Source: Myxococcota bacterium
GTDB lineage: Bacteria > Myxococcota_A > Polyangia > Nannocystales > Nannocystaceae
Length of the DNA: 64,000 nt
Reading direction: 5' to 3'
Assembly: GCA_039028615.1 (NCBI GenBank)
Contig: JBCCHT010000007.1
Span: forward strand, 96,001 to 160,000
A program made the translations under genes and the position numbers. Of the stretch, positions 1 to 64,000 are shown in pieces. Each line of letters opens with the position of its first letter. Position 1 is the stretch's first letter. A model generated the notes under the pieces. That model made no database searches. It was not told the DNA's origin and worked only from the letters and a program-made list of their open reading frames with translations.

Positions 1-1501
1 GGAAGGCCCAGCCACCCTTCAGCACGGTACACGGGGGCACGGGCATGTCCGGCGTGGCCCCGGTGAAGGTCTCGAAGAGCGTGCAGTCGGGCTCGAGCGA
101 CGCCGTCTCCGGCTCGGCATCGACCACGCACCCGTTGAAGCACGCGCGCTCGCTGACCTCGCCGATCGCGTCGGCGATCTGCTCGAGCGGCGCCGAGTAG
201 TCGTCGGAGCAGATCGAGTGGATGTTGCGCTCTTCGGTGGCGAACGCCTCGGCGAACTGCCGCAGTCGAACCGGGGGGATGCCCGGTGGGCTGTGGACCG
301 TCTCCGTGCCCTGCCCGCAGCCGGGCCCGATGCCGTACTCGAGGTTGAAGTCCTCGAAGGCCGAGTCCTCGTAGATGATCTCGCCGGTGTCGGGGTAGTC
401 GAGCGGCACCCCGGCCAGCAACGCCACCAGCACCTCGCCTTGGCCCCCGTCCATCTGCTTCTGCTCGGAGATGTCGGTGAGCACGTCGATGTAGCGCTGC
501 ACGGGAAAGAGCACCGCCTCGTCTTCATCACTGGTGATCAAGCCGTCGCGGTCTTTGTCGGCCACCACGCAATCGTCGTAGACGCCGGGACCGCCTTCGC
601 AGCTCACCCCCGCCGCCCAGCACACGCCGGACGAGGAGCGGTCGGGGTGGGTCCAGAACACCGAGCCCGCGTCGCTGCTGATCCACGACATGTTGGACTC
701 GCTCATCGAGCAGTCGGCCTCGTCGGTCACGAAGATGACCGCGAGCAAGGCGTCGTCGCGCACGAAGCCCTCGAGGTCATCGAGCAGCGCGTTGCGCATC
801 GCCTCGAGCGGCCGCTCGAAGCCCGGCCCGTTGATCCCCTGCGGACCGATGCACTGGAGCACCTCGGTCATCCCCACGCCCGGCGGCAGGTTGGTCTGTC
901 CGCTGCTCTTTTCGACCCAGGGCTCGGGGATGGTGATGAGATCGATGTCGCAGTTGTCGAGGCAGCCGCGCTGACGCTCGTCGATGGTGCCGAACTGCCA
1001 GGTGAACGTGAACTCGTTCAGGCGCGTGCGACAGCTGGTGGCTCGCAGCCCGCCATCCCCCGCGCTGGTGGTGATGCCGATGCGGTAGTTGGCCCCGACC
1101 TGCTGGTTTTCGAGGACATCGATGAACGACGCGAAGTTCTGTGCCAGCGTGCCCTGCTCACCGCCCATCGAGCCCGAGTTGTCGATGACGAACAAGATGT
1201 CCACCGCTCGACGCAGGCTGATCGCCGCCGTGCACAGGTCCGGCGAGTCGATGCACGAGGGCTCCCCCGTCGACGTGCTCTCGGTCGTATCGGTGAGAGT
1301 GGTGGCCGTCGGATCGGTGTCGCTGCCGGTCGAGTCGGGCAGTCGTCCGCTGTGGCCGGGAGGCACATCGGAATCCACACCACCCGTGGTCGCCGGGCCG
1401 TCTCCCGCCCCGCCCGCGCTCGAGCTGGTCGAGAGGCCCGGAGGCGTACGACCGCAGGCCGCGAGGGCGACGAAAGCTGCCAAAAACGAAGACCGCGACA
1501 T
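1..1501 (-). CDS. vWA-domain Cys-rich lipoprotein (myxobacterial type), partial, runs off window start
   Basis: Not in ORF track because it lacks a stop in the window. Read manually: ATG at 1501 with upstream AGGA; MSRSSFLAAFVALAAC lipobox; Thr/Ser-rich linker; VDILFVIDNSGSM (MIDAS DxSxS); LAVIFVTDEADCS; frame open to position 1. Confidence 0.85.
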   Translation of the reverse strand, partial: MSRSSFLAAFVALAACGRTPPGLSTSSSAGGAGDGPATTGGVDSDVPPGHSGRLPDSTGSDTDPTATTLTDTTESTSTGEPSCIDSPDLCTAAISLRRAVDILFVIDNSGSMGGEQGTLAQNFASFIDVLENQQVGANYRIGITTSAGDGGLRATSCRTRLNEFTFTWQFGTIDERQRGCLDNCDIDLITIPEPWVEKSSGQTNLPPGVGMTEVLQCIGPQGINGPGFERPLEAMRNALLDDLEGFVRDDALLAVIFVTDEADCSMSESNMSWISSDAGSVFWTHPDRSSSGVCWAAGVSCEGGPGVYDDCVVADKDRDGLITSDEDEAVLFPVQRYIDVLTDISEQKQMDGGQGEVLVALLAGVPLDYPDTGEIIYEDSAFEDFNLEYGIGPGCGQGTETVHSPPGIPPVRLRQFAEAFATEERNIHSICSDDYSAPLEQIADAIGEVSERACFNGCVVDAEPETASLEPDCTLFETFTGATPDMPVPPCTVLKGGWAF

Positions 1502-1662
1502 CTAATTCCTACCAAAGGGTATGCTACGAGGTGGCGGTCACCGCCGCAAGCGTCGGACCGCAACGAAGCGCCCCCGGACTCGCAAACGCGCGGCGGCCTC
1601 GCGGCTGGCCGGGTAGGTCTCCACCAGACAACGGGACCCCTCGTGCTATTGGAACAAGTACC

Positions 1663-2154
1663 GTGGCGTGGTCTCGCCGAGCGCGACTTTTGGGGATCTT
1701 GGCCCTCGTGGCCCTGTCCACCCCGTTTGCGTTGGTGATCGAGACCGGCATTCGGCAGCAAATGATGCCACCCGACTTCGAGAAGGTTCGGGCGTGGCTC
1801 AGCCCGGCCCTCACCCCGTGGGCGTGGGGCATGGTGCCGCTGGCCGTGGTGGCCACCGTGGTGGGCTGGGGTATCCGGGGCTGGCTCGTCCGCCGCGGGC
1901 TCCGCAAGGCTCCCGCCGATGCCGATCCGGTCAAGCTCCGCGATCGCCTCTCGCTCGAGAGCGTGATCTTGGCCAGCTCGGCCGCTCAGCTCCCCGCCCT
2001 CGGCGCGACCCTGCTGTTCATGATGGGCGCGCAGCTGCTGCCCGTCGCCGTCACCATGGCCGTCGCCACCCTCGGCGTGTTCTCGCTCGGCATCTGGACC
2101 CGCGACCGCGACGTGCCCGTCGAAGATCGCGGGTCCCTCGAGACCGTAGACTAG
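1663..2154 (+). CDS. hypothetical integral membrane protein (about 4 TM)
   Basis: C-terminal part of ORF 1531..2154 has several hydrophobic helices and GC3-rich codons; start (GTG 1663) uncertain. Confidence 0.65.
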   Translation: MAWSRRARLLGILALVALSTPFALVIETGIRQQMMPPDFEKVRAWLSPALTPWAWGMVPLAVVATVVGWGIRGWLVRRGLRKAPADADPVKLRDRLSLESVILASSAAQLPALGATLLFMMGAQLLPVAVTMAVATLGVFSLGIWTRDRDVPVEDRGSLETVD

Positions 2155-5100
2155 TCGCGCTCGGCGTAGGCCCGCAGCACGCGGAAGGCCCAGTCGTGGC
2201 TCTCGGTGCCCTGGCCGTACTTGGTCATGAAGGTGCGGGCGAACTGCTGGCGCTTTTCGGCCTCGGCTCCGTTGAGCTCGAGCGCGATGAGTCCGGCCAC
2301 CGCCCGCATCGTGCCCGGCAGCGGGAACTCGGGCTGCTCGAAGGTCGGCTCGAGCTTGTCCCATAGCTGCGGGCCATCGCGTCGCGCCAGCGCGTCCATG
2401 ATCTCGATGCTCAGGCGAATGTCGGCCGGCATGTCGGGATGAAGCTCGATGTTCTCGACGACTTCCTTCCACCAGTTGCTGCTCGCCACATCGACGTGGG
2501 GAATGGTCAGCTCGTAGAGCTGATACGTGGCCACCATCCACGCGTCCCAGTTCTCCGGGAGCACCGCCTGCTTCTGCTTCCACAGCGGCATGTACACCGC
2601 ATTGAGTTCATCGGGGATCGGCGTGTTCGGGTCGTCGTAGACCCGCAACAACAGCGCCGCGTGCTCGAGCTCCTCGAGGATGTGCGGGTCGCGACGGTCA
2701 CCGATGCCCCAGGCGGGATAGGGCCGCGGCTCGATCCCCGCCAGCACGGGCAGCAGCGGCCCCGGGCTGAAGCGAATGCGATGCAGGAACTCGGCCGAAG
2801 ACCGCAAGAAGCGCTGCTTCTCCGCCCCGGTATCGAGCAACGGCGCGACGTCGCGGTTGGGCACGCGCTTGGAGATGAACGGATGCAGCAGCTGGCGATT
2901 GGCCACGATGAGCCCGTCGATCTGTGCCGCATCGTGGATCCCCAGCAGCGCGAAGCTCTCCTTCATGCCCTCCCACTCCAGCACGTCGGCGGACAGCTCG
3001 GGGACCGGCCCGTCGGGGGCGCTGAGGATGACCCAGTCGTAGTTGCCCACGCGCACGATGAGGTAGTCCTCGAACTCCTGGTCGATGGCCGACAGAACGC
3101 TCATGAGCAGCTCGTCGGACAGCTCGTAGCCGTGCAGCCACTGGCCGAGCACGCCGCCCGGCTTCAGGTAGCGCTTGACCTCCTGATAGAACTCGACGGT
3201 GAACAGGCTGGAGACGCCGCTCACCCACGGGTTGGTGGGCTCGGAGACGATGAAGTCGTACTTCAGCCCGGCCGAGGCGAAGTAGGCCTTGGCGTCGTCG
3301 TAGATGATCGAGCTGCGCGGGTCCTCGTAGGCGCGATGGTTGACCGCGTTGAACAGGCGAGAGCCCTCGACCATCTGCGGCTCGATCTCCACCGTGTCGA
3401 GCCGGGTGAGGTTGGGCGAGCCCAGCACGGTGTGCACCGTGATCCCCGAGCCGAAGCCGATGATCGCCCCGTCGGTGGCCTCCGGTCGGGCCATCAGCGG
3501 CACAATGCCCACCAGGAACTGGGTGGGCTCGTCGCCCGCGATCTCGGGGCCCAGCTCCGGGTCGCGATCTTCGGGCCAACGATCGAGGATCACCGACGCG
3601 TCCGGTTTTCCGTTGGCGTAGATGACGTGATAGCCCTCGTAGGCCTCGTTGCGGATCACGGTCACCGTGGAGGTGCGCCCGTCGACGTAGTGGAGGATTT
3701 CGTAGCTGTCGGGCAGGTGGATGCGCCCGCTCCGGAACACGGTCGAGGTCAGCACCATGGGGTCGATGTGGATCGAGCTCATGGCCACCGCCACCGTCAG
3801 GACGGTGCCCGCGATGGCCGTGCGCAAGAACGTGCGCACCCGGGCGGTGGCTCGGCCCACCCGCACCTCGTGCAGGATGAGCAGGACCCCCAAGACCATG
3901 TCGAACACGGCCCCCAGGATCACCACGCCCTTGATCCCGATCAGCGGCATGAGCAGCAGGCCCGCCGCCACCGCGCCGCTGATGGCCCCCAGCGTGTTGA
4001 CCCCGTAGACGTTGCCCACCACGCTCTCGGCCTGGCCGCGCTTGAGCATCACGTGGGTCAGCAGCGGCAAGGTCATGCCCGCGCAGAAGGTGGCGGGGAA
4101 CATGATCAGCAGGCACAGCAGGTAGCGCAGGACGTTGAAGACCCGCCACAGGCTCTCGGTCCGCGACAGATCGAGCTGCACGAGGATCAGGTCGCGGGAG
4201 CCCGCGTCGAAGTCCATCAACCAGCCCATCGCCATGATGGCGTACTGGTACAGCGGCAAGGTGAGGATGGCGGCCAGGCCCATGGCCAGCTGCACCACCG
4301 CCAGCACCACCTCCGGGCGCTTCATTCGATCCATGCGCTTGCGGATGAACAAGCCGCCCATCGCCAGGCCGAGGATGAACGCCGACAACATCACCTCGAA
4401 GGAGTGGGTCGCCGACCCCAGCACCATCGAGAGCAGGCGAATCCAGCCGATCTCGTACATGAACGAGGACAGGCCGGTGCCGAAGGCCACCGCCAAAAAC
4501 AGCCACACCAGCGGCCCCCGGCTGGCCTCGCTGGTCTTTTCCTCTTCTTCGCGATGCTCGATGGGCGGCGCGGGTTCTCGATCCCGCAGCGCGATCAACA
4601 TGATGAACACGTTGATCGCGGCCGCGACCATCAGCGTGCCGGGCAGGCCGAGGCGGGCCACCAGCACGAAGCCGGAGAACAGCGCCCCCAGCGACGCGCC
4701 CAGGCTATTGGTGAAGTACAAAAGGCTCAGCACCTCGCCCGAGCGCTCGAGGTCTCGCCTCAGGATCCCCACGCTCATCAGCGGGAAGGTCGTGCCCAGC
4801 ATCACGCACGGCGGAAGGATCAGTGCGGCCGCGACGAGCCACTTGGTCACCGAGACTGCGACTCCGCCGCCCAATGCGGGAAAGAGCACGTCGTAGCTGA
4901 GGCGTACCGCCCCCTCGTGGAGGTAGGGGAACGCGAGTGCGTAGAGTCCTATGCACCCTTCGATCACACCGTAGACCCACACCGGTGAACGCACGCGCTT
5001 GAGGTAGCGACCCGCCAGCAGGGCGCCGGCCGACATCCCGCCCATGAACAGGCTCAGCACCAGGATCTGTGCCGTAGCGGCGCTTCCGACGAAGAGCCGG

Positions 5101-5210
5101 ATGTAGCGCGACCAGAGCGACTCGTAGATGAGGCCGCTGACCCCGGACAAGAAGAACAGCAGCAGCAGTACGCCCCACCGTCGGGTGGGCCGGGGTTGTG
5201 GTTCGCGCAT
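2151..5210 (-). CDS. fused membrane (MFS-like)/spermidine synthase family protein
   Basis: Multi-TM N-half with SGLIYESLWSR and SFMYEIGWIRLL repeats; SAM-binding IIGFGSGIT, VEIEPQM, DDAKAY, YDFIVSEPTNPW motifs of spermidine synthase. Confidence 0.9.
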   Translation of the reverse strand: MREPQPRPTRRWGVLLLLFFLSGVSGLIYESLWSRYIRLFVGSAATAQILVLSLFMGGMSAGALLAGRYLKRVRSPVWVYGVIEGCIGLYALAFPYLHEGAVRLSYDVLFPALGGGVAVSVTKWLVAAALILPPCVMLGTTFPLMSVGILRRDLERSGEVLSLLYFTNSLGASLGALFSGFVLVARLGLPGTLMVAAAINVFIMLIALRDREPAPPIEHREEEEKTSEASRGPLVWLFLAVAFGTGLSSFMYEIGWIRLLSMVLGSATHSFEVMLSAFILGLAMGGLFIRKRMDRMKRPEVVLAVVQLAMGLAAILTLPLYQYAIMAMGWLMDFDAGSRDLILVQLDLSRTESLWRVFNVLRYLLCLLIMFPATFCAGMTLPLLTHVMLKRGQAESVVGNVYGVNTLGAISGAVAAGLLLMPLIGIKGVVILGAVFDMVLGVLLILHEVRVGRATARVRTFLRTAIAGTVLTVAVAMSSIHIDPMVLTSTVFRSGRIHLPDSYEILHYVDGRTSTVTVIRNEAYEGYHVIYANGKPDASVILDRWPEDRDPELGPEIAGDEPTQFLVGIVPLMARPEATDGAIIGFGSGITVHTVLGSPNLTRLDTVEIEPQMVEGSRLFNAVNHRAYEDPRSSIIYDDAKAYFASAGLKYDFIVSEPTNPWVSGVSSLFTVEFYQEVKRYLKPGGVLGQWLHGYELSDELLMSVLSAIDQEFEDYLIVRVGNYDWVILSAPDGPVPELSADVLEWEGMKESFALLGIHDAAQIDGLIVANRQLLHPFISKRVPNRDVAPLLDTGAEKQRFLRSSAEFLHRIRFSPGPLLPVLAGIEPRPYPAWGIGDRRDPHILEELEHAALLLRVYDDPNTPIPDELNAVYMPLWKQKQAVLPENWDAWMVATYQLYELTIPHVDVASSNWWKEVVENIELHPDMPADIRLSIEIMDALARRDGPQLWDKLEPTFEQPEFPLPGTMRAVAGLIALELNGAEAEKRQQFARTFMTKYGQGTESHDWAFRVLRAYAERD

Positions 5211-5280
5211 TGCGGCGCGAAACATAGCGCGGCCCCTGGACGGCCTACCAGTCAAGGGGTGCTATAGTCCCGCGCACGTC

Positions 5281-5595
5281 ATGAAGTACTCCGTGAAGCA
5301 CGGCTTGTCGGAACGATCCCAGGTACGCACCGTCGTCGAGAAGGCATACCTCGCCTACGAGGAGCGCCTGGCCGACTACAAACCCTCCATCCAGTGGGGC
5401 ACGGACGACAAGGCCACAATCGGCTTCAATGTGATGTCGCAGGCCCTCAGCGCCCAAGTCGAGTTCGACGACGACGAGCTGCGCATCGACGGCAAGGTGC
5501 CGTTTCTGTTCAAGCCCTTCCAGAAGAAGATCGAGGACGTCCTCGGTCGCGAGATGGAAAAGTGGCTCGAGAAGGCTCGCAACGGCGAACTCTGA
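5281..5595 (+). CDS. polyhydroxyalkanoic acid system (PHA granule region)-like small protein
   Basis: MKYSVKHGL...LRIDGKVPFLFKPFQKKIEDVL pattern; TGCTATAGT extended -10 upstream. Confidence 0.65.
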   Translation: MKYSVKHGLSERSQVRTVVEKAYLAYEERLADYKPSIQWGTDDKATIGFNVMSQALSAQVEFDDDELRIDGKVPFLFKPFQKKIEDVLGREMEKWLEKARNGEL

Positions 5596-5619
5596 GCGGG
5601 CGCTCCCAACGGCGCCCGC
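5596..5619. terminator. GC-rich hairpin between convergent genes
   Basis: GCGGGCGC-8 nt-GCGCCCGC inverted repeat right after stop 5595; no U-tract. Confidence 0.45.
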
Positions 5620-5640
5620 CCCCGTGTGCGACCGGTCGAC

Positions 5641-6897
5641 TCAGTCGACCTTGCAGATCTCGTCAGTGTCGAACTCCGCTTCGTAGTCGACACCCGGGAT
5701 GTCGAAGCCACGGGTCTTGGCGTACTCCGACATGAACTTGTCGTAGAGCGCGTCGGGGCACTCGTCGCCGACCTTGGCCGCCTCGAATCGCGTGGCGAGC
5801 TGCGACTGGATCTCGTCGGTCAGCTCGCGGTCGTCCATGCGAAGCAACCCTTCGTCGTCGAGGGTCGGCCCCGCCTCGCCGAAGTGCTCCTCGAACATGC
5901 GCTTCATGCTGGCGGCCGGGTCCTCGTGGCCTTCGCCCATCACGTCGAGCAGGTGGGCCAGGTAGAACGAGACCCCCGGGATGCCGCCCGACGCCTCGGT
6001 CACCACCGCCGGACCCTCCACCGCGATGGCCCGCCCCGACACGCGCTCCTGCAGCAGCACGTCGAGCGCCTTGGTGGTGTGCTCGAGGTCGGCCTTGGCC
6101 AGACCGATGAGCCCCTTGCGATAGACCCCCTCGTTGAGCGGGTTGCCGCGGTAGCTGATGGTCAGCAGCGAGAAGCCCTCGGACAGCACGTCGGCGGCCA
6201 GCAGCGTCGACATCCAACGATCGACGATTCCACCGCCCATGACGTAGATGGTGCCGATGGCCTCCTCGGGGGTGCCCGGCTCCACCGTCATCTCGACCAC
6301 GCGCGAGGGCTCGCCCTTGCGATCGTTGCGGCCGGTGAAGGTCTTGATGTTGACCGGGTTGCCCAGCGCACGCAGGGCGCTGTTGACCGCCTTGCCCGTG
6401 CGGGGGTCGAGCGCTCGCGGAGCGGCCAGCGACCAGATGACGCCGTCGATCTTGCCGCCGAAATGCTCTTGGATCTCGGCCACCACCGCGTCGCGCACCG
6501 CCGGGTCGAATGCGTCGCCCTGCACCGTGCGAGCGACGAGGCCTCGCGCCCGGAGCCCGCGCTCGAGCGCGACGTTGCGATGAAAACCGGGCGAGCCGAT
6601 CTTGCGGTTCTTGTTGTTGCTCTCGGGCGAGGGCAGCGCGTCGAGCGAGAGGTTGAGGGTGTTGGCGCCGCGGCACATGCCGAGCACCGCTCGCGCCGCG
6701 CTCCCGAAGCCACCCGAGCCGCCGACGATCAGCCAGTTGCCTCCCGATCCCGGCTTGGGCGCCTCGGCCGGCGCCACCGCCTCGAGCATGGCCTCGGCCG
6801 CGCGCTGAGTCCCGACCGGATGGAAGTTGCCGGGAAAGATCACGTGGCCCATGCCGGCGATGAAGCGATACTGGAACTTCGGGATCGCGAGCTTCAT
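5641..6897 (-). CDS. fabV: trans-2-enoyl-CoA / enoyl-ACP reductase, FabV family
   Basis: LIVGGSGGFGSAAR Rossmann motif, GDAFD, WSLAAP, TIYVMGG, Y-x8-K (YRKGLIGLAK), VVTEASGGIP, GLLRMDDREL. Confidence 0.85.
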   Translation of the reverse strand: MKLAIPKFQYRFIAGMGHVIFPGNFHPVGTQRAAEAMLEAVAPAEAPKPGSGGNWLIVGGSGGFGSAARAVLGMCRGANTLNLSLDALPSPESNNKNRKIGSPGFHRNVALERGLRARGLVARTVQGDAFDPAVRDAVVAEIQEHFGGKIDGVIWSLAAPRALDPRTGKAVNSALRALGNPVNIKTFTGRNDRKGEPSRVVEMTVEPGTPEEAIGTIYVMGGGIVDRWMSTLLAADVLSEGFSLLTISYRGNPLNEGVYRKGLIGLAKADLEHTTKALDVLLQERVSGRAIAVEGPAVVTEASGGIPGVSFYLAHLLDVMGEGHEDPAASMKRMFEEHFGEAGPTLDDEGLLRMDDRELTDEIQSQLATRFEAAKVGDECPDALYDKFMSEYAKTRGFDIPGVDYEAEFDTDEICKVD

Positions 6898-7041
6898 GAC
6901 GAAGCGGGTCGTAACACATCAGCGCGAGAGCCCGCGAGCGGAGCCGCGCAGCCGCCCATGACCGTGGCGACGCTCACGCGCACGCCCCTGCACGCCCGCG
7001 CCCCGTTTGCCTTGTTCCGGTCGCGATGAAACCCTGACCGA

Positions 7042-7446
7042 GTGACCGACACGGGCCTAGAGATCGAGAAGCTCTGGAGTGCGCTCAAAGGCCTCGAAAT
7101 CGGCCTGCTCCCCGAGGAAACGACGGTGCCCACCGTTCGCATCCAGGTCGAGGGCGGGGGCGTGCTCGAAGTGTTCCGCGCCCAGGTCGTGGAGGCCGCG
7201 ATGGTCGCGTGGCGGGTGCGTGGTTTCACCGACGATGGCTCGGTTCGCCTCGCCGTGATCCTGGGGACCCAGGATGGTCGCGCGATGGTGACCGAGCGCG
7301 TCATTCCCGAGCAGGCCAGCACCGTGGTCGCCGGGCTCGTGACGAACTTCGAGACGAGCACGCGGAGCATCAGCGACCTGTCCGAGGCCATCGCCGTCGC
7401 GATTCGCGAGCGCATGGGCGACCCGATTCCGCCCGGCAAGAACTGA
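7042..7446 (+). CDS. hypothetical protein
   Basis: 134-aa ORF with normal composition and GC3 bias filling the gap between fabV and the kinase. Confidence 0.6.
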   Translation: MTDTGLEIEKLWSALKGLEIGLLPEETTVPTVRIQVEGGGVLEVFRAQVVEAAMVAWRVRGFTDDGSVRLAVILGTQDGRAMVTERVIPEQASTVVAGLVTNFETSTRSISDLSEAIAVAIRERMGDPIPPGKN

Positions 7447-7448
7447 GG

Positions 7449-10115
7449 TCACCGTCGCGGCAGCGCGTCCGCGACTCCGTCGCCGTCTTCGTCGACCGGG
7501 GCCGCGCCGTCGAACCAATCGATCTCGGCGACGACCTCCGTCTCGATCCCCGTGGGGTGCACGCTCCGCGTGGGCACGTCGAGCTTCATGACCTCGTGGG
7601 GTCCTTCGCCGCCCGTGGTGAAGAACAAGGTGCGAGCGTCGGCGCCGTAACTCATGGCCGTCAGTCCGGGTGGAGTCACCAGTCGGCCCGTGGTCGCGAG
7701 CACCTCGGCCGACAAGGCCTCGTCGTAGATGCGGACCTCGTCGATCGAGCCGGGGAAGCTCTGTCGACAAACGTCGGTGTCGAGGCCCGAGCGACGACAG
7801 GTGGCGCGACGACCGTTGCCGATGACCAGCGGCACGTCGTTGCCCGGCATCGCGCCCTTCACCGGAGTGCTGGCGGTGAGCGCCCCGTCGACATACATCC
7901 GCAGCATCGCGCCGTCGTAGGTGACCGCCAGCTCGTACCAACGGTCGCGCTCCAGGCCCCGCGGGTGCCGAATCGTCTGGGGACCCGTGCTCGTCGTCAT
8001 GGAGAACGCGGGGCGCATCTCGGCCACGCGAAGCTGGAACGCACCATCGGTCTCGGCTCGGTCCGTCTTCGACATCAGCATCGTGTGCGCGTAGCTCCGC
8101 GAACTCATGTCGTCGACCTCGATGCGGAACCGGGCGGTCATCGTGAACGCGGCGAGCCCCGTCAGCCAAGCCGGCGACCCACACTCGAGCCGTCCGTCGT
8201 CGAGGAAATTGGCGACACGCCCCACCACGCCCTCGTCGGCCTGCTCCTCGTCCTCGATCGTCACCGGTCCGATCACGGTGCACGACGGGGGTGAATCGCC
8301 GAGCCGGGGCGCCTGCCCGTCGAACGACTCGAAGAAGCGCGGGCGATGGAGGGTGCTCTCGACCACGATCGAGCTTCGCACCATGACCGCCAGGTGCTCG
8401 CCCTGCGGGTCCCAGGCCGAGCGCCCGCAGCACTCGGGCGCAAACACGGGCATGGGCTCGAAGCGCCCCGCGTCCACATTGACGAGACCCGGCTGCGGCG
8501 GGATGCGCCCCTCGTTGACCCCCGGACCGTTGCAGCGAGACCCGAGCGCCACCACCGAGCCGTCGCGGGGGTTGATGGAGGGGAACATCAGCACCACCTC
8601 CGGCTGGATGAAGTGGCGTCGCTGCGAAAAGGGCCGCTCGGGCTCGACGCGAAAGAGCGTCTCGGCACAGCCGGGCCCGCGGGAAAAGAGCAGACCCTTG
8701 CCATCCGGTTCCCAGCTCAGCCCGCGGTACTCGTTGTTGCTGAGCGTGTCGGCGATGGTCTCGAAGCCACCGCCGTCGAGGCCGAACGTGTGCAGCCGCG
8801 GGATGCCGTCGTAGTCGCCGTCCGGGGTGCGATCGGACATCACGGCGATCGTGTCCTTGCGGGGGGAGACCATCGCCCCGGAAAACTCGTTCGAGATGCC
8901 ATCGCTGGTGAGCCCTTCGGTCATGCGGACCCGGGCCGAGCCGTCGTCGCGGACCAGCCACACCTCGGCGCGACCGCTGGCGCGGGAGATCGTCGTCAAC
9001 CATCCCCCCTGCGGCTCCGGGGTGGGCTGCACTCGGGCCTCGGCGACGGCGGGAGGCTCGGTCGACAGAGGTTCGGCCGTCGGCAACGCGAGCCACACTC
9101 CGGTCGCCGCCAAGGCGCCCAGCGCCCCCGCGCCCAGCACGGGTCCGAAGCGACGTCCTCGCGTCGGGCCACCGTGCGCCCACCGACGCAACGCCGGCAT
9201 CAGCTCCTCGCGAAGCTCGGCGATGGTCGCATGGCGTTCCTCGGCCTGGCTCGACCACGCCCGCACCAAGGGCTCGCGAAGGGCCAGCGGGAGCAAATCC
9301 GCGGAGTCGTCGTCCAAGGTCCACGGAGGTCGTCCCGTCGCCGCCTCGATCAACGTCACCGCCACCGCGTACACCTCGGAGCGCACGTCGTAGTAGCCCG
9401 CGTGGTGCTCCGGGGCCATGTACGCGGCCGTGCCCGGAGCCGCGCCCGTTCGCGTCAGCTTCTGCTCCGTCTTCACCAGCCCGAAGTCGAGCAGCTTCAC
9501 GTAGGGCGGGGTCGCGGACCAGAACACGTTGGCGGGCTTGATGTCGCGATGCAGCACCGCGGGGTGCAGCGCCGACAGCCCGTCGAACAACCCCTCGGCC
9601 AGGCGTAGCAGCTCGTGGGCGCGAAGCGGCCCGTCACGCAGCCGCTGCGCCAGGTCCATGCCCTCGAGGTGCTCCATCACCATATACGGACGCTCGTTCC
9701 AACGGCCCACGTCGAGCAGTCGCACGATGTTGGGGTGTCGAAGTCCGGCCAGCGCATTGGCCCCATTGACGAAGCGCTGCTCGGCCTCGTCCGCCGAGAG
9801 CAGGAGGATCTTGATCGCCACCTTCAGCGCTGGAACGGCAATATTGTGCGCGGCCCAGACCACCCCGAAGCCACCCGCCCCGAGGCGATGATCGAGTTCG
9901 AAGTTGCCGAGTCGCAGCCCCGGGCAGAGTTCGTCGGGCTCGGCCAGCCCCTCGTGTGCCGACAACGTCGAGCGCGGCGGCGGGATGTCGCCCTCCGCCA
10001 CGTGGGCGAGCAACTTGGCCAGGCCGTTGCGTTCGGCCTCGTCGAGCTCCTGCTCGGATGGCGAGTCGTCGGGCATCGTCCTGGGAAGTCGAGTGCCATC
10101 AGGATACTCTGACAT
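7449..10115 (-). CDS. membrane Ser/Thr protein kinase with periplasmic TolB-like propeller and LamG-like domain
   Basis: LGAGGFGVV, VAIK, HRDIKPAN, DFG, GTAAYMAPE; one TM helix; SPRKDTIAVMS and WEPDGKGLLFS blades; LamG hallmarks WYELAVTYDG...MYVDG and FPGSIDEVRIYDEALS. Start 10115 or 10076. Confidence 0.9.
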   Translation of the reverse strand: MSEYPDGTRLPRTMPDDSPSEQELDEAERNGLAKLLAHVAEGDIPPPRSTLSAHEGLAEPDELCPGLRLGNFELDHRLGAGGFGVVWAAHNIAVPALKVAIKILLLSADEAEQRFVNGANALAGLRHPNIVRLLDVGRWNERPYMVMEHLEGMDLAQRLRDGPLRAHELLRLAEGLFDGLSALHPAVLHRDIKPANVFWSATPPYVKLLDFGLVKTEQKLTRTGAAPGTAAYMAPEHHAGYYDVRSEVYAVAVTLIEAATGRPPWTLDDDSADLLPLALREPLVRAWSSQAEERHATIAELREELMPALRRWAHGGPTRGRRFGPVLGAGALGALAATGVWLALPTAEPLSTEPPAVAEARVQPTPEPQGGWLTTISRASGRAEVWLVRDDGSARVRMTEGLTSDGISNEFSGAMVSPRKDTIAVMSDRTPDGDYDGIPRLHTFGLDGGGFETIADTLSNNEYRGLSWEPDGKGLLFSRGPGCAETLFRVEPERPFSQRRHFIQPEVVLMFPSINPRDGSVVALGSRCNGPGVNEGRIPPQPGLVNVDAGRFEPMPVFAPECCGRSAWDPQGEHLAVMVRSSIVVESTLHRPRFFESFDGQAPRLGDSPPSCTVIGPVTIEDEEQADEGVVGRVANFLDDGRLECGSPAWLTGLAAFTMTARFRIEVDDMSSRSYAHTMLMSKTDRAETDGAFQLRVAEMRPAFSMTTSTGPQTIRHPRGLERDRWYELAVTYDGAMLRMYVDGALTASTPVKGAMPGNDVPLVIGNGRRATCRRSGLDTDVCRQSFPGSIDEVRIYDEALSAEVLATTGRLVTPPGLTAMSYGADARTLFFTTGGEGPHEVMKLDVPTRSVHPTGIETEVVAEIDWFDGAAPVDEDGDGVADALPRR

Positions 10116-10123
10116 CGACCCCG

Positions 10124-10786
10124 GTGACCGAGACCTCCACCATAGAAGAGGAGCGAGAGCAGCTCGCACGGTGGCGAGGAGGCGATCGTGAGGTCGGTCA
10201 GGCACTGGTCTCCAAGCACTATCTGCGGGTATTTCGGCACTGCCGCGGCCGCCTGATGGATCGAAACGCGGCCGAGGACGCCGTTCAGGTCACGTTCATG
10301 CGCATGCAGCAGCAGAAGATCGGCCTGCGCGGCCGCCTGCTGCCCACCCTGCTCAAGGTGGCCGAGTACGTCTGCCGAGAAGCCAAGCGCGACATGAACA
10401 AACACGGCCACGCCGGTCGGGTCTCGCGACTGAAGACCGACCGCGCTGTGGAGTCCATGATCGACGTCGCCCGCGAGGAGGACCTCGTGTGGCGGATCAT
10501 CGAGCGCCACCTGACCGAGCAGGAGCGCCACATCCTCGAGCTGAAGTACCTACGCGGGCTCGAGGGCGCCCAGATCGGCCTGCTCATCGGCGAGGACGAG
10601 GAGGTCAAGGTTCGACACCGCGTCCGCAAGATCAAGCTGAAGATGCAGGCCGAGCTGGAGAAGCTCACCACGGACACCGAGTTCGTGCGCTCGGCTCTGC
10701 ATACGCTGGACGAATGGACCCGCACGGTACTCGAGCGACGAGATCGCCAGGGAGCGCCCGTCACCGAGCTGGACGACTGGGCGTGA
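10124..10786 (+). CDS. ECF-type RNA polymerase sigma-70 factor
   Basis: LARWRGGDREVGQALV (region 1.2/2), AAEDAVQVTF (region 2.2), LTEQERHILELKYLRGLEGAQIG (region 4), C-terminal TLDEW extension; GTG start inferred. Confidence 0.85.
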   Translation: MTETSTIEEEREQLARWRGGDREVGQALVSKHYLRVFRHCRGRLMDRNAAEDAVQVTFMRMQQQKIGLRGRLLPTLLKVAEYVCREAKRDMNKHGHAGRVSRLKTDRAVESMIDVAREEDLVWRIIERHLTEQERHILELKYLRGLEGAQIGLLIGEDEEVKVRHRVRKIKLKMQAELEKLTTDTEFVRSALHTLDEWTRTVLERRDRQGAPVTELDDWA

Positions 10787-10796
10787 GCGTCGATGT

Positions 10797-12128
10797 CTAC
10801 AGGTCGACGGGGGCGTAGGTGATGTCGATCAACGAGGAGAGCGTCGACCACTCGCGGACGAGCTTGTCGCGCGCTTCTTTGCCCACCAGCACCTGGGTCT
10901 TGCCGCTCTCGTCGATGTCGAGAAACAGGTTGGTGACCCGCTCGTAGTTCGCCAACGCGAACTGAGAGTGCGTGGTCATGATGATCTGACAGCCGCCGAT
11001 CTTGCCCTTCTTCCTGCGCTCGATTCGCTCCTTGGTCAGGTCCACCAGGTACTCGTAGAAGTGATACTGGTTGAGCGGTGACAGGTGCAGCTCGGGCTCG
11101 TCGAGCAAGAACACGCAGCCGGAGGCTTCGAGGCACTCGGTGAGGATCAACAGGCTCAGGATCTCGTTTTCACCCGAGCTGAGAAAATCGACGGCCCGGG
11201 GCTTGTCCGTGGGACCCATCGTCACCGTCGCCGTGATCTCGTCGCCGTACGCCTCGTCCGGCCACGGCTCGCCAACAGGCCACGGCTCTCGCGGCGCGTC
11301 GGGGTCGGCGCCTTCGGGGCGAGGCTTGAAGTACTGGAACGTGACGTCGTGGAGGTCTCGGGCGACGAGCTTGGTCAGATCATCGTCGTCGTCGAGCTTG
11401 GGGTCTTGGATCTTGCGCCACGCTCGACGCAGCCGCTCGGCCCCCAAAAGTCGCGCCGACGGGCCGCGTGGGTCCTCGATGGCATGGAACCGTCGCACCA
11501 CCGTCGCGGCGAGCGTCTCTTTGAGGTGCTTGGGGCTCTCCCGCAGGTCCATGCCCACGCCGTAGTCGTACATGTCCGTATTGGCGTAGGACATGAAGGA
11601 GTGCGGAGGCACGAAGCCCTCCCGCTTCTTCCGCAGGTCCTTGATCCGCTTGGGAGGCCGAAGGCGCCCCTTCTTGCCGTTGTCCCGGCTGAACACCGAG
11701 TGCTCTTGCTTCTCGCCCGCGTCGACCTTCTTCGGCCGGCTATAGCGGATCTCGTCTTGGAGCTTCTCGTAGTCCTCCTTGCGCAGCGACACGTCCGAGG
11801 TCTCGTCTGCGGTGGCCCACCAGTGCTCGAACTTCCCCTCCGCCAACGCCACGGTCAGGTGATCCGGGTCGCTGCTGTGAAAGGCGACGTGGTGCTCGTG
11901 TGGACCGAGCCGGTAGCACAGCCGTACGGTCGCCAGGGGCTGACCCACCTCGTCTCGCCAGGGGATCTCCGGGCTGTGCCCCAGCAGGGCGAGGGCCTCG
12001 AGCAGCGTCGTCTTGCCCGCACCGTTACGACCGCTGACGACCACGAAGTTCTTCTCGAGGACGGTGGGCTCATCCTGGTCGAGGCCCTTGAGTCCTTCGA
12101 TCTGAAACGAACGAATCACGAGGCTCAT
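10797..12128 (-). CDS. soluble ABC-type ATPase (AAA_15/AAA_21-like, OLD/PtuA/AriA-type fold), putative defence sensor
   Basis: IRSFQIEGLKGL N-terminus, Walker A SGRNGAGKTT, signature LSSGE, Walker B/D-loop FLLDEPELHL, H-loop IIMTTHS; AGGAGG RBS; no TM segments; 443 aa. Confidence 0.9.
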   Translation of the reverse strand: MSLVIRSFQIEGLKGLDQDEPTVLEKNFVVVSGRNGAGKTTLLEALALLGHSPEIPWRDEVGQPLATVRLCYRLGPHEHHVAFHSSDPDHLTVALAEGKFEHWWATADETSDVSLRKEDYEKLQDEIRYSRPKKVDAGEKQEHSVFSRDNGKKGRLRPPKRIKDLRKKREGFVPPHSFMSYANTDMYDYGVGMDLRESPKHLKETLAATVVRRFHAIEDPRGPSARLLGAERLRRAWRKIQDPKLDDDDDLTKLVARDLHDVTFQYFKPRPEGADPDAPREPWPVGEPWPDEAYGDEITATVTMGPTDKPRAVDFLSSGENEILSLLILTECLEASGCVFLLDEPELHLSPLNQYHFYEYLVDLTKERIERRKKGKIGGCQIIMTTHSQFALANYERVTNLFLDIDESGKTQVLVGKEARDKLVREWSTLSSLIDITYAPVDL

Positions 12129-13531
12129 GCGACCTCCTGCAGGCACTCGCTCGCTCGGCGGGCGTACTCGTCGACGAATTCCATGAGCGGTCGGCCAACG
12201 GCTGGGCTCGGCACTTCCGCCTCCACCCAGCGGTGGTTCGAGCACCCTCGGGCCTTCAGCAACCGGTGAATGGCGGCGGTGACGTGGCCGTGCTGATCGA
12301 GATCGATGAACACTCGGCCCTGCTGGCAGATCCGCTCGATGTCGGCGCGCGAGGGGTACTCGGCCAAGTGGGGTAGATCCGAGTGCCGGGCATCGTGGTA
12401 GTAGATGCGAACCCGGGGCGGCCTCTCATCCCCCTCCGCCTGGTGCCACAGGATGGCGTTGCGAAGGGCGATCGCTGCGATGGTCTGGTCCTTGTCTTGA
12501 ACGCTGGCCAGGATGTACACGGGGGTGGCCGGGCGACTGTCGTCAACGCCGAAGCTCGTGCTCTGGGGCTCGGCGAGCGTACGCAGGACTCGCACGAAGC
12601 CGCTGTGATCCCAAGGGCGGTGCTGGTGGTAGAGCCACACCTGCGCCCCGCGTTCGTGCCACTGCTTCCACCGCGCTTCGTCGACCTCGAGGTGGCCGAT
12701 GAGGATCGCCGACTGACGCCCCTTGTACATATCGAGCGCCGCGTCGAGATGCGGATCCAGACCGCTCGACCCCAACACCAGGAGGTGGTGCTTCTTGCAG
12801 TCCCGCAAGAAACGGTCAATCAGCCGCTGTCGCTCTTCCGTTCCGTAGTCACAGACGGTGAGCGTCATCGTAGGCGGGTCACTCACCGTGCCGTGCAGCT
12901 TGACCACACAAAAGCCCTCGTACTTGTCGAGCTCTCGGTGATGCGTCGTGATGATGTGGGGAATCGTGCCGCGATTGCGAAGGGCGAGGGCGCCCTCGAG
13001 TGCCAGGTCGTAGTTGGTCGTATAGAACCGCTTCGTCGGGATCCGGGCCGCCAGGTGGTGCACGTACTGCGGCACCATGTGGTCGCTGGCGAGAAGCTCT
13101 GCCAAGTAGCTGCGAAAATCTCCGTCGTCGTCGGAACTCCTTTCTAGGCACGACCTCCGGATCTTCGTTGCGATGTCCTGAAGTTCCTCGAGGGTGAGCG
13201 ACTCTTTCGACAGCGCCTCCGAGACGCCCGCAGAAGAGAAGGCGTCGGAAAGCTCGGTCAGCAGTCCCTTCCAGGTGGGCATGGAGCTGCCGTCCGTGCG
13301 CTGGAGATAGGTGCTCAACCCCGCCCCGACATGGGTGATGAATCCCGTCCCTCCTCGAACGGAGGCTGGCGTCAGCCAGTCGAAACGAAGCTTGCCGATG
13401 TCGTGATTGCCGAGAAACGACGGCGGATCGGCCGACGCTTCGATGAGCTGCTGTTCCTCGAGCAACTGATTTTTGATGTGTGTGCGGTATTCCTTGATCT
13501 TGCTTCTGAGGGTTCGCTTGCTTTCGTTCAC
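12125..13531 (-). CDS. SIR2-family (SIR2_2-type) NAD+-processing protein with extra C-terminal domain
   Basis: VGAGLS, MPTWKGLL, FYTTNYD, VVKLHG, LLVLGSSGLDPHL motifs; GTG start at 13531 with AGGAGG RBS; stop overlaps ATPase start (ATGA). Confidence 0.88.
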   Translation of the reverse strand: MNESKRTLRSKIKEYRTHIKNQLLEEQQLIEASADPPSFLGNHDIGKLRFDWLTPASVRGGTGFITHVGAGLSTYLQRTDGSSMPTWKGLLTELSDAFSSAGVSEALSKESLTLEELQDIATKIRRSCLERSSDDDGDFRSYLAELLASDHMVPQYVHHLAARIPTKRFYTTNYDLALEGALALRNRGTIPHIITTHHRELDKYEGFCVVKLHGTVSDPPTMTLTVCDYGTEERQRLIDRFLRDCKKHHLLVLGSSGLDPHLDAALDMYKGRQSAILIGHLEVDEARWKQWHERGAQVWLYHQHRPWDHSGFVRVLRTLAEPQSTSFGVDDSRPATPVYILASVQDKDQTIAAIALRNAILWHQAEGDERPPRVRIYYHDARHSDLPHLAEYPSRADIERICQQGRVFIDLDQHGHVTAAIHRLLKARGCSNHRWVEAEVPSPAVGRPLMEFVDEYARRASECLQEVA

Positions 13532-13714
13532 GGGGCCTCCTGTCCGAGGCCGCCGGGCGCCGTCCGCCCTGGCCTCAGCGTGTACTGATGGCCAGAGCCC
13601 GCGCGTAACCCGCAAAGTGCATTTTTCTCCGAACTTTTCTGCTGCCCCGCCCTACTCCCTCGAATTCACCCGAATACGACCAACCAGCCGCCGCGTGTAC
13701 CATGGCGCCCGACC

Positions 13715-14212
13715 ATGCCGCTGCGCTCTTCCCTGCCTTCGCTGCTCGCCCTGCTGCTGGCCGCTGCATGCACCGGACCGGCCGGCCCCGGACCGCAGGA
13801 GGCCAACTTCCCCAAGGGCAGCCGCACGAGCGCCAACGCGGCGCTGCAGCTGGAGCTCACCGCGGCGCGCTACGAGATGCGCTTGGTCTCGATCGAGGTC
13901 GCGCTGCACAACCCGGGACAGACCGCCCTCACGCTCGAGCGGCAGGGCATCCTGCTCGAGTACAACCAGCTCGAGTTTCCGGTGACGGACTTGGGCACCG
14001 AGGTGCTCGCGAACGAGATCGTGGTCGACCCGGGCGCGACGATACAGCTCCAGCTGGGCTTCGTGACGGAGCAGGCTCTGCTCGAAGCGGCGAAGCTGCA
14101 CGTGATGTCCATCCGCCGCGGCCCGGAGAGCTGGGCCGAGCCGCTGACTATCGCGGTGCCGCCTCCCGCCGCGTTCGTCGACGCAGCGACCGAGCCCGAT
14201 CCCGAAGCATAG
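13715..14212 (+). CDS. hypothetical lipoprotein
   Basis: LLAAAC lipobox; beta-rich (Ig/DUF4352-like) mature part; TACCAT -10 upstream. Confidence 0.7.
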   Translation: MPLRSSLPSLLALLLAAACTGPAGPGPQEANFPKGSRTSANAALQLELTAARYEMRLVSIEVALHNPGQTALTLERQGILLEYNQLEFPVTDLGTEVLANEIVVDPGATIQLQLGFVTEQALLEAAKLHVMSIRRGPESWAEPLTIAVPPPAAFVDAATEPDPEA

Positions 14213-14269
14213 GCCGGAAGGTCCATCGCCGCCGAGCCAAAAGCCCGGCGGCAATGGTGCGAGTCCTCG

Positions 14270-15745
14270 CTACTCGCCGGGCTCGACCTTGACCTGGAAG
14301 CCCTTCTTGAACTGGTTCTGCTTGCGGCCGTTGATGACCACGTTGGAGGTCTCTTCGAGGATCTTCAGCGTGACGGTCTTGCCGGAGACCTTGGTCACCT
14401 CGACCGTGGCGATGCCCATCCAGCCGCTCATGGTCATGCGACCCATCTGGCGCTCGAAGTGGCGGGACATGGACCCCTTGGTCCCCACCGCGGGCCGAGC
14501 ATCGGAGCTGGCGCGGACCCGCACCGTCTTGCCCTTGCGGGATTCGATGGTGCCCTCGAGCAAGGGGCCGACGGCGGCCGGATCACCACCCGCGGCCGGG
14601 TCGTCGCCCGCCTCGGCGACGGCAGGCACATAGGTCGACGCCGGCATGGCGGCAGTGGAGAAGCAGGAAATCCGCCCGTCGCGATCGCCCGCACAGGCGA
14701 TGGTGTTGTCGGCCGAGGCCCCGAGCCACTCGCCCGTGCGGTACTTCTCCGCCTTGGGGTCGTCCAACGACTTCCCCTCCTTCTCGCCCGCGGAGTAGAG
14801 CACGAAGCCATCGGAACCGGTGGCGGCGATGAGGTCGGGCGCCAACCAGGTCGCGCCGGTCAGCCAGGAGCCGCACCCGTGGGTGCCGACCACCTCCCCG
14901 CTCCCGACATCGTAGATGCGGGCCTCGAAGCTGCCGTCCTGCACGAATAGCCGCGTGCCGTCGGGCGAGGCCGCCATCGCAGTAGGGCGACGGTCGGTCC
15001 GCACCAGCTCGCGGGTGGCCTTGGTCGCCATGTCGTGAATGAAGGTGCCGCCCTCCTCTTCACCCGCCGCGACCCAGCGGTCGTCGGGCGCCACGGCGAC
15101 CCCCTCGACTTCGTCCGGCACGGTGAAGCTGTCGACTTCTTTGAGGGTCTTGGTGTCGACGATGTGCACCGCCCCCTTCCGGCTACCGAGCGCGACGAGG
15201 GACCGACCCCAGCCGACGACCTCGATGTCGCGCGAGCCGACCTTGCCCACCACCTTCTGCGCGAGGGTGGGAAACTCGAGGGTGCGAATCTCTCCGCTGC
15301 CGCAGAGGATCAGGCCTTCGGTGTCGGACACGATGCGGAGGCCGTTGTCGGCGACGTAACACGTGCGCGCGCTCTGGAGGATGCGACCGTCGTCGCTGGC
15401 GAGGACCCGGAGGTTGTTGCGACCTGCGCTCAAGACCCAGCCCGAGGGCGCCACGGCGATCGCATTGTTCCAGTCATCGGTGTCCTGGCCCCACGCGAAG
15501 GCGAAGGTGGGGCGCGGCGGCGGGGCTTCGACCGCCTCCTCGACCTTCGCGGCGGGGGGCGTCTCGGCGGCGGCCGTCGGTTCGGCGGCAGGACCCGAGT
15601 CGTCGGGGCGGGGCGCAGCAGCGACGTCGGGTTCGGGTGGTGAGGTCGGTGCGGGGGCGCCCGAGGTACGACATGCGGCCGACGACAGGGCACAAACCGC
15701 GCTCAGCCCGAGGGCGAGGCGGTACGACGAAGCAATGGGGGGCAT
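14270..15745 (-). CDS. WD40/beta-propeller lipoprotein
   Basis: SSAAC lipobox, Pro/Ala linker, repeats AIAVAPSG, GVAVAPDDRWVAAG, AMAASPDGTRLF. Confidence 0.8.
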   Translation of the reverse strand: MPPIASSYRLALGLSAVCALSSAACRTSGAPAPTSPPEPDVAAAPRPDDSGPAAEPTAAAETPPAAKVEEAVEAPPPRPTFAFAWGQDTDDWNNAIAVAPSGWVLSAGRNNLRVLASDDGRILQSARTCYVADNGLRIVSDTEGLILCGSGEIRTLEFPTLAQKVVGKVGSRDIEVVGWGRSLVALGSRKGAVHIVDTKTLKEVDSFTVPDEVEGVAVAPDDRWVAAGEEEGGTFIHDMATKATRELVRTDRRPTAMAASPDGTRLFVQDGSFEARIYDVGSGEVVGTHGCGSWLTGATWLAPDLIAATGSDGFVLYSAGEKEGKSLDDPKAEKYRTGEWLGASADNTIACAGDRDGRISCFSTAAMPASTYVPAVAEAGDDPAAGGDPAAVGPLLEGTIESRKGKTVRVRASSDARPAVGTKGSMSRHFERQMGRMTMSGWMGIATVEVTKVSGKTVTLKILEETSNVVINGRKQNQFKKGFQVKVEPGE

Positions 15746-16005
15746 GGGCCCGAGGCTAGCGCCCTGCGGGTAGGCGGCACGGGGCGCGAGGCGAATCCCG
15801 TTCTTCCGCGGCCCAACGCCGATCTAGCCCTCGCCCGGCCAAGGAGACTCTTCGCCGCCCCGCGCTCGAATAGGGCCCCGCCGACGATCGTCGAACCCGA
15901 ACGAGCCCGCTCGATCGAGACACTGCGGCCCCGCCCTGACACCAGTGTCGCGATCGCGAGGCGCCAAACCGGAGCCAAATGCCCGTTCTGTGACCCCGTG
16001 CATGT

Positions 16006-16021
16006 TGGCACCATGGTTGCA
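16006..16021 (+). promoter_or_regulatory. sigma-54 (-24/-12) promoter
   Basis: TGGCACCATGGTTGCA matches TGGCAC-N5-TTGCW; palindrome GACAC-CA-GTGTC at 15938-15949 upstream could be an enhancer site. Confidence 0.7.
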
Positions 16022-16033
16022 CAACAGCGCGGC

Positions 16034-17059
16034 ATGCCTTGGTTGAGACTTGCTGCTGCGCTTACGTTGCTCCCCTCCGCCCTGATGCTCGGGGCTTGTG
16101 ATCACCAGGTGGAAGAGCCCGACGAGGACCTGGTCGCCGACGGGGAAGACGAGCCGCTGGACGAGGAGGACAGCGACGGCAGCGAGGAAGACGAGGACGA
16201 GGACGACAACGACGGCCAGGACGACGACACCGACAACGACGACCAGGACGACGACGACACCGGTGGTCCTCCGCCCAGCAACGATCCTCCCGCCCCTCGC
16301 CCGGACGCCGCCGTGCTGTGCGACTTCGACGTGTGGAACGGCTACGAGTGCATGACCGACGACGGTCAGGAGGGCACCAACTACTGCATCATGGTCGACG
16401 GCGAGGAATTCTACACGCCGTGCTCGACCGAGCCCCCCAGCTGCCAGCCGGGCGACGGCTGGGATAAAGGCTGCGTGGGCGAGATCTGCTACTGGGACGG
16501 CGACTCCTTCGAGCGGTACTCGTGGAGCGAGGACGACTGCAACACGCCGCTGGTCGTCAACTTCGAGTCCAGCCCCATCGAGTTCTCCCCCGCCCGGGCC
16601 GCCTCCTTCGATCTGAGCAGCGACGGGAGCTGCATGAGCACCGACTGGCCCACCGCGCCCTGGCTCGCCCTCGATCGCGACGGCGACGGCTTCATCCGCA
16701 GCGGCGCCGAGCTGTTCGGCAGCGCGACCAAGATGTCCTCCGGCGGCTACGCCGAGCATGGCTTCGCCGCGCTGGCCGAGCTCGACAGCAACCGCGACGG
16801 CAAGATCGATCAAAAGGACGATCGCTTCGGCGAGCTGGTGCTGTGGCACGACCTCGACGAAGACCGCGTCGGCGCCTACGGCGAGCTTCAGCCAGTGGCC
16901 CAGACCTCGCTCGTGTCCATCGACCTGAGCTTCGACCGCCGAGCGCAGTGCGACTCGAAGGGCAACTGCGGCTACGAGCGCACCGCCTTCGAGTACCGCA
17001 CCTCGCAGGGTGACGTGGCCACGGGCGAAGTGGTCGACGTGCACGTGGCCTGCCGCTAA
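16034..17059 (+). CDS. calcium-binding lipoprotein with FrpC self-processing-module-like domain (copy 1)
   Basis: LGAC lipobox; Asp/Glu-rich tract; Cys-rich region; TPLVVNF...WLALDRDGDGFIRSGAELFG...HGFAALAELDSNRDGKID...LVLWHD. Confidence 0.85.
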   Translation: MPWLRLAAALTLLPSALMLGACDHQVEEPDEDLVADGEDEPLDEEDSDGSEEDEDEDDNDGQDDDTDNDDQDDDDTGGPPPSNDPPAPRPDAAVLCDFDVWNGYECMTDDGQEGTNYCIMVDGEEFYTPCSTEPPSCQPGDGWDKGCVGEICYWDGDSFERYSWSEDDCNTPLVVNFESSPIEFSPARAASFDLSSDGSCMSTDWPTAPWLALDRDGDGFIRSGAELFGSATKMSSGGYAEHGFAALAELDSNRDGKIDQKDDRFGELVLWHDLDEDRVGAYGELQPVAQTSLVSIDLSFDRRAQCDSKGNCGYERTAFEYRTSQGDVATGEVVDVHVACR

Positions 17060-17126
17060 CCGGTCGGTGCCCGAACAAGGCCTGGGTGAGACCTCGCGGT
17101 CCGCCCGGGCCTCGTTGCGTCTGCGC

Positions 17127-17711
17127 TCAGAGCAGCCGATCGAGGCGCTCGACCACGGTCGAGCGGACCTTGGACGACAAGAATACCCCGGGCACGTGGC
17201 GCAGCATCAGCTCCCAGCGGAAGCCCTCGCGCCGGCGATGATCGGACGCGATGTACTGCCGCAGCTCCAGCGCCGACTCGCGGTGAAAAGCCCACAGCAC
17301 GTGCCCGCGCACCTCGATCTGGTAGTGCGCATCGTGAGGCCAGCGCAGCGTATGCCGCCGCCCCAGCCCGCACGACGGGCAGCGCACCGCCCCCGCGTCG
17401 GTGCCGAAGCAGCGGTGACCATTGCGAGGCGGGCGCCAGTGCGACGGCTCGTACCCGGGGGGCAGGTCGGCGATGACCTGCTCGGGCGCCCCGTGGAGGG
17501 TGGCGTGGAACAGCGCCGCCACCCAACGACTGCGGGTGCCTTCGCCGATCGTGCGGCAATCGAAGTGCGAGCTCCGCTCGAAGAACTCGCGCTCGTCCGT
17601 CCGCTTCACCCGCACCGCGGTCGCAAACTCGAAGCGCGCCGGCTCGCCGCACTTCGGACACCGCACGTCGAGCCGATGCGGCATCGGGTTCCAGTCGTAG
17701 GGCCCCGTCAT
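17127..17711 (-). CDS. hypothetical protein with two CxxC motifs (split Zn-ribbon)
   Basis: VRCPKCG and VRCPSCG; C-terminal LWAFHRE...Y...LRHVP; start at MTGPYDWN inferred. Confidence 0.7.
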   Translation of the reverse strand: MTGPYDWNPMPHRLDVRCPKCGEPARFEFATAVRVKRTDEREFFERSSHFDCRTIGEGTRSRWVAALFHATLHGAPEQVIADLPPGYEPSHWRPPRNGHRCFGTDAGAVRCPSCGLGRRHTLRWPHDAHYQIEVRGHVLWAFHRESALELRQYIASDHRRREGFRWELMLRHVPGVFLSSKVRSTVVERLDRLL

Positions 17712-17827
17712 CTGCGCTGCCGCCTCGGCCGAGGTCGAGATGAGGGTCGGACGGCCACGGAAACGACGATACGCCGCTCGCAGCACTTTTTCGCAATCGA
17801 AATCGGCGCCCGTCCGCTTTCTCCCGC

Positions 17828-18319
17828 GTGACCCCCCGCCCCTTGCCCCCCGCAGGGCGGTCGGTGTTCGCATTCGTCGTCGGTCTGCTGGTCGCGAGCG
17901 CGCCCGGCTGCCGCGATGACGAAGCCGCGTCCCCCGATCTCCCCCTCGACGCCCCCTGGACCCCCGGCAACGGCGAGTTCGACGACTCCTGCGAGCAGGG
18001 CTGCGAGGAGTTCCTGGAGCTGACCACGCCCCACTCGGGAGAGCTCGATCTGCGCCTCGCCACCGAGCTCGACGATCCCTTGGCGCAGTGGGGCGAGTGC
18101 ATCGGGACCTTCTTCGCGTGCTGGGGCGACGAGCAACGCCCGGTCCCGGAGTGCGTGCAGGCAGCGACCTGCCCCGCCGCGTGCAAGGCCGAGTTCACCC
18201 GCCAAGTGGTCGACGCCGAGGACGAAGAGCAAGAGATCCACGCATTCAACCGCGTGTTCGTGGATGACGACGCGCCCTGCCGGGCCCCCGACGACGACGC
18301 CCCGGAGGCCTCGCCATGA
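17828..18319 (+). CDS. Cys-rich lipoprotein
   Basis: APGC lipobox; 8 further Cys; stop overlaps next gene start (ATGA 18316-18319). Confidence 0.75.
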   Translation: MTPRPLPPAGRSVFAFVVGLLVASAPGCRDDEAASPDLPLDAPWTPGNGEFDDSCEQGCEEFLELTTPHSGELDLRLATELDDPLAQWGECIGTFFACWGDEQRPVPECVQAATCPAACKAEFTRQVVDAEDEEQEIHAFNRVFVDDDAPCRAPDDDAPEASP

Positions 18320-21300
18320 AACGCATCGCGCATGCCACCGCCGTCCTGGCCGTGCTGTCGACCCAGGTCGGCTGGGACACCCAGACGGTCGGTCCGGCCA
18401 ACAACCAGTGGGAATCGCTGTACATCTTTCCGCCCGAGACCAGCTCGCCCGGCGACCGCTTCTATCTCGGCATCCCCCAAGAACCGTCGCTGGTCACGGG
18501 CAACGAGCACACCGAGCTGAGCCACATCGCGATCCAGCAGCTGGGGTGGACGCAGCTGTACGGGGAGCTGCCCGCGGTGATCGACCTCAACGAGTCGGTC
18601 TATCGCCGCCACCAGCTGCAGGTCCCGGTGAGCCCCGGCTTCAGCGACGCCTACGGAGACGTCACCGACACCGGGCTCACCGAGCGCGCCATTCCCCATC
18701 CGGCTCGGTTCTCCGGGACCGCCGACTACAGCTACACCGTTGCCGACTGGCTCAACAAAAATCAGTTCTGCCCCGCGCTGCCCGAGGGCGTGCCCCAACG
18801 CGACGAGTGCCACACCTTCGAATACTGGCTGGGCGCGGTGTTCAACTCGAGCCACTTCGGCGACCAGGCCACCGCGGTCTACAAGCACTATCACCGCATC
18901 GCGATGGCGTTGGCTCGCAACGCCCAGTTCATGGGCGCGCAGCTCGAGGCCGCGATCGACCAGGGCCGCGCCGACCAGACCGAGCTCGAGGCCTACGTCC
19001 GCGAGGCGGAGCTCGAGGCGTTGATCTACGAGGGCTACGCCCAGCACTACCTGCAAGACCGCTGGTCTTCGGGGCACATGTGGAACCGGTGGAACGCACC
19101 GAGCTACGAAGCCCAGGAGGCACCGATCCGCGAAGAGGCCGAGCTGTCGCCCCACCGGGTGACGGGGCTGGTCTCGGGGATGATCCACGGCGGCGAGGCG
19201 AAACTGAAGAACCTGGCACTCGCCGGCGTGGGGCTGCCCCGCGAGCTGGTGGCCGACCCGATGTGCTCGCCCGTCATCGGCAAGGACGCGCAGGGCAACG
19301 ACGCCGCGCTGGGGGTCGACCACGTCGACCGGGTGTGTGCGGACTCGGGGGCGAACCTCGCCAGCTGCACCGATCCGGGGGTCGGCGACTACCGCCTCCG
19401 CGACATGATGCGATCGCAGTTCGGGGCCAGCTACTACGGGCAGGACTACCCGCTGGACGTGGACGGCCAGCGCACCGAGATGCTGGCGTGCTCGACCGCG
19501 GGCTGGGCCGACGTCGCCAGCCAGTTCCACGACGACGGCTCCGGCCGCTACGGCACCTTCGACCTGACGCTTCCTTCCGGCACGGCCCGCTTCACCGACA
19601 GCAGCCTCGACGAGGTCCAGGTCGGCGGGGCGCGGGTGCGTTGCTGGGACCAGTGGGCCACCAACACCGCGATGAGCCAGGGCCGGGCGCTCCGGGTCGT
19701 GCTCGGTGCCGCCTACCTCGGCCGCGTGGTCGTCCGCTTCGGGCCTCGCTTCTCTCGACTGCTGAAGTTGGTGAAGGGCCAGGACCTCGTCCACCTGTAC
19801 GAGCAGATGATCCTGGCCCGCAACCGCGATCCAAACGGCACCACGCTGGCCCGCAACTGGCAGCCGGATCCCCCCGGTCCCTTCGTCAGCAACAACTACG
19901 GCCTGCTCTCGCTGCAAGGCAGCAAGCCCGGAGGCGAGTACGTCGACGCCATCCCGGCCGCCTACCACGAGCCGGTCGACGGCGGGACCAGTACGCCCTT
20001 CGACGAGCTTCCCGACCAGAGCGACGCCTACGGCACCGCGTGGAGCCACACCGAAGAGCGCACGGAAGAAGCCGCCCGTCCCGGTCTGGACAAGCACACG
20101 ATCTACGGGTTCTTCAACAAGGCCCATAGCCACTACTGGTGCGCCGAGGCGGGGAACAAGCTGCCCTGGAACGACGAGGTCGACCTGTTCCTCACCGGCG
20201 ACGACGACGAGCGCACGCACCCGCGGCAAGGCATGCGCATGCCGGTTCCGCGCCCCGAGGAGGCCAAGGAGCAAGGCGAGACCCTGCGTCGACTCGATGC
20301 CTGCGTGCTCATGGCCGACCGCCTCTACCAGGGCACCCGAGCGTTCTATATGCCCGAAGGGGAGCGAGAGTACCTGGGCGAGTCGGCCGAGTCTCGCCGG
20401 GTGGAGCACGGAGGCGTGGGCCGCCCCGAGGTCGATGCGCCGTGCTCCGTGTTCGCCGACGTCGAGTTCCCCGGCTGGGAGGACAACCCCCGGGACCTGC
20501 ACCCCGGCTATGTCGTCGCCACCGACCCCGAAGACGCGGACAGTGGCCCCTACCTCCAGCGAGAACGCTACGACCACGCCTACTACGAGAGCATCGCCAA
20601 CTGGTGCCGGGCCCTTCCCGTGGTCAACGTCGACACCAACGACATGGCGGTCGACGAGTCCGGCGTTTCGCTCAACGTGAGGCCGGGCATCACCGAGTCG
20701 GGCGAGGTGTCCTTCGCGGATTCCGTGCTCAACCCCCACGTCACCTTGCGCGGGTACAACTTCGGCGACATCGAGGGCCGCGTGCGTCTCGACAGCATCA
20801 ATGGCTGCGTCGACGTGGTCAACGTCTCGCCCTTGGCCGACATCGTGTCGTGGAGCGACCGCGAGATCACCATTTCGGTCGACAACACCCGCTTCATTCC
20901 CGACCTCTACGACATCACGATCATCCGGGACGACCGCAACGAGGACGGCGGACGCGTCCGCTCCGTGGGCCGAGCCCGCCTGGACATCTCGGTGGCGGTG
21001 TTCACCGACGTCGCCAGCCCCGGCGCTCCCCTGCCTCCAGCGAGCAGTAACCAGCCCTTCCGCGCGATCCATCCCTACTGCGACGGTGGCGTGCCCTTCC
21101 GTCACGAGATCTGGGACTGCACGGAGCTCGCCACGACTCAGCTGGTGGACTGCGGCGACGACCAGGTCGGCGCGGGCACCCGCCTGTGGAACGACGAGGG
21201 GCCCTTCGACCCGCAGCCCGGGCCCTGGGACGAGCACACGTGGACGGTCGACCAGGTCGGCACCTGCGAAGACATGTTCTTCCCCTCCGCGGCGTGCCCC

Positions 21301-21420
21301 GACCACGTGCCCGCCTACTACGGGCTCACCTATCGCTTCGACCGTCTGAGCAACGACCCCATCACGGCCACCGATCGCACCTGGAGGTTCGTCCTCGGGT
21401 GGGCTCGGCCCGGCCTCTAG
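18316..21420 (+). CDS. large secreted protein with Zn-dependent phospholipase C/P1-nuclease-like domain and IPT/TIG-like domain
   Basis: Signal peptide followed by Trp; NEH, ADY, NSSHF, H-x3-D-x5-H (HYLQDRWSSGH); VTLRGYNFG...IVSWSDREITISV near C-terminus. Confidence 0.75.
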   Translation: MKRIAHATAVLAVLSTQVGWDTQTVGPANNQWESLYIFPPETSSPGDRFYLGIPQEPSLVTGNEHTELSHIAIQQLGWTQLYGELPAVIDLNESVYRRHQLQVPVSPGFSDAYGDVTDTGLTERAIPHPARFSGTADYSYTVADWLNKNQFCPALPEGVPQRDECHTFEYWLGAVFNSSHFGDQATAVYKHYHRIAMALARNAQFMGAQLEAAIDQGRADQTELEAYVREAELEALIYEGYAQHYLQDRWSSGHMWNRWNAPSYEAQEAPIREEAELSPHRVTGLVSGMIHGGEAKLKNLALAGVGLPRELVADPMCSPVIGKDAQGNDAALGVDHVDRVCADSGANLASCTDPGVGDYRLRDMMRSQFGASYYGQDYPLDVDGQRTEMLACSTAGWADVASQFHDDGSGRYGTFDLTLPSGTARFTDSSLDEVQVGGARVRCWDQWATNTAMSQGRALRVVLGAAYLGRVVVRFGPRFSRLLKLVKGQDLVHLYEQMILARNRDPNGTTLARNWQPDPPGPFVSNNYGLLSLQGSKPGGEYVDAIPAAYHEPVDGGTSTPFDELPDQSDAYGTAWSHTEERTEEAARPGLDKHTIYGFFNKAHSHYWCAEAGNKLPWNDEVDLFLTGDDDERTHPRQGMRMPVPRPEEAKEQGETLRRLDACVLMADRLYQGTRAFYMPEGEREYLGESAESRRVEHGGVGRPEVDAPCSVFADVEFPGWEDNPRDLHPGYVVATDPEDADSGPYLQRERYDHAYYESIANWCRALPVVNVDTNDMAVDESGVSLNVRPGITESGEVSFADSVLNPHVTLRGYNFGDIEGRVRLDSINGCVDVVNVSPLADIVSWSDREITISVDNTRFIPDLYDITIIRDDRNEDGGRVRSVGRARLDISVAVFTDVASPGAPLPPASSNQPFRAIHPYCDGGVPFRHEIWDCTELATTQLVDCGDDQVGAGTRLWNDEGPFDPQPGPWDEHTWTVDQVGTCEDMFFPSAACPDHVPAYYGLTYRFDRLSNDPITATDRTWRFVLGWARPGL

Positions 21421-21456
21421 TCCCCCTCTTTGCCCCCCTCACCACGAGACCCCACC

Positions 21457-21915
21457 ATGACCGTACAACGCCCCCTCCTGTCCCTCACCGCTGCCCTCTG
21501 CTTCACTCTCGCGACCGCGTCCGGTTGTGGCGACGACAGCAGCACGGGTGACGATGCCGCCAACGCGTCGACCGGCAGTGCCGACACCGATGCCACGCCC
21601 ACCCCCGCGGAGACTCCGGCCTCCACGGGTGACCCCGGCTCCACGGGCGATCCCAGCTCCACCGAGTCCACGGGCGACCCCGCGGGCGAGTCCACCGGAG
21701 CCGCCTGCGGTCCCGCTCAGCTATGCGCCCGCACGATCAACGAATGCGAGATCGAGCTGACCCAGCCGCAGTGTGAAGGCTGGTATGCCGACCCCGCCCA
21801 GCACATGTGTGCCGACATCGAAGGCTACACCTCGTGCAACTGCGGCTGCATCGACGAGCCCACCTGCGACGCCTACTTCGAGTGCGGCATGCTGTGCTTC
21901 GAGGACTTCTGCTAA
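21457..21915 (+). CDS. Cys-rich lipoprotein
   Basis: ASGC lipobox, STGDP-repeat linker, C-terminal Cys-rich domain ending CFEDFC. Confidence 0.8.
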   Translation: MTVQRPLLSLTAALCFTLATASGCGDDSSTGDDAANASTGSADTDATPTPAETPASTGDPGSTGDPSSTESTGDPAGESTGAACGPAQLCARTINECEIELTQPQCEGWYADPAQHMCADIEGYTSCNCGCIDEPTCDAYFECGMLCFEDFC

Positions 21916-21919
21916 CAAG

Positions 21920-22813
21920 TCACTGGCAGGCGAGGTGGAGGTCGACGATCTCGCCCGTCCGCACCGCACCGTGGTCGTCGATGAAGGTGAAGCTCGCCCG
22001 CTCGACGCCACAGTTGCCCCGGCCGTCGCACTGCGAGTGCACGCGATAGCCGAGCTCCAGCTCGAGGATCTGGTAGTGCGCCAGAGGCTCGGTCTCCGCG
22101 AAGGTCGAGCGCCGGTCCTGGTCGTGGTCTCCCCACAGCACCAGCTCCGAGAACCGTGAGTCCAGCGGAGTGATGCGACCGTCGCCGTCTTCGTCGAGCT
22201 CGGCCAAGGCGACGAACCCATGGGGTGCCCGCTCACCGCTACCGAGCCGGGTCCCCGAACCGAACAGCTCGCGCCCGGAGTCGATCGAGCCGTTGCCGTC
22301 GCGATCGAGCGCGAGCCAAGGGGTCTGCGCCGCGGGCCAGTCGGTGGTGATACAGCCGCCCGTGCCGTCGAGATCGAAGGTGGCGGCCCCGGCCGCGTTC
22401 ATGCGCGCGGGCAGGCCATCGAAGGACAGCACCAGCGGCGTATTGCAGCCCGCGAATTCGTCTCGGTTCGAGTCCCAGTGCGGCACGCCGCTGTAGAGGT
22501 CGCAGGTCTCGAACAGGCCGGCGGTCTGCTCGCTGTTGCCGCAGCTGCGGGACTCTCCTGGCTGACAGTTGACGAATTCGAGGCACTCGCCCCACTCGTC
22601 GCGCTCGATGCCGTCACGAATGAGGCCGTCGCAGAACTGCGTGCCTTCTTCTCCGTCGGGGAGCGCACAGGCGCGCTGCTCCCCCACCTTTTCGCAGGCT
22701 TCATGCCGAGGCGTCTGCTCCTCGCTGCCGTCGACGACCACATCGCAGGCGAGCAAGAGCGAGCTGCCCAGGCACAGGGCGGCGGAGAACCGAATCGAAG
22801 TCATCGAGGTCAT
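21920..22813 (-). CDS. calcium-binding lipoprotein with FrpC self-processing-module-like domain (copy 2)
   Basis: LLAC lipobox; CNTPLVLSFD...WLALDRDGNGSIDSGRELFG...HGFVALAELDEDGDG; clear paralogue of 16034..17059 (both end D[VL]H[VL]AC[RQ]). Confidence 0.85.
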   Translation of the reverse strand: MTSMTSIRFSAALCLGSSLLLACDVVVDGSEEQTPRHEACEKVGEQRACALPDGEEGTQFCDGLIRDGIERDEWGECLEFVNCQPGESRSCGNSEQTAGLFETCDLYSGVPHWDSNRDEFAGCNTPLVLSFDGLPARMNAAGAATFDLDGTGGCITTDWPAAQTPWLALDRDGNGSIDSGRELFGSGTRLGSGERAPHGFVALAELDEDGDGRITPLDSRFSELVLWGDHDQDRRSTFAETEPLAHYQILELELGYRVHSQCDGRGNCGVERASFTFIDDHGAVRTGEIVDLHLACQ

Positions 22814-22909
22814 GGCAAGTCTCTAAGGCGTACGTGAATGCGAGCCCTCGAGCTCGCCTTCTACTTCCACGAGTACCCACCAACCGCCAATCGATCGCTT
22901 CGCCCCCTG

Positions 22910-22952
22910 AAAAACGAAATGCCCGTGGCCGCTGTCCAAAAAGCGGCCACGG
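22910..22952 (-). terminator. rho-independent terminator of the 23009..23512 gene
   Basis: 11-bp stem CCGTGGCCGCT/AGCGGCCACGG (22923-22952) followed on the - strand by GCATTTCGTTTTT; second 11-bp stem at 22956-22994. Confidence 0.65.
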
Positions 22953-23008
22953 ACGGCGTCTAGGCGCCGAAGAGCGCGACGAACGCCTAGACGCGAGGCG
23001 GCTCGACA

Positions 23009-23512
23009 TCAAAAGTCGATGGGATTGATGCCTTCCTCGCCGCCAGGGCCTTCCTCACCGGCCGAGACTCCGCCGGTCGCGGTCGTCGTGGTCGTGGTCG
23101 TCGTGGTGCTGCTGGTGCTGGACGTGCTCGAGTTCATCGTGGTGCTGCTGGATGTGCTCGTGCCCGTCGTTCCCGTGCTGGTCCCACCGCCGCACGTTCC
23201 GAACGGATCACACTCGGCACACCACACGCCCCACGGCAAGATGATGCAGTCGTAGCAGCAGACCTCGGCCACGTCCTGGTCGGCGACCAGCTCGTCCGAG
23301 CCCGGCATGGAGATGGGCTCACCGTCCTCGTCGAAGAACATGACTTCGGACAGCTCCACTTCCATCGGCTCGCTGTTTTCCTCGGTGAGGACGATGGCCG
23401 AGTGGTCCTCCGTGTAGCGAGCGGAGACCTCCTCCATGGAGCTCCCGAAGTCACACGCGAGATACAGGCCACCGATGGCTACGACGGCAGCCAGCTTGGT
23501 CAAACTATGCAT
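23009..23512 (-). CDS. small lipoprotein with compact Cys cluster and Thr/Ser-rich tail
   Basis: GAGG RBS, LYLAC lipobox, CCYDC-x8-CAEC-x5-C, poly-Thr tail. Confidence 0.75.
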   Translation of the reverse strand: MHSLTKLAAVVAIGGLYLACDFGSSMEEVSARYTEDHSAIVLTEENSEPMEVELSEVMFFDEDGEPISMPGSDELVADQDVAEVCCYDCIILPWGVWCAECDPFGTCGGGTSTGTTGTSTSSSTTMNSSTSSTSSTTTTTTTTTATGGVSAGEEGPGGEEGINPIDF

Positions 23513-23701
23513 TGGTTGTTTCCTCAATTACGCCGGAGAGGGCGGAGACACTGGACGCACCCGGCCATACGCACAGCGCCGAACCCATCGCCTCACGGAA
23601 TCCAACACCCGCGCCGCGAAGGTTCCGTTGGCTTTCGTGGCGGCGATTCGAAAACTGACTGCGGGCCCACTTCGGGCCTCAGCGAAGGCGGGACGAACGA
23701 T

Positions 23702-25048
23702 TCATCCCTCGCCGACGAGGCGCGCTTGCATTCGAAGCCGCAGTCCGCTCCGAGGCCGCGGGAACGGCAGGTAGCGGTAGCGAAGGTCCTGCCCGTCCGC
23801 GAGCGCCCAGTCGTACTCGCGGAGCAGCTTCGCCAGCACGATCTGCATCTGGATCATCGCGAAGTGCTCGCCGATGCAGCGCCGCGGACCGCCACCGAAG
23901 GCGATGAACGCAAAGGGGTGCTGCTCGTGCTCGGCCCGAGGCGCTCGCCACCGCGAAGGATCGAAGCGCTCGGGCTCCGGCCACACCGACTCGTCGCGAT
24001 GGGCTCCGCTCGGGCTCATCAGCGCGACCATGCCCCGGCGGAGGCGAAAGCCGCCGTACTCGGTGTCGGCGATGAACTCTCGAAACGCGCCGCCGATCGG
24101 GGGCACGACCCGCATGCTCTCGTTGAGGACCGACTCGAGCACGGGCATCGAGCGCAGGGCGTCGAGGTCGAAGGGCGCATCCCCGCGAGCGTCCTGCTCG
24201 GCCCGGGCCTCGGCCAGCACCTCGGGATGCTGCAGCAGATGGACCAGGACGTTGGTGAGCGCGGTGACCGTGGTGTCGTGCCCTGCGAACATCAACAGCT
24301 GGATCTCGTCGACGATGGTGGTGTGCGGGAGGGGCTGGCCGTCTTCGTCGCGCAGCTCGAGCAGGGTCCCCAGCACGTCCACCCCGGTCTGGGGCCGCCC
24401 CGCCCGACGCTCCACCTCCGCCCCGATCGCCGCGAAGAGGCGCTCCCGGGCGCTCATGGCCCGGGCGAAGGCAGTGCCCGGAATACGCCACGGCAGGGGG
24501 ACGAACATGCCCTCCACCCAGTGGTCGAAGTCGGCGCTGAGCCGGGGCAGGTCGAGCGCATCGAGCTCGCCGAAGATGTGCCGCGCGGCGACCTCGAAGG
24601 CCAGGCGCTTGAAGCGATCGACGGCGACCGTCTCGCCCTCGTGCTCGGCCCAGCGCCGCAGGTGCTCCTCGCTGACCCGCACGATCGGCTCGACCCACGG
24701 ACCCATGCCCGCGCGGCGAAAGTGCGGCCCGAGTACGCGCCGCCGGGCCCGATGGGCGTCGCCCACCAGCATCGCCATGCTCTGCGCCCCCAACAGCCGC
24801 AGGATGGCGGGGCTCCACTTGTTGCGGAGCACCTTGCCCTCGTTGGCGAAGATGAAGCGGCTGGCCTCGGGCCCCAGCAGGGCCACCAGGCGCATCCCCA
24901 GCACCCGCGCCTGAAAGACCGATCCGAACTGCTCGCGACGGCGCGCCACGAAGCCGAGCGGGTCGCGTACGAACTCGATGGTCTCGCCCACCAGGGGCAG
25001 GCTGGGTCGCCGGGGCGGGAGCGGTCGCTCGTTCGTCACGTCGTTCAT
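23702..25048 (-). CDS. cytochrome P450
   Basis: I-helix AGHDTT, ExxR (ESMR), PERF, haem motif FGGGPRRCIG. Confidence 0.95.
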   Translation of the reverse strand: MNDVTNERPLPPRRPSLPLVGETIEFVRDPLGFVARRREQFGSVFQARVLGMRLVALLGPEASRFIFANEGKVLRNKWSPAILRLLGAQSMAMLVGDAHRARRRVLGPHFRRAGMGPWVEPIVRVSEEHLRRWAEHEGETVAVDRFKRLAFEVAARHIFGELDALDLPRLSADFDHWVEGMFVPLPWRIPGTAFARAMSARERLFAAIGAEVERRAGRPQTGVDVLGTLLELRDEDGQPLPHTTIVDEIQLLMFAGHDTTVTALTNVLVHLLQHPEVLAEARAEQDARGDAPFDLDALRSMPVLESVLNESMRVVPPIGGAFREFIADTEYGGFRLRRGMVALMSPSGAHRDESVWPEPERFDPSRWRAPRAEHEQHPFAFIAFGGGPRRCIGEHFAMIQMQIVLAKLLREYDWALADGQDLRYRYLPFPRPRSGLRLRMQARLVGEG

Positions 25049-25079
25049 CGCGGACCCGACCTGGGCTCGACCCGGCCGA

Positions 25080-25691
25080 CTACTCGGGCAGCGCGCCCTG
25101 GCCTTCGCGCAGGACCTCGATCTGATCGTCGACCAGCTTGAGCACGGTGGAGGGCTCGGGCCACAGCGGGCCGCCGTCCACGACCACCTGCACGTCGCGC
25201 CCGTGCCGATGATCGTAGAGCTCGGCCTCCTCCAGCTCGAACTCGGCATCGGCCGACGTGACCGAGCCGGTGAGCAGCGGCTCGCCGAGCAAGTCCACCA
25301 ACATCCGACACACGGGATGGTCGGGCACGCGCATGCCGACCTCGTGCCACCGGTTCTTCATCTGGCGCGGCACGTCGTTGGTGGCCGAGAGCACCATCGT
25401 GTAGGGCCCGGGTAGCAGCCGTCGCACCACTCGAAACACCCGGTTGCCCATGTGCCCGTAACGCCCGATGTCCGCGATGTCGTTGACGAGCATCGTCAGC
25501 GGCTTGTGGTGCTTTTCCGGGTAGCCCTTGAGCTTGCGGATCTTGGCGATGCCCTTGAGACTCGACAGCGCGCAGCCGAACGCGTAGCCGGTGTCGGTGG
25601 GATAGATGATGACCCCTCCCTTGCGCATGGCGTCGATCGCCGGCTGGAGGTTCCGCGGCGCGGGCCGCTCTATGTCGACTCGGACGAGCAT
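25080..25691 (-). CDS. L-threonylcarbamoyladenylate synthase family protein (TsaC/YrdC/YciO)
   Basis: GGVIIYPTDTGYAFGC, KPLT, LPGPYT, VGMRVPDHP, PSTV motifs. Confidence 0.9.
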   Translation of the reverse strand: MLVRVDIERPAPRNLQPAIDAMRKGGVIIYPTDTGYAFGCALSSLKGIAKIRKLKGYPEKHHKPLTMLVNDIADIGRYGHMGNRVFRVVRRLLPGPYTMVLSATNDVPRQMKNRWHEVGMRVPDHPVCRMLVDLLGEPLLTGSVTSADAEFELEEAELYDHRHGRDVQVVVDGGPLWPEPSTVLKLVDDQIEVLREGQGALPE

Positions 25692-25880
25692 CGATGAAGG
25701 CGGGGTTATCCCTCAGCCTCGTCGCCCTGACCACCACGGCACTCGCCCCGATTCGCGCCAAAACTGGCGCCAGGGGCGAGAATCCGCACGCTTGGCCCCA
25801 GGGAGCCGGCACCGGAGATAGCCTCAAACCCAGACAACCGATCGGTAGACAAAAACTGGCTAAGCGGTAGAATGCGAGCC

Positions 25881-27065
<1,185 letters not shown>

Positions 27066-27084
27066 TCGAAGGGGAAGATGCACG

Positions 27085-28221
27085 ATGGATTTTGAGCTGA
27101 CCTCCGAACAAAAGATGCTGACCCAGACGGTCGCATCCTTCGTCAAAAAGAGTTCGCCCGTAGAGCGCTTCCGTAAGCTCCGCGCCGACCAGCGCCCCTT
27201 CGACCCCGAGGTCTGGGCCCACATGGGCGAGCTGGGCTGGCTATCGGTGCCCTTCTCCGAGGAGGCGGGGGGCTTCGGCGGCGGGCTGGTCGAAGTGGCG
27301 ATCGTCCTCGAAGGCCTGGGCAAGGCGCTCGCGCCCGAGCCCTACCTCGCTTCGGTGGTGCTCGGCGGCCTGGCCTTGGCCCGGGCCGGCAACGAGGCCC
27401 AACACGAACAGTGGCTGGCCCCGATGATCGAGGGCGAGACCACCTTGGCCCTCGCGTGGGCCGAGCGACGCGGCCGCTACGACGCGAGCCAGCCCGAGAC
27501 CACCGCCACGCCCAAGGGCTCCTCGTGGACCCTCAGCGGCGAGAAGGTGTTCGTGCTGGGCGGCTTCCAGGCCAACCAGCTCGTGGTGTCCGCCCGCACT
27601 CCCGATGGCGTGGGTCTGTTCGTGGTCGACCCCGAGGGGCCGGGCGTCGATCGTCAGCCGATTCGAACCATCGACGGGCACGGGGCAGCTCGCCTCCGCC
27701 TCGACGGTGCCGAGGTCGGCGACGAGCACCGCCTGGGCTCCGTCGGCGACGAGGCCAGCGCGGTCCTCGAGCGCGTGCTCGACATGGGCACCGCGGCCGC
27801 CTGCGCCGAGGGCTTGGGCGTCGCTCGGGCCATGCTCGACATGACCGTCGCCCACCTCAAAGAGCGTGAGCAGTTCGGGGTGCCCATCGGGAGCTTCCAG
27901 GTGCTCCAGCACCGTGCCGTCGACATGTTCGTCGAGGTCGAGCTGCTCCAGTCGATGTCGATCCTCGCCTCGCTGCGCGGCGACGACCCGGACGCCGAGC
28001 AGCGGCGGCATGCAATCAGCGCAGCCAAGGCCAAGCTGGCCACCGGGGGGCGCTTCATCTCGCAGCAGGCCATTCAGCTGCACGGCGGCATCGGCATCAC
28101 CGACGAGCACGACATCGGGCTCTACTTCAAGCGCATGCTCGCCCTGAACACGATGCTCGGGGACGAGCAGCACCACGTCGAGCGCTTCACCGCGCAGCCC
28201 AGCTTCGACCACGGCGGCTGA
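27085..28221 (+). CDS. acyl-CoA dehydrogenase (small subunit of PimC/PimD-like pair)
   Basis: MDFELTSEQKML, REQFGVPIGSFQVLQHR, QLHGGIGITDE. Confidence 0.93.
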   Translation: MDFELTSEQKMLTQTVASFVKKSSPVERFRKLRADQRPFDPEVWAHMGELGWLSVPFSEEAGGFGGGLVEVAIVLEGLGKALAPEPYLASVVLGGLALARAGNEAQHEQWLAPMIEGETTLALAWAERRGRYDASQPETTATPKGSSWTLSGEKVFVLGGFQANQLVVSARTPDGVGLFVVDPEGPGVDRQPIRTIDGHGAARLRLDGAEVGDEHRLGSVGDEASAVLERVLDMGTAAACAEGLGVARAMLDMTVAHLKEREQFGVPIGSFQVLQHRAVDMFVEVELLQSMSILASLRGDDPDAEQRRHAISAAKAKLATGGRFISQQAIQLHGGIGITDEHDIGLYFKRMLALNTMLGDEQHHVERFTAQPSFDHGG

Positions 28222-28305
28222 CCGAGCCCGCCCGTAGCCGCGCCGAAGTGCCGTCCCGACATCGGGCGCGGCATTTCGGCGCGCGAGCGTCTACCATGGG
28301 TTGGG

Positions 28306-29400
28306 ATGACCCTGTGGCCCCTCATCACCGCGCTGGCCGTTTCGTTCCCCACGCCGCTGGAGTCCGCGCTGGCCTCGGCCGTGCGCAGCCCGGCGCAGCC
28401 GGCCGACGCCGCAGCCACGCCTGCGCCGGCCGCCGAGGACGAGCCCGCCGGGCCACCGCCGGGCCCCCTGCTCGAAGAACCGCCGGGGCCCGACGACGGG
28501 ATGACACCGAGTGACGAGGCCGCGGCCAGGGCGGAGGCGCCCCCGACGAAGAAGGTCGAGATCACCGCGCCTCGCCCCGAGTTGGGTGTCCCCGAGCCGC
28601 CCCCGCCCGTGCATCCGCTCTCGGTCCGCTGGGGCATCACCGCTCCGATGATCGCCACCACCGGCCTCGCCTTCGTCCTCATGGAAGGTCTAGGTGCGGC
28701 CGGGCCCGCCCCCGACGCGTGCACCCCGGTCGAGGCGGGCATCTGTCCTCAGCTCGGCGCGCTCGAGCCCATCGATTCCATCGCGCTGGGTCACTACAAC
28801 GACGCGGCCGCCACCGCCTCCGACGTGATGGTGGCGCTGTCGATGGCCGGCCCGCTCGCGGCGAGCCTCGCCGACTCCATCCTCTGGGCCCGCCGCGATC
28901 GCGAGCGCGGCCAAGCGAACTACCGCAAGCGGGGTGCGGCGCGCTTCGGCATCGACACCGCGATCTGGGCCGAGTCGATCGGCGTGGCCATGTTCACCAC
29001 CAACGTGCTCAAGGAGGCGGTGGGTCGCACGCGGCCGCTGACTCACCTGGGCGGGCCCGAGCTGGTCGCCAACGGGGTGGAGCCCGATGGTGACTTCGGC
29101 CGCTCGTTCCCCTCGGGGCACTCGGGGCTCGCGTTCTCGTCCGCGGTGGCGGGCGCGATGCTGCTGACCCTACGGCAGTGCGAGCCCCAGCCCGGTCGGC
29201 GCTGCGCCCCGCGGACCCGTCGCCAGCGCGTCGCCCTGGGCCTGATGTGGGGCTTGGGCCTCGCCGCCGCATCGACGACGGCCACCCTGCGCGTGGTCGC
29301 GGGCAAGCACTACCCCACCGACGTGCTCATGGGTGCGGCGATCGGCACGACCAGCGGGATCGTGATCCCGCTGCTGCACGACCGCCGCCGTCGCCACTGA
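28306..29400 (+). CDS. PAP2-family membrane phosphatase
   Basis: K-x6-RP (KEAVGRTRP), SFPSGH, R-x5-H-x3-D (RVVAGKHYPTD). Confidence 0.9.
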   Translation: MTLWPLITALAVSFPTPLESALASAVRSPAQPADAAATPAPAAEDEPAGPPPGPLLEEPPGPDDGMTPSDEAAARAEAPPTKKVEITAPRPELGVPEPPPPVHPLSVRWGITAPMIATTGLAFVLMEGLGAAGPAPDACTPVEAGICPQLGALEPIDSIALGHYNDAAATASDVMVALSMAGPLAASLADSILWARRDRERGQANYRKRGAARFGIDTAIWAESIGVAMFTTNVLKEAVGRTRPLTHLGGPELVANGVEPDGDFGRSFPSGHSGLAFSSAVAGAMLLTLRQCEPQPGRRCAPRTRRQRVALGLMWGLGLAAASTTATLRVVAGKHYPTDVLMGAAIGTTSGIVIPLLHDRRRRH

Positions 29401-29407
29401 CCGGCCG

Positions 29408-32293
29408 CTACCAGCGGACCTTGGTCTTGATCTTGTGGTCCTGCTCGCTGGCGGGGAACTTCGTCGATTGCACGATCCGCAGCGCGCAGTCGCCCACCGG
29501 ACCCGAAGGCTTGACCTTGGGCACCAGCGCATTGCCGCCGTCTTTGACCACGAGCGTGTCGATGTCGATGGGGCCGGGCCCCAACGCCTTGCACTTGCGC
29601 TTGATCCGGCTCTTCATGGCCCCGAGCGCCTGCTCGAAGGTCATGGGTGCCTTCTTGGGCGCCACCTTCTTGGGCGCCTTGGGCTCGGGCGGCTCGAAGT
29701 CGGGCTCCTCTTCCGGCTCGGGCTCCGGCTCGGGTTCCGGCTCCGGCTCCGGCTCGTCGGGCACGTCTTGGGCCTTGGCGGTCCGGGTGACCTTGGACAG
29801 CTCGTCCTCGGGTTCTTCGTTGCCGCCGACGATGAGCCAGCCGATCCCCGCACCGCCCAAGATCACGGCGACGCCGATGCCCAAGATCAGCAAGGGTCGT
29901 CGCTTGGGCTCGTCCTGCTCGTCCCACTCGACGCGCTCGTTGGACATCGAGGGCGGCTCGACGCGCACGGGCGCCGCGGACGACATGGCCGGGTTGGACC
30001 CCGACGGCATGCTGTCCTCTCGAGGAGGCATGCCTGGACCCACGCCGGCCGGGCGCGGCATCCCGGGGCCCGCACCGATCGGCGGAATCCCACCGCCCGG
30101 AGAGGGCGCGACGCCACCCGCTCCACGCGGGGGCATGCCAGGACCGACGCCACGACGAATGCCATCGCTCGCGGGCGACGGCGAACCACCGGGCGGGGGC
30201 ATGCCGGGTCCCGCTCCGATCGGCGGCATTCCGGGTCCTGCTCCGATCGGCGGTAGTCCAGCACCGCCACCGCCACCGCCGAGCGGCGGCAGACCGCCTC
30301 CGCCTCCACCCGCATTGCCGGGCGCGTCGGGCTTCGGCATTCCGGGTCCGGCCCCGATCGGCGGAAGTCCACCACCTCCACCACCGAGCGGCGGCAGACC
30401 ACCGGGACCACCACTGAGCGGAGGCAAGCCGGGACCTGCTCCACCGCCGCCACCGGGTCCGCGGGGAGGCATCCCCGGGCCAGCGCCGATCGGCGGCAAC
30501 CCGCCGCCGCCGCTACCGGGCGCGGGCATCCCCGGGCCTACGCCGATCGGTGGCAACCCGCCACCGCTACCCGCGGGATCGGGCGGGCCGAGCGGGGGCA
30601 TGCCGGGACCGGCACCGAGGCTGGGCGGCGCACCGCCGCCTCCTCCGAGGGGAGGCAACCCGGGGCCATCGCCGGACAGCGGCGGCAAACCGGGTCCCGC
30701 TGCGGGCGGGCCCAAGCCTGGCGGCTCACCCAATGCGGGCGGGGGCGCACCCAGACCTCCCGGATCGGCGCCCAGCGGAGCTGGCATCCCGGGAGGCTCG
30801 GCTCCACCGCCGGGTCCCAGCGACCCGAGGTCGGGGATCGAGCCGGGAAACATCGTGGGCGCAGCAACGGCACTGCCGGGGGTAACCAAGGCCGGCATCG
30901 AGGGCCCGTGACCTGGGCCCGCTGCGGGCGGGGCAGCCATCGCGGGCGGAGCCATCGCGGGCGGAGCCATCGTAGGTGGAGCCGCGGCGGGCGGAGCTGC
31001 ACCCGGAGTTCCTCCGACGCCCGCCCCGAGGCCCATGCGAAGGCTCGGTCGTGAAGCGAGGAAGGAGGACGCGGGTCCCCCCGCCGCCGGAGCAGCCGCC
31101 GGAGCGGCAGCCGGGGGCGCCATCGCGGGCGACGGAGCCATCGCAGGCGACGGGGCCATCGCAGGAGGCGCGGCCGAACCCGGGGGCATCGAGCCTCCGA
31201 GGGTGCCGCTGACCACCGACGGCGGACCTCCGCCGGCCGGCGGCGCGTCACCGATAGACCCGGCCACGATGACCGAGGGGCCCTTGGCCGGCGGCGCGCC
31301 CGTGGGCGCGGGCTGTCCCCCCGTGGTCATCTTGGCGTAGCGCGGCCGACCTCCGGGAGCCGCCGCGGGGGCGGGTCCAGGCGCGGCAGCCCCTGGGGCA
31401 GCCGCTGCCCCGGCGCCTGCACTCGACAGCGCACGCTCGAGCTCGACCGCCGACCCGAAGCGCTGGTCGGGCGTCTTGCCCAGGCACCGCATGATGATCT
31501 GCTCCACGGCCTCCGGGATGCTGGGCTCCAGGCTCCGCGGCGGCGGCACGGGCTTTTGCGCGTGCATGGAGATCGCCTTGAAGGCGTTGGGATGGGAAAA
31601 CGGCACCTGCCCCGTCAGGAAGCGGTACAGCACCACGCCCAGCGAGTAGAGGTCCGACTGCGGCGTCACCTGGCCGCCCATCCCTTGCTCGGGCGCCATG
31701 TACTCGGGGTCGCCGAACAGCGTGGTGGTGGTGGAATCGGGAGAAGCCTGGCTTGCCTCGACCCCGACCTGCACCAGGCCAAAGTCCGCCACCTTGACCA
31801 GCGGCTGGCGTTTGCCTCGCGGGTCCAGGAACAAGAAAATATTGGCGGGCTTGATCGCGCGATGGATCACTCCCACCTGGTGGCCGGCCGCGATGGCAGC
31901 CGCGAGCTGCAACGCGATGGGCTGGACACGAGCCCACGGCCACTTGCCCTCTCGGGCGAGGATGGCGTGCAGGGTGTCGCCCACCGCCAGCTCGACGGCG
32001 GCGAAGACCGAGCGCTGCGGCGTCTGGCCGAACTCCTCGATCGACAGCACGTTGCCGTGCTTGATCTTCTGTGCCGCCCCGATGTGATGCAGGAAGCGCT
32101 CGGGGGTCGGGGGTTTGGCGGCCAGCGACGACTTCAGGACCTTGATGGCAAAGTGGCGGCCCAAGCCGCTGTGCCGCGCCTCGTAGGTCGTGCACAGCAT
32201 GCCCTCGCCGATCCGGCGCATGAGCTGATACTTGCCATCGAAGACCTGCCCCACGAGATCGGGCTCGCCCGTTGCCGTGGGCTGCCCGGTCAT
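29408..32293 (-). CDS. membrane Ser/Thr kinase-like protein (probable pseudokinase) with long Pro/Gly linker and AgmX/PglI-like C-terminal domain
   Basis: FAIK, HRAIKPAN, DFG, YMAPE; about 500-aa Pro/Gly/Ala region; TM helix; C-terminal C...DCALRIVQSTKFP; start overlaps upstream stop (ATGA). Confidence 0.88.
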   Translation of the reverse strand: MTGQPTATGEPDLVGQVFDGKYQLMRRIGEGMLCTTYEARHSGLGRHFAIKVLKSSLAAKPPTPERFLHHIGAAQKIKHGNVLSIEEFGQTPQRSVFAAVELAVGDTLHAILAREGKWPWARVQPIALQLAAAIAAGHQVGVIHRAIKPANIFLFLDPRGKRQPLVKVADFGLVQVGVEASQASPDSTTTTLFGDPEYMAPEQGMGGQVTPQSDLYSLGVVLYRFLTGQVPFSHPNAFKAISMHAQKPVPPPRSLEPSIPEAVEQIIMRCLGKTPDQRFGSAVELERALSSAGAGAAAAPGAAAPGPAPAAAPGGRPRYAKMTTGGQPAPTGAPPAKGPSVIVAGSIGDAPPAGGGPPSVVSGTLGGSMPPGSAAPPAMAPSPAMAPSPAMAPPAAAPAAAPAAGGPASSFLASRPSLRMGLGAGVGGTPGAAPPAAAPPTMAPPAMAPPAMAAPPAAGPGHGPSMPALVTPGSAVAAPTMFPGSIPDLGSLGPGGGAEPPGMPAPLGADPGGLGAPPPALGEPPGLGPPAAGPGLPPLSGDGPGLPPLGGGGGAPPSLGAGPGMPPLGPPDPAGSGGGLPPIGVGPGMPAPGSGGGGLPPIGAGPGMPPRGPGGGGGAGPGLPPLSGGPGGLPPLGGGGGGLPPIGAGPGMPKPDAPGNAGGGGGGLPPLGGGGGGAGLPPIGAGPGMPPIGAGPGMPPPGGSPSPASDGIRRGVGPGMPPRGAGGVAPSPGGGIPPIGAGPGMPRPAGVGPGMPPREDSMPSGSNPAMSSAAPVRVEPPSMSNERVEWDEQDEPKRRPLLILGIGVAVILGGAGIGWLIVGGNEEPEDELSKVTRTAKAQDVPDEPEPEPEPEPEPEPEEEPDFEPPEPKAPKKVAPKKAPMTFEQALGAMKSRIKRKCKALGPGPIDIDTLVVKDGGNALVPKVKPSGPVGDCALRIVQSTKFPASEQDHKIKTKVRW
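30020..30720 (-). repeat. imperfect coding repeats (LPPIGAGPGMP-type units)
   Basis: Nine GPGMP occurrences plus GPGLPPL and GGGGLPP units in the translation. Confidence 0.8.
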
Positions 32294-33081
32294 CGCCAGT
32301 CCCCGAAACGACCGCTCACGGTGACGCCGGCCAAGCCCCGACCGGTCCACGGCGCCACGCCGAGGCGGGCGTTGGACTTGCTACGGCGCCAGCTCGACAG
32401 TCGCACCGCCCCCGGGATGAGCGTGCCGACGCCCGCCGCCATGACCACGCCACCGGTGATCGTGTACGCCTGCGGCGTGGCGAGGTTGGGCAGCGCGACC
32501 CCAGTGACCAAAAGGCCCACGCCGGCCACGAACAGCGAGCCGCCCACCGTGGTGAGCGCAACGCCGACCCGGTCGGTCCCGATGATCGCAGGCGCGGGCG
32601 GGCACTTGGCGTTGGTTGTCGTGCCGCCCGGGGTCGCGTCGGGCTCTTCACCCTCGGCCGGGTACTCGGCCTTGACCTCGGCCAGTTTGTCTTCCGCCCA
32701 CTTGCGGTCGACCACGCAGCCCTGGTCCACGCCCCGGTCGAGCACCTCGATGTAGTGCACCAAGAAGCTCTCGGCTTCGTCGAGGATCGCGGTGTCTTGA
32801 CTCAGCCGATACGCGGCCAAGAACGAAGTCACCGCGCGGTCGGCCGTGAACTTGCCCGTGCCGCCGACCTTGTTGCCGAGATCCATCGAGTCGAACGCGG
32901 CCACGAACTCTCGCGCACCCGCGGCATCGTCTCCTGCCTCGACGTACTCGTCCGCCTTCACCAGCAAGGGCCGGTGGGCGTCCGACGACGCGGACGGACA
33001 TGCCAACGTGGCATGGATGGCTGGGGCGGGCACGTCGGCTGACGACCCCGCCACGAGAAATCCGAGCAACCCCGCGATCAT
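32290..33081 (-). CDS. hypothetical exported/membrane protein (helical TPR-like N-part)
   Basis: Signal-like N-terminus, helical region, two hydrophobic segments, C-terminal LGVAP...GVTVSGRF typical of myxobacterial envelope proteins. Confidence 0.7.
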   Translation of the reverse strand: MIAGLLGFLVAGSSADVPAPAIHATLACPSASSDAHRPLLVKADEYVEAGDDAAGAREFVAAFDSMDLGNKVGGTGKFTADRAVTSFLAAYRLSQDTAILDEAESFLVHYIEVLDRGVDQGCVVDRKWAEDKLAEVKAEYPAEGEEPDATPGGTTTNAKCPPAPAIIGTDRVGVALTTVGGSLFVAGVGLLVTGVALPNLATPQAYTITGGVVMAAGVGTLIPGAVRLSSWRRSKSNARLGVAPWTGRGLAGVTVSGRFGDWR

Positions 33082-33288
33082 CGTCGCTTGCACAAGTGCG
33101 ACTTTAGCGAACGCGTCCCGGCCCGAGCAATACGGCGATGCCATGCCCGGCCCGACCCGGTCTGACCGGCACCCAGCCCCGCACCATCCCCGTCGACCCG
33201 GAGGTCCGCCGGGAGCAGGCCGCGATCGCGGGTGAAGCGCGGTCGGCCCCGATGGCGACTGCGGGCCTTTTCGAGCTGCCCACCGGCC

Positions 33289-34779
33289 CTACTGGGCCGG
33301 CTCGGCCTCGGGGCGGTCGGCTCGTGACCGGCGAATCAGGGCCATCGAGAGGCCCAACACCAGCACCACCCCCTCGAGGGCCAGGATCATCGCGTAGGGA
33401 TCGTAGGGCGTGCGCAGGCGGATCGTGCCGAAGAACACGGAGGCCACGGTCATCGAGGTGACCAGCTGCCACGCACAGAAGGCGAGCCCGGGACGCCGCC
33501 GAATCCACGCCAGCGCGGCGACCAACCCGATGAGCGAGGGCAGCCAAACGAGGAATTGATAGAGGTACTTGTAGACCTCGACCGCGGGGGCAAAGGTCTT
33601 GGCGCCGCGGCTCTGCTCGGGCCACTGCCGCCCGATGAACCACAGTAGGCTGACGTTGACCGCGCTGTAGCGCGCCTGCTCGAGCAGGCCGGTCCTCGCG
33701 TAGCACTCGGCCCGCAGCTCGCGATGGACGTCGGGGTCACCGATATATCCCACCATGCGAATCGTCTCGCTGCGCATGGCCGGACGCAGGGCGAGCGGGT
33801 GCGACGGGGGCACGCTCTTGGCCAGCACCCGGAAGCCCGGCAGGCTGACGCGACGTCCGTTGCGGGTGTTCTTGCGCCGCTCGCTCGCCTTCAGGCGGCG
33901 CTCGCTGCGAAACGCCTGGGTCACGATGTTGTGGCAGCGCCCCGCGGTGAGGTTCATGTTCGCGTTCTCGGCCACGCCCGCCCAGTAGCCGGTGTGCGCG
34001 TGAAAGCGCCACGCCGAGAAGAACAACATCGCCAGCAGCGGCAACGCCACCAGCACCAAGGACCGCACCCGCACGTGCGGCAAGCGGCGACGGTTGAGCG
34101 CCCAGGTCAGCAGCACCAGCAAGAAGAACAGCGCGGACTGGGGGCGTACCGCGAACGCGACGGCGGAGACGATGCCCGCCGCCAGCCCGTGGCGACCGCG
34201 TTGGAGCACCACCACCAGCGCGTAGGTCGACCACAGCTGGAAGCACAAAAAGGGCGCTTCCGACAGGAAATAGCCGCTGTTCGACAGATTGGGATGCCAC
34301 AGCAGCATGGCAATCCCGATCACATAGGGCATCCACTTCCGGCTCGAGACGCGGCAGGAAAGCAGGTACGCCCCCGGCACTGCGGCGGCGGCCATCAGGC
34401 CCCACATGACCGCACCCGCCACGAAGTTCTTGGCGCCGAAGAGCTTCAGCGGCACCGCCAACAAGTAGTGCGTGCCCCAGGCCTGCCAGGCCAGCTTGCG
34501 ATCGGGATGGAAGCCATTCGCGACCAGGTCTTGGGCCCGGTCGACGTACTTCTTCATGTCGCTGAAGATGTAGTCGCTCGGGGGGTGCACCCACAGGACC
34601 CACACCAAGCGGGTCAGCAGCGCGAGCACCACCAGCACCCACAAGAACCGGCGATCGACTGGCCAACCCGTCGTGGCCTCGGGGCGAGCGCTCGACGTCG
34701 GGGTCGCCGACGGAGCCTCGTCCTCGGGCGCTGCGATCGCTGCTTCGCGGTCGCGCTCGGGTTCGCCGTTCGGACTCAT
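33289..34779 (-). CDS. GT-C (ArnT/PMT-like) membrane glycosyltransferase
   Basis: First TM followed by FSDMKKY acidic loop, LSEAPF, AFAVRP, multiple TMs, C-terminal RLRTPYDP. Confidence 0.75.
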   Translation of the reverse strand: MSPNGEPERDREAAIAAPEDEAPSATPTSSARPEATTGWPVDRRFLWVLVVLALLTRLVWVLWVHPPSDYIFSDMKKYVDRAQDLVANGFHPDRKLAWQAWGTHYLLAVPLKLFGAKNFVAGAVMWGLMAAAAVPGAYLLSCRVSSRKWMPYVIGIAMLLWHPNLSNSGYFLSEAPFLCFQLWSTYALVVVLQRGRHGLAAGIVSAVAFAVRPQSALFFLLVLLTWALNRRRLPHVRVRSLVLVALPLLAMLFFSAWRFHAHTGYWAGVAENANMNLTAGRCHNIVTQAFRSERRLKASERRKNTRNGRRVSLPGFRVLAKSVPPSHPLALRPAMRSETIRMVGYIGDPDVHRELRAECYARTGLLEQARYSAVNVSLLWFIGRQWPEQSRGAKTFAPAVEVYKYLYQFLVWLPSLIGLVAALAWIRRRPGLAFCAWQLVTSMTVASVFFGTIRLRTPYDPYAMILALEGVVLVLGLSMALIRRSRADRPEAEPAQ

Positions 34780-34842
34780 CGGCGCGAGGGTAACAGCCAC
34801 GCCGGCCCTCGCCACCGCCCGCGAAAGTGTGGTGTAACCGGC

Positions 34843-36264
34843 ATGATGTCCGCCCAGCTTTCCAGCCAGCCCGCCTCGGTGTTTTCACGCCGCCGCGCCG
34901 CCCTTGCGCAGCGCCTGGGGGACGCCCCGGCCCTCGTCTTCGCCGGGGGCATGCGTGCACGCAACTATCCCGACAACGTGTTCCCGTATCGGGCCGACAG
35001 CCACTTCCTGTACCTCGTGGGCGCGGCCATTCCCGACGCCGCCCTGCTCGTGCAAGGAGGCCGCGCCGAGCTCTATGTCCCGGCCAAGCACGAGGACGAT
35101 CCGCTGTGGCACGGGCCGACCCCCGGCCCCGACGACTTCGCCGCGGCCACGGGAGTCGACGCCGTGCGCTCGCTCGACGAGCTGCCGAACGCCATCGCGA
35201 GCGCGGGCAAGGGCAACCCGGTGAGCACCCTGCCCTCCGCCGATCCCATCACCCGCCACCGACAGTGCTCGCTGCTCGACCGCACCTGGCCCGGCGACGG
35301 CTCGCCCGGCGTCGACGGACTCGGCGAGACCGACCTGGCCCTCGCCGACGCGATGATCGGCCTGCGCTCGGTCCACGACGACGCCGCGCTCGACATGATC
35401 CGCCGCGCCACCGAGGCCACCACGGCCGCCCACCTCGCGGGCATGGCCGCGACCCGACCCGGGCTGATGGAGCACGACATCCGGGCCGCCATGGAGCGCG
35501 AGCTGTCCAGCCGCGGCATGGCCCCCGCCTACGGCAGCATCGTCACCGTGCACGGCGAGATCCTGCACAACGACAGCTACCACCATCGGCTCGAGGACAA
35601 CGACCTGCTGCTCGCGGACCTCGGCGGCGAGCTCGAGGGCTGGGCCACCGACGTCACCCGAACCTGGCCGGTGAGCGGCACGTTCTCGCCGACCCAGCGG
35701 GCCCTGTACGACATCGTGCTGCAATCGCAGCTCGACTCCATCGACAAGATCCGCCCCGGTGTTCGCTACCGCGACGCCCACCTGGCCGCTTGCGTCACCC
35801 TGGCCCGCGGCCTGGTCGACGAAGGCCTGCTCGTCGGCGACCCCGAGAGCCTGGTCGAGCGGGGCGCCCACGCCATTTTCTTCCCCCACGGCGTCGGTCA
35901 CCTGCTGGGCCTCGACGTCCACGACATGGAGGATCTCGGCGACCGGGCGGGCTACGCCCCCGGGCGAACTCGCAGCACGCAGTTCGGCCTCGGCTACCTG
36001 CGTCTCGATCGCGATCTCGAGCCGGGCATGGTGGTCACCATCGAGCCCGGGCTGTACCTCGTGCCCGCCATCCTTCAGCGCAAGGCCCTGGTCGACCCGT
36101 TCATCGCCGACGGGACCTTCAAACCGGAAGCTCTCGCCCGCTTCGGGGACGTTCGGGGGATCCGGATCGAGGACGATGTGCTCTGTACGACCACCGATCC
36201 CGAGATCCTCACCAGCGCCATCCCCAAGGACGCTAGCGCGGTGGAATCCACAGTTGTGGGATAA
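34843..36264 (+). CDS. pepP: Xaa-Pro aminopeptidase (aminopeptidase P)
   Basis: RNYPDNVFPYRADSHFLYL, ILHN, LADLG...ATDVTRTWP, PHGVGHLLGLDVHD, TIEPGLY, GIRIEDD. Confidence 0.93.
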   Translation: MMSAQLSSQPASVFSRRRAALAQRLGDAPALVFAGGMRARNYPDNVFPYRADSHFLYLVGAAIPDAALLVQGGRAELYVPAKHEDDPLWHGPTPGPDDFAAATGVDAVRSLDELPNAIASAGKGNPVSTLPSADPITRHRQCSLLDRTWPGDGSPGVDGLGETDLALADAMIGLRSVHDDAALDMIRRATEATTAAHLAGMAATRPGLMEHDIRAAMERELSSRGMAPAYGSIVTVHGEILHNDSYHHRLEDNDLLLADLGGELEGWATDVTRTWPVSGTFSPTQRALYDIVLQSQLDSIDKIRPGVRYRDAHLAACVTLARGLVDEGLLVGDPESLVERGAHAIFFPHGVGHLLGLDVHDMEDLGDRAGYAPGRTRSTQFGLGYLRLDRDLEPGMVVTIEPGLYLVPAILQRKALVDPFIADGTFKPEALARFGDVRGIRIEDDVLCTTTDPEILTSAIPKDASAVESTVVG

Positions 36265-36325
36265 GCGCACCCGGCTGTGTTAGGCTCGGGTTTGGCCCCC
36301 TGGGCCTTTTCGGAGCTGCCTTGCC

Positions 36326-37432
36326 ATGCGAACGCGTCTCTTGCTCGCCTCGATGGGTTCTGCCCTCCTCGTGCTTCCCGGGTGCACCAGCGATCTGCCT
36401 GCGCCCACCAACTTCGAGGTCGCCGAGCCACCGCCTCCGGAAAACGAGCTCGAGCTCGACTGCGCCGAGATTCCTCGCACCGCCAACGGCTCGCTCTTCG
36501 CCTACACCGCGGGCGTGACCGGCCTGCTCGAGGGCATCACCTACGTCTACTCGGCGACGGGCCTGCCCGAGGGTCTGATGCTCGACGCCTCCACCGGTGA
36601 GATCAGCGGCACCGTCGACGGCGATCCCGGCGACTACACCATCGAGCTGACCATCGAGGACGAGGCCGACCCCGACAACTACTCGGCCACCACCGAGTGC
36701 AGCCTCACCGTCAGCCCGCGGCTGTCCGCGCCGCTCGCGATCAACGACACGCCGTGTCTGCGCAACAGCCAGAGCCTGCGTAGCCTGGTCGTCGACGGCA
36801 CCGGTGACGGCACCCAGATCGTCTGCGACTTCCCGGGCGGCAACGGCAACGGCCGGGTCCCCGCCGGCATCGAGGCCGACCGCGAGAACTGCACGCTGAC
36901 CGGCACCATCGACGAGACCCGCTACGGCAACTGGACCTTCATCATGCGCGGCACCCAGTCGGGCGTGTCGGTCTACGTGCCCTTCTGCGTCGAGAACGAC
37001 GTCGCTCAAGGCTACGAGATCCGGTCCTCGCCCCACGATCCGCTCGAGCCCATCGTCGGGACCTTCGACCCGAACTCCGGCTTCAGCCTCGGCGACGACA
37101 TGGACCCGCGCTTCAGCATTCTCGAGCCCACCGTGTGCGGGGCGGCCTGCTTCTATCGCTACTCGTTCCTGCGCACCAACGCGCCGATCGAGACCTATAC
37201 CCTCAGCCCCGACGGTCTCATCATCGACGACATGATGAACACCCAAGGCTTCTTCCACGAGCTTCGCGTCAGCGGCCCCGCCGTCCCCGAGGAGTTCCGG
37301 GACCGCCCCTGGGTGCTCAGCTCGAACGTCTCGTACTGCCTCACCGGTGACGAAGGCGAGTGCGACGACCCCGTCGAAGATGGTGACGCCGCGTACGAGT
37401 TCGGCATCATCATGGCGCCGAGCGACGGCTGA
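36326..37432 (+). CDS. lipoprotein with putative Ig (He_PIG-like) domains
   Basis: LPGC lipobox; YSATGLPEGLMLDASTGEISGT motif. Confidence 0.8.
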   Translation: MRTRLLLASMGSALLVLPGCTSDLPAPTNFEVAEPPPPENELELDCAEIPRTANGSLFAYTAGVTGLLEGITYVYSATGLPEGLMLDASTGEISGTVDGDPGDYTIELTIEDEADPDNYSATTECSLTVSPRLSAPLAINDTPCLRNSQSLRSLVVDGTGDGTQIVCDFPGGNGNGRVPAGIEADRENCTLTGTIDETRYGNWTFIMRGTQSGVSVYVPFCVENDVAQGYEIRSSPHDPLEPIVGTFDPNSGFSLGDDMDPRFSILEPTVCGAACFYRYSFLRTNAPIETYTLSPDGLIIDDMMNTQGFFHELRVSGPAVPEEFRDRPWVLSSNVSYCLTGDEGECDDPVEDGDAAYEFGIIMAPSDG

Positions 37433-37486
37433 ACGACGGCCGAGCTCGGCTTCCGCCCCTTCGTCCCGCCCCCAGACGTTCATCGC

Positions 37487-38827
37487 GTGGCCACTGCCAA
37501 CCAAGCCCAGACGGTGCGAGAGCAGCGCTTCGCGCGAGCCGTGGATCGCGAGGTCGCGCCGCTGTGGCACGACCGCTTCGCCCGGCTGATCTTCCGGCAC
37601 CTTCCCCGCGGCGCCAATGCCTTCACCCTCGACGTGCACTGCGGCGCGGGTCGGACCACCTACGAGCTGCTCGAGCGCCTCGGTGACCAGGCCCGAGTGC
37701 TCGCGCTCGAGCCCGACGGCGCGCTGCGGCACCTGGCCAAGGCCCGCATGCGGCCCGAGTGGAAGGGCCGCGTGTACCTCAAGGATGGCGCCCTCACCGA
37801 CGTCGTCGGCATGGGCGAGAACACCTACGACCTCGTCACCGCCAACCTGGTGCTGGGCGAGGTGCAGAACTTCCGCGAGTCGCTGCGCGAGATCCTGCGG
37901 GTGACCAAGCCCGGCGGGCACGTGCTCGCCACCGTGCCCCTGGCCGGGACCTGGTCCGAGGTCGAGGACTTGTTTCGCGCCGTGCTGCGCGACGCCAAGC
38001 ACAAGGACGCGGCCCGCCGCCTGCGGCACCTGGCTCGGCTGCGCCCGAGCGGCCAGGACATCGCCCGGACCATCACCGACCTGGGCGTCGGGCCCCACAA
38101 CTTCATCATCGAGCAAGAGCGCACCTCGCTGCTGTTCGCCAGCGGCCGCGAGTTCTTGTTCTCGCCCGTCATCGAGCACGGCCCGCTGCGCGCCTGGAAG
38201 GCCATCCTGGGGGCGCACGACAAGCCCCAGGAGCTGTTCTGGAAGCTCAAGGAGGCCATCGACGCCTACTACTCCACCAGCGTGTTCTCGGTGAGCGCGG
38301 TGCTCGGCCTGCTCTACGTGCGGGTGCCCGAAGAGGGCGCCGCGGGGGCCCACGCCGCGGCCGAGACGGCCGGCGAGTACTGGCGCCGCTACCCCGAGCT
38401 CGACTCCCTGTTCCAGCGCGCCGAGCGAGGCGAAGCAGAAGAAGACATCGACATCGATCTCGATCTCGATGACGACGACGACGACGACGATGAAGACGAA
38501 ACGCCGACGCTCGAGCGGGTCGCGGCGTCGGCCTCGTCCTCGTCCATGGCCATGAGCGCCGAGGACGAAGCCATCTTCGCCCTGCTCGACCAGCCTTCCG
38601 GCAAGCAAGAAGGCAACGCCGAGCTCGACGCGCTGCTCGACCAGGTCCTCGAGTTCGCCAAGCCTCAAGAAGAGATCGAAGAGCTCGACGGCGAAGAGCT
38701 CGAAGAAGTGGTCGCGCCCGAGGACATCCGCCGCCCCGGCGAGACCCTCAAGCGCATCAAGTCGCTGCTTCCGCCGCCGCCCGTCATCCCGCCCCCGCCT
38801 CCGGGCGGGCGCAACAAGGGCGACTGA
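37487..38827 (+). CDS. class I SAM-dependent methyltransferase domain protein with acidic C-terminal tail
   Basis: LDVHCGAG motif I, YDLVTANL, LRVTKPGG; poly-Asp/Glu-rich C-terminus ending in poly-Pro. Confidence 0.8.
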   Translation: MATANQAQTVREQRFARAVDREVAPLWHDRFARLIFRHLPRGANAFTLDVHCGAGRTTYELLERLGDQARVLALEPDGALRHLAKARMRPEWKGRVYLKDGALTDVVGMGENTYDLVTANLVLGEVQNFRESLREILRVTKPGGHVLATVPLAGTWSEVEDLFRAVLRDAKHKDAARRLRHLARLRPSGQDIARTITDLGVGPHNFIIEQERTSLLFASGREFLFSPVIEHGPLRAWKAILGAHDKPQELFWKLKEAIDAYYSTSVFSVSAVLGLLYVRVPEEGAAGAHAAAETAGEYWRRYPELDSLFQRAERGEAEEDIDIDLDLDDDDDDDDEDETPTLERVAASASSSSMAMSAEDEAIFALLDQPSGKQEGNAELDALLDQVLEFAKPQEEIEELDGEELEEVVAPEDIRRPGETLKRIKSLLPPPPVIPPPPPGGRNKGD

Positions 38828-38833
38828 GCACTC

Positions 38834-40000
38834 ATGCGGCGCAGCGTTTCGTTGTTCGCCCTCGCCGTGGTCGTGGGCTGCGGCGGCGGTGAGACCCCCG
38901 AGCGCCAGGCGCCGCCGAAGCCTCCGCCCCGCGAGGCGGCCAAGGTCCCCGTCGCCCCACCGACCCCCCGCGAGGTCCGCCCCGACGAGCGCAAGGGCCC
39001 GCCCGTCCGCAAGGACGGCACGATGTTCGTCGAGTCCGAGCTCATGGGCACTCGGATCTCGCTCAACGTGTTCGTGGGCGACGAGGCCAAGGCACCCGAG
39101 GCCGCCCTGGCCATTCGCGCCGCCGTCGACGAGATGGACCGCCTCGAGCAGATCCTCAGCGAGTGGCGAGCCGACAGCAACCTGTCCACGCTCAGCGACG
39201 CCGCCGGGGGCCCGGCCGTGGTCATCGTGCCCGAGCTGTTCGAGGTCCTCGAGCGCAGCAAACAAATCGCCGAAGACACCGAGGGCGCCTTCGACCCCAC
39301 CTTCCACGGCGTCGGCCAGCTGTGGAGCTTCAAGCCCGGGGCCACGCCGCCCACCGCCAAGGCCGTGGCCGCCAAGCTCCCGCTGGTCGACTGGACCAAG
39401 CTCAGCCTGAACGCCGAGACCCGGCAGGCCCAGCTCACCGCGGCCGGCATGAAGCTGGGCCTCGGCGCCATCGGCAAGGGCTTCGCCGCCGACAAAGCCT
39501 CCGCCGTGCTGAAGGCCAAGGGCTTTGCCGACCACGTGATCGAGGTCGGCGGCGACACCTACGCGGCCGGGACCAAGGGCGGCAAGCCCTGGATGGTCGG
39601 CATCCAAAAACCCGGCGCACGCGGGGCCCTGGGGGCGATTCCCAGCTCCGACCAGGCGGTCGTGACCTCGGGCGACTACCAGCGTTACTTCGAGCACGAG
39701 GGCAAGCGCTACGCCCACATCCTGGACCCGCGCACGGGCTGGCCCATCCCCGCCGAGCGCAGCCCCAAGAGCGTCACCCTGGTGGCCAAGAACGCGACCG
39801 ATGCCGATGCCTACTGCACCGCCGTCGCGGTCATGGGCGTCGAGGCGGGCATGGCCTTCGTGGAAGAGCGCGACGCCCTCGAGGTCGTGATCATCACCCA
39901 GGACGACGAGATGCGCGTCTCCAGCGGGCTGCAATCGAACCTGGTGCTACCGCCGAATCCTCCGCCGCCGCCCAAGCCAGCTCAGCCCCCCAAGCCGTAG
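38834..40000 (+). CDS. apbE: FAD:protein FMN transferase
   Basis: VVGC lipobox, LMGT, TEGAFDPT, LGAIGKGFAAD, VTSGDYQRYF, HILDPRTG, ADAYCTA. Confidence 0.95.
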   Translation: MRRSVSLFALAVVVGCGGGETPERQAPPKPPPREAAKVPVAPPTPREVRPDERKGPPVRKDGTMFVESELMGTRISLNVFVGDEAKAPEAALAIRAAVDEMDRLEQILSEWRADSNLSTLSDAAGGPAVVIVPELFEVLERSKQIAEDTEGAFDPTFHGVGQLWSFKPGATPPTAKAVAAKLPLVDWTKLSLNAETRQAQLTAAGMKLGLGAIGKGFAADKASAVLKAKGFADHVIEVGGDTYAAGTKGGKPWMVGIQKPGARGALGAIPSSDQAVVTSGDYQRYFEHEGKRYAHILDPRTGWPIPAERSPKSVTLVAKNATDADAYCTAVAVMGVEAGMAFVEERDALEVVIITQDDEMRVSSGLQSNLVLPPNPPPPPKPAQPPKP

Positions 40001-40054
40001 GCCCTCGGGCTCATCCCGAGCCGCACAACGGGCCAACTCGCAGGCCGGCGGCCG

Positions 40055-41071
40055 TCAGTAGGAGTTCTCGTCGAGCACGACCTTGCCGCGGAACACCCAG
40101 TAGACGGTCGCGGTGTAGCCCACCACCAAGGGCATGCCGATGGCGGCGAAGAGCGTCATCAACTCGAGCGTGGACTCCGACGACGAGGCCCGATGCAGGT
40201 GCAGGCTGTCCGCAAAATCGACGCTCGAGACCACGAGGTTGGGATAGAGCGCGGACGCAGCCAGGAACACGAGCCCGGCGATGGAGGCACACGAGGACGC
40301 GAAGGCGACCCCCGGTTTGTTGCCCCACAGCGCCCGCGGGATGTTGGCCAGCGCCAGTGCCAACAGCACGGGCATGACCCACACGATGGGCCAGCGCTCG
40401 AAGTTCACCAGCAGGTGCGGCACCCGGGAAAACGCGAGAAAACCGACGAGGAGGTTGAGCCCGACGAAGGCAAAGAACCCGCCCCACGCCAGTGTCCGTA
40501 CCCGCACGGCCAGCTCGCCTTCGACCTTGAGACCCAAGTAGATGGCCCCGTGCATGGCCGCCCCGCTCACCGCGAGCAGGCCCACCGCGACCGAGAAGGG
40601 ATCGAACACGTCGCCCAGGTGCCCGGCGAAGCGCCCCTCGGGGGTCAGCGGCACGCCTCCCACCACGTTGCCCAGCGCCAGGCCGAACACGAAGGTCGCG
40701 GTCGCGCTGGAGATGAAGAACGAGTAGTCCCAGTAGCTGCGCCAGAACTTGGACTGACTCTTCGAGCGGAACTCGATGGAGATGGCCCGGCCGATGAGCG
40801 ACAGCAGCACGAGGATGACCGGCAGATACAGCCCGGACAGCACGGTGGCGTAGGCATCGGGGAAGGCAGCGAACAGCGCCCCGCCGAAGGTCACCAGCCA
40901 GACCTCGTTGCCATCCCACAGCGGACCGATGCTGTTGAGGGCCAGGCGACGCTCGTGGTCGCCACGGATCAGCGGGTGCACGATGCCGACGCCCAGGTCG
41001 AAGCCATCGAGGATGGCGTAGCCCAGCAGCAGGACGCCGAGCATCACGAACCACAGCAGGGCGTAGTCCAT
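40055..41071 (-). CDS. cydB: cytochrome bd ubiquinol oxidase subunit II
   Basis: YAILDGFDLGVG, IGPLWDGNEVWL, YWVFRGKV. Confidence 0.97.
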   Translation of the reverse strand: MDYALLWFVMLGVLLLGYAILDGFDLGVGIVHPLIRGDHERRLALNSIGPLWDGNEVWLVTFGGALFAAFPDAYATVLSGLYLPVILVLLSLIGRAISIEFRSKSQSKFWRSYWDYSFFISSATATFVFGLALGNVVGGVPLTPEGRFAGHLGDVFDPFSVAVGLLAVSGAAMHGAIYLGLKVEGELAVRVRTLAWGGFFAFVGLNLLVGFLAFSRVPHLLVNFERWPIVWVMPVLLALALANIPRALWGNKPGVAFASSCASIAGLVFLAASALYPNLVVSSVDFADSLHLHRASSSESTLELMTLFAAIGMPLVVGYTATVYWVFRGKVVLDENSY

Positions 41072-42558
41072 CAGTCCCGCGCCCCTTCCTGCGGCTCACG
41101 GGGCAGCGCGTGGCCGCTGCGGGCCGCGACCTCGGCCTCGGTATCCGTATAGGAGTGGCCCCCGCGCCCCACCGCCGCCGAGGCGGCCGCGCCCACCAGT
41201 CCGAGCGTCTCCCCCGAGTCGCGCGGACGGGGCTCGGGCGGACCGTGGCGGATCTTCTCGTTGACCACGTAGATCCACACGGCAAACAGCGCCATGTAGA
41301 CCAGCGCGAAGGCGATGAGCGAGATCAAGACCTGCTCGGCGGGCACCACCGCCGACACGGCATCGCGCGTGCGCAGCAGCCCGTAGACGACCCAGGGCTG
41401 ACGCCCCACCTCGGCCGCGACCCACCCGGTTTGGTTGGCGATATAGGGGCCGATGACCGCCACCACGAACGCCCACAGCAGCCAGCGCTGGTTGAATAGC
41501 CGCCCGCGCCACCACAGCACGAGCCCCAGCGTGGTCATGCCGATGAACAGCATGCCCAGCCCGACCATCACGTGATAGCTGAGGAAGGGCACCACCACGG
41601 GCGGGCGGTCTTCGGGCGGGAACTGGTCGAGGGCGGTCACGGGACGATCGAAGTCGTCGTAGACCAGGAAGCTGAGCATCTTGGGGATGGCGACGCCGTA
41701 GCGCACCTGTTGCGCCTCGACGTCGGGATACCCGAATAGCCACAGCTCGGTGCCGTGCTCGACCGTTTTGAAGTGCCCCTCGAAGGCGGCGAGCTTGGGC
41801 GGCTGGTTTTCCGCCACGGCTCGCGCCTGCGAGTGTCCGCTGACCAGCTCGCCCCACGACGCCAGCGCTCCCACCACCAACGCGATGGTGAAGCTGCGCT
41901 TGGCAAAGTCCTCGTGGCGGTGCTTGAGCAGGTACCAGGCGCTGATGCTCATCACGAAGAAGGCCCCCAGGATGAACGCGCCCAGCATGACGTGCCCGAG
42001 CCGATGCATCGACGAGGGGTTGAAGACCATCGTCCAGAAGTCGGTGATCTCGACCCGGAGCGCGCCCTCGTGCTCGACCAGGTGATAGCCGGCCGGGGTC
42101 TGCTGCCACGAGTTAGCGATGATGATCCAGACGGCCGAGAAGCACGACCCGAGGAACACCATCAAGGTGGCGAAGAAGTGCATGCGCGGGCCGACGCGGT
42201 TCCACCCGAACACCAAGACGGCGAGGAAGCCCGACTCCAAGAAGAACGCAAAGATGCCTTCGGCCGCCAACGCAGAGCCGAACACATCGCCCACGAAGCG
42301 CGAATAGGCGGCCCAGTTGGTGCCGAACTGGAATTCCATGGCGATGCCGCTGGCCACCCCCACCGCGAAGTTCACGGCGAAGATGCGCGTCCAGAAGCGA
42401 GTCATCGCTTCGTACTGTGGATCGCCCGTACGCAGGTACAGGCCCTCCATGATCACCATCAACAGCCCCAAGCCGATCGACAGCGGCGGGAACAGGTAAT
42501 GAAACATTACCGTCAGGGCAAACTGGGCACGAGACAACTCAACGAGGTCGAGGTCCAT
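41071..42558 (-). CDS. cydA: cytochrome bd ubiquinol oxidase subunit I
   Basis: [54 protein letters not shown] coupling to cydB. Confidence 0.97.
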
Positions 42559-43501
42559 CGTGATCCTTCATTGGGCACCATAGCAGTCGCGATCATGCGG
42601 GCAACTCGGTGGCAATGCGGCTGGACGCTCGCGTCGACGACGACGAACGAGGGCCTCGAAGACGTCGATGAGACGACGGACTCGACGGGTTGCGTTCGCC
42701 GCAGCCGTGGGCGACCGAGCATCGTGATGGTTCTCCACTCGTCGACCTCCAACGCCGCCGCCAGCACGCGTCGACACCAGTCACTCGGCTCGAGCTCCGC
42801 CGACGATCTCTCGGCGCGCACCTCCAGAAAAAACCCGGCCGCCTCGCGACGCGAACCCGAAGGCCCGTTGGGCGCACGTCATTGACGAAGGCGAGCCCAC
42901 ATCACGATCGCGCGCGCGCAACCGGACGATGCGGGACCGACGGGAGCGAAACGAGTAGTCCACCAAGCACCTCGGGCACGAATTTCGGCCCTCCGCATCA
43001 CCGACCCTTCGTCGATACGCAATACGGGCGGCCGGGTGCACCGCGCCCGTGAACCGAGCGATGGGCAGAGGCAACGAACCCTCTGGATGCGGAGCCGTGG
43101 CGCCACCATCGACCGGGAATCACGGGGGTTTCCGACCCCCAGCGGATCGCTTGGGACCACGAATCATCAGTTTTCACCGACGGAAAACTCGTATCTACAA
43201 ATACAGCTCAAACCGTGTTCGTCGACTTCCAGCCACCCGAACCGAGCGCTCGAGCGTCCCGTTCATGAACCGATTTGCAACGTTCAGCCCTTGGCCAATC
43301 GCTTTTGATCGCTTGGTTAGCAAGATCGCGATCCGAGCAAATTTGCGTCGTAGGCGGTGCTACGAGCCATTCTCCGCGGTTTTATGCTTGCGGGAGCCCG
43401 ATGTAGTCCGGTAGGCTCGATGTGGCTCCGGGTACGTATTGTTAGCACCGTTAGATGTACCCGTCGTCACTGCCTCTCGTCCCTTCAATCGGAGCCGTGT
43501 G

Positions 43502-44947
43502 ATGTTTGCCGTCCGTCCCAAAACCGACACGCTCGCCCGTGTTTTTGTACCGACCCTCGCCCTGAGTCTGTTGGCCATCGCTGTCCCCCCCACGGCGTCG
43601 GCCACTGAGCCGGAGGACGACCTCCGTCCCGCGACGTGGGACATGACCGTCGAAGAGCTGCAGGAGATTGGCCTCGGTCAATACCGAGGCGACCCGGTCC
43701 CCGTCCCTTCGCACCTCCCCCATCGTCGCATCCCCGGCACCCCCCCCGAGCACGCGACGCAAGGCCGCATCTTCGTCAACTTCGACGGCGCCAACCTGAC
43801 CAGTGGCGGCGACAACTCGCAGACGAACACCACGCAGATCGGCCAGCTCGTAGGCAACTTCGCGGCCTACGGCGCGGGTGAGAAGCGAGCGGCGGTGATG
43901 CAAGCGGTGCGGGCCGACTGGGAAGCGTACGACGTCATCGTGACCGACACCCGCCCCGCGTCGGGCGACTACACGATGAACATGACCGGGCCCACCAACC
44001 CCTTCGGGGGCGGCGTGCTGGGCATCGCTCCGGTCGACTGCGGCGACGCGCAGACCCACAACAACATCACCTACGCGTTCCACAGCTCGAGCGACTCGTT
44101 CTCGGCTGCGGTCACGGCCACCACCATCGGCCAGGAGGTGGCGCACTCGTACGGCCTCGAGCACGTCGACGAGCCGGGCGACATCATGAACCCGTTCAAC
44201 GCGGGTGGCGACGCGGCGTTCACCGACAACTGCATCGCGATCGTTCAGAACCTGTACTGCCCCAACCAGCACCAGGCCGAGTGCGGGGTGAACAACATGC
44301 AGAACTCCCACGCGGAGTTGATGACCCTGTTCGGCCCCTCCGAGCCGGACACGGCCGCGCCCACGGTGGAGATCACGTATCCCTCCGACGGTGACACCTT
44401 CCCCACCGGGTCGAGCTTCACCATCATGGTGACGGCCAACGACGACCAGGCCATCGACTCGGTCACCCTGTACTCCAACGATGCCGAGCAAGGGGCCGAC
44501 GGCTCCGAGCCCTACGGGTGGGACGTCGACAGCATCCCGGCCGGCACCTACTCGTTCCACGTCGTGGCCGTCGACACCGGCGGCAACGAGACGCTCAGCA
44601 ACACCGTGACCATCGAGGTCGGCGACGACCTGCCCCCGCCCGACGACGATGGCGGTGGCGGTGACGATGGAGGCGGCGGCGACGATGGTGGTGACGGAGG
44701 CGGCGATGGCGGCGACGGCGGCGGCAGTGGTGCCGACGACGGAGGCGGTGGAGATGGGGCCGGCGACGATGGGCCCGTCGATCCCGATGACGACGGCGCG
44801 CTGCCTCCCGGCTTCGGCCAAGACTTCGGCGACGACGGCAGCGCGGCAGGATGCACCTGCCGGAACAACGGTTCGTCCGGTGGCGGCCTGCTTGGACTGT
44901 TCGGCCTATTGATGCTCGGAACCATCCGACGCCGTCGGGGGTCGTGA
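43502..44947 (+). CDS. MYXO-CTERM-anchored secreted protein with metzincin-like domain and bacterial Ig-like domain
   Basis: Signal peptide; QEVAHSYGLEH...DIMNP; PTVEITYPSDG Ig-like domain; GGDDG low-complexity linker; GCTC...LLGLFGLLMLGTIRRRR sorting signal. Confidence 0.85.
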   Translation: MFAVRPKTDTLARVFVPTLALSLLAIAVPPTASATEPEDDLRPATWDMTVEELQEIGLGQYRGDPVPVPSHLPHRRIPGTPPEHATQGRIFVNFDGANLTSGGDNSQTNTTQIGQLVGNFAAYGAGEKRAAVMQAVRADWEAYDVIVTDTRPASGDYTMNMTGPTNPFGGGVLGIAPVDCGDAQTHNNITYAFHSSSDSFSAAVTATTIGQEVAHSYGLEHVDEPGDIMNPFNAGGDAAFTDNCIAIVQNLYCPNQHQAECGVNNMQNSHAELMTLFGPSEPDTAAPTVEITYPSDGDTFPTGSSFTIMVTANDDQAIDSVTLYSNDAEQGADGSEPYGWDVDSIPAGTYSFHVVAVDTGGNETLSNTVTIEVGDDLPPPDDDGGGGDDGGGGDDGGDGGGDGGDGGGSGADDGGGGDGAGDDGPVDPDDDGALPPGFGQDFGDDGSAAGCTCRNNGSSGGGLLGLFGLLMLGTIRRRRGS

Positions 44948-44984
44948 GCTAGCCGCTCCGAACCGCGTTATTCGAGCATTCCAT

Positions 44985-45030
44985 CGACGCCGCCCTCCGG
45001 TCTGCACCCGGTCGGCGGCGTCGTTCGTTT
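44985..45030 (+). terminator. rho-independent terminator
   Basis: CGACGCCGCC/GGCGGCGTCG stem followed by TTCGTTT, downstream of stop 44947. Confidence 0.65.
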
Positions 45031-45148
45031 GATCGATCGACCGAGCCCTGGTGCCAATCGTCGCGATCCGCCCGGTTCACCGATCCAGGGCGCGGCGATC
45101 TCGAAATCGCCTGATAGACTCGTGGTCACCCTCCGAGGAGCTGCCTGC

Positions 45149-48100
45149 ATGGCCAAAGCACCCGTGGTGAAGGCACCCAGCGACGAACGCAAAGATCGAA
45201 GAACCCGGTTCGCCTCTGGCCCGGGTCCGATGCGGATGCCGTCGCCCCCCACCGTCAGCCCACCCAACACGGCCCCCAAACCTCCCGTCGCCAAAGCACC
45301 TGTCGCGGTTCCCCCGACGGCCAAGAAGGCCGCACCGATTCCGGCCAAGCCCGTCGCTCCCGCGAAGCCGGTCGCGCCCGTGGCTCGGCCAAAGCCCGAC
45401 ATCAAGAAGACGCAGATGCTCATGGGCGCACCGCCCATGCCCGGCGCACCGCCCAAACCCGCGGCGCCACCCCGGCCGGCCGCACCCGCGCCGAGCGTGT
45501 CGGCGGCCACGCTCGCCAAGCGCAACACCGCGTCGGTCGTGCATCGACCGCAGGTGACCTCGGGCACCAACACCAACGACGGTCTGCCATCGCATCAAGA
45601 GACCGCCATCGGTCCCGCTCCGCTGCCGCCCACGCCTTCGCCCAAGCCCGCCACCAAGACGGCGCCTCCGATCGCTCCCGCTCCGGCCGTCGTCGCGGCT
45701 GCGCCCGCGCTCGAGCAAAAGTCGTCCTACGACGACCTCTACTCCGGCGAGCCCACGCTCAAGGCGAACCTCGACGGGCCCGAGGCCGCGGCCATGCGCG
45801 ACGCGTTGCTCGAGCGGGACACCATGGTGCCCACGGGCCCCAACACGCCCACGAGCCCGGTGTCGCCCGCTTCGCGAGCCCACCACGACACGCTGCCCAA
45901 TACCGGCGCGCAGGGTGGCCCCACGCTGAACTCGGCGCCCCGGCGCGGGCTGGGTGTCGCCGACACGCAGTACCAACTCGACGAAGGCTACGCCGAGCCC
46001 GAAGCGCGGGCGTCCACCGAAGCCCTGCCTCCGGAACGAGGCGAGCGCGCGGGCACCCAGATGCACGGCACGCAGGGCCTGTCGGCCCCCGCCGCCGAAG
46101 CACCCAAGATCCGCCTCACGCCCGGCCGCAACATCCCGGGCACTCGCTACCGCATCAAGAAGTGGCTGGGCGAAGGCGGCATGGGTGTCGTGTACGAGGT
46201 CGAGCACATCGACATCGAGCGCCGCTCCGCACTGAAGATCCTGCGCTTCGACCTGAGCCAGCAGCCACAGATGGCCCAGGTCTTCCGCGACGAGGCCCGG
46301 GCCGCCAGTCGCCTCGGCTCGCCCAACATCGTCGAGGTCTACGACTTCGGCGAGCTCCCCGACGGCCGGCTCTTCTTCGCGATGGAGCTGATCGAGGGCG
46401 TCGACCTGGTCCCCGCCAACGAGCAGACCAGCATGGACTCGGCGCGGGTCATCGCAATCATGCGCCAGGTCTGTAAGGGCTTGGCCAAGGCGCACGAGGC
46501 CGGGGTCGTCCACCGCGACGTCAAGCCCGAGAACATCATCATCTCCGAGATCGACAACCGGGCCGACACGGCGAAGATCGTCGACTTCGGCATCTCGGCC
46601 ATGCTCGCCGCGGGCGAGCGACGGGCGGGCATCGCCGGTACGCCGCACTACATGGCGCCCGAGCAGATCCTCGGCGAGGAGTTCGATGGGCGCCTCGACA
46701 TCTATGCCCTGGGCTGCACCGCGTACGAGCTGATGGTCGGCATGCCGCCCTTCGACGCCGACGCGGTCGAGGAGATCCTCAAGCTCCAAGTGCACCAGGC
46801 TCCCATGGCGCCCAGCCAGCGGCGGCCCGACGTCGAGTACCCGCCTCAGCTCGAGGCGGTGATCATGCGCTGCCTCGCCAAGCGACCCGAGGAGCGCTAC
46901 GCCAACATGGCCGACCTCGAGGCCGCGCTGTGCGAGGCCCAGATCGCCGCGGGCATCGTCACCGCCTGGGACGACCTGCCCGTCCCCCCGCTGCCCGATA
47001 CCGATCGCTACGAGCGAATCGTGGCGGGCATGCCCTCCGACACCTACACGCCGGAGAAGCGCTCGCTGCTGTGGCCCATCGTCGCCGCCACCAGCACCCT
47101 GGCCGCGGCCGGGCTGGCGGCGTTCCTCATCTTCGGGGGACAGCCGACCGACGAGGACAAGAACCGCGTCGAGCAGATCATCAACGAGGCCCGGGACTCC
47201 GCGTCCAAGGCGGCCTGGGTGGTGCCTCCGCCCAACCTCGAGAGCGACCAGACCACCCTGCTCAAGGTGCAGGAGCTCGAGGCCATCGAGGGCTCGGCCG
47301 AGACCCTGGCCGACGACAGCGCGCAAGAGCTCCGCGACGAGTTCGCCAACACGCTCGTCGGGCACGGCGACCAGCTGTGGGACGTCGCGCGCAACATCTC
47401 GCAGCAGTACTACGTCTGGGCCTGGCTCTTCGATCCGAGCAACGACCGCGCCCTCGAGCGCTCCGGTCTCGACCCCTTCACCCTCAGCAACTACCGCAAG
47501 CGGGCGCTGGCAGGTGAGTTCAACGAGCTCGACCGCATGCTCGCCGGTACTGCGGCGGTGAGCGTCGTCGAGGACGAGGATCAGAAGGCCGAGATCACCG
47601 AGGCGATCAACGAGACCCTCGAGGAGTCGGAGAACATCTCGCCGCTGGCCATCGCCTCGGTGGAGCGCGACGCCGACAAGGCGGGCATCGAGCTGCCTCG
47701 TACCCGGCGTGGCTCGGGAGCGGGTCGCCCCAGCCGACGCGACGACGACCGCGATGCCGCCGCGGCACCAGCCGCCGTCGAAGAACCCGAGCCCGAGCCC
47801 GAAGAGGAGATCGTCGTCGCCGAGCCCGAGCCCGAACCCGAACCCGAGCCCGCCCCCGAACCGGTGGACACCCGGGCCGAGGCGGGCAAGAAGAAGCGCC
47901 GCACCAAGGCCAGCGCCAGCCTCGGCGACAGCGGGGGCAAGCGCGACCCCGCCCGCTCCAAAGAGCTCACCCAGCAGGCCGACAGCAAGCGGAAGAAGGG
48001 CCTACGCAAGGAAGCCAAGGCGCTATACGGGCAGGCGATCGCCGCCACCCCGGGCAACGGCGAGGCCCACCTCGGGCTCGCGCTGGTGCACTTCGACCAG

Positions 48101-48304
48101 GGCTCGTACCACAAGGCTCGCAAGTCGGCGCAGCAGGCCGTGCGCCACTCGCCTCGTAACGGACGAGCCCACAAGACGCTCGGCGACGCCTTCTACAAGG
48201 AGTTCCGCTACGACGATGCGCTCAAGGCCTACCAAGAGGCCGAGCGCCTCGGGCAGAACGTCGGGCGCCGCATCGCCGACGTGAACAAGAAGCTCGGCAA
48301 GTAG
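45149..48304 (+). CDS. membrane Ser/Thr protein kinase with Pro-rich N-terminus and C-terminal TPRs
   Basis: GAGGAG RBS; LGEGGMGVVY, ALK, HRDVKPEN, DFG, GTPHYMAPE; TM; TPR-like AHLGLALVHFDQG, AHKTLGDAFY. Confidence 0.92.
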   Translation: MAKAPVVKAPSDERKDRRTRFASGPGPMRMPSPPTVSPPNTAPKPPVAKAPVAVPPTAKKAAPIPAKPVAPAKPVAPVARPKPDIKKTQMLMGAPPMPGAPPKPAAPPRPAAPAPSVSAATLAKRNTASVVHRPQVTSGTNTNDGLPSHQETAIGPAPLPPTPSPKPATKTAPPIAPAPAVVAAAPALEQKSSYDDLYSGEPTLKANLDGPEAAAMRDALLERDTMVPTGPNTPTSPVSPASRAHHDTLPNTGAQGGPTLNSAPRRGLGVADTQYQLDEGYAEPEARASTEALPPERGERAGTQMHGTQGLSAPAAEAPKIRLTPGRNIPGTRYRIKKWLGEGGMGVVYEVEHIDIERRSALKILRFDLSQQPQMAQVFRDEARAASRLGSPNIVEVYDFGELPDGRLFFAMELIEGVDLVPANEQTSMDSARVIAIMRQVCKGLAKAHEAGVVHRDVKPENIIISEIDNRADTAKIVDFGISAMLAAGERRAGIAGTPHYMAPEQILGEEFDGRLDIYALGCTAYELMVGMPPFDADAVEEILKLQVHQAPMAPSQRRPDVEYPPQLEAVIMRCLAKRPEERYANMADLEAALCEAQIAAGIVTAWDDLPVPPLPDTDRYERIVAGMPSDTYTPEKRSLLWPIVAATSTLAAAGLAAFLIFGGQPTDEDKNRVEQIINEARDSASKAAWVVPPPNLESDQTTLLKVQELEAIEGSAETLADDSAQELRDEFANTLVGHGDQLWDVARNISQQYYVWAWLFDPSNDRALERSGLDPFTLSNYRKRALAGEFNELDRMLAGTAAVSVVEDEDQKAEITEAINETLEESENISPLAIASVERDADKAGIELPRTRRGSGAGRPSRRDDDRDAAAAPAAVEEPEPEPEEEIVVAEPEPEPEPEPAPEPVDTRAEAGKKKRRTKASASLGDSGGKRDPARSKELTQQADSKRKKGLRKEAKALYGQAIAATPGNGEAHLGLALVHFDQGSYHKARKSAQQAVRHSPRNGRAHKTLGDAFYKEFRYDDALKAYQEAERLGQNVGRRIADVNKKLGK

Positions 48305-48372
48305 CCCCGAGCTTCACACTCACTCCATCGCCGCACGCGGTCGCATCAGGACCCGTGCGGCGATTCGCATGG

Positions 48373-49809
48373 TTAGAACGGATTACAGAAGCCGCCGCTG
48401 CACAGGCCCTCGCAGCAATCGGAGCTGCTGCTGCAGGGCCCGGTGAACGAGCAGTTGTCACAGCCCGAGGTGTCGAAGTCGCAGCTGGCGTTGCAGGTCA
48501 GGATGCCGAAACCGAGCCCCTGGCTGATGCAGGTCTCTCCGCCGAGATTCCCTCCGTCGCAATCCTCTCCGGGGTCGATGTTGCCATCGCCACACCCGAA
48601 GCAACCGCTCGTGTCGAGCGCACAGCTGGCGGTGCAGCTCAGGAAGCCGCCGCCGAAGCCCTGGTTGACGCACGTCGCCCCGCCGAGGTTGCCCCCGTCG
48701 CACTGCTCCCCGGGATCGACGCTGCCGTCGCCACACTCGAAGCAGCCGCTGGTGTCGATGGCACAGCCGGCAGTGCAGCTCAGCGCCCCGCCGTCGAAGC
48801 CCTGGTTGGCGCACGTGGCCCCGCCGAAGCTGCCACCGTCGCACTGTTCGCCAGGATTGACGCTGCCGTCGCCACACTCGTAGCAGCCGTTGGTGTCGAA
48901 GGCACAGCCCGCGGTGCAGCCCAGCGACCCGCCGTCGAATCCCTGGCCGACACAGTTCGCGCCGCCCAGGGCCGCGCCGTCGCACTGCTCCCCGGGGTCG
49001 ATGCTCCCGTCGCCGCACTCGAAGCAGCCGCTGGTGTCGAAGGCACATGTGCCGTTGCAAGCCAGGGTGCCGCCGTCGAAGCCCAGGCCGAGGCAGTTGG
49101 CCGCGCCCACGTTCTCGCCATCGCACTGCTCGCCCGGGTCGATGCTCCCGTCGCCGCAGCTGAAGCAGCCGCTGGTGTCGAAGCTCGTGCAGCTGTCCGC
49201 GCAGGCGAGCGTGCCTCCGTCGAAGCCCTGGGACATGCAGGTCTCCCCGCCGAGGTCGGTGCCGTCGCAGACGTCCGCGCCGTCGATCCCGTCGCCGTTG
49301 CAGGTGGGGGACTCGCACTGCGATGCGTCGAAGTTGCACTCGGCGTCGCAGCTCAGCGTGCCGCCCACGAAGGGCGTATTGGCCGACTCGCCGAAGGACA
49401 CGCAGTCCTCACCCGCCAGGTCGGTGCCGTCGCAGTCCTCTCCGCCTTCGATGACGCCGTCGCCACACCCGTCCACCGAAGTGGTGGAGCCCATGTCGTC
49501 GGTGTCCGTCTCCATCCCGGCCGTGGTCGGATCGGCGGTAGTCGTCGAGTCGACCCCGGCACTCCCCGAGCTGTCGACGGGAGGTGTCGGCGTTCCGGTG
49601 CTCGACGAATCCACGACGGGGGTGGCCGCCGTCGTCGTGGTCGGATCCGTGTCCTCCGTGGTCTCGCCACCGAGGCTCGGGTTGAAGCATCCGGCTGCGA
49701 GCAATCCGACCGGAAGCAGGAGCAACGGCGCGAATCCGCACCGCGAGAGGAGACGCCGCCCGCTGCGATTGGCCACGTCGTTTCTGGGGGATCGCTCGCG
49801 CACACTCAT
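48373..49809 (-). CDS. Cys-rich tandem-repeat lipoprotein (myxobacterial disulfide-repeat type)
   Basis: LAAGC lipobox, Thr-rich linker, 7 CGDG-x-(I/V)DPGEQCDG...FDTSGC repeats. Confidence 0.88.
   Translation of the reverse strand: MSVRERSPRNDVANRSGRRLLSRCGFAPLLLLPVGLLAAGCFNPSLGGETTEDTDPTTTTAATPVVDSSSTGTPTPPVDSSGSAGVDSTTTADPTTAGMETDTDDMGSTTSVDGCGDGVIEGGEDCDGTDLAGEDCVSFGESANTPFVGGTLSCDAECNFDASQCESPTCNGDGIDGADVCDGTDLGGETCMSQGFDGGTLACADSCTSFDTSGCFSCGDGSIDPGEQCDGENVGAANCLGLGFDGGTLACNGTCAFDTSGCFECGDGSIDPGEQCDGAALGGANCVGQGFDGGSLGCTAGCAFDTNGCYECGDGSVNPGEQCDGGSFGGATCANQGFDGGALSCTAGCAIDTSGCFECGDGSVDPGEQCDGGNLGGATCVNQGFGGGFLSCTASCALDTSGCFGCGDGNIDPGEDCDGGNLGGETCISQGLGFGILTCNASCDFDTSGCDNCSFTGPCSSSSDCCEGLCSGGFCNPF
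48450..49470 (-). repeat. 141-bp (47-aa) coding tandem repeat, 7 units
   Basis: e.g. GATGCTCCCGTCGCCGCA recurs at 49000 and 49141; the first two units are more divergent. Confidence 0.85.
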
Positions 49810-50035
49810 GGGAAGCGTCGAGGGTAGCCGGTCCTGCGCAGGGCGCTAGGGCGAGGGCCGAGACCCAACTCAATTGTCGACCGCCCCGGCGACCACGCGT
49901 CGTCGCACACCCGCTCGCGTGCGACCGTTTGGACCTCGTTTGCGCCGCAGCTGGCGCGACGTCGGTGCGGACCAGGAGCAATCGCGGACAACGACCGAGC
50001 GTTCGAGACCAACCGAGGGCAGATGGGCTCGTCGC

Positions 50036-51880
50036 TCAGCTCGCCGGGGGGACGATGCTGGGCTGGCTCAGTTCGTCGTCCTCGTACTCGTCCTCGTCGC
50101 CCGCGTCGAATGCCCCGGCCGCAGTAGGAGCCGTAAACCAGAACACCGAACCTCGCGGGCGATTGGCATCCACGCCGACCTGCCCGTCCATCGCCTCGAT
50201 GAGGTGCTTGACGATCGCGAGCCCCAGCCCGGTGCCGCCCTGCTGCCGCGCTCGCCCCGAGTCCACCCGATAGAAGCGCTCGAAGACCCGCCGATGGTGT
50301 CGAAGATCGATGCCCGGGCCATCGTCGCGGACCTCGATCTTGAGCCGCGCCGGAGTGCCATCGTCCAGCCTCTCGAGCACGACCGCGTCCACAACCACCC
50401 GGCCGCCTTTTTGCGTGTACTTGATGGCGTTGGAGATCAGGTTGACCAGCACCTGCTCGAGCGCCTCGTCGTCACTGGCCACCCAGTGCTCGCCCTCCAG
50501 GGCGTTCTTCACCACCATCTCGCGATCCTCGGCCTGGGAGGCCAGCGCGACGATGGTGCGATCGACCATCTCCACCAGATCGATGGGCCCGATCTCCAGG
50601 TCGTAGCGCCCCGCCTCGATCCGCGAGATGTCGAGCAGGTCCGCCACCAGTCGCCCCATGCGGTCGGCGTGACGCGCCAGGGCATTGAGGAACACGGTCG
50701 CCCGCTCGGGGTCGTTGATCGCGCCCGCCAAGAGCGTCTCCGCGTTGGCCTGGATCACCGCCACGGGCGTGCGCAGCTCGTGCGAGACGTTGGCGACGAA
50801 GTCCTTGCGAATCGTCTCGAGCCGACGCAGCTCGGTCACGTCCCGCATCACCACCACGGTGCCCTTGCCCTGCCGCGAGATGGTCGCCTGAGCGAAGAGC
50901 CGACGTCGTGGCCGAACGCCGTAGTCGAACTCGATCGTGGCCGGTGCACCCGGCTCGACGCGATCGAGCAGCTCCTGCAGCGCGGGGACCCGGACGTAGT
51001 CCAGCAGCGAACGACCGATCACCGCGTCCGGCAGAGACAGCAGCTCGCGCGCCGCTCGGTTGACCGTGTCCAGCCGTCGCTGCGCGTCGAGTCCGAGCAC
51101 CGCCTGCCCCATGGTCTCGAGCACAGCCTCGAATCGCTCGCGCTCCGCTCCCAGCAGCCGCACCGTTCGGCGTAGGTCGTAGGCGATGCTGTTGACGGAG
51201 GCCGGCTCGTCATCGTCGTCGGTCGCCTCCGGTACCGCGCCCGCCTCGTGCTGGGCCGTCTCGACCAGGCGTCGAAGGCTGCGGGAGAAGAGCCGGGAGG
51301 CCAGCGCCGCCAGCAACACCGCCCCGGCAATCGCGACCAGGCCCGCCAGCAACAAGATGATTCGGAGCTCGCGGACCGCTTCGTCGATCTGCGACAGCGG
51401 CAGGCTCGCTCTCACCACCCGGTGACTGCGGTCGTTGACCCGCAGCGCGACGTAGAGCATGTCGGCCCCGACCGTCACGCTCCGACGCTGCGCCGTCCCG
51501 ATGTTCCCCAGGCGGGCCGCCACGACCTCGGCCCGGGTGCTGTGATCCTCGGCCTCCTTCAGCGCATGCAGCCCCACCTGCGAATCGGCCACCAGCGCTC
51601 CCTGGGGGCCGATGACCGAGATCCGAGCCTCCATGGCCGTACCGAGCCGGTCGGCCACGGGATCGAGCACCGCTCGAACCTCCTCCGGCTCGGTCTGGTC
51701 CTCGGCCATGCCATCGATCGTCTCGCCCATCGCCCGCGCGTGGCGGGTCAGCTCGGCGACGAAGCGCTCGTGCAGCTCGCTGCGGAGCTGCACCTCGAGG
51801 AACAGGCCGACACCGAGGCCGACCACCATGATCACCGCCAGCGATGACAACAACAGGCGGCGTCGAAAGCCGAAGTTCAC
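50036..51880 (-). CDS. phoR: phosphate-regulon-type sensor histidine kinase
   Basis: Two TMs with periplasmic sensor, PAS, RKDFVANVSHELRTP H-box, NAIKYT, DDGPG, FERFYRVD, GGTGLGLAIVKH. Confidence 0.88.
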   Translation of the reverse strand: MNFGFRRRLLLSSLAVIMVVGLGVGLFLEVQLRSELHERFVAELTRHARAMGETIDGMAEDQTEPEEVRAVLDPVADRLGTAMEARISVIGPQGALVADSQVGLHALKEAEDHSTRAEVVAARLGNIGTAQRRSVTVGADMLYVALRVNDRSHRVVRASLPLSQIDEAVRELRIILLLAGLVAIAGAVLLAALASRLFSRSLRRLVETAQHEAGAVPEATDDDDEPASVNSIAYDLRRTVRLLGAERERFEAVLETMGQAVLGLDAQRRLDTVNRAARELLSLPDAVIGRSLLDYVRVPALQELLDRVEPGAPATIEFDYGVRPRRRLFAQATISRQGKGTVVVMRDVTELRRLETIRKDFVANVSHELRTPVAVIQANAETLLAGAINDPERATVFLNALARHADRMGRLVADLLDISRIEAGRYDLEIGPIDLVEMVDRTIVALASQAEDREMVVKNALEGEHWVASDDEALEQVLVNLISNAIKYTQKGGRVVVDAVVLERLDDGTPARLKIEVRDDGPGIDLRHHRRVFERFYRVDSGRARQQGGTGLGLAIVKHLIEAMDGQVGVDANRPRGSVFWFTAPTAAGAFDAGDEDEYEDDELSQPSIVPPAS

Positions 51881-52587
51881 GGTTCGCTCGTCTTGCCCGG
51901 TTCCGAGCGAAAGCGATAGCCGACCCCTCGCAGGGTCTCGATATACGCGCTGGCCGTCCCCAGCTTCTTGCGCAGCCGTCGGACGTGGGTATCCACCGTC
52001 CGCGTGGTCACGTCACCGCTCATCTCCCAGACGTGGCTGAGCAGAATCTCGCGGGTCTGCACCCGACCCCGGCGATGCATCAAGGTCTTGAGCAGGCGGA
52101 ACTCCAGCGCGGTGAGGACGACCTCCTCGCCCTCGACCCAGACGCGGTGCCCCTCGAGATCGAGTCGCAGCGCCTCGAAGGACATGCCCTCGGGCTCGGG
52201 TGCGGCACCGACCTCGGTGCGGCGCAGGATCGCCCGGATGCGGAGCACGAGCTCGCGCACGCTGAAGGGCTTGGTCACGTAGTCGTCCGCGCCGACCTCG
52301 AAGCCCACCACGCGATCGATGGGGTCGGTCTTGGCGGTCAACATCAGGACCGGGACCCGGCGCGTTTGTGCGCCCTGGCGAAGCTGACGACAGACCTCGG
52401 TGCCGGGGATGTCCGGCAGCATCAAGTCGAGCACGACCAGGTCGGGCACCTGCGCCCCGCGGCTGTATTCGAGGGCCGCGCTGCCCGTGCCCACGACCGC
52501 GGTACGGAACCCCTCTTGCTCGAGATTGAAGGAGATCGTCTGGGCGAGGTCGGCCTCGTCTTCGACGATGAGGATTTGCTCGGACAT
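51877..52587 (-). CDS. phoB: OmpR/PhoB-family response regulator
   Basis: ILIVEDE, LDLMLP, GADDYVTKPFS, TRTVDTHVRRLRKKL, IETLRGVGY; overlaps phoR start. Confidence 0.88.
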   Translation of the reverse strand: MSEQILIVEDEADLAQTISFNLEQEGFRTAVVGTGSAALEYSRGAQVPDLVVLDLMLPDIPGTEVCRQLRQGAQTRRVPVLMLTAKTDPIDRVVGFEVGADDYVTKPFSVRELVLRIRAILRRTEVGAAPEPEGMSFEALRLDLEGHRVWVEGEEVVLTALEFRLLKTLMHRRGRVQTREILLSHVWEMSGDVTTRTVDTHVRRLRKKLGTASAYIETLRGVGYRFRSEPGKTSEP

Positions 52588-52628
52588 CGAGGCTCCGCGT
52601 CCGACTTACCACAGCGGGCGCGCATGAT

Positions 52629-52665
52629 GTCACGGGCACGTGACGGCGAGGTAAAGGGCAGTCAC
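52629..52665 (-). promoter_or_regulatory. putative pho box (11-bp spaced direct repeats)
   Basis: On the - strand TTTAC, GTCAC, GTGAC at exact 11-nt spacing, plus one GTGAC 10 nt further upstream, about 40-80 nt before phoB. Confidence 0.5.
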
Positions 52666-52697
52666 GCGGCCAATTTGCGCAATCGCGCGGATTCCGC

Positions 52698-54851
52698 CTA
52701 TTGCTCGCACATGCTCTTGAGGTTGAGCCCGTTGAACGCGGTGGCGGGCGCAGCTCCGAGTGCAACGAACTCGATGCCGCAACGGCGATGGACGGGCTTG
52801 CCCGTCTCGGCGTCGAGCACCACGGCGCCCGTGCTCGCCGCGACCGCGACGAAGCGATCGTCGGGAGACCACACCAGCTCGTTATGGAAGACGCCGGTCG
52901 AGAAGCTCCAGCGCTCCTCGAGGCTCGTGCTGTCGTGGGCCGACAGCGACGTGCTCTGGCCCCGCTGGTGGATGGCCAGGAAGGCCTTGCCCGAAGGCGA
53001 AGGCACGATCCCGCTGATGTCGCCCGAGGCCGCGACCTTGGTCTTGACCTCGCCGTCCGCGTCGACGAACAGCTCCATCGTCGAGCCGTTCCAGCGCACG
53101 CCGTAGTGTCGCCCGTCGCGATCGATGGCCAGCGGCGCCACCTTGCCCGGCAAGATCGCGTCGCCCTTGGCCATGACGTCGGTCTGGCTGGGATCGCCCC
53201 GCAGCTCCTCGAGCCCGTAGTGGCGCAGCTTGTTGGCGCTGTCGAGGGTCCACATGATCGCCTCGGGATGCCGCTTGGTGCCCTCGGCCAGCAACCCCGA
53301 GCGGAACGCCTGGTCGGCCACGATGTAGGGGCCGGCGAAGCCCTCGGTGCTGACCTCGAACAGCCGCGCGTCGTTGTTGTGGCGCTCGATGAGCATCACC
53401 CCGAGGCTCGGCTCGAAGTGCAGCGCCCGGATGCCGCCCTGGATCCCGGCCGCATCCACGTGGGTCCCGTCGCGCCAGCGGTGCAGCAAGATGCCGCCCA
53501 TGTTGCTGATGCTGACCAGGTGCTCCTCGTCGAGGAAGCGAACCTTGAGCGTGCCCACGCCCGGCTCGCTGTTGATCTCGAAACGCTCGCCCTCGTTGTC
53601 GCCGAGCCCCTCCACGAAGATCGGGCCGCTCATGTAGGCCCACGCGACCCACTGCCCCTTTGGGGAGATGCCCACCGACTGGGTCTGGAAGTCGCGATAC
53701 CCGAGGTAGCGATGCGAGCGGTCGTCGACGTCGTGCACGTACAGCCAGCTACCGTGGGCGGCGGCCTGGATGCCCGCGCCCACCGCCTGCGCTCGCCCCT
53801 GGGTGACGAAGTCCTGCGGCGCCGAGGCCCGCGGGTGGTTCGAGCCGTCGTCGAGGTCGACGAGCCACGACAGGCTGCCCTCGGCGGTGCTCACCAACAG
53901 GTGGTCGTTGGAGACGAAGCCGAGGTTGGGGACCACGTGGGCGGGCACGCGAACGGTGACCTTCTTGGCCTCGACCTTCTCGGCCAAGTCGATCACCGCC
54001 AGCTCCCACTCGTTGTTCGTGGGCCGGTCGACCACCACGAAACGGGTGGCATCGGGAGAAAGCACGGCGGTGGTCTCGGTGGCCACCTGCGAGGGGGTGG
54101 CCGGTCGTGCCGCTCCGTGCAGTCGCAGGCGGGGCCCTTCGCCCCCGTCGTCCTCCACGACGCGCATGGACTGGACCTCGAACTCATTGCCGTTGCCCCG
54201 GGTCAGGGCCACGAAGCGCTTGCCGTCGGCGCCCAGACGCAGCGAGGTGGGGCGGAAGCGGCTCTCCTCGAAGCGGAACAGCTCCTGCGCCGTGCGGTCG
54301 ACGAGGCGAATGCTGTGGTCTCGGAACAGCGCCAGGGCCCGCTCGCCTCCGGGCAGGACATAGATGCCGAACAGGGGCTGGAAGGGGGCCAGCGCGCCGA
54401 GCTCGGCCACCTCGCCCTGCTCGTCCACGTCGAAGATCTTGGCGCCACCGGCCGAGTCGACCACGGCCACGGTGAAGCCGTCGCCGCGCGGCTGCACGGA
54501 GAACTGCTGCGGCCCCTGCACGGGAATGGGCAGCGGCTCCCGGCTACCATCGAGGGCGGGCCATAGCCTCGTGCCGCCGATCTGGTCGCGGCTCAGCGCC
54601 GCCGCGCCATCGCTGGAGATGGCGACCATGTCGATGTTGGAGGTGTGGGCCACCCCCGGCCGCGAGTACGGGACTCCGCTCGCGGGACCCTGGCCGTCGT
54701 TGGGACCGGCCGTGCCCTCCGAGGGCTTGTCCGTCCCCTCGCGGGGGGTATGGCATGCGCCCAGGTTCGAGACGGCGACGAGCGCCAGCGCTCCCGCCAT
54801 GAACGAAGCAACGCGCCCGACGAGGGCGCGTGCGAAGTGGTCACCGGACAT
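52698..54851 (-). CDS. beta-propeller (WD40-like) lipoprotein
   Basis: LGAC lipobox; repeats VAISSDG, VLSPDATRF, VGISPKGQWVAW, LVWSPDDRFVAV. Confidence 0.8.
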   Translation of the reverse strand: MSGDHFARALVGRVASFMAGALALVAVSNLGACHTPREGTDKPSEGTAGPNDGQGPASGVPYSRPGVAHTSNIDMVAISSDGAAALSRDQIGGTRLWPALDGSREPLPIPVQGPQQFSVQPRGDGFTVAVVDSAGGAKIFDVDEQGEVAELGALAPFQPLFGIYVLPGGERALALFRDHSIRLVDRTAQELFRFEESRFRPTSLRLGADGKRFVALTRGNGNEFEVQSMRVVEDDGGEGPRLRLHGAARPATPSQVATETTAVLSPDATRFVVVDRPTNNEWELAVIDLAEKVEAKKVTVRVPAHVVPNLGFVSNDHLLVSTAEGSLSWLVDLDDGSNHPRASAPQDFVTQGRAQAVGAGIQAAAHGSWLYVHDVDDRSHRYLGYRDFQTQSVGISPKGQWVAWAYMSGPIFVEGLGDNEGERFEINSEPGVGTLKVRFLDEEHLVSISNMGGILLHRWRDGTHVDAAGIQGGIRALHFEPSLGVMLIERHNNDARLFEVSTEGFAGPYIVADQAFRSGLLAEGTKRHPEAIMWTLDSANKLRHYGLEELRGDPSQTDVMAKGDAILPGKVAPLAIDRDGRHYGVRWNGSTMELFVDADGEVKTKVAASGDISGIVPSPSGKAFLAIHQRGQSTSLSAHDSTSLEERWSFSTGVFHNELVWSPDDRFVAVAASTGAVVLDAETGKPVHRRCGIEFVALGAAPATAFNGLNLKSMCEQ

Positions 54852-54861
54852 CGACCCTTCT

Positions 54862-56877
54862 TTACAAGGTCTCGAGGTATTGCACCAGGTCGTCGATCTG
54901 CGGGTCGGTCAGCGTCGCGATCTGTCCCATGCCGTGGATGCTGGCGTTGCCGCGAAGCAGGGCCTCGAGCGTGCGAGCACTTCCGTCGTGGTAGTAGGGC
55001 GCGCTGGTGGCCAACCCGACGAGCGACGGAGTGTCGACATCGCTGAGGTTGGTGTCGAGATCGTACTGCTGCTGGTCGGTGAAGAGCGGACCGTAGTGGC
55101 ACGACGCGCACCCGGTGACATCGCTCTCGAACAGCTCCTTGCCGCGTGCGACGGCCATGGGGTCTTCGACGGAGGGAGCCCGGGGCGGCTCGACACTCTC
55201 GAGGAAGGCCGCGAGTTCATCGGCCTGGGTGACATTGATGCCGAAGCCGCCGAGTCGCTGGACGGTGTTGGTCAAGCTGGAGCGGATGTCGGGATCCTTG
55301 CCGTCCCACTTGAAGGGATGCGCCCCCGCGATGCGACCGCCGAGCAGCGGAGTCTGGAGGTTGCTGCCCTGCAGGCGCCAGGAGAGACCATCGGCCCGGG
55401 TCTCGGCGTGGCAGCTGGCGCAGGCCATGGCCCCGAAGGTGGAGATCTCTTGGGCGTTGCCGCGGCGGAACAGCTCGCGACCACGCTGGGCCTCCGCGGA
55501 CAGGCGGCTGTCGGCCAGCTCGCCGGAGTGGGATACGAGCACGGGCGCCGCGTTGGTGGCCGGGTCGCCCGCCAGGCGAACGACGCGACGGGTGAGCGAG
55601 CAGTACACGAGTACCTGCCCGTTGCTGGGGTCGACGGCGAGGCCGTCGGGGCCGCATGCACCGTGGGTGTCCGCGACCTTGTGCTGCCAGCTGGCGTGGA
55701 CCGAGGCCTGCGAGACATCGGCCACGGCGAGCACGTTGTCGGAGCCGAAGCCCGCGACGTAGAGGGTGTCGCTGTTGCCGTCGTAGGCCAGCGCCCGGGG
55801 CTGGTGCAGGTTGGTCGCCGCCATCGCGGTGCGGACGGAGCCGCTGTCGCCCGCCTCGGGCGTGGCGAAGAACGCGAGCCGGTGGTTGATGGGCGAGGTG
55901 AAGCCGTTGCCGCCACCGTAGCCGGAGGCCTCGGACTCGAAGTCGCCGCTGGCCAGGTGAGGCGTGCTCAGCTGGTGCGGCACGACGGCGATGTTGTGGC
56001 CGACGTAGGCCACGCCGAACGCGTTGCGGGCGAAGCTCTTGCCCTCGTCGCTCATCGGGTCGAGGGCGCTGGGCGTGCCGCCGGAGCCGTTGCCGAACGA
56101 GTTGTGCAGGCCCACCTGCGGGCTGGCGGTGCGGGTGCCGGGGTCGAGCGTCATGAACGACATGCGCGGCGTCGACGTGCTGAGGTCGACCCGGGCCACG
56201 GCCCCGGTGGTGAGGAAGGTGACCATGGCCTCGTGCCCCTGCGGGGAGATGGCCACGCCGCGCGGCTCGGGGCCGAGCTCGAGGTTCCACTCGGGCATGC
56301 CCGTGCCCACGTTGAACGCGGTGAGAGTGCGGTCGGCGACGGTGGTGACGAGCAGCGTGCGACCGTCGGGGGACAGCGCGAGACCGAAGGGCTCGGCCTT
56401 GGTGGAGAACGCGTCGACCTGGGTGAGCTCGCCCTTGGCCAGGCTCACCACCACGATGCGATCGCCCGTGCGGTCGGTGACGAAGAGCCGCTCGTTCGCA
56501 TCGTCGACCACCAGCTGAGCCGCGCCCGGGCCGACGGCGAGCTCGGTGACCTTGTTGCCCTGCGCGTCGGTGCGGACGAGCATGCCGCTGTCGGGGTCGA
56601 TGACCACCGCGCCGCTGCGATAGACGGCGATGGTGCTGCCGTGCAGCGACGCGGGCACCGCGTTCGATGCCGGAGCCTGGCCCTCACCGACGGGCGAGTC
56701 GGCCAGGGTGAAGGGCCCCGGGTCGACTTGGCCGCCCATGAAGCGCCCGTCGAACTCCTGAAAGACCTCGACCTCCCGCTGCTGAACGATCGACTTGCTA
56801 CGAGCCTCGGCGATTCCCCAGGCCGAAGTGGCGATGAGGCAGCTCAGGGCGGTGACGGTCAGATGGGCTCGGGGCAT
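54862..56877 (-). CDS. secreted YVTN-type beta-propeller fused to di-haem cytochrome c (CCP/MauG-like) domain
   Basis: Signal peptide; EPFGLALSPDG, EPRGVAISPQG blades; two CASCH haem motifs; TPSLVGLATSAPYYHDGS. Confidence 0.88.
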   Translation of the reverse strand: MPRAHLTVTALSCLIATSAWGIAEARSKSIVQQREVEVFQEFDGRFMGGQVDPGPFTLADSPVGEGQAPASNAVPASLHGSTIAVYRSGAVVIDPDSGMLVRTDAQGNKVTELAVGPGAAQLVVDDANERLFVTDRTGDRIVVVSLAKGELTQVDAFSTKAEPFGLALSPDGRTLLVTTVADRTLTAFNVGTGMPEWNLELGPEPRGVAISPQGHEAMVTFLTTGAVARVDLSTSTPRMSFMTLDPGTRTASPQVGLHNSFGNGSGGTPSALDPMSDEGKSFARNAFGVAYVGHNIAVVPHQLSTPHLASGDFESEASGYGGGNGFTSPINHRLAFFATPEAGDSGSVRTAMAATNLHQPRALAYDGNSDTLYVAGFGSDNVLAVADVSQASVHASWQHKVADTHGACGPDGLAVDPSNGQVLVYCSLTRRVVRLAGDPATNAAPVLVSHSGELADSRLSAEAQRGRELFRRGNAQEISTFGAMACASCHAETRADGLSWRLQGSNLQTPLLGGRIAGAHPFKWDGKDPDIRSSLTNTVQRLGGFGINVTQADELAAFLESVEPPRAPSVEDPMAVARGKELFESDVTGCASCHYGPLFTDQQQYDLDTNLSDVDTPSLVGLATSAPYYHDGSARTLEALLRGNASIHGMGQIATLTDPQIDDLVQYLETL

Positions 56878-56887
56878 GGGCGTTCCT

Positions 56888-56916
56888 AATGACGGTTGAA
56901 CGGCGGATTTGTTCCA
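56888..56916 (-). promoter_or_regulatory. putative ECF-sigma promoter
   Basis: - strand GGAAC-N16-CGTCATT, 10 nt before the ATG at 56877. Confidence 0.55.
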
Positions 56917-56960
56917 CGGGCGACGAAGAATCTCGGCAAAGCTTCAAAAATCGTCGTAGG

Positions 56961-57935
56961 TCAGGATTCTCGTGCGTTCATGGCGAGATCCCGGGCATTG
57001 CGCAGGCGTTGGAGCTCAACCTGTGAACGCCCGCCGTGGCGTCTTGCTTGCACCACAAAAAACCGCGCGAGCTCGGCATCGATCCGATGGTCGTCCTTCA
57101 CGTCGCGGCGGCGATATTCGAAGATCGTCTTCTGGGTCCACGGGTCGAAACCGTCGGTGCCCAGGCTTTCGTCCGGCTCGAGGAAGATCGGAGAGGTGGG
57201 CACCACGATACGGACGGGCGAACCCTCCTCCGATTGCACGGTCCACACCGCGACGACGTGATTCCACTGGGGCCAAAACAGCCCGATGTGCCGTACGCCG
57301 AGCTTTCGCGCCACGAATGCGAACAACGCGGAGAGTTCGTCGCACTCGGCCGTCGCGGTGGGCACGGGCGCGTCGTCGTCGGATCCCTCCGCGCGACGCC
57401 ACTGCTTCCAGATCTGATCGGAGTTGGGCTTTTCGTTGGTGATGTCCCAGTGCAGGTGCCAAAACCCGCCATCGCGCGTGGCCTCGAACGCGAGCTTCAC
57501 GCGCACGTAGTCGCGATACAGGGCCTCGGAGTCGGACAGTCCCTTGGCCTCGAGCAGGGCCTCGTAGTCCGCGCGCACCGTGGGTAGCTCGGCCATGTCG
57601 GTGGCGATGGCATCGAGCTGCTCGATGAGCTCCCGGACTCGAACGCGATCCCGGCCCTCGAAGGGCTCGGGCGCCTCGGCGAGTACCTCGGCGGGGGAGA
57701 CCTCAGCCTCGGCCTCGGCTGGAGCCAAAACCTCGGCCTCAACGTCGGAAGCCGCAATTTCGGGCGCTTTGGGGGCATCTGCGGGGGCGAGTGCCGACTC
57801 GGCGGGGGCCGAATCGACCTGCCCGACGGGGCTGGGCTCGGGCTCTTCGACCACCGAAGGGCCCGCCGAAGCACGACAGCCGGCCAGCATCATGCCGACC
57901 ACGAGCGACCCGAGCACGACCTTGTGTCCCCTCAC
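56961..57935 (-). CDS. lipoprotein with transglutaminase-like (papain-fold) motif
   Basis: MLAGC lipobox; AECDELSALFAFVARKLG...NHVVAVW (Cys...His); GTG start inferred. Confidence 0.65.
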   Translation of the reverse strand: MRGHKVVLGSLVVGMMLAGCRASAGPSVVEEPEPSPVGQVDSAPAESALAPADAPKAPEIAASDVEAEVLAPAEAEAEVSPAEVLAEAPEPFEGRDRVRVRELIEQLDAIATDMAELPTVRADYEALLEAKGLSDSEALYRDYVRVKLAFEATRDGGFWHLHWDITNEKPNSDQIWKQWRRAEGSDDDAPVPTATAECDELSALFAFVARKLGVRHIGLFWPQWNHVVAVWTVQSEEGSPVRIVVPTSPIFLEPDESLGTDGFDPWTQKTIFEYRRRDVKDDHRIDAELARFFVVQARRHGGRSQVELQRLRNARDLAMNARES

Positions 57936-58175
57936 CGCACAGCCGAACGAACGACCTTTGGGATCGATTTCCCTCGGCGATTTTTTTTGCACTCGCGATT
58001 CGCGCCGCTGAAGTTGTCCCTCGATCGGCGCGTCGAAGCCCTTGCCTACCGATGACCCCCCGGGGTCCAGGGGGGCTTCCCCCGGGTGAGCGTCGATCCA
58101 CCCGAGGGGACGCCCTCCATATTCAGTCGGGAGCGCCCTCTACCGGATCTTCGTTTTGCACCGAAAACTAACGGT

Positions 58176-59120
58176 GTGAGATCGATATGTTGGTGGATGG
58201 TGGGGGCAGCGGTGGCGCTGCTCGGATCGGAGACAGCGGAGGCCAGCGGAGGCCGCCTCGAAGCCGCGCGCGCGAGCACGACCCAGAGCGCGGCCACGGC
58301 CCCCTCGGGCTCGCATGCCGCTCGCCCCGTCCGGACGCAGCGGCGCTTCAACCCCAACCGGCCGTATCCGTACGGACGCGTCACGGCCCCGCGACGGACA
58401 CGGACCACGACCCACGTCGTCACCTATCGAGTGGTGCGGGGCCAGCCCCAGCCCGTCGCCACCCCTGCGCCTCAGCCCCTGGGACCCGCCGCCGAGACCC
58501 CGCGCCTCAACGAGGCCCCCGCCCGACCGCCCTTCCGCCGCTACGCGCATCGCTATCCCTATGAAGCGCGGACCAGCGGGTGGGTGTCGAATGCCTGGAA
58601 GCCCGACCTCGAGACCGACCGCGCCGTGGCTGGCCGAGCGACGGCCGAGGGCTCGTATCTGTTCGGTGGACTGGTGCGCTCGGGCTTCTCGGCGCGCTTC
58701 GGCTCCCCGCGGGTCCAGGCCGACACGCAGCTGTCGTCGTATCTCGACCTCGCCCATCGCGACACGCTGTTTTTGGGTGATACCTCGCTGAGCCTGGCCC
58801 CCATCGCCCTGCCGCAGATCGTCTGGCGCGTCGGGGTCGGAGCCCGCTACATGTTCGATGCTCGCTTCCCCCCCACCAGCGCGGCCCCGCGAGCGCTGGG
58901 CTGGAACATGAGCACGGGCGTCGATGTGTTTCCCGGGGCGCCCTTCGTGCTGTCGGCCCGAGTCGATCGCGGCCAGCTCGGCGTCGCTCCGGTGTGGCGA
59001 GCCCGCGCCACCGCGGGCCTCATTCGCAAGCGCTTCGAGTTGTTCGCCGGCTACGACCACACGCAGATCGACCGCGTCGCCCTCGGTGGCCCGCTGCTGG
59101 GGCTCCGGGCCTGGCTATAG
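58176..59120 (+). CDS. hypothetical exported protein, possible outer-membrane beta-barrel
   Basis: Signal-like N-terminus; C-half made of amphipathic beta-strand patterns ending LGLRAWL; start uncertain. Confidence 0.6.
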   Translation: MRSICWWMVGAAVALLGSETAEASGGRLEAARASTTQSAATAPSGSHAARPVRTQRRFNPNRPYPYGRVTAPRRTRTTTHVVTYRVVRGQPQPVATPAPQPLGPAAETPRLNEAPARPPFRRYAHRYPYEARTSGWVSNAWKPDLETDRAVAGRATAEGSYLFGGLVRSGFSARFGSPRVQADTQLSSYLDLAHRDTLFLGDTSLSLAPIALPQIVWRVGVGARYMFDARFPPTSAAPRALGWNMSTGVDVFPGAPFVLSARVDRGQLGVAPVWRARATAGLIRKRFELFAGYDHTQIDRVALGGPLLGLRAWL

Positions 59121-59156
59121 CCCCGAGCCGGTCGACTGAGCGTATGCTCCCGGGCC

Positions 59157-59711
59157 GTGGCGCCCTCTCTCACCGTCGCCCTGCTCCACCACCCCGTGCT
59201 CAACCGCCTGGGCGAGGAGATCGTCTCCACCGTCGACCACTTCGACGTGATGGATGCATCGCGGCTCGCCCTGACCTACGCCGTGCGTCGCTTCTATGTG
59301 GTCAACCGGGTGCCCGCGCAACGAGCCCTGGTCGAGCGGCTGATCAACCACGGCAACCGTGAAGGCGAGCGCGACGAGGCCCGGGGGAGCTTCGACAAGA
59401 CGCGATGGGCCCCCGACCTCGACGCGGTGATCGCCGAGCACGAGGACGACCTGGGCGTGCGACCGACCGTGCTGGCCACCAGCGCCAAGCCCAGCGACGA
59501 CACGCTCGACTTCGTATCGGCCCGGAAGCGACTGCACGACGGTGAGCCCATGCTGCTGCTCATCGGCAAGGCCTGGGGTCTCGCGCCGCGGGTCTTCGAG
59601 CAGGCCGACCACCGCCTCGAGCCCATCGATGGCGGCACCCGGTTCAATCACCTGTCGGTGCGTAGCGCGACGGCCATCTTGATCGACCGGCTGCTGGCCC
59701 CCGCGCGCTGA
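59157..59711 (+). CDS. SPOUT-class RNA methyltransferase (TrmD C-terminal-associated family)
   Basis: VALLHHPV.N..G, TY...FYVV...AQ, LLLIGKAWGL, FNHLSVRSATAILIDRL. Confidence 0.85.
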   Translation: MAPSLTVALLHHPVLNRLGEEIVSTVDHFDVMDASRLALTYAVRRFYVVNRVPAQRALVERLINHGNREGERDEARGSFDKTRWAPDLDAVIAEHEDDLGVRPTVLATSAKPSDDTLDFVSARKRLHDGEPMLLLIGKAWGLAPRVFEQADHRLEPIDGGTRFNHLSVRSATAILIDRLLAPAR

Positions 59712-59715
59712 GGGC

Positions 59716-61749
59716 TCAGGGCGCGGACTCGATCTGCAGGACCCGATAGAGCGTCTCGACCAGCACCTTGGAGGCGATGGGCTTGGTCAGCACCGCGTCG
59801 GCCGAGGCGACCCGCTCGGGATCTTCGACGAAGCCGGACAGCACGACCACGGGCAGCGAGGGGCGCGACTGGCGAAGGTGCTCCAAGACCCGCTCGCCCG
59901 AGATCCCCGGCATGGACAGGTCGAGCAGGACCGCCTGATAGGGCGTGGTCGCGTCCTCGACCCGGCGCAGGCCCACGGTGCCGTCCTCGGCCTCGTCGAC
60001 CTCGAAGCCGCGTCGCTTCAGCACCATGCGCAACGCGCTGCGAACGAGGGGCTCGTCGTCGATGATCAGCAGGCGCCCGTGGGTGTTCTTGCGGGTGATG
60101 GGGGCCGCCGGCTTCGGCTGCGGCGGCTTGGCGTCCCCGTAGTCGAGCACGGGTAGGACCACGGTGAACTCCGTGCCACGCCCGAGCTCCGACTCGCACT
60201 CGATCTGCCCGCCCAGGTTGCGAATGGTGGCGTAGGCGGTGGCCAGCCCCAGGCCCGTGCCCTCGTTGGGGGCCTTGGTGGTGAAGAAGGGCTCGCCCAG
60301 GCGCTGCAGGGCGGCGTCGTCCATGCCACAGCCGTCGTCGCGAATCTTGATGCGGACCGTGGAGGGCTCGGCGCTGCGATCGACCTCGAGTACCAAGTTG
60401 ACCGTGCCGCCATCGATGCCCGCCAGCGCATCGCGAGCGTTGATGCACAGGTTGAGCAGCACCTGGCGCACGGAGGCGATGTGGCCCATGACCCGCACGC
60501 ACTCCACGGTGACCGACTCGGCCACGGCGACGCGGCCCTGGAAGATCCGTCCGCACAGCTCGGTGACATCGTGGATCATGGGCACGAGGTCGACCGGCTC
60601 TTGGCGATCGGTGGCGCCGCCGCGGGCGATGACCATCAGCTGCTTGACCAGCGAGGCGGCCGAAAACGAGGTCTGCAGCGACTCGCGGAGCGGGCCCTGG
60701 AGAGTCTCGGGCGCGACGGTCAGGCACTCCTCGAGGTTGGGTACGAGCACCGCCAGCGCATTGTTGAAGTTGTGGGCGATGCCGGCCGTGACCGCGCCGA
60801 TAGCCTGCCGCGTCTGCGAGACCCGCACTTGATCGGCGAGGCTGCGCTGCTCGGTCACGTCGAGTACCACGCCGCTCCACAGCGTGCCGTCGGGCATCGA
60901 CTGGGGCACCGCCCGGTTACGGACCCAGCGCCACTCCCCGTCGGCGCCGCGCACCTGCACTTCGCACTCCCACGAGCCGCCCTCTTCGGCCGCCTGCTCG
61001 ATGCCCTCGAGCGCAGTCCTGAGGCCCTCGGGGTGGATGCGCTCGAGCAAGCACGTGGGGTCGTTCATCGCGTCGCGGGGCTCGATGCCACACAGGTCCC
61101 GCAGGTGGGCGCTGATGAAGGGCAAGTCGACCCAGCCGTCGTTGCGGCGCATCGCCTGGTAGAGCACGCCGGGCACGGCCTCGGTGACGCGCTCGAAGGC
61201 GCCGCGGCTGCGCTCGAGGGCGCGAGTGACCTGGCGGAGATCGGCGACGCTCGACTGGAGCTCGGAGGTCCGCTGCTCGACTGCGTCCTCGAGCTCGTCG
61301 CGGATCTGCTGCAACAGGTTCAGGCGCTGGCGCTCGCGAGAGATGTCGCTGAGCGTGACCACCACGTACGCGATGGTGCCCTCGGCATTGACGTGGGGAA
61401 TGGCGTTGGCGAGCAGCCAGTGGCGGGCGCCACCACGCCGCACGCCGAAGACCACGTCGCGCTCGGGCGCTCCGCTCTGCAACACCCGCAGCACGGGGTG
61501 CTCATCGGCGGGAAATGAAGTGCCATCGGCCCGCACCACGTCCCACGCGGGATCGAAGGAGACCACGCCCAGCACCTGGTCCCGCCGCTGCCCGAGCATG
61601 GTCAGGGCCATCTCGTTGGCGTACAGGACCTCGGCCCCGCGTCCCTGCACGATGACCCCGACGTCCAGCCCCTCGAGCAACGCCGGGAGGTCGGACTCCA
61701 GCCACTCGCGCGTCGACGCTTCGTGAGCGCTACTGAGGACCTCGGCCAC
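59716..61749 (-). CDS. hybrid sensor histidine kinase (2 PAS, HisKA, HATPase, receiver)
   Basis: AGIAHNFNNAL H-box, NLCINARDA, DDGCGM, FFTTK, GTGLGL, LIIDDEP...LDLSMP. Confidence 0.92.
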   Translation of the reverse strand: MAEVLSSAHEASTREWLESDLPALLEGLDVGVIVQGRGAEVLYANEMALTMLGQRRDQVLGVVSFDPAWDVVRADGTSFPADEHPVLRVLQSGAPERDVVFGVRRGGARHWLLANAIPHVNAEGTIAYVVVTLSDISRERQRLNLLQQIRDELEDAVEQRTSELQSSVADLRQVTRALERSRGAFERVTEAVPGVLYQAMRRNDGWVDLPFISAHLRDLCGIEPRDAMNDPTCLLERIHPEGLRTALEGIEQAAEEGGSWECEVQVRGADGEWRWVRNRAVPQSMPDGTLWSGVVLDVTEQRSLADQVRVSQTRQAIGAVTAGIAHNFNNALAVLVPNLEECLTVAPETLQGPLRESLQTSFSAASLVKQLMVIARGGATDRQEPVDLVPMIHDVTELCGRIFQGRVAVAESVTVECVRVMGHIASVRQVLLNLCINARDALAGIDGGTVNLVLEVDRSAEPSTVRIKIRDDGCGMDDAALQRLGEPFFTTKAPNEGTGLGLATAYATIRNLGGQIECESELGRGTEFTVVLPVLDYGDAKPPQPKPAAPITRKNTHGRLLIIDDEPLVRSALRMVLKRRGFEVDEAEDGTVGLRRVEDATTPYQAVLLDLSMPGISGERVLEHLRQSRPSLPVVVLSGFVEDPERVASADAVLTKPIASKVLVETLYRVLQIESAP

Positions 61750-61793
61750 CGATCAGGAATTGTTCGGTAACCGAGACCAAAAGTCGAGCCCCG

Positions 61794-64000
61794 TCACATG
61801 TTGCGGCGGTACTGACCGCCCACTTCGTACAGTGCCTGCGACAGCTGGCCCAAAGTGCAAACCTTGGCGGCTTCCATCAATGACTCGAAAGTGTTGCGAT
61901 GCTCGACGGCGGCCTGTCGTAGGCCATCGAGCGCTGCGGGTGCAGATTCAGCGTTCCGAGCCTTGAACGCGTCTCGCGAGGTGATGGCGTGCTCCTTCTC
62001 CTCGGTGGTCGAACGAATGACCTCACCGGGGATGATCGTGGGGCTTCCCTTGGGGTCCAGGTAAGTGTTCACCCCAACGATGGGCATGGCGCCGCTGTGC
62101 TTGAGCGACTCGTAGTACAGCGACTCTTCCTGGATCTTGGTGCGCTGGTACATCCGCTCCATCGCGCCGAGAACCCCGCCGCGCTCGGAGATCCGACGGA
62201 ACTCCTCGAGCACCGCCTGCTCCACCAGGTCGGTGAGTTCCTCGATGATGAACGAGCCCTGCAGGGGGTTCTCGTTCTTCGCCAGACCCAGCTCGCGGTT
62301 GATGATGAGCTGAATGGCCATGGCTCGCCGCACGCTCTCCTCGGTCGGCGTGGTGATGGCCTCGTCGTAGGCGTTGGTGTGCAGCGAGTTGCAGTTGTCG
62401 TAGATGGCGTAGAGCGCCTGGAGCGTGGTGCGGATGTCGTTGAAGCCGATCTCCTGCGCGTGCAAGCTCCGACCCGAAGTCTGGATGTGGTACTTCAGCT
62501 TCTGCGAGCGCTCGTTGGCGCCGTACTTGCGCTTCATCGCCTTGGCCCAGATCCGCCGGGCCACGCGACCGATGACCGAGTACTCGGGGTCGATGCCGTT
62601 GCTGAAGAAGAACGACAGGTTCGGCGCGAAGTCGTCGATCTTCAGGCCGCGCGACAAGTAGTACTCGACGAAGGTGAAGCCGTTGGCCAGCGTGAACGCC
62701 ACCTGGCTGATGGGGTTCGCCCCCGCCTCGGCGATGTGATAGCCGGAGATCGAGACCGAGTAGAAGTTCCGCACCCCGTTCTCGGTGAAGTACTCCTGGA
62801 TGTCGCCCATCATGCGCAGGGCGAACTCGGTGGAGAAGATGCAGGTGTTCTGGGCCTGGTCCTCCTTGAGGATGTCGGCCTGGACGGTGCCGCGGACGCG
62901 GCGAAGGGTATCGGCCTTGATCTTGTCGTAGGTCTCGGCGGGCAGGACCTCGTCGCCGGACACGCCCAGCAGCATGAGCCCGAGGCCGTCGTTGCCCTCG
63001 GGCAGGTCGCCCTGGTAGCGCGGGCGCGGCTGGCCCTTGGCGGCGTAGATGGCCTCGATCTTCTTCTCGACCTCGTCCACGAGGCCTTCGGCGTGGATGT
63101 GCCGCTCGCACTGCTGATCGACGGCCGCGTTCATGAAAAAGCCCAGCAGCATCGGCGCGGGACCGTTGATGGTCATCGACACCGAGGTCTTGGGGTCGGC
63201 CAGGTCGAAGCCCGAGTAGAGCTTCTTGGCGTCGTCGACGTTGGCCACCGAGACGCCCGAGTTGCCGACCTTGCCGTAGATGTCGGGGCGGTGATCGGGG
63301 TCCTCGCCGTAGAGGGTCACCGAGTCGAACGCGGTCGACAGGCGCTTGGCCGGCGTGCCGTGGGAGACGTAGTGGAAGCGTCGGTTGGTGCGCTCGGGGC
63401 CGCCCTCGCCCGCGAACATGCGGGTCGGGTCCTCGCCCTGGCGCTTGAGGGGGAACACGCCCGCGGCGTAGGGGAACTCGCCGGGCACGTTCTCGGTGAG
63501 CACCCACCGCAGCACGTCCCCCCAGTCCTCGTAGCGCGGCAGGCAGACCCGCGGCACCTTGGTGTGCGACAGCGACTCGGTATAGAGGTCCTGCTCGATG
63601 ACCTTGCCGCGTACGTTGAAGCGGTACTTGTCCGCCCGGTAGCGCTTGCGCTTGGCGGGCCAGTCGGCGAGGGCTTGCTTGCAGCCGTGGTCGAGCTGCC
63701 CCTCGAGGAGGTTGTAGCGGGCGACCAGATCGGTGAGGTACTCGGGCTCGCCCTCGATGTGCTGGACCGCTTCGACGACCGCGTCGGAGCCGCTGTCGAC
63801 CAGCTCGACCGACGTGCGCCCCACGTTGGTGCGCAGCAGCTCGATGGTGCCGTGCAGCTGGTACATGGTGCGCGCCACCTTGCACTGCGCGTCGACGAAG
63901 GCGTCGTAGGCGTCGCTGTTCTCGACGATCTCGGCGAGGTAGCGCACCCGCTGCGGCGGGATGACGTAGCGCTTCTCGCTCATGGCCGCGGTGGGCTCGA
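61794..64000 (-). CDS. icmF: fused isobutyryl-CoA mutase/GTPase IcmF-like protein, C-terminal part (gene continues beyond window)
   Basis: [67 protein letters not shown] end; Phe in TRMFAG matches ICM-type specificity. Confidence 0.9.

Follow-up and report, generated by a model that had tools for sequence, protein, structure and literature searches.

Two genes on the minus strand of the window (the whole 64,000-nucleotide stretch of DNA analysed here) form a compact operon. The first, at 12125..13531, begins with GTG and encodes a 468-aa SIR2_2 protein (PF13289, E 2.8e-14); the second, at 10797..12128, encodes a 443-aa Rad50/SMC-head-like ABC ATPase that has no long coiled coil and belongs to the family here called 'DxRESPK'. 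In the sequence, the stop codon of the SIR2 gene and the start codon of the ATPase gene overlap as ATGA (12125..12128, minus strand), and an AGGAGG ribosome-binding site precedes each start by 4 nt, at 13536..13541 for the SIR2 gene and, inside the SIR2 coding sequence, at 12133..12138 for the ATPase gene (both minus strand). The coupling and both binding sites had been described in an earlier note on this DNA and were confirmed, as were its claims that the catalytic motifs of the two proteins are intact (GAGLS at residue 69, TTNYD at 171 and KLHG at 211 of the SIR2 protein; GRNGAGKT at 33, LSSGEN at 316, LLDEPELH at 341 and TTHS at 385 of the ATPase) and that the ATPase ends about 55 aa past its H-loop (54 aa as measured).

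The two-gene operon is genuine. One contig assembled from the probable source run covers positions 6085-20000 with 0 differences to the window, and the operon junctions are therefore not the product of mis-assembly. Overlaps of -4 are common locally (78 of 658 co-oriented gene pairs). A promoter and terminator scan found neither, and a repeat scan returned only short degenerate repeats, with no att site or terminal repeat recognised. A Ser/Thr kinase-LamG gene (minus strand) and an ECF sigma factor gene (plus strand) occupy 7449..10786; they are mutually divergent and probably lie outside the module, the sigma factor gene being convergent with the operon and ending 10 nt from the ATPase stop.

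Base composition and genomic setting

The operon has a GC content of 0.636, against a mean of 0.683 for the 12.3-Mb genome, which places it at the 2.6th percentile of 4,438 genome windows. The impression in the earlier note that this DNA is richer in A/T than its surroundings thus stands for the operon as a whole; the shift comes mostly from the SIR2 gene, and the ATPase gene is not clearly atypical. Among 5,946 heuristically called genes, the codon adaptation index of the SIR2 gene falls at percentile 4.2 and that of the ATPase gene at 33.7, while their GC3 values (0.81 and 0.876) fall at percentiles 4.6 and 35.5, respectively; against the 738 genes of four contigs, the SIR2 GC3 lies at percentile 1.2. 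This difference in codon adaptation suggests that the two genes may have met recently. Codon usage of the kinase-LamG gene is host-like.

The window is not a defence island. At E<=1e-5, PADLOC models for HNH, HerA, Argonaute, RT and TOPRIM proteins gave 0 matches among the 46 called window proteins, as the earlier note had claimed of the first four for the neighbourhood, and the remaining matches outside the operon were only to generic kinases and methyltransferases. Both the SIR2 gene and the ATPase gene were absent from all 72 other genomes of the order (0/72 each), and the pair is strain-specific. Together with the sigma factor and kinase genes, the pair fills a variable interval between the gene at 7042 and the gene at 13715, a site that is hypervariable within the genus: the interval beside the 13715 gene differs among the four relatives examined, two of which have similar lipoprotein genes. 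One relative carries a single small gene there; another lacks the operon, and its genes there include a kinase-sigma pair, a type I HsdM and an AAA_21 ATPase distinct from that of the window. The genome holds nine SIR2_2 genes.

The SIR2 protein

The SIR2 protein comprises an N-terminal helix (about aa 2-32), a SIR2 domain (about aa 60-324) and a C-terminal domain (aa 325-468; 12128..12559, minus strand) with a predicted four-strand, three-layer alpha/beta fold. In the Atlas, residues 46-324 matched a SIR2_2 model (TM 0.81 by target), and the nearest solved structures were the SIR2 domains of ThsA (8wc0, E 5.3e-6), with TTNYD and KxHG aligned; Asn173 (13013..13015, minus strand) aligns with the TTNYD Asn of ThsA, and His213 (12893..12895, minus strand) with its His. 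The GAGxS, TTNYD and catalytic-His motifs of SIR2 NADase effectors are all present. The protein resembles ThsA-type NADases and is probably itself an NADase. It has no close relatives: 8,000 scored candidates yielded three, at 24-28% identity over less than half its length.

The C-terminal domain found 0 homologues among 217 candidates, no Pfam match at E<=10 and no feature match in the Atlas; its best structural match, to Transketolase_C models (TM 0.62), lies below the bar for naming. The single-sequence AF2 model of the protein (pLDDT 41.6) gives the C-terminal secondary structure with low confidence and was uninformative in Foldseek, where it found no match at E<=0.001. A TIR identity, suggested by eye, was set aside as unsupported when hhalign against five TIR domains scored 10.1, within the range of 30 shuffles (8.5-17.1).

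The ATPase and the DxRESPK family

By motif reading, Walker A of the ATPase spans aa 33-40 (12009..12032, minus strand) and includes Lys39. Pfam assigns the protein to AAA_15/AAA_21 (PF13304, 67.7 bits; PF13175, 57.4 bits); no NCBIfam model reaches its curated cut-off, and the PADLOC matches (AriA, PtuA and Mad3) are all partial. The AF2 model, built from 94 sequences (pLDDT 87.9), has a longest helix of 23 aa and bears out the earlier claim that a long coiled coil is absent. Its fold scored highest (VIA Z) against Rad50 (19.9), Ec83 PtuA (17.6) and PARIS (8ux9, 14.7), against about 13 or less for transporter nucleotide-binding domains, and its top Foldseek matches were 9n6c and 8eea (Septu/retron PtuA). 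The modelled fold thus supports a non-transporter ABC ATPase of the Rad50/PtuA/AriA type.

A protein search at E<1e-12 turned up 20 relatives with one invariant stretch in common, NTDxxxxGxxxDxRESPK, which in the window ATPase lies at aa 183-200 (11529..11582, minus strand), directly after strand 179-183; from the model, we infer that it occupies the Q-loop position. Against 1.84 billion representatives, a profile search reached E<=1e-30 with 109 proteins; beyond about rank 135 the signature is no longer seen. The exact motif NTDxxxxGxxxDxRES[PV]K is present in 111 of the 144 top proteins (P0002 and P0007-P0149, a set that includes fragments and one non-member); none of the 14 proteins that follow in rank has DxRES[PV]K. 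Judged by sequence, the DxRESPK ATPases make up a distinct family, separate from the ATPases of PARIS and Septu.

The family falls into two subclades, NTDMY, to which the window ATPase belongs, and NTDLN, whose members mostly have C-terminal transmembrane helices. Some family proteins are fusions: P0164 has an N-terminal FAD/NAD Rossmann protein (weak Pfam match, E 0.003) and a short tail, and P0130 has a Lon/BrxL-like C-terminus. The window ATPase groups with P0008/P0031 in FastTree and with the flavoprotein fusion P0164 in IQ-TREE (support 88/84, with a long-branch warning); its position is unstable, and we claim no order of events.

Family loci and their partner genes

An exact DNA motif scan, which misses motif variants, located 18 family loci, spread over eight phyla, among 185,579 genomes, and a metagenome scan added six, for a total of 24; L002 and L003, duplicates of motif-scan loci, were counted once. 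At these 24 loci, SIR2 occurs at 0, a membrane gene upstream of the ATPase (U) at 11, another membrane gene (M) at 14, and U or M at 18. Nine of the counted matches went into each of the U and M profiles, so most of these matches are self-matches; the U proteins are linked to one another by pairwise BLAST. Upstream DNA extended for at least 900 bases at 21 of the 24 loci, and in two of the remaining three the upstream gene is U. TIR domains occur at three of the 24, fused to U in L004 and L010 and as a weak separate ORF in L015. An EAD identity for the L015 N-terminus was dropped, as Pfam gives no match. The six loci without U or M comprise two with a channel, three with a lone ATPase that has a transmembrane tail, and one that is split in three. 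At L016 and L024, the downstream Ion_trans_2 channel gene is accompanied by MntH or ZupT (one locus each). M bears a weak likeness, seen by hhalign alone, to MntP of E. coli (probability 28%, E 6e-4); identification of M as MntP by Pfam failed, PF02659 being unmatched in five genomes, three of which carry M.

The subclade of the window ATPase comprises 13 loci, including L009, which its signature alone places there. In 12 of the 13 the slot upstream can be seen, and U fills it in 11, mostly with overlaps of 4-8 nt or gaps of less than 20 nt. In the window operon, SIR2 takes this slot. At the window ATPase, neither a fused transmembrane tail nor a U or M membrane partner was found. A six-frame search of the window genome (96.7% complete) gave no match to U at E<=10, U being divergent enough that a remote copy could escape, and a best match to M at E 0.54. 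The earlier note had put forward the SIR2-ATPase pair as a candidate system in its own right; conservation of the pair was not upheld, and one outcome that the note itself had named as refuting holds so far, in that the homologues of the two genes have not been found together (none of the 24 loci) and the SIR2 protein lacks close relatives.

The family cassettes are accessory and sporadically spread. Their GC content is below that of the flanks at most loci (0.44 at L010, 0.32 at L013, 0.38 at L016 and 0.40 at L024); at L007, L008 and L022 it is not. Most loci lie between housekeeping genes. The Caulobacter cassette is missing in 12 of 12 congeners, 10 of which have dnaN and grpE close together. 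Conflict genes lie near a few family loci (L016 with Cse1, L023 with a caspase-like protein). Viral contigs held 0 exact matches to the family motif, and six weak viral loci, which scored far below members (63-99 bits), were excluded from the counts. Plasmids gave no match to the family queries P0002 or P0013.

Comparison with described defence systems

By their defining tests, the pair belongs to none of PARIS, Septu, Lamassu, Thoeris, SIR2-HerA or Menshen. PARIS and AbiL share with it an AAA_21 ATPase, in those systems a sensor or antitoxin, and PARIS AriA is the best PADLOC match of the window ATPase (E 3e-19), but the DUF4435/TOPRIM partner of PARIS, fused or adjacent, was not found in the ATPase or its neighbours. 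Septu and retron I-A (PtuAB) likewise use a compact Rad50-like ABC ATPase to control a separate effector; however, PtuB HNH (and RT) was unmatched among the 46 window proteins, including 14 around the operon, and the window ATPase is only 11-17% identical to PtuA, matches the PADLOC PtuA models only in part, scores 27.4 bits against a cut-off of 500 for NCBIfam PtuA NF041760 and, unlike that of Septu, has its effector gene upstream.

In the Sir2 variant of Lamassu (LmuA-LmuB with or without LmuC), a SIR2 effector also lies upstream of an SMC/Rad50-like ATPase, and Lamassu effectors are swappable, FMO included (PMC12663957). The same source gives LmuB as about 600-800 aa with coiled coils, which the 443-aa window ATPase lacks. 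LmuC is absent at the window pair, the PADLOC LmuA match covers only the SIR2 part of the window protein, and, as to the ABC-3C C-terminal domain, SIR2 aa 325-468, modelled at low confidence, gave no Pfam match at E<=10. ThsA of Thoeris has the closest solved SIR2 domain and, like the window protein, follows it with a C-terminal alpha/beta domain; the alignment to ThsA, however, ends near aa 269, neither STALD/SLOG nor Macro was matched, and a ThsB TIR gene was not found in the window. The 468-aa window SIR2 protein, with an ABC ATPase as its partner, lacks the HerA of SIR2-HerA, the short pAgo of SPARSA and the long sensor region of DSR. Menshen (NsnA-NsnB-NsnC), as described in PMC12065111, resembles the family in having an ABC ATPase without a coiled coil and polymorphic effectors, but neither the ParB-DUF262 NsnA gene nor the DUF3696 tail was found at the window locus, and Walker B of NsnB has EN where the window ATPase has DE.

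The nearest layout is an unnamed cassette. System 147 in Table S5B of Rousset et al. 2022 (PMC9122126) is a two-gene SIR2_2 / AAA_15/AAA_21/SMC_N cassette with 14 occurrences in the P2 hotspot, whose SIR2 protein is annotated 'likely a NADase'; it thus shares with the window pair a SIR2_2 protein and a compact AAA_21-type ABC ATPase. Its SIR2 protein is shorter, and by reading of 400 of the 413 characters in the table cell, its ATPase has no NTD...RESPK and differs in its signature and Walker B sequences. The claim in the earlier note that the pairing matches no named system holds, while the generic layout had already been listed in that source. The description in the earlier note of a PARIS/Septu-like ATPase joined to SIR2 is right as to the Rad50/PtuA/AriA-type fold and the ThsA-like SIR2 domain, and needs amending in that the ATPase comes from a family of its own, one usually partnered by membrane proteins. 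Literature searches, which do not reach sequence motifs, yielded no description of the DxRESPK family, which the ABC classification of Krishnan et al. 2020 may list, and no named system of SIR2 with a compact ABC ATPase.

A candidate effector-swapped module

We give about an even chance to the operon being an accessory two-gene immune module of the abortive-infection type, effector-swapped, with a SIR2 NADase under the control of the ATPase. The DxRESPK ATPase would be the conserved switch and the coupled upstream gene the exchangeable effector, usually the multi-pass membrane protein U, sometimes with TIR, and here the SIR2 NADase. Taking Septu, PARIS, Lamassu and Menshen as models, we postulate that an ATP-bound ATPase oligomer keeps SIR2 inactive, possibly via the SIR2 C-terminal domain; that an infection cue alters the nucleotide state, so that SIR2 is freed or assembled; and that NAD+ would then be depleted and the cell arrested. 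For a family that couples a conserved ATPase to an exchangeable partner (membrane protein, TIR-membrane protein, channel, flavoprotein or SIR2), a switch-plus-effector immune module is the simplest account. Consistent with it are the modelled ATPase fold, nearer to Rad50/SMC heads and PtuA than to transporter domains; the ThsA-type residues that the SIR2 protein retains; its place in the U slot; the conflict-type domains of the family (TIR, the P0164 flavoprotein and the Lon/BrxL-like P0130); the sporadic spread, including the absence of the Caulobacter cassette from congeners; the hypervariable site, where a relative has type I HsdM and another AAA_21 ATPase; and the independent SIR2 and AAA_21 cassette of the P2 defence hotspot. 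Counting against it are the single occurrence of the pair, with SIR2 at none of the family loci and three weak SIR2 relatives; the disparate codon adaptation of the two genes; a window that is no defence island, and most family loci set among housekeeping genes; the failure to find the family in viral contigs or plasmids; commonest partners that look like ion or metal transporters and so allow a non-defence role; and the nine SIR2_2 genes of the genome and the frequency of -4 overlaps. We regard the pair, known from one genome, as a plausible candidate for a defence module and do not count it as an established conserved system.

The uniqueness of the pair and the differing codon usage of its genes make a recent juxtaposition the main rival: the ATPase would be what is left of a U-ATPase-M cassette after loss of its membrane genes, and a SIR2 defence gene of the stand-alone kind would have entered the same variable site, sharing a transcript with the ATPase while escaping its control. 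The absence of SIR2 from every homologue locus, the failure to find U and M in the window genome and the hypervariability of the site all favour this account, as does the frequency of stand-alone SIR2_2 genes in defence hotspots in the tables of Rousset et al. (PMC9122126). Against it, every ATPase motif and the family signature are intact, the ATPase gene has its own ribosome-binding site and is coupled by exactly -4 to a gene in the position that U takes elsewhere, and the short-tailed fusion P0164 is another case of a soluble enzyme in the family. On balance we consider juxtaposition a serious but somewhat unlikely explanation.

Pores and ion flux are common immune effectors, which tempers a further alternative, namely that family members use ATP to regulate membrane stress or the flux of ions or metals, and that SIR2 is an NAD-dependent signalling or ADP-ribosylating partner and no suicide enzyme. 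The weakly MntP-like M at 14 of the 24 loci, the Ion_trans_2 channel genes at L016 and L024, the adjoining MntH and ZupT genes with their cassette-like low GC and the scarcity of defence clustering suit this idea; a Rad50/PtuA-like rather than transporter-type fold, an extreme rarity and a patchiness ill-suited to homeostasis, and swaps to TIR, SIR2, flavoprotein and Lon-like domains typical of conflict systems render it improbable. That the pair forms part of a myxobacterial circuit for signalling or programmed death, along with the ECF sigma factor and the Ser/Thr kinase next to it, is very improbable: all four genes share the variable interval from the 7042 gene to the 13715 gene, but the sigma factor and ATPase genes are convergent, no kinase-sigma pair was noticed by inspection beside the ATPase at the 24 family loci, one relative has such a pair at the site without the operon, and the codon usage of the kinase is host-like.

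Implications for the family

The ATPase family is a more interesting find than the SIR2 pair. Tentatively, and with more doubt than confidence, we suggest that DxRESPK ATPases may constitute an undescribed immune-switch class, coiled-coil-less Rad50-like ABC proteins that normally gate membrane effectors and can swap them for soluble enzymes (TIR, SIR2, flavoprotein or Lon-like). The membrane effectors (U, K+-channel-like proteins and an MntP-like exporter) would then kill the cell or hold it in stasis through a flux of ions or metals. The window operon would be the membrane-free, NAD-depleting version and the easiest to reconstitute; with its two soluble proteins, it would serve as a model of how unrelated effectors come to fit a single ATPase scaffold. 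Nucleases are what the compact ABC ATPases known so far in defence (Septu, PARIS and Menshen) control. If confirmed, the control of membrane proteins (possibly transporters of metals or ions) by a family that can also take an NADase in their place would widen the roles of such ATPases. Should the pair be merely a recent juxtaposition, the family would still consist of uncharacterised accessory cassettes worth testing, and its invariant signature offers a cheap route to finding all members.

Genes at the variable site and elsewhere in the genome

Within the window, an ECF sigma gene lies head-to-head with a Ser/Thr kinase-LamG gene (7449-10786), with a gap of only about 10-50 nt between their likely starts. 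The sigma and kinase genes of the congener G444 are arranged in tandem instead (L034), and a local inversion at the window genes is possible. The same variable site in this relative (L034, 9674-17501) carries an AAA_21 ATPase and its 309-aa partner, for which no Pfam family was found, as well as a type I HsdM. Further along the window (17828-21420), the gene for a 1034-aa protein lacking any Pfam match is overlapped by a small lipoprotein-like gene. Contig C23 of the window's genome (L049, 843-2271) encodes a further SIR2_2 protein, its gene coupled to one of 195 aa that by eye looks like a candidate HAM1/ITPase; on that by-eye identification, the pair resembles KomBC.

Architecture and neighbors of the ATPase family

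Among homologs of the DxRESPK-type ABC ATPase, P0164 and P0009 have a FAD/NAD Rossmann protein fused in front, while P0130 carries a Lon/BrxL-like domain at its C-terminus. Two tandem family ATPases flank the upstream membrane gene, U, at L005 (1-2686), and three ORFs make up a single, frameshifted or decayed copy at L019 (5311-7050).

A second membrane gene, M, is conserved beside the ATPase, adjoining it in 14 of 24 loci (L004, L006, L009-L013, L015, L020, L021, L023, L025-L027), divergently at L023 and L026; it has no Pfam family and weakly resembles MntP. At two other loci, the ATPase is accompanied by a downstream Ion_trans_2 channel gene and by either ZupT (L016, 1757-4796) or MntH (L024, 3217-6795), with low GC throughout the ATPase, channel, and transporter genes. 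Three mutually unrelated types of metal transporter accompany one ATPase family.
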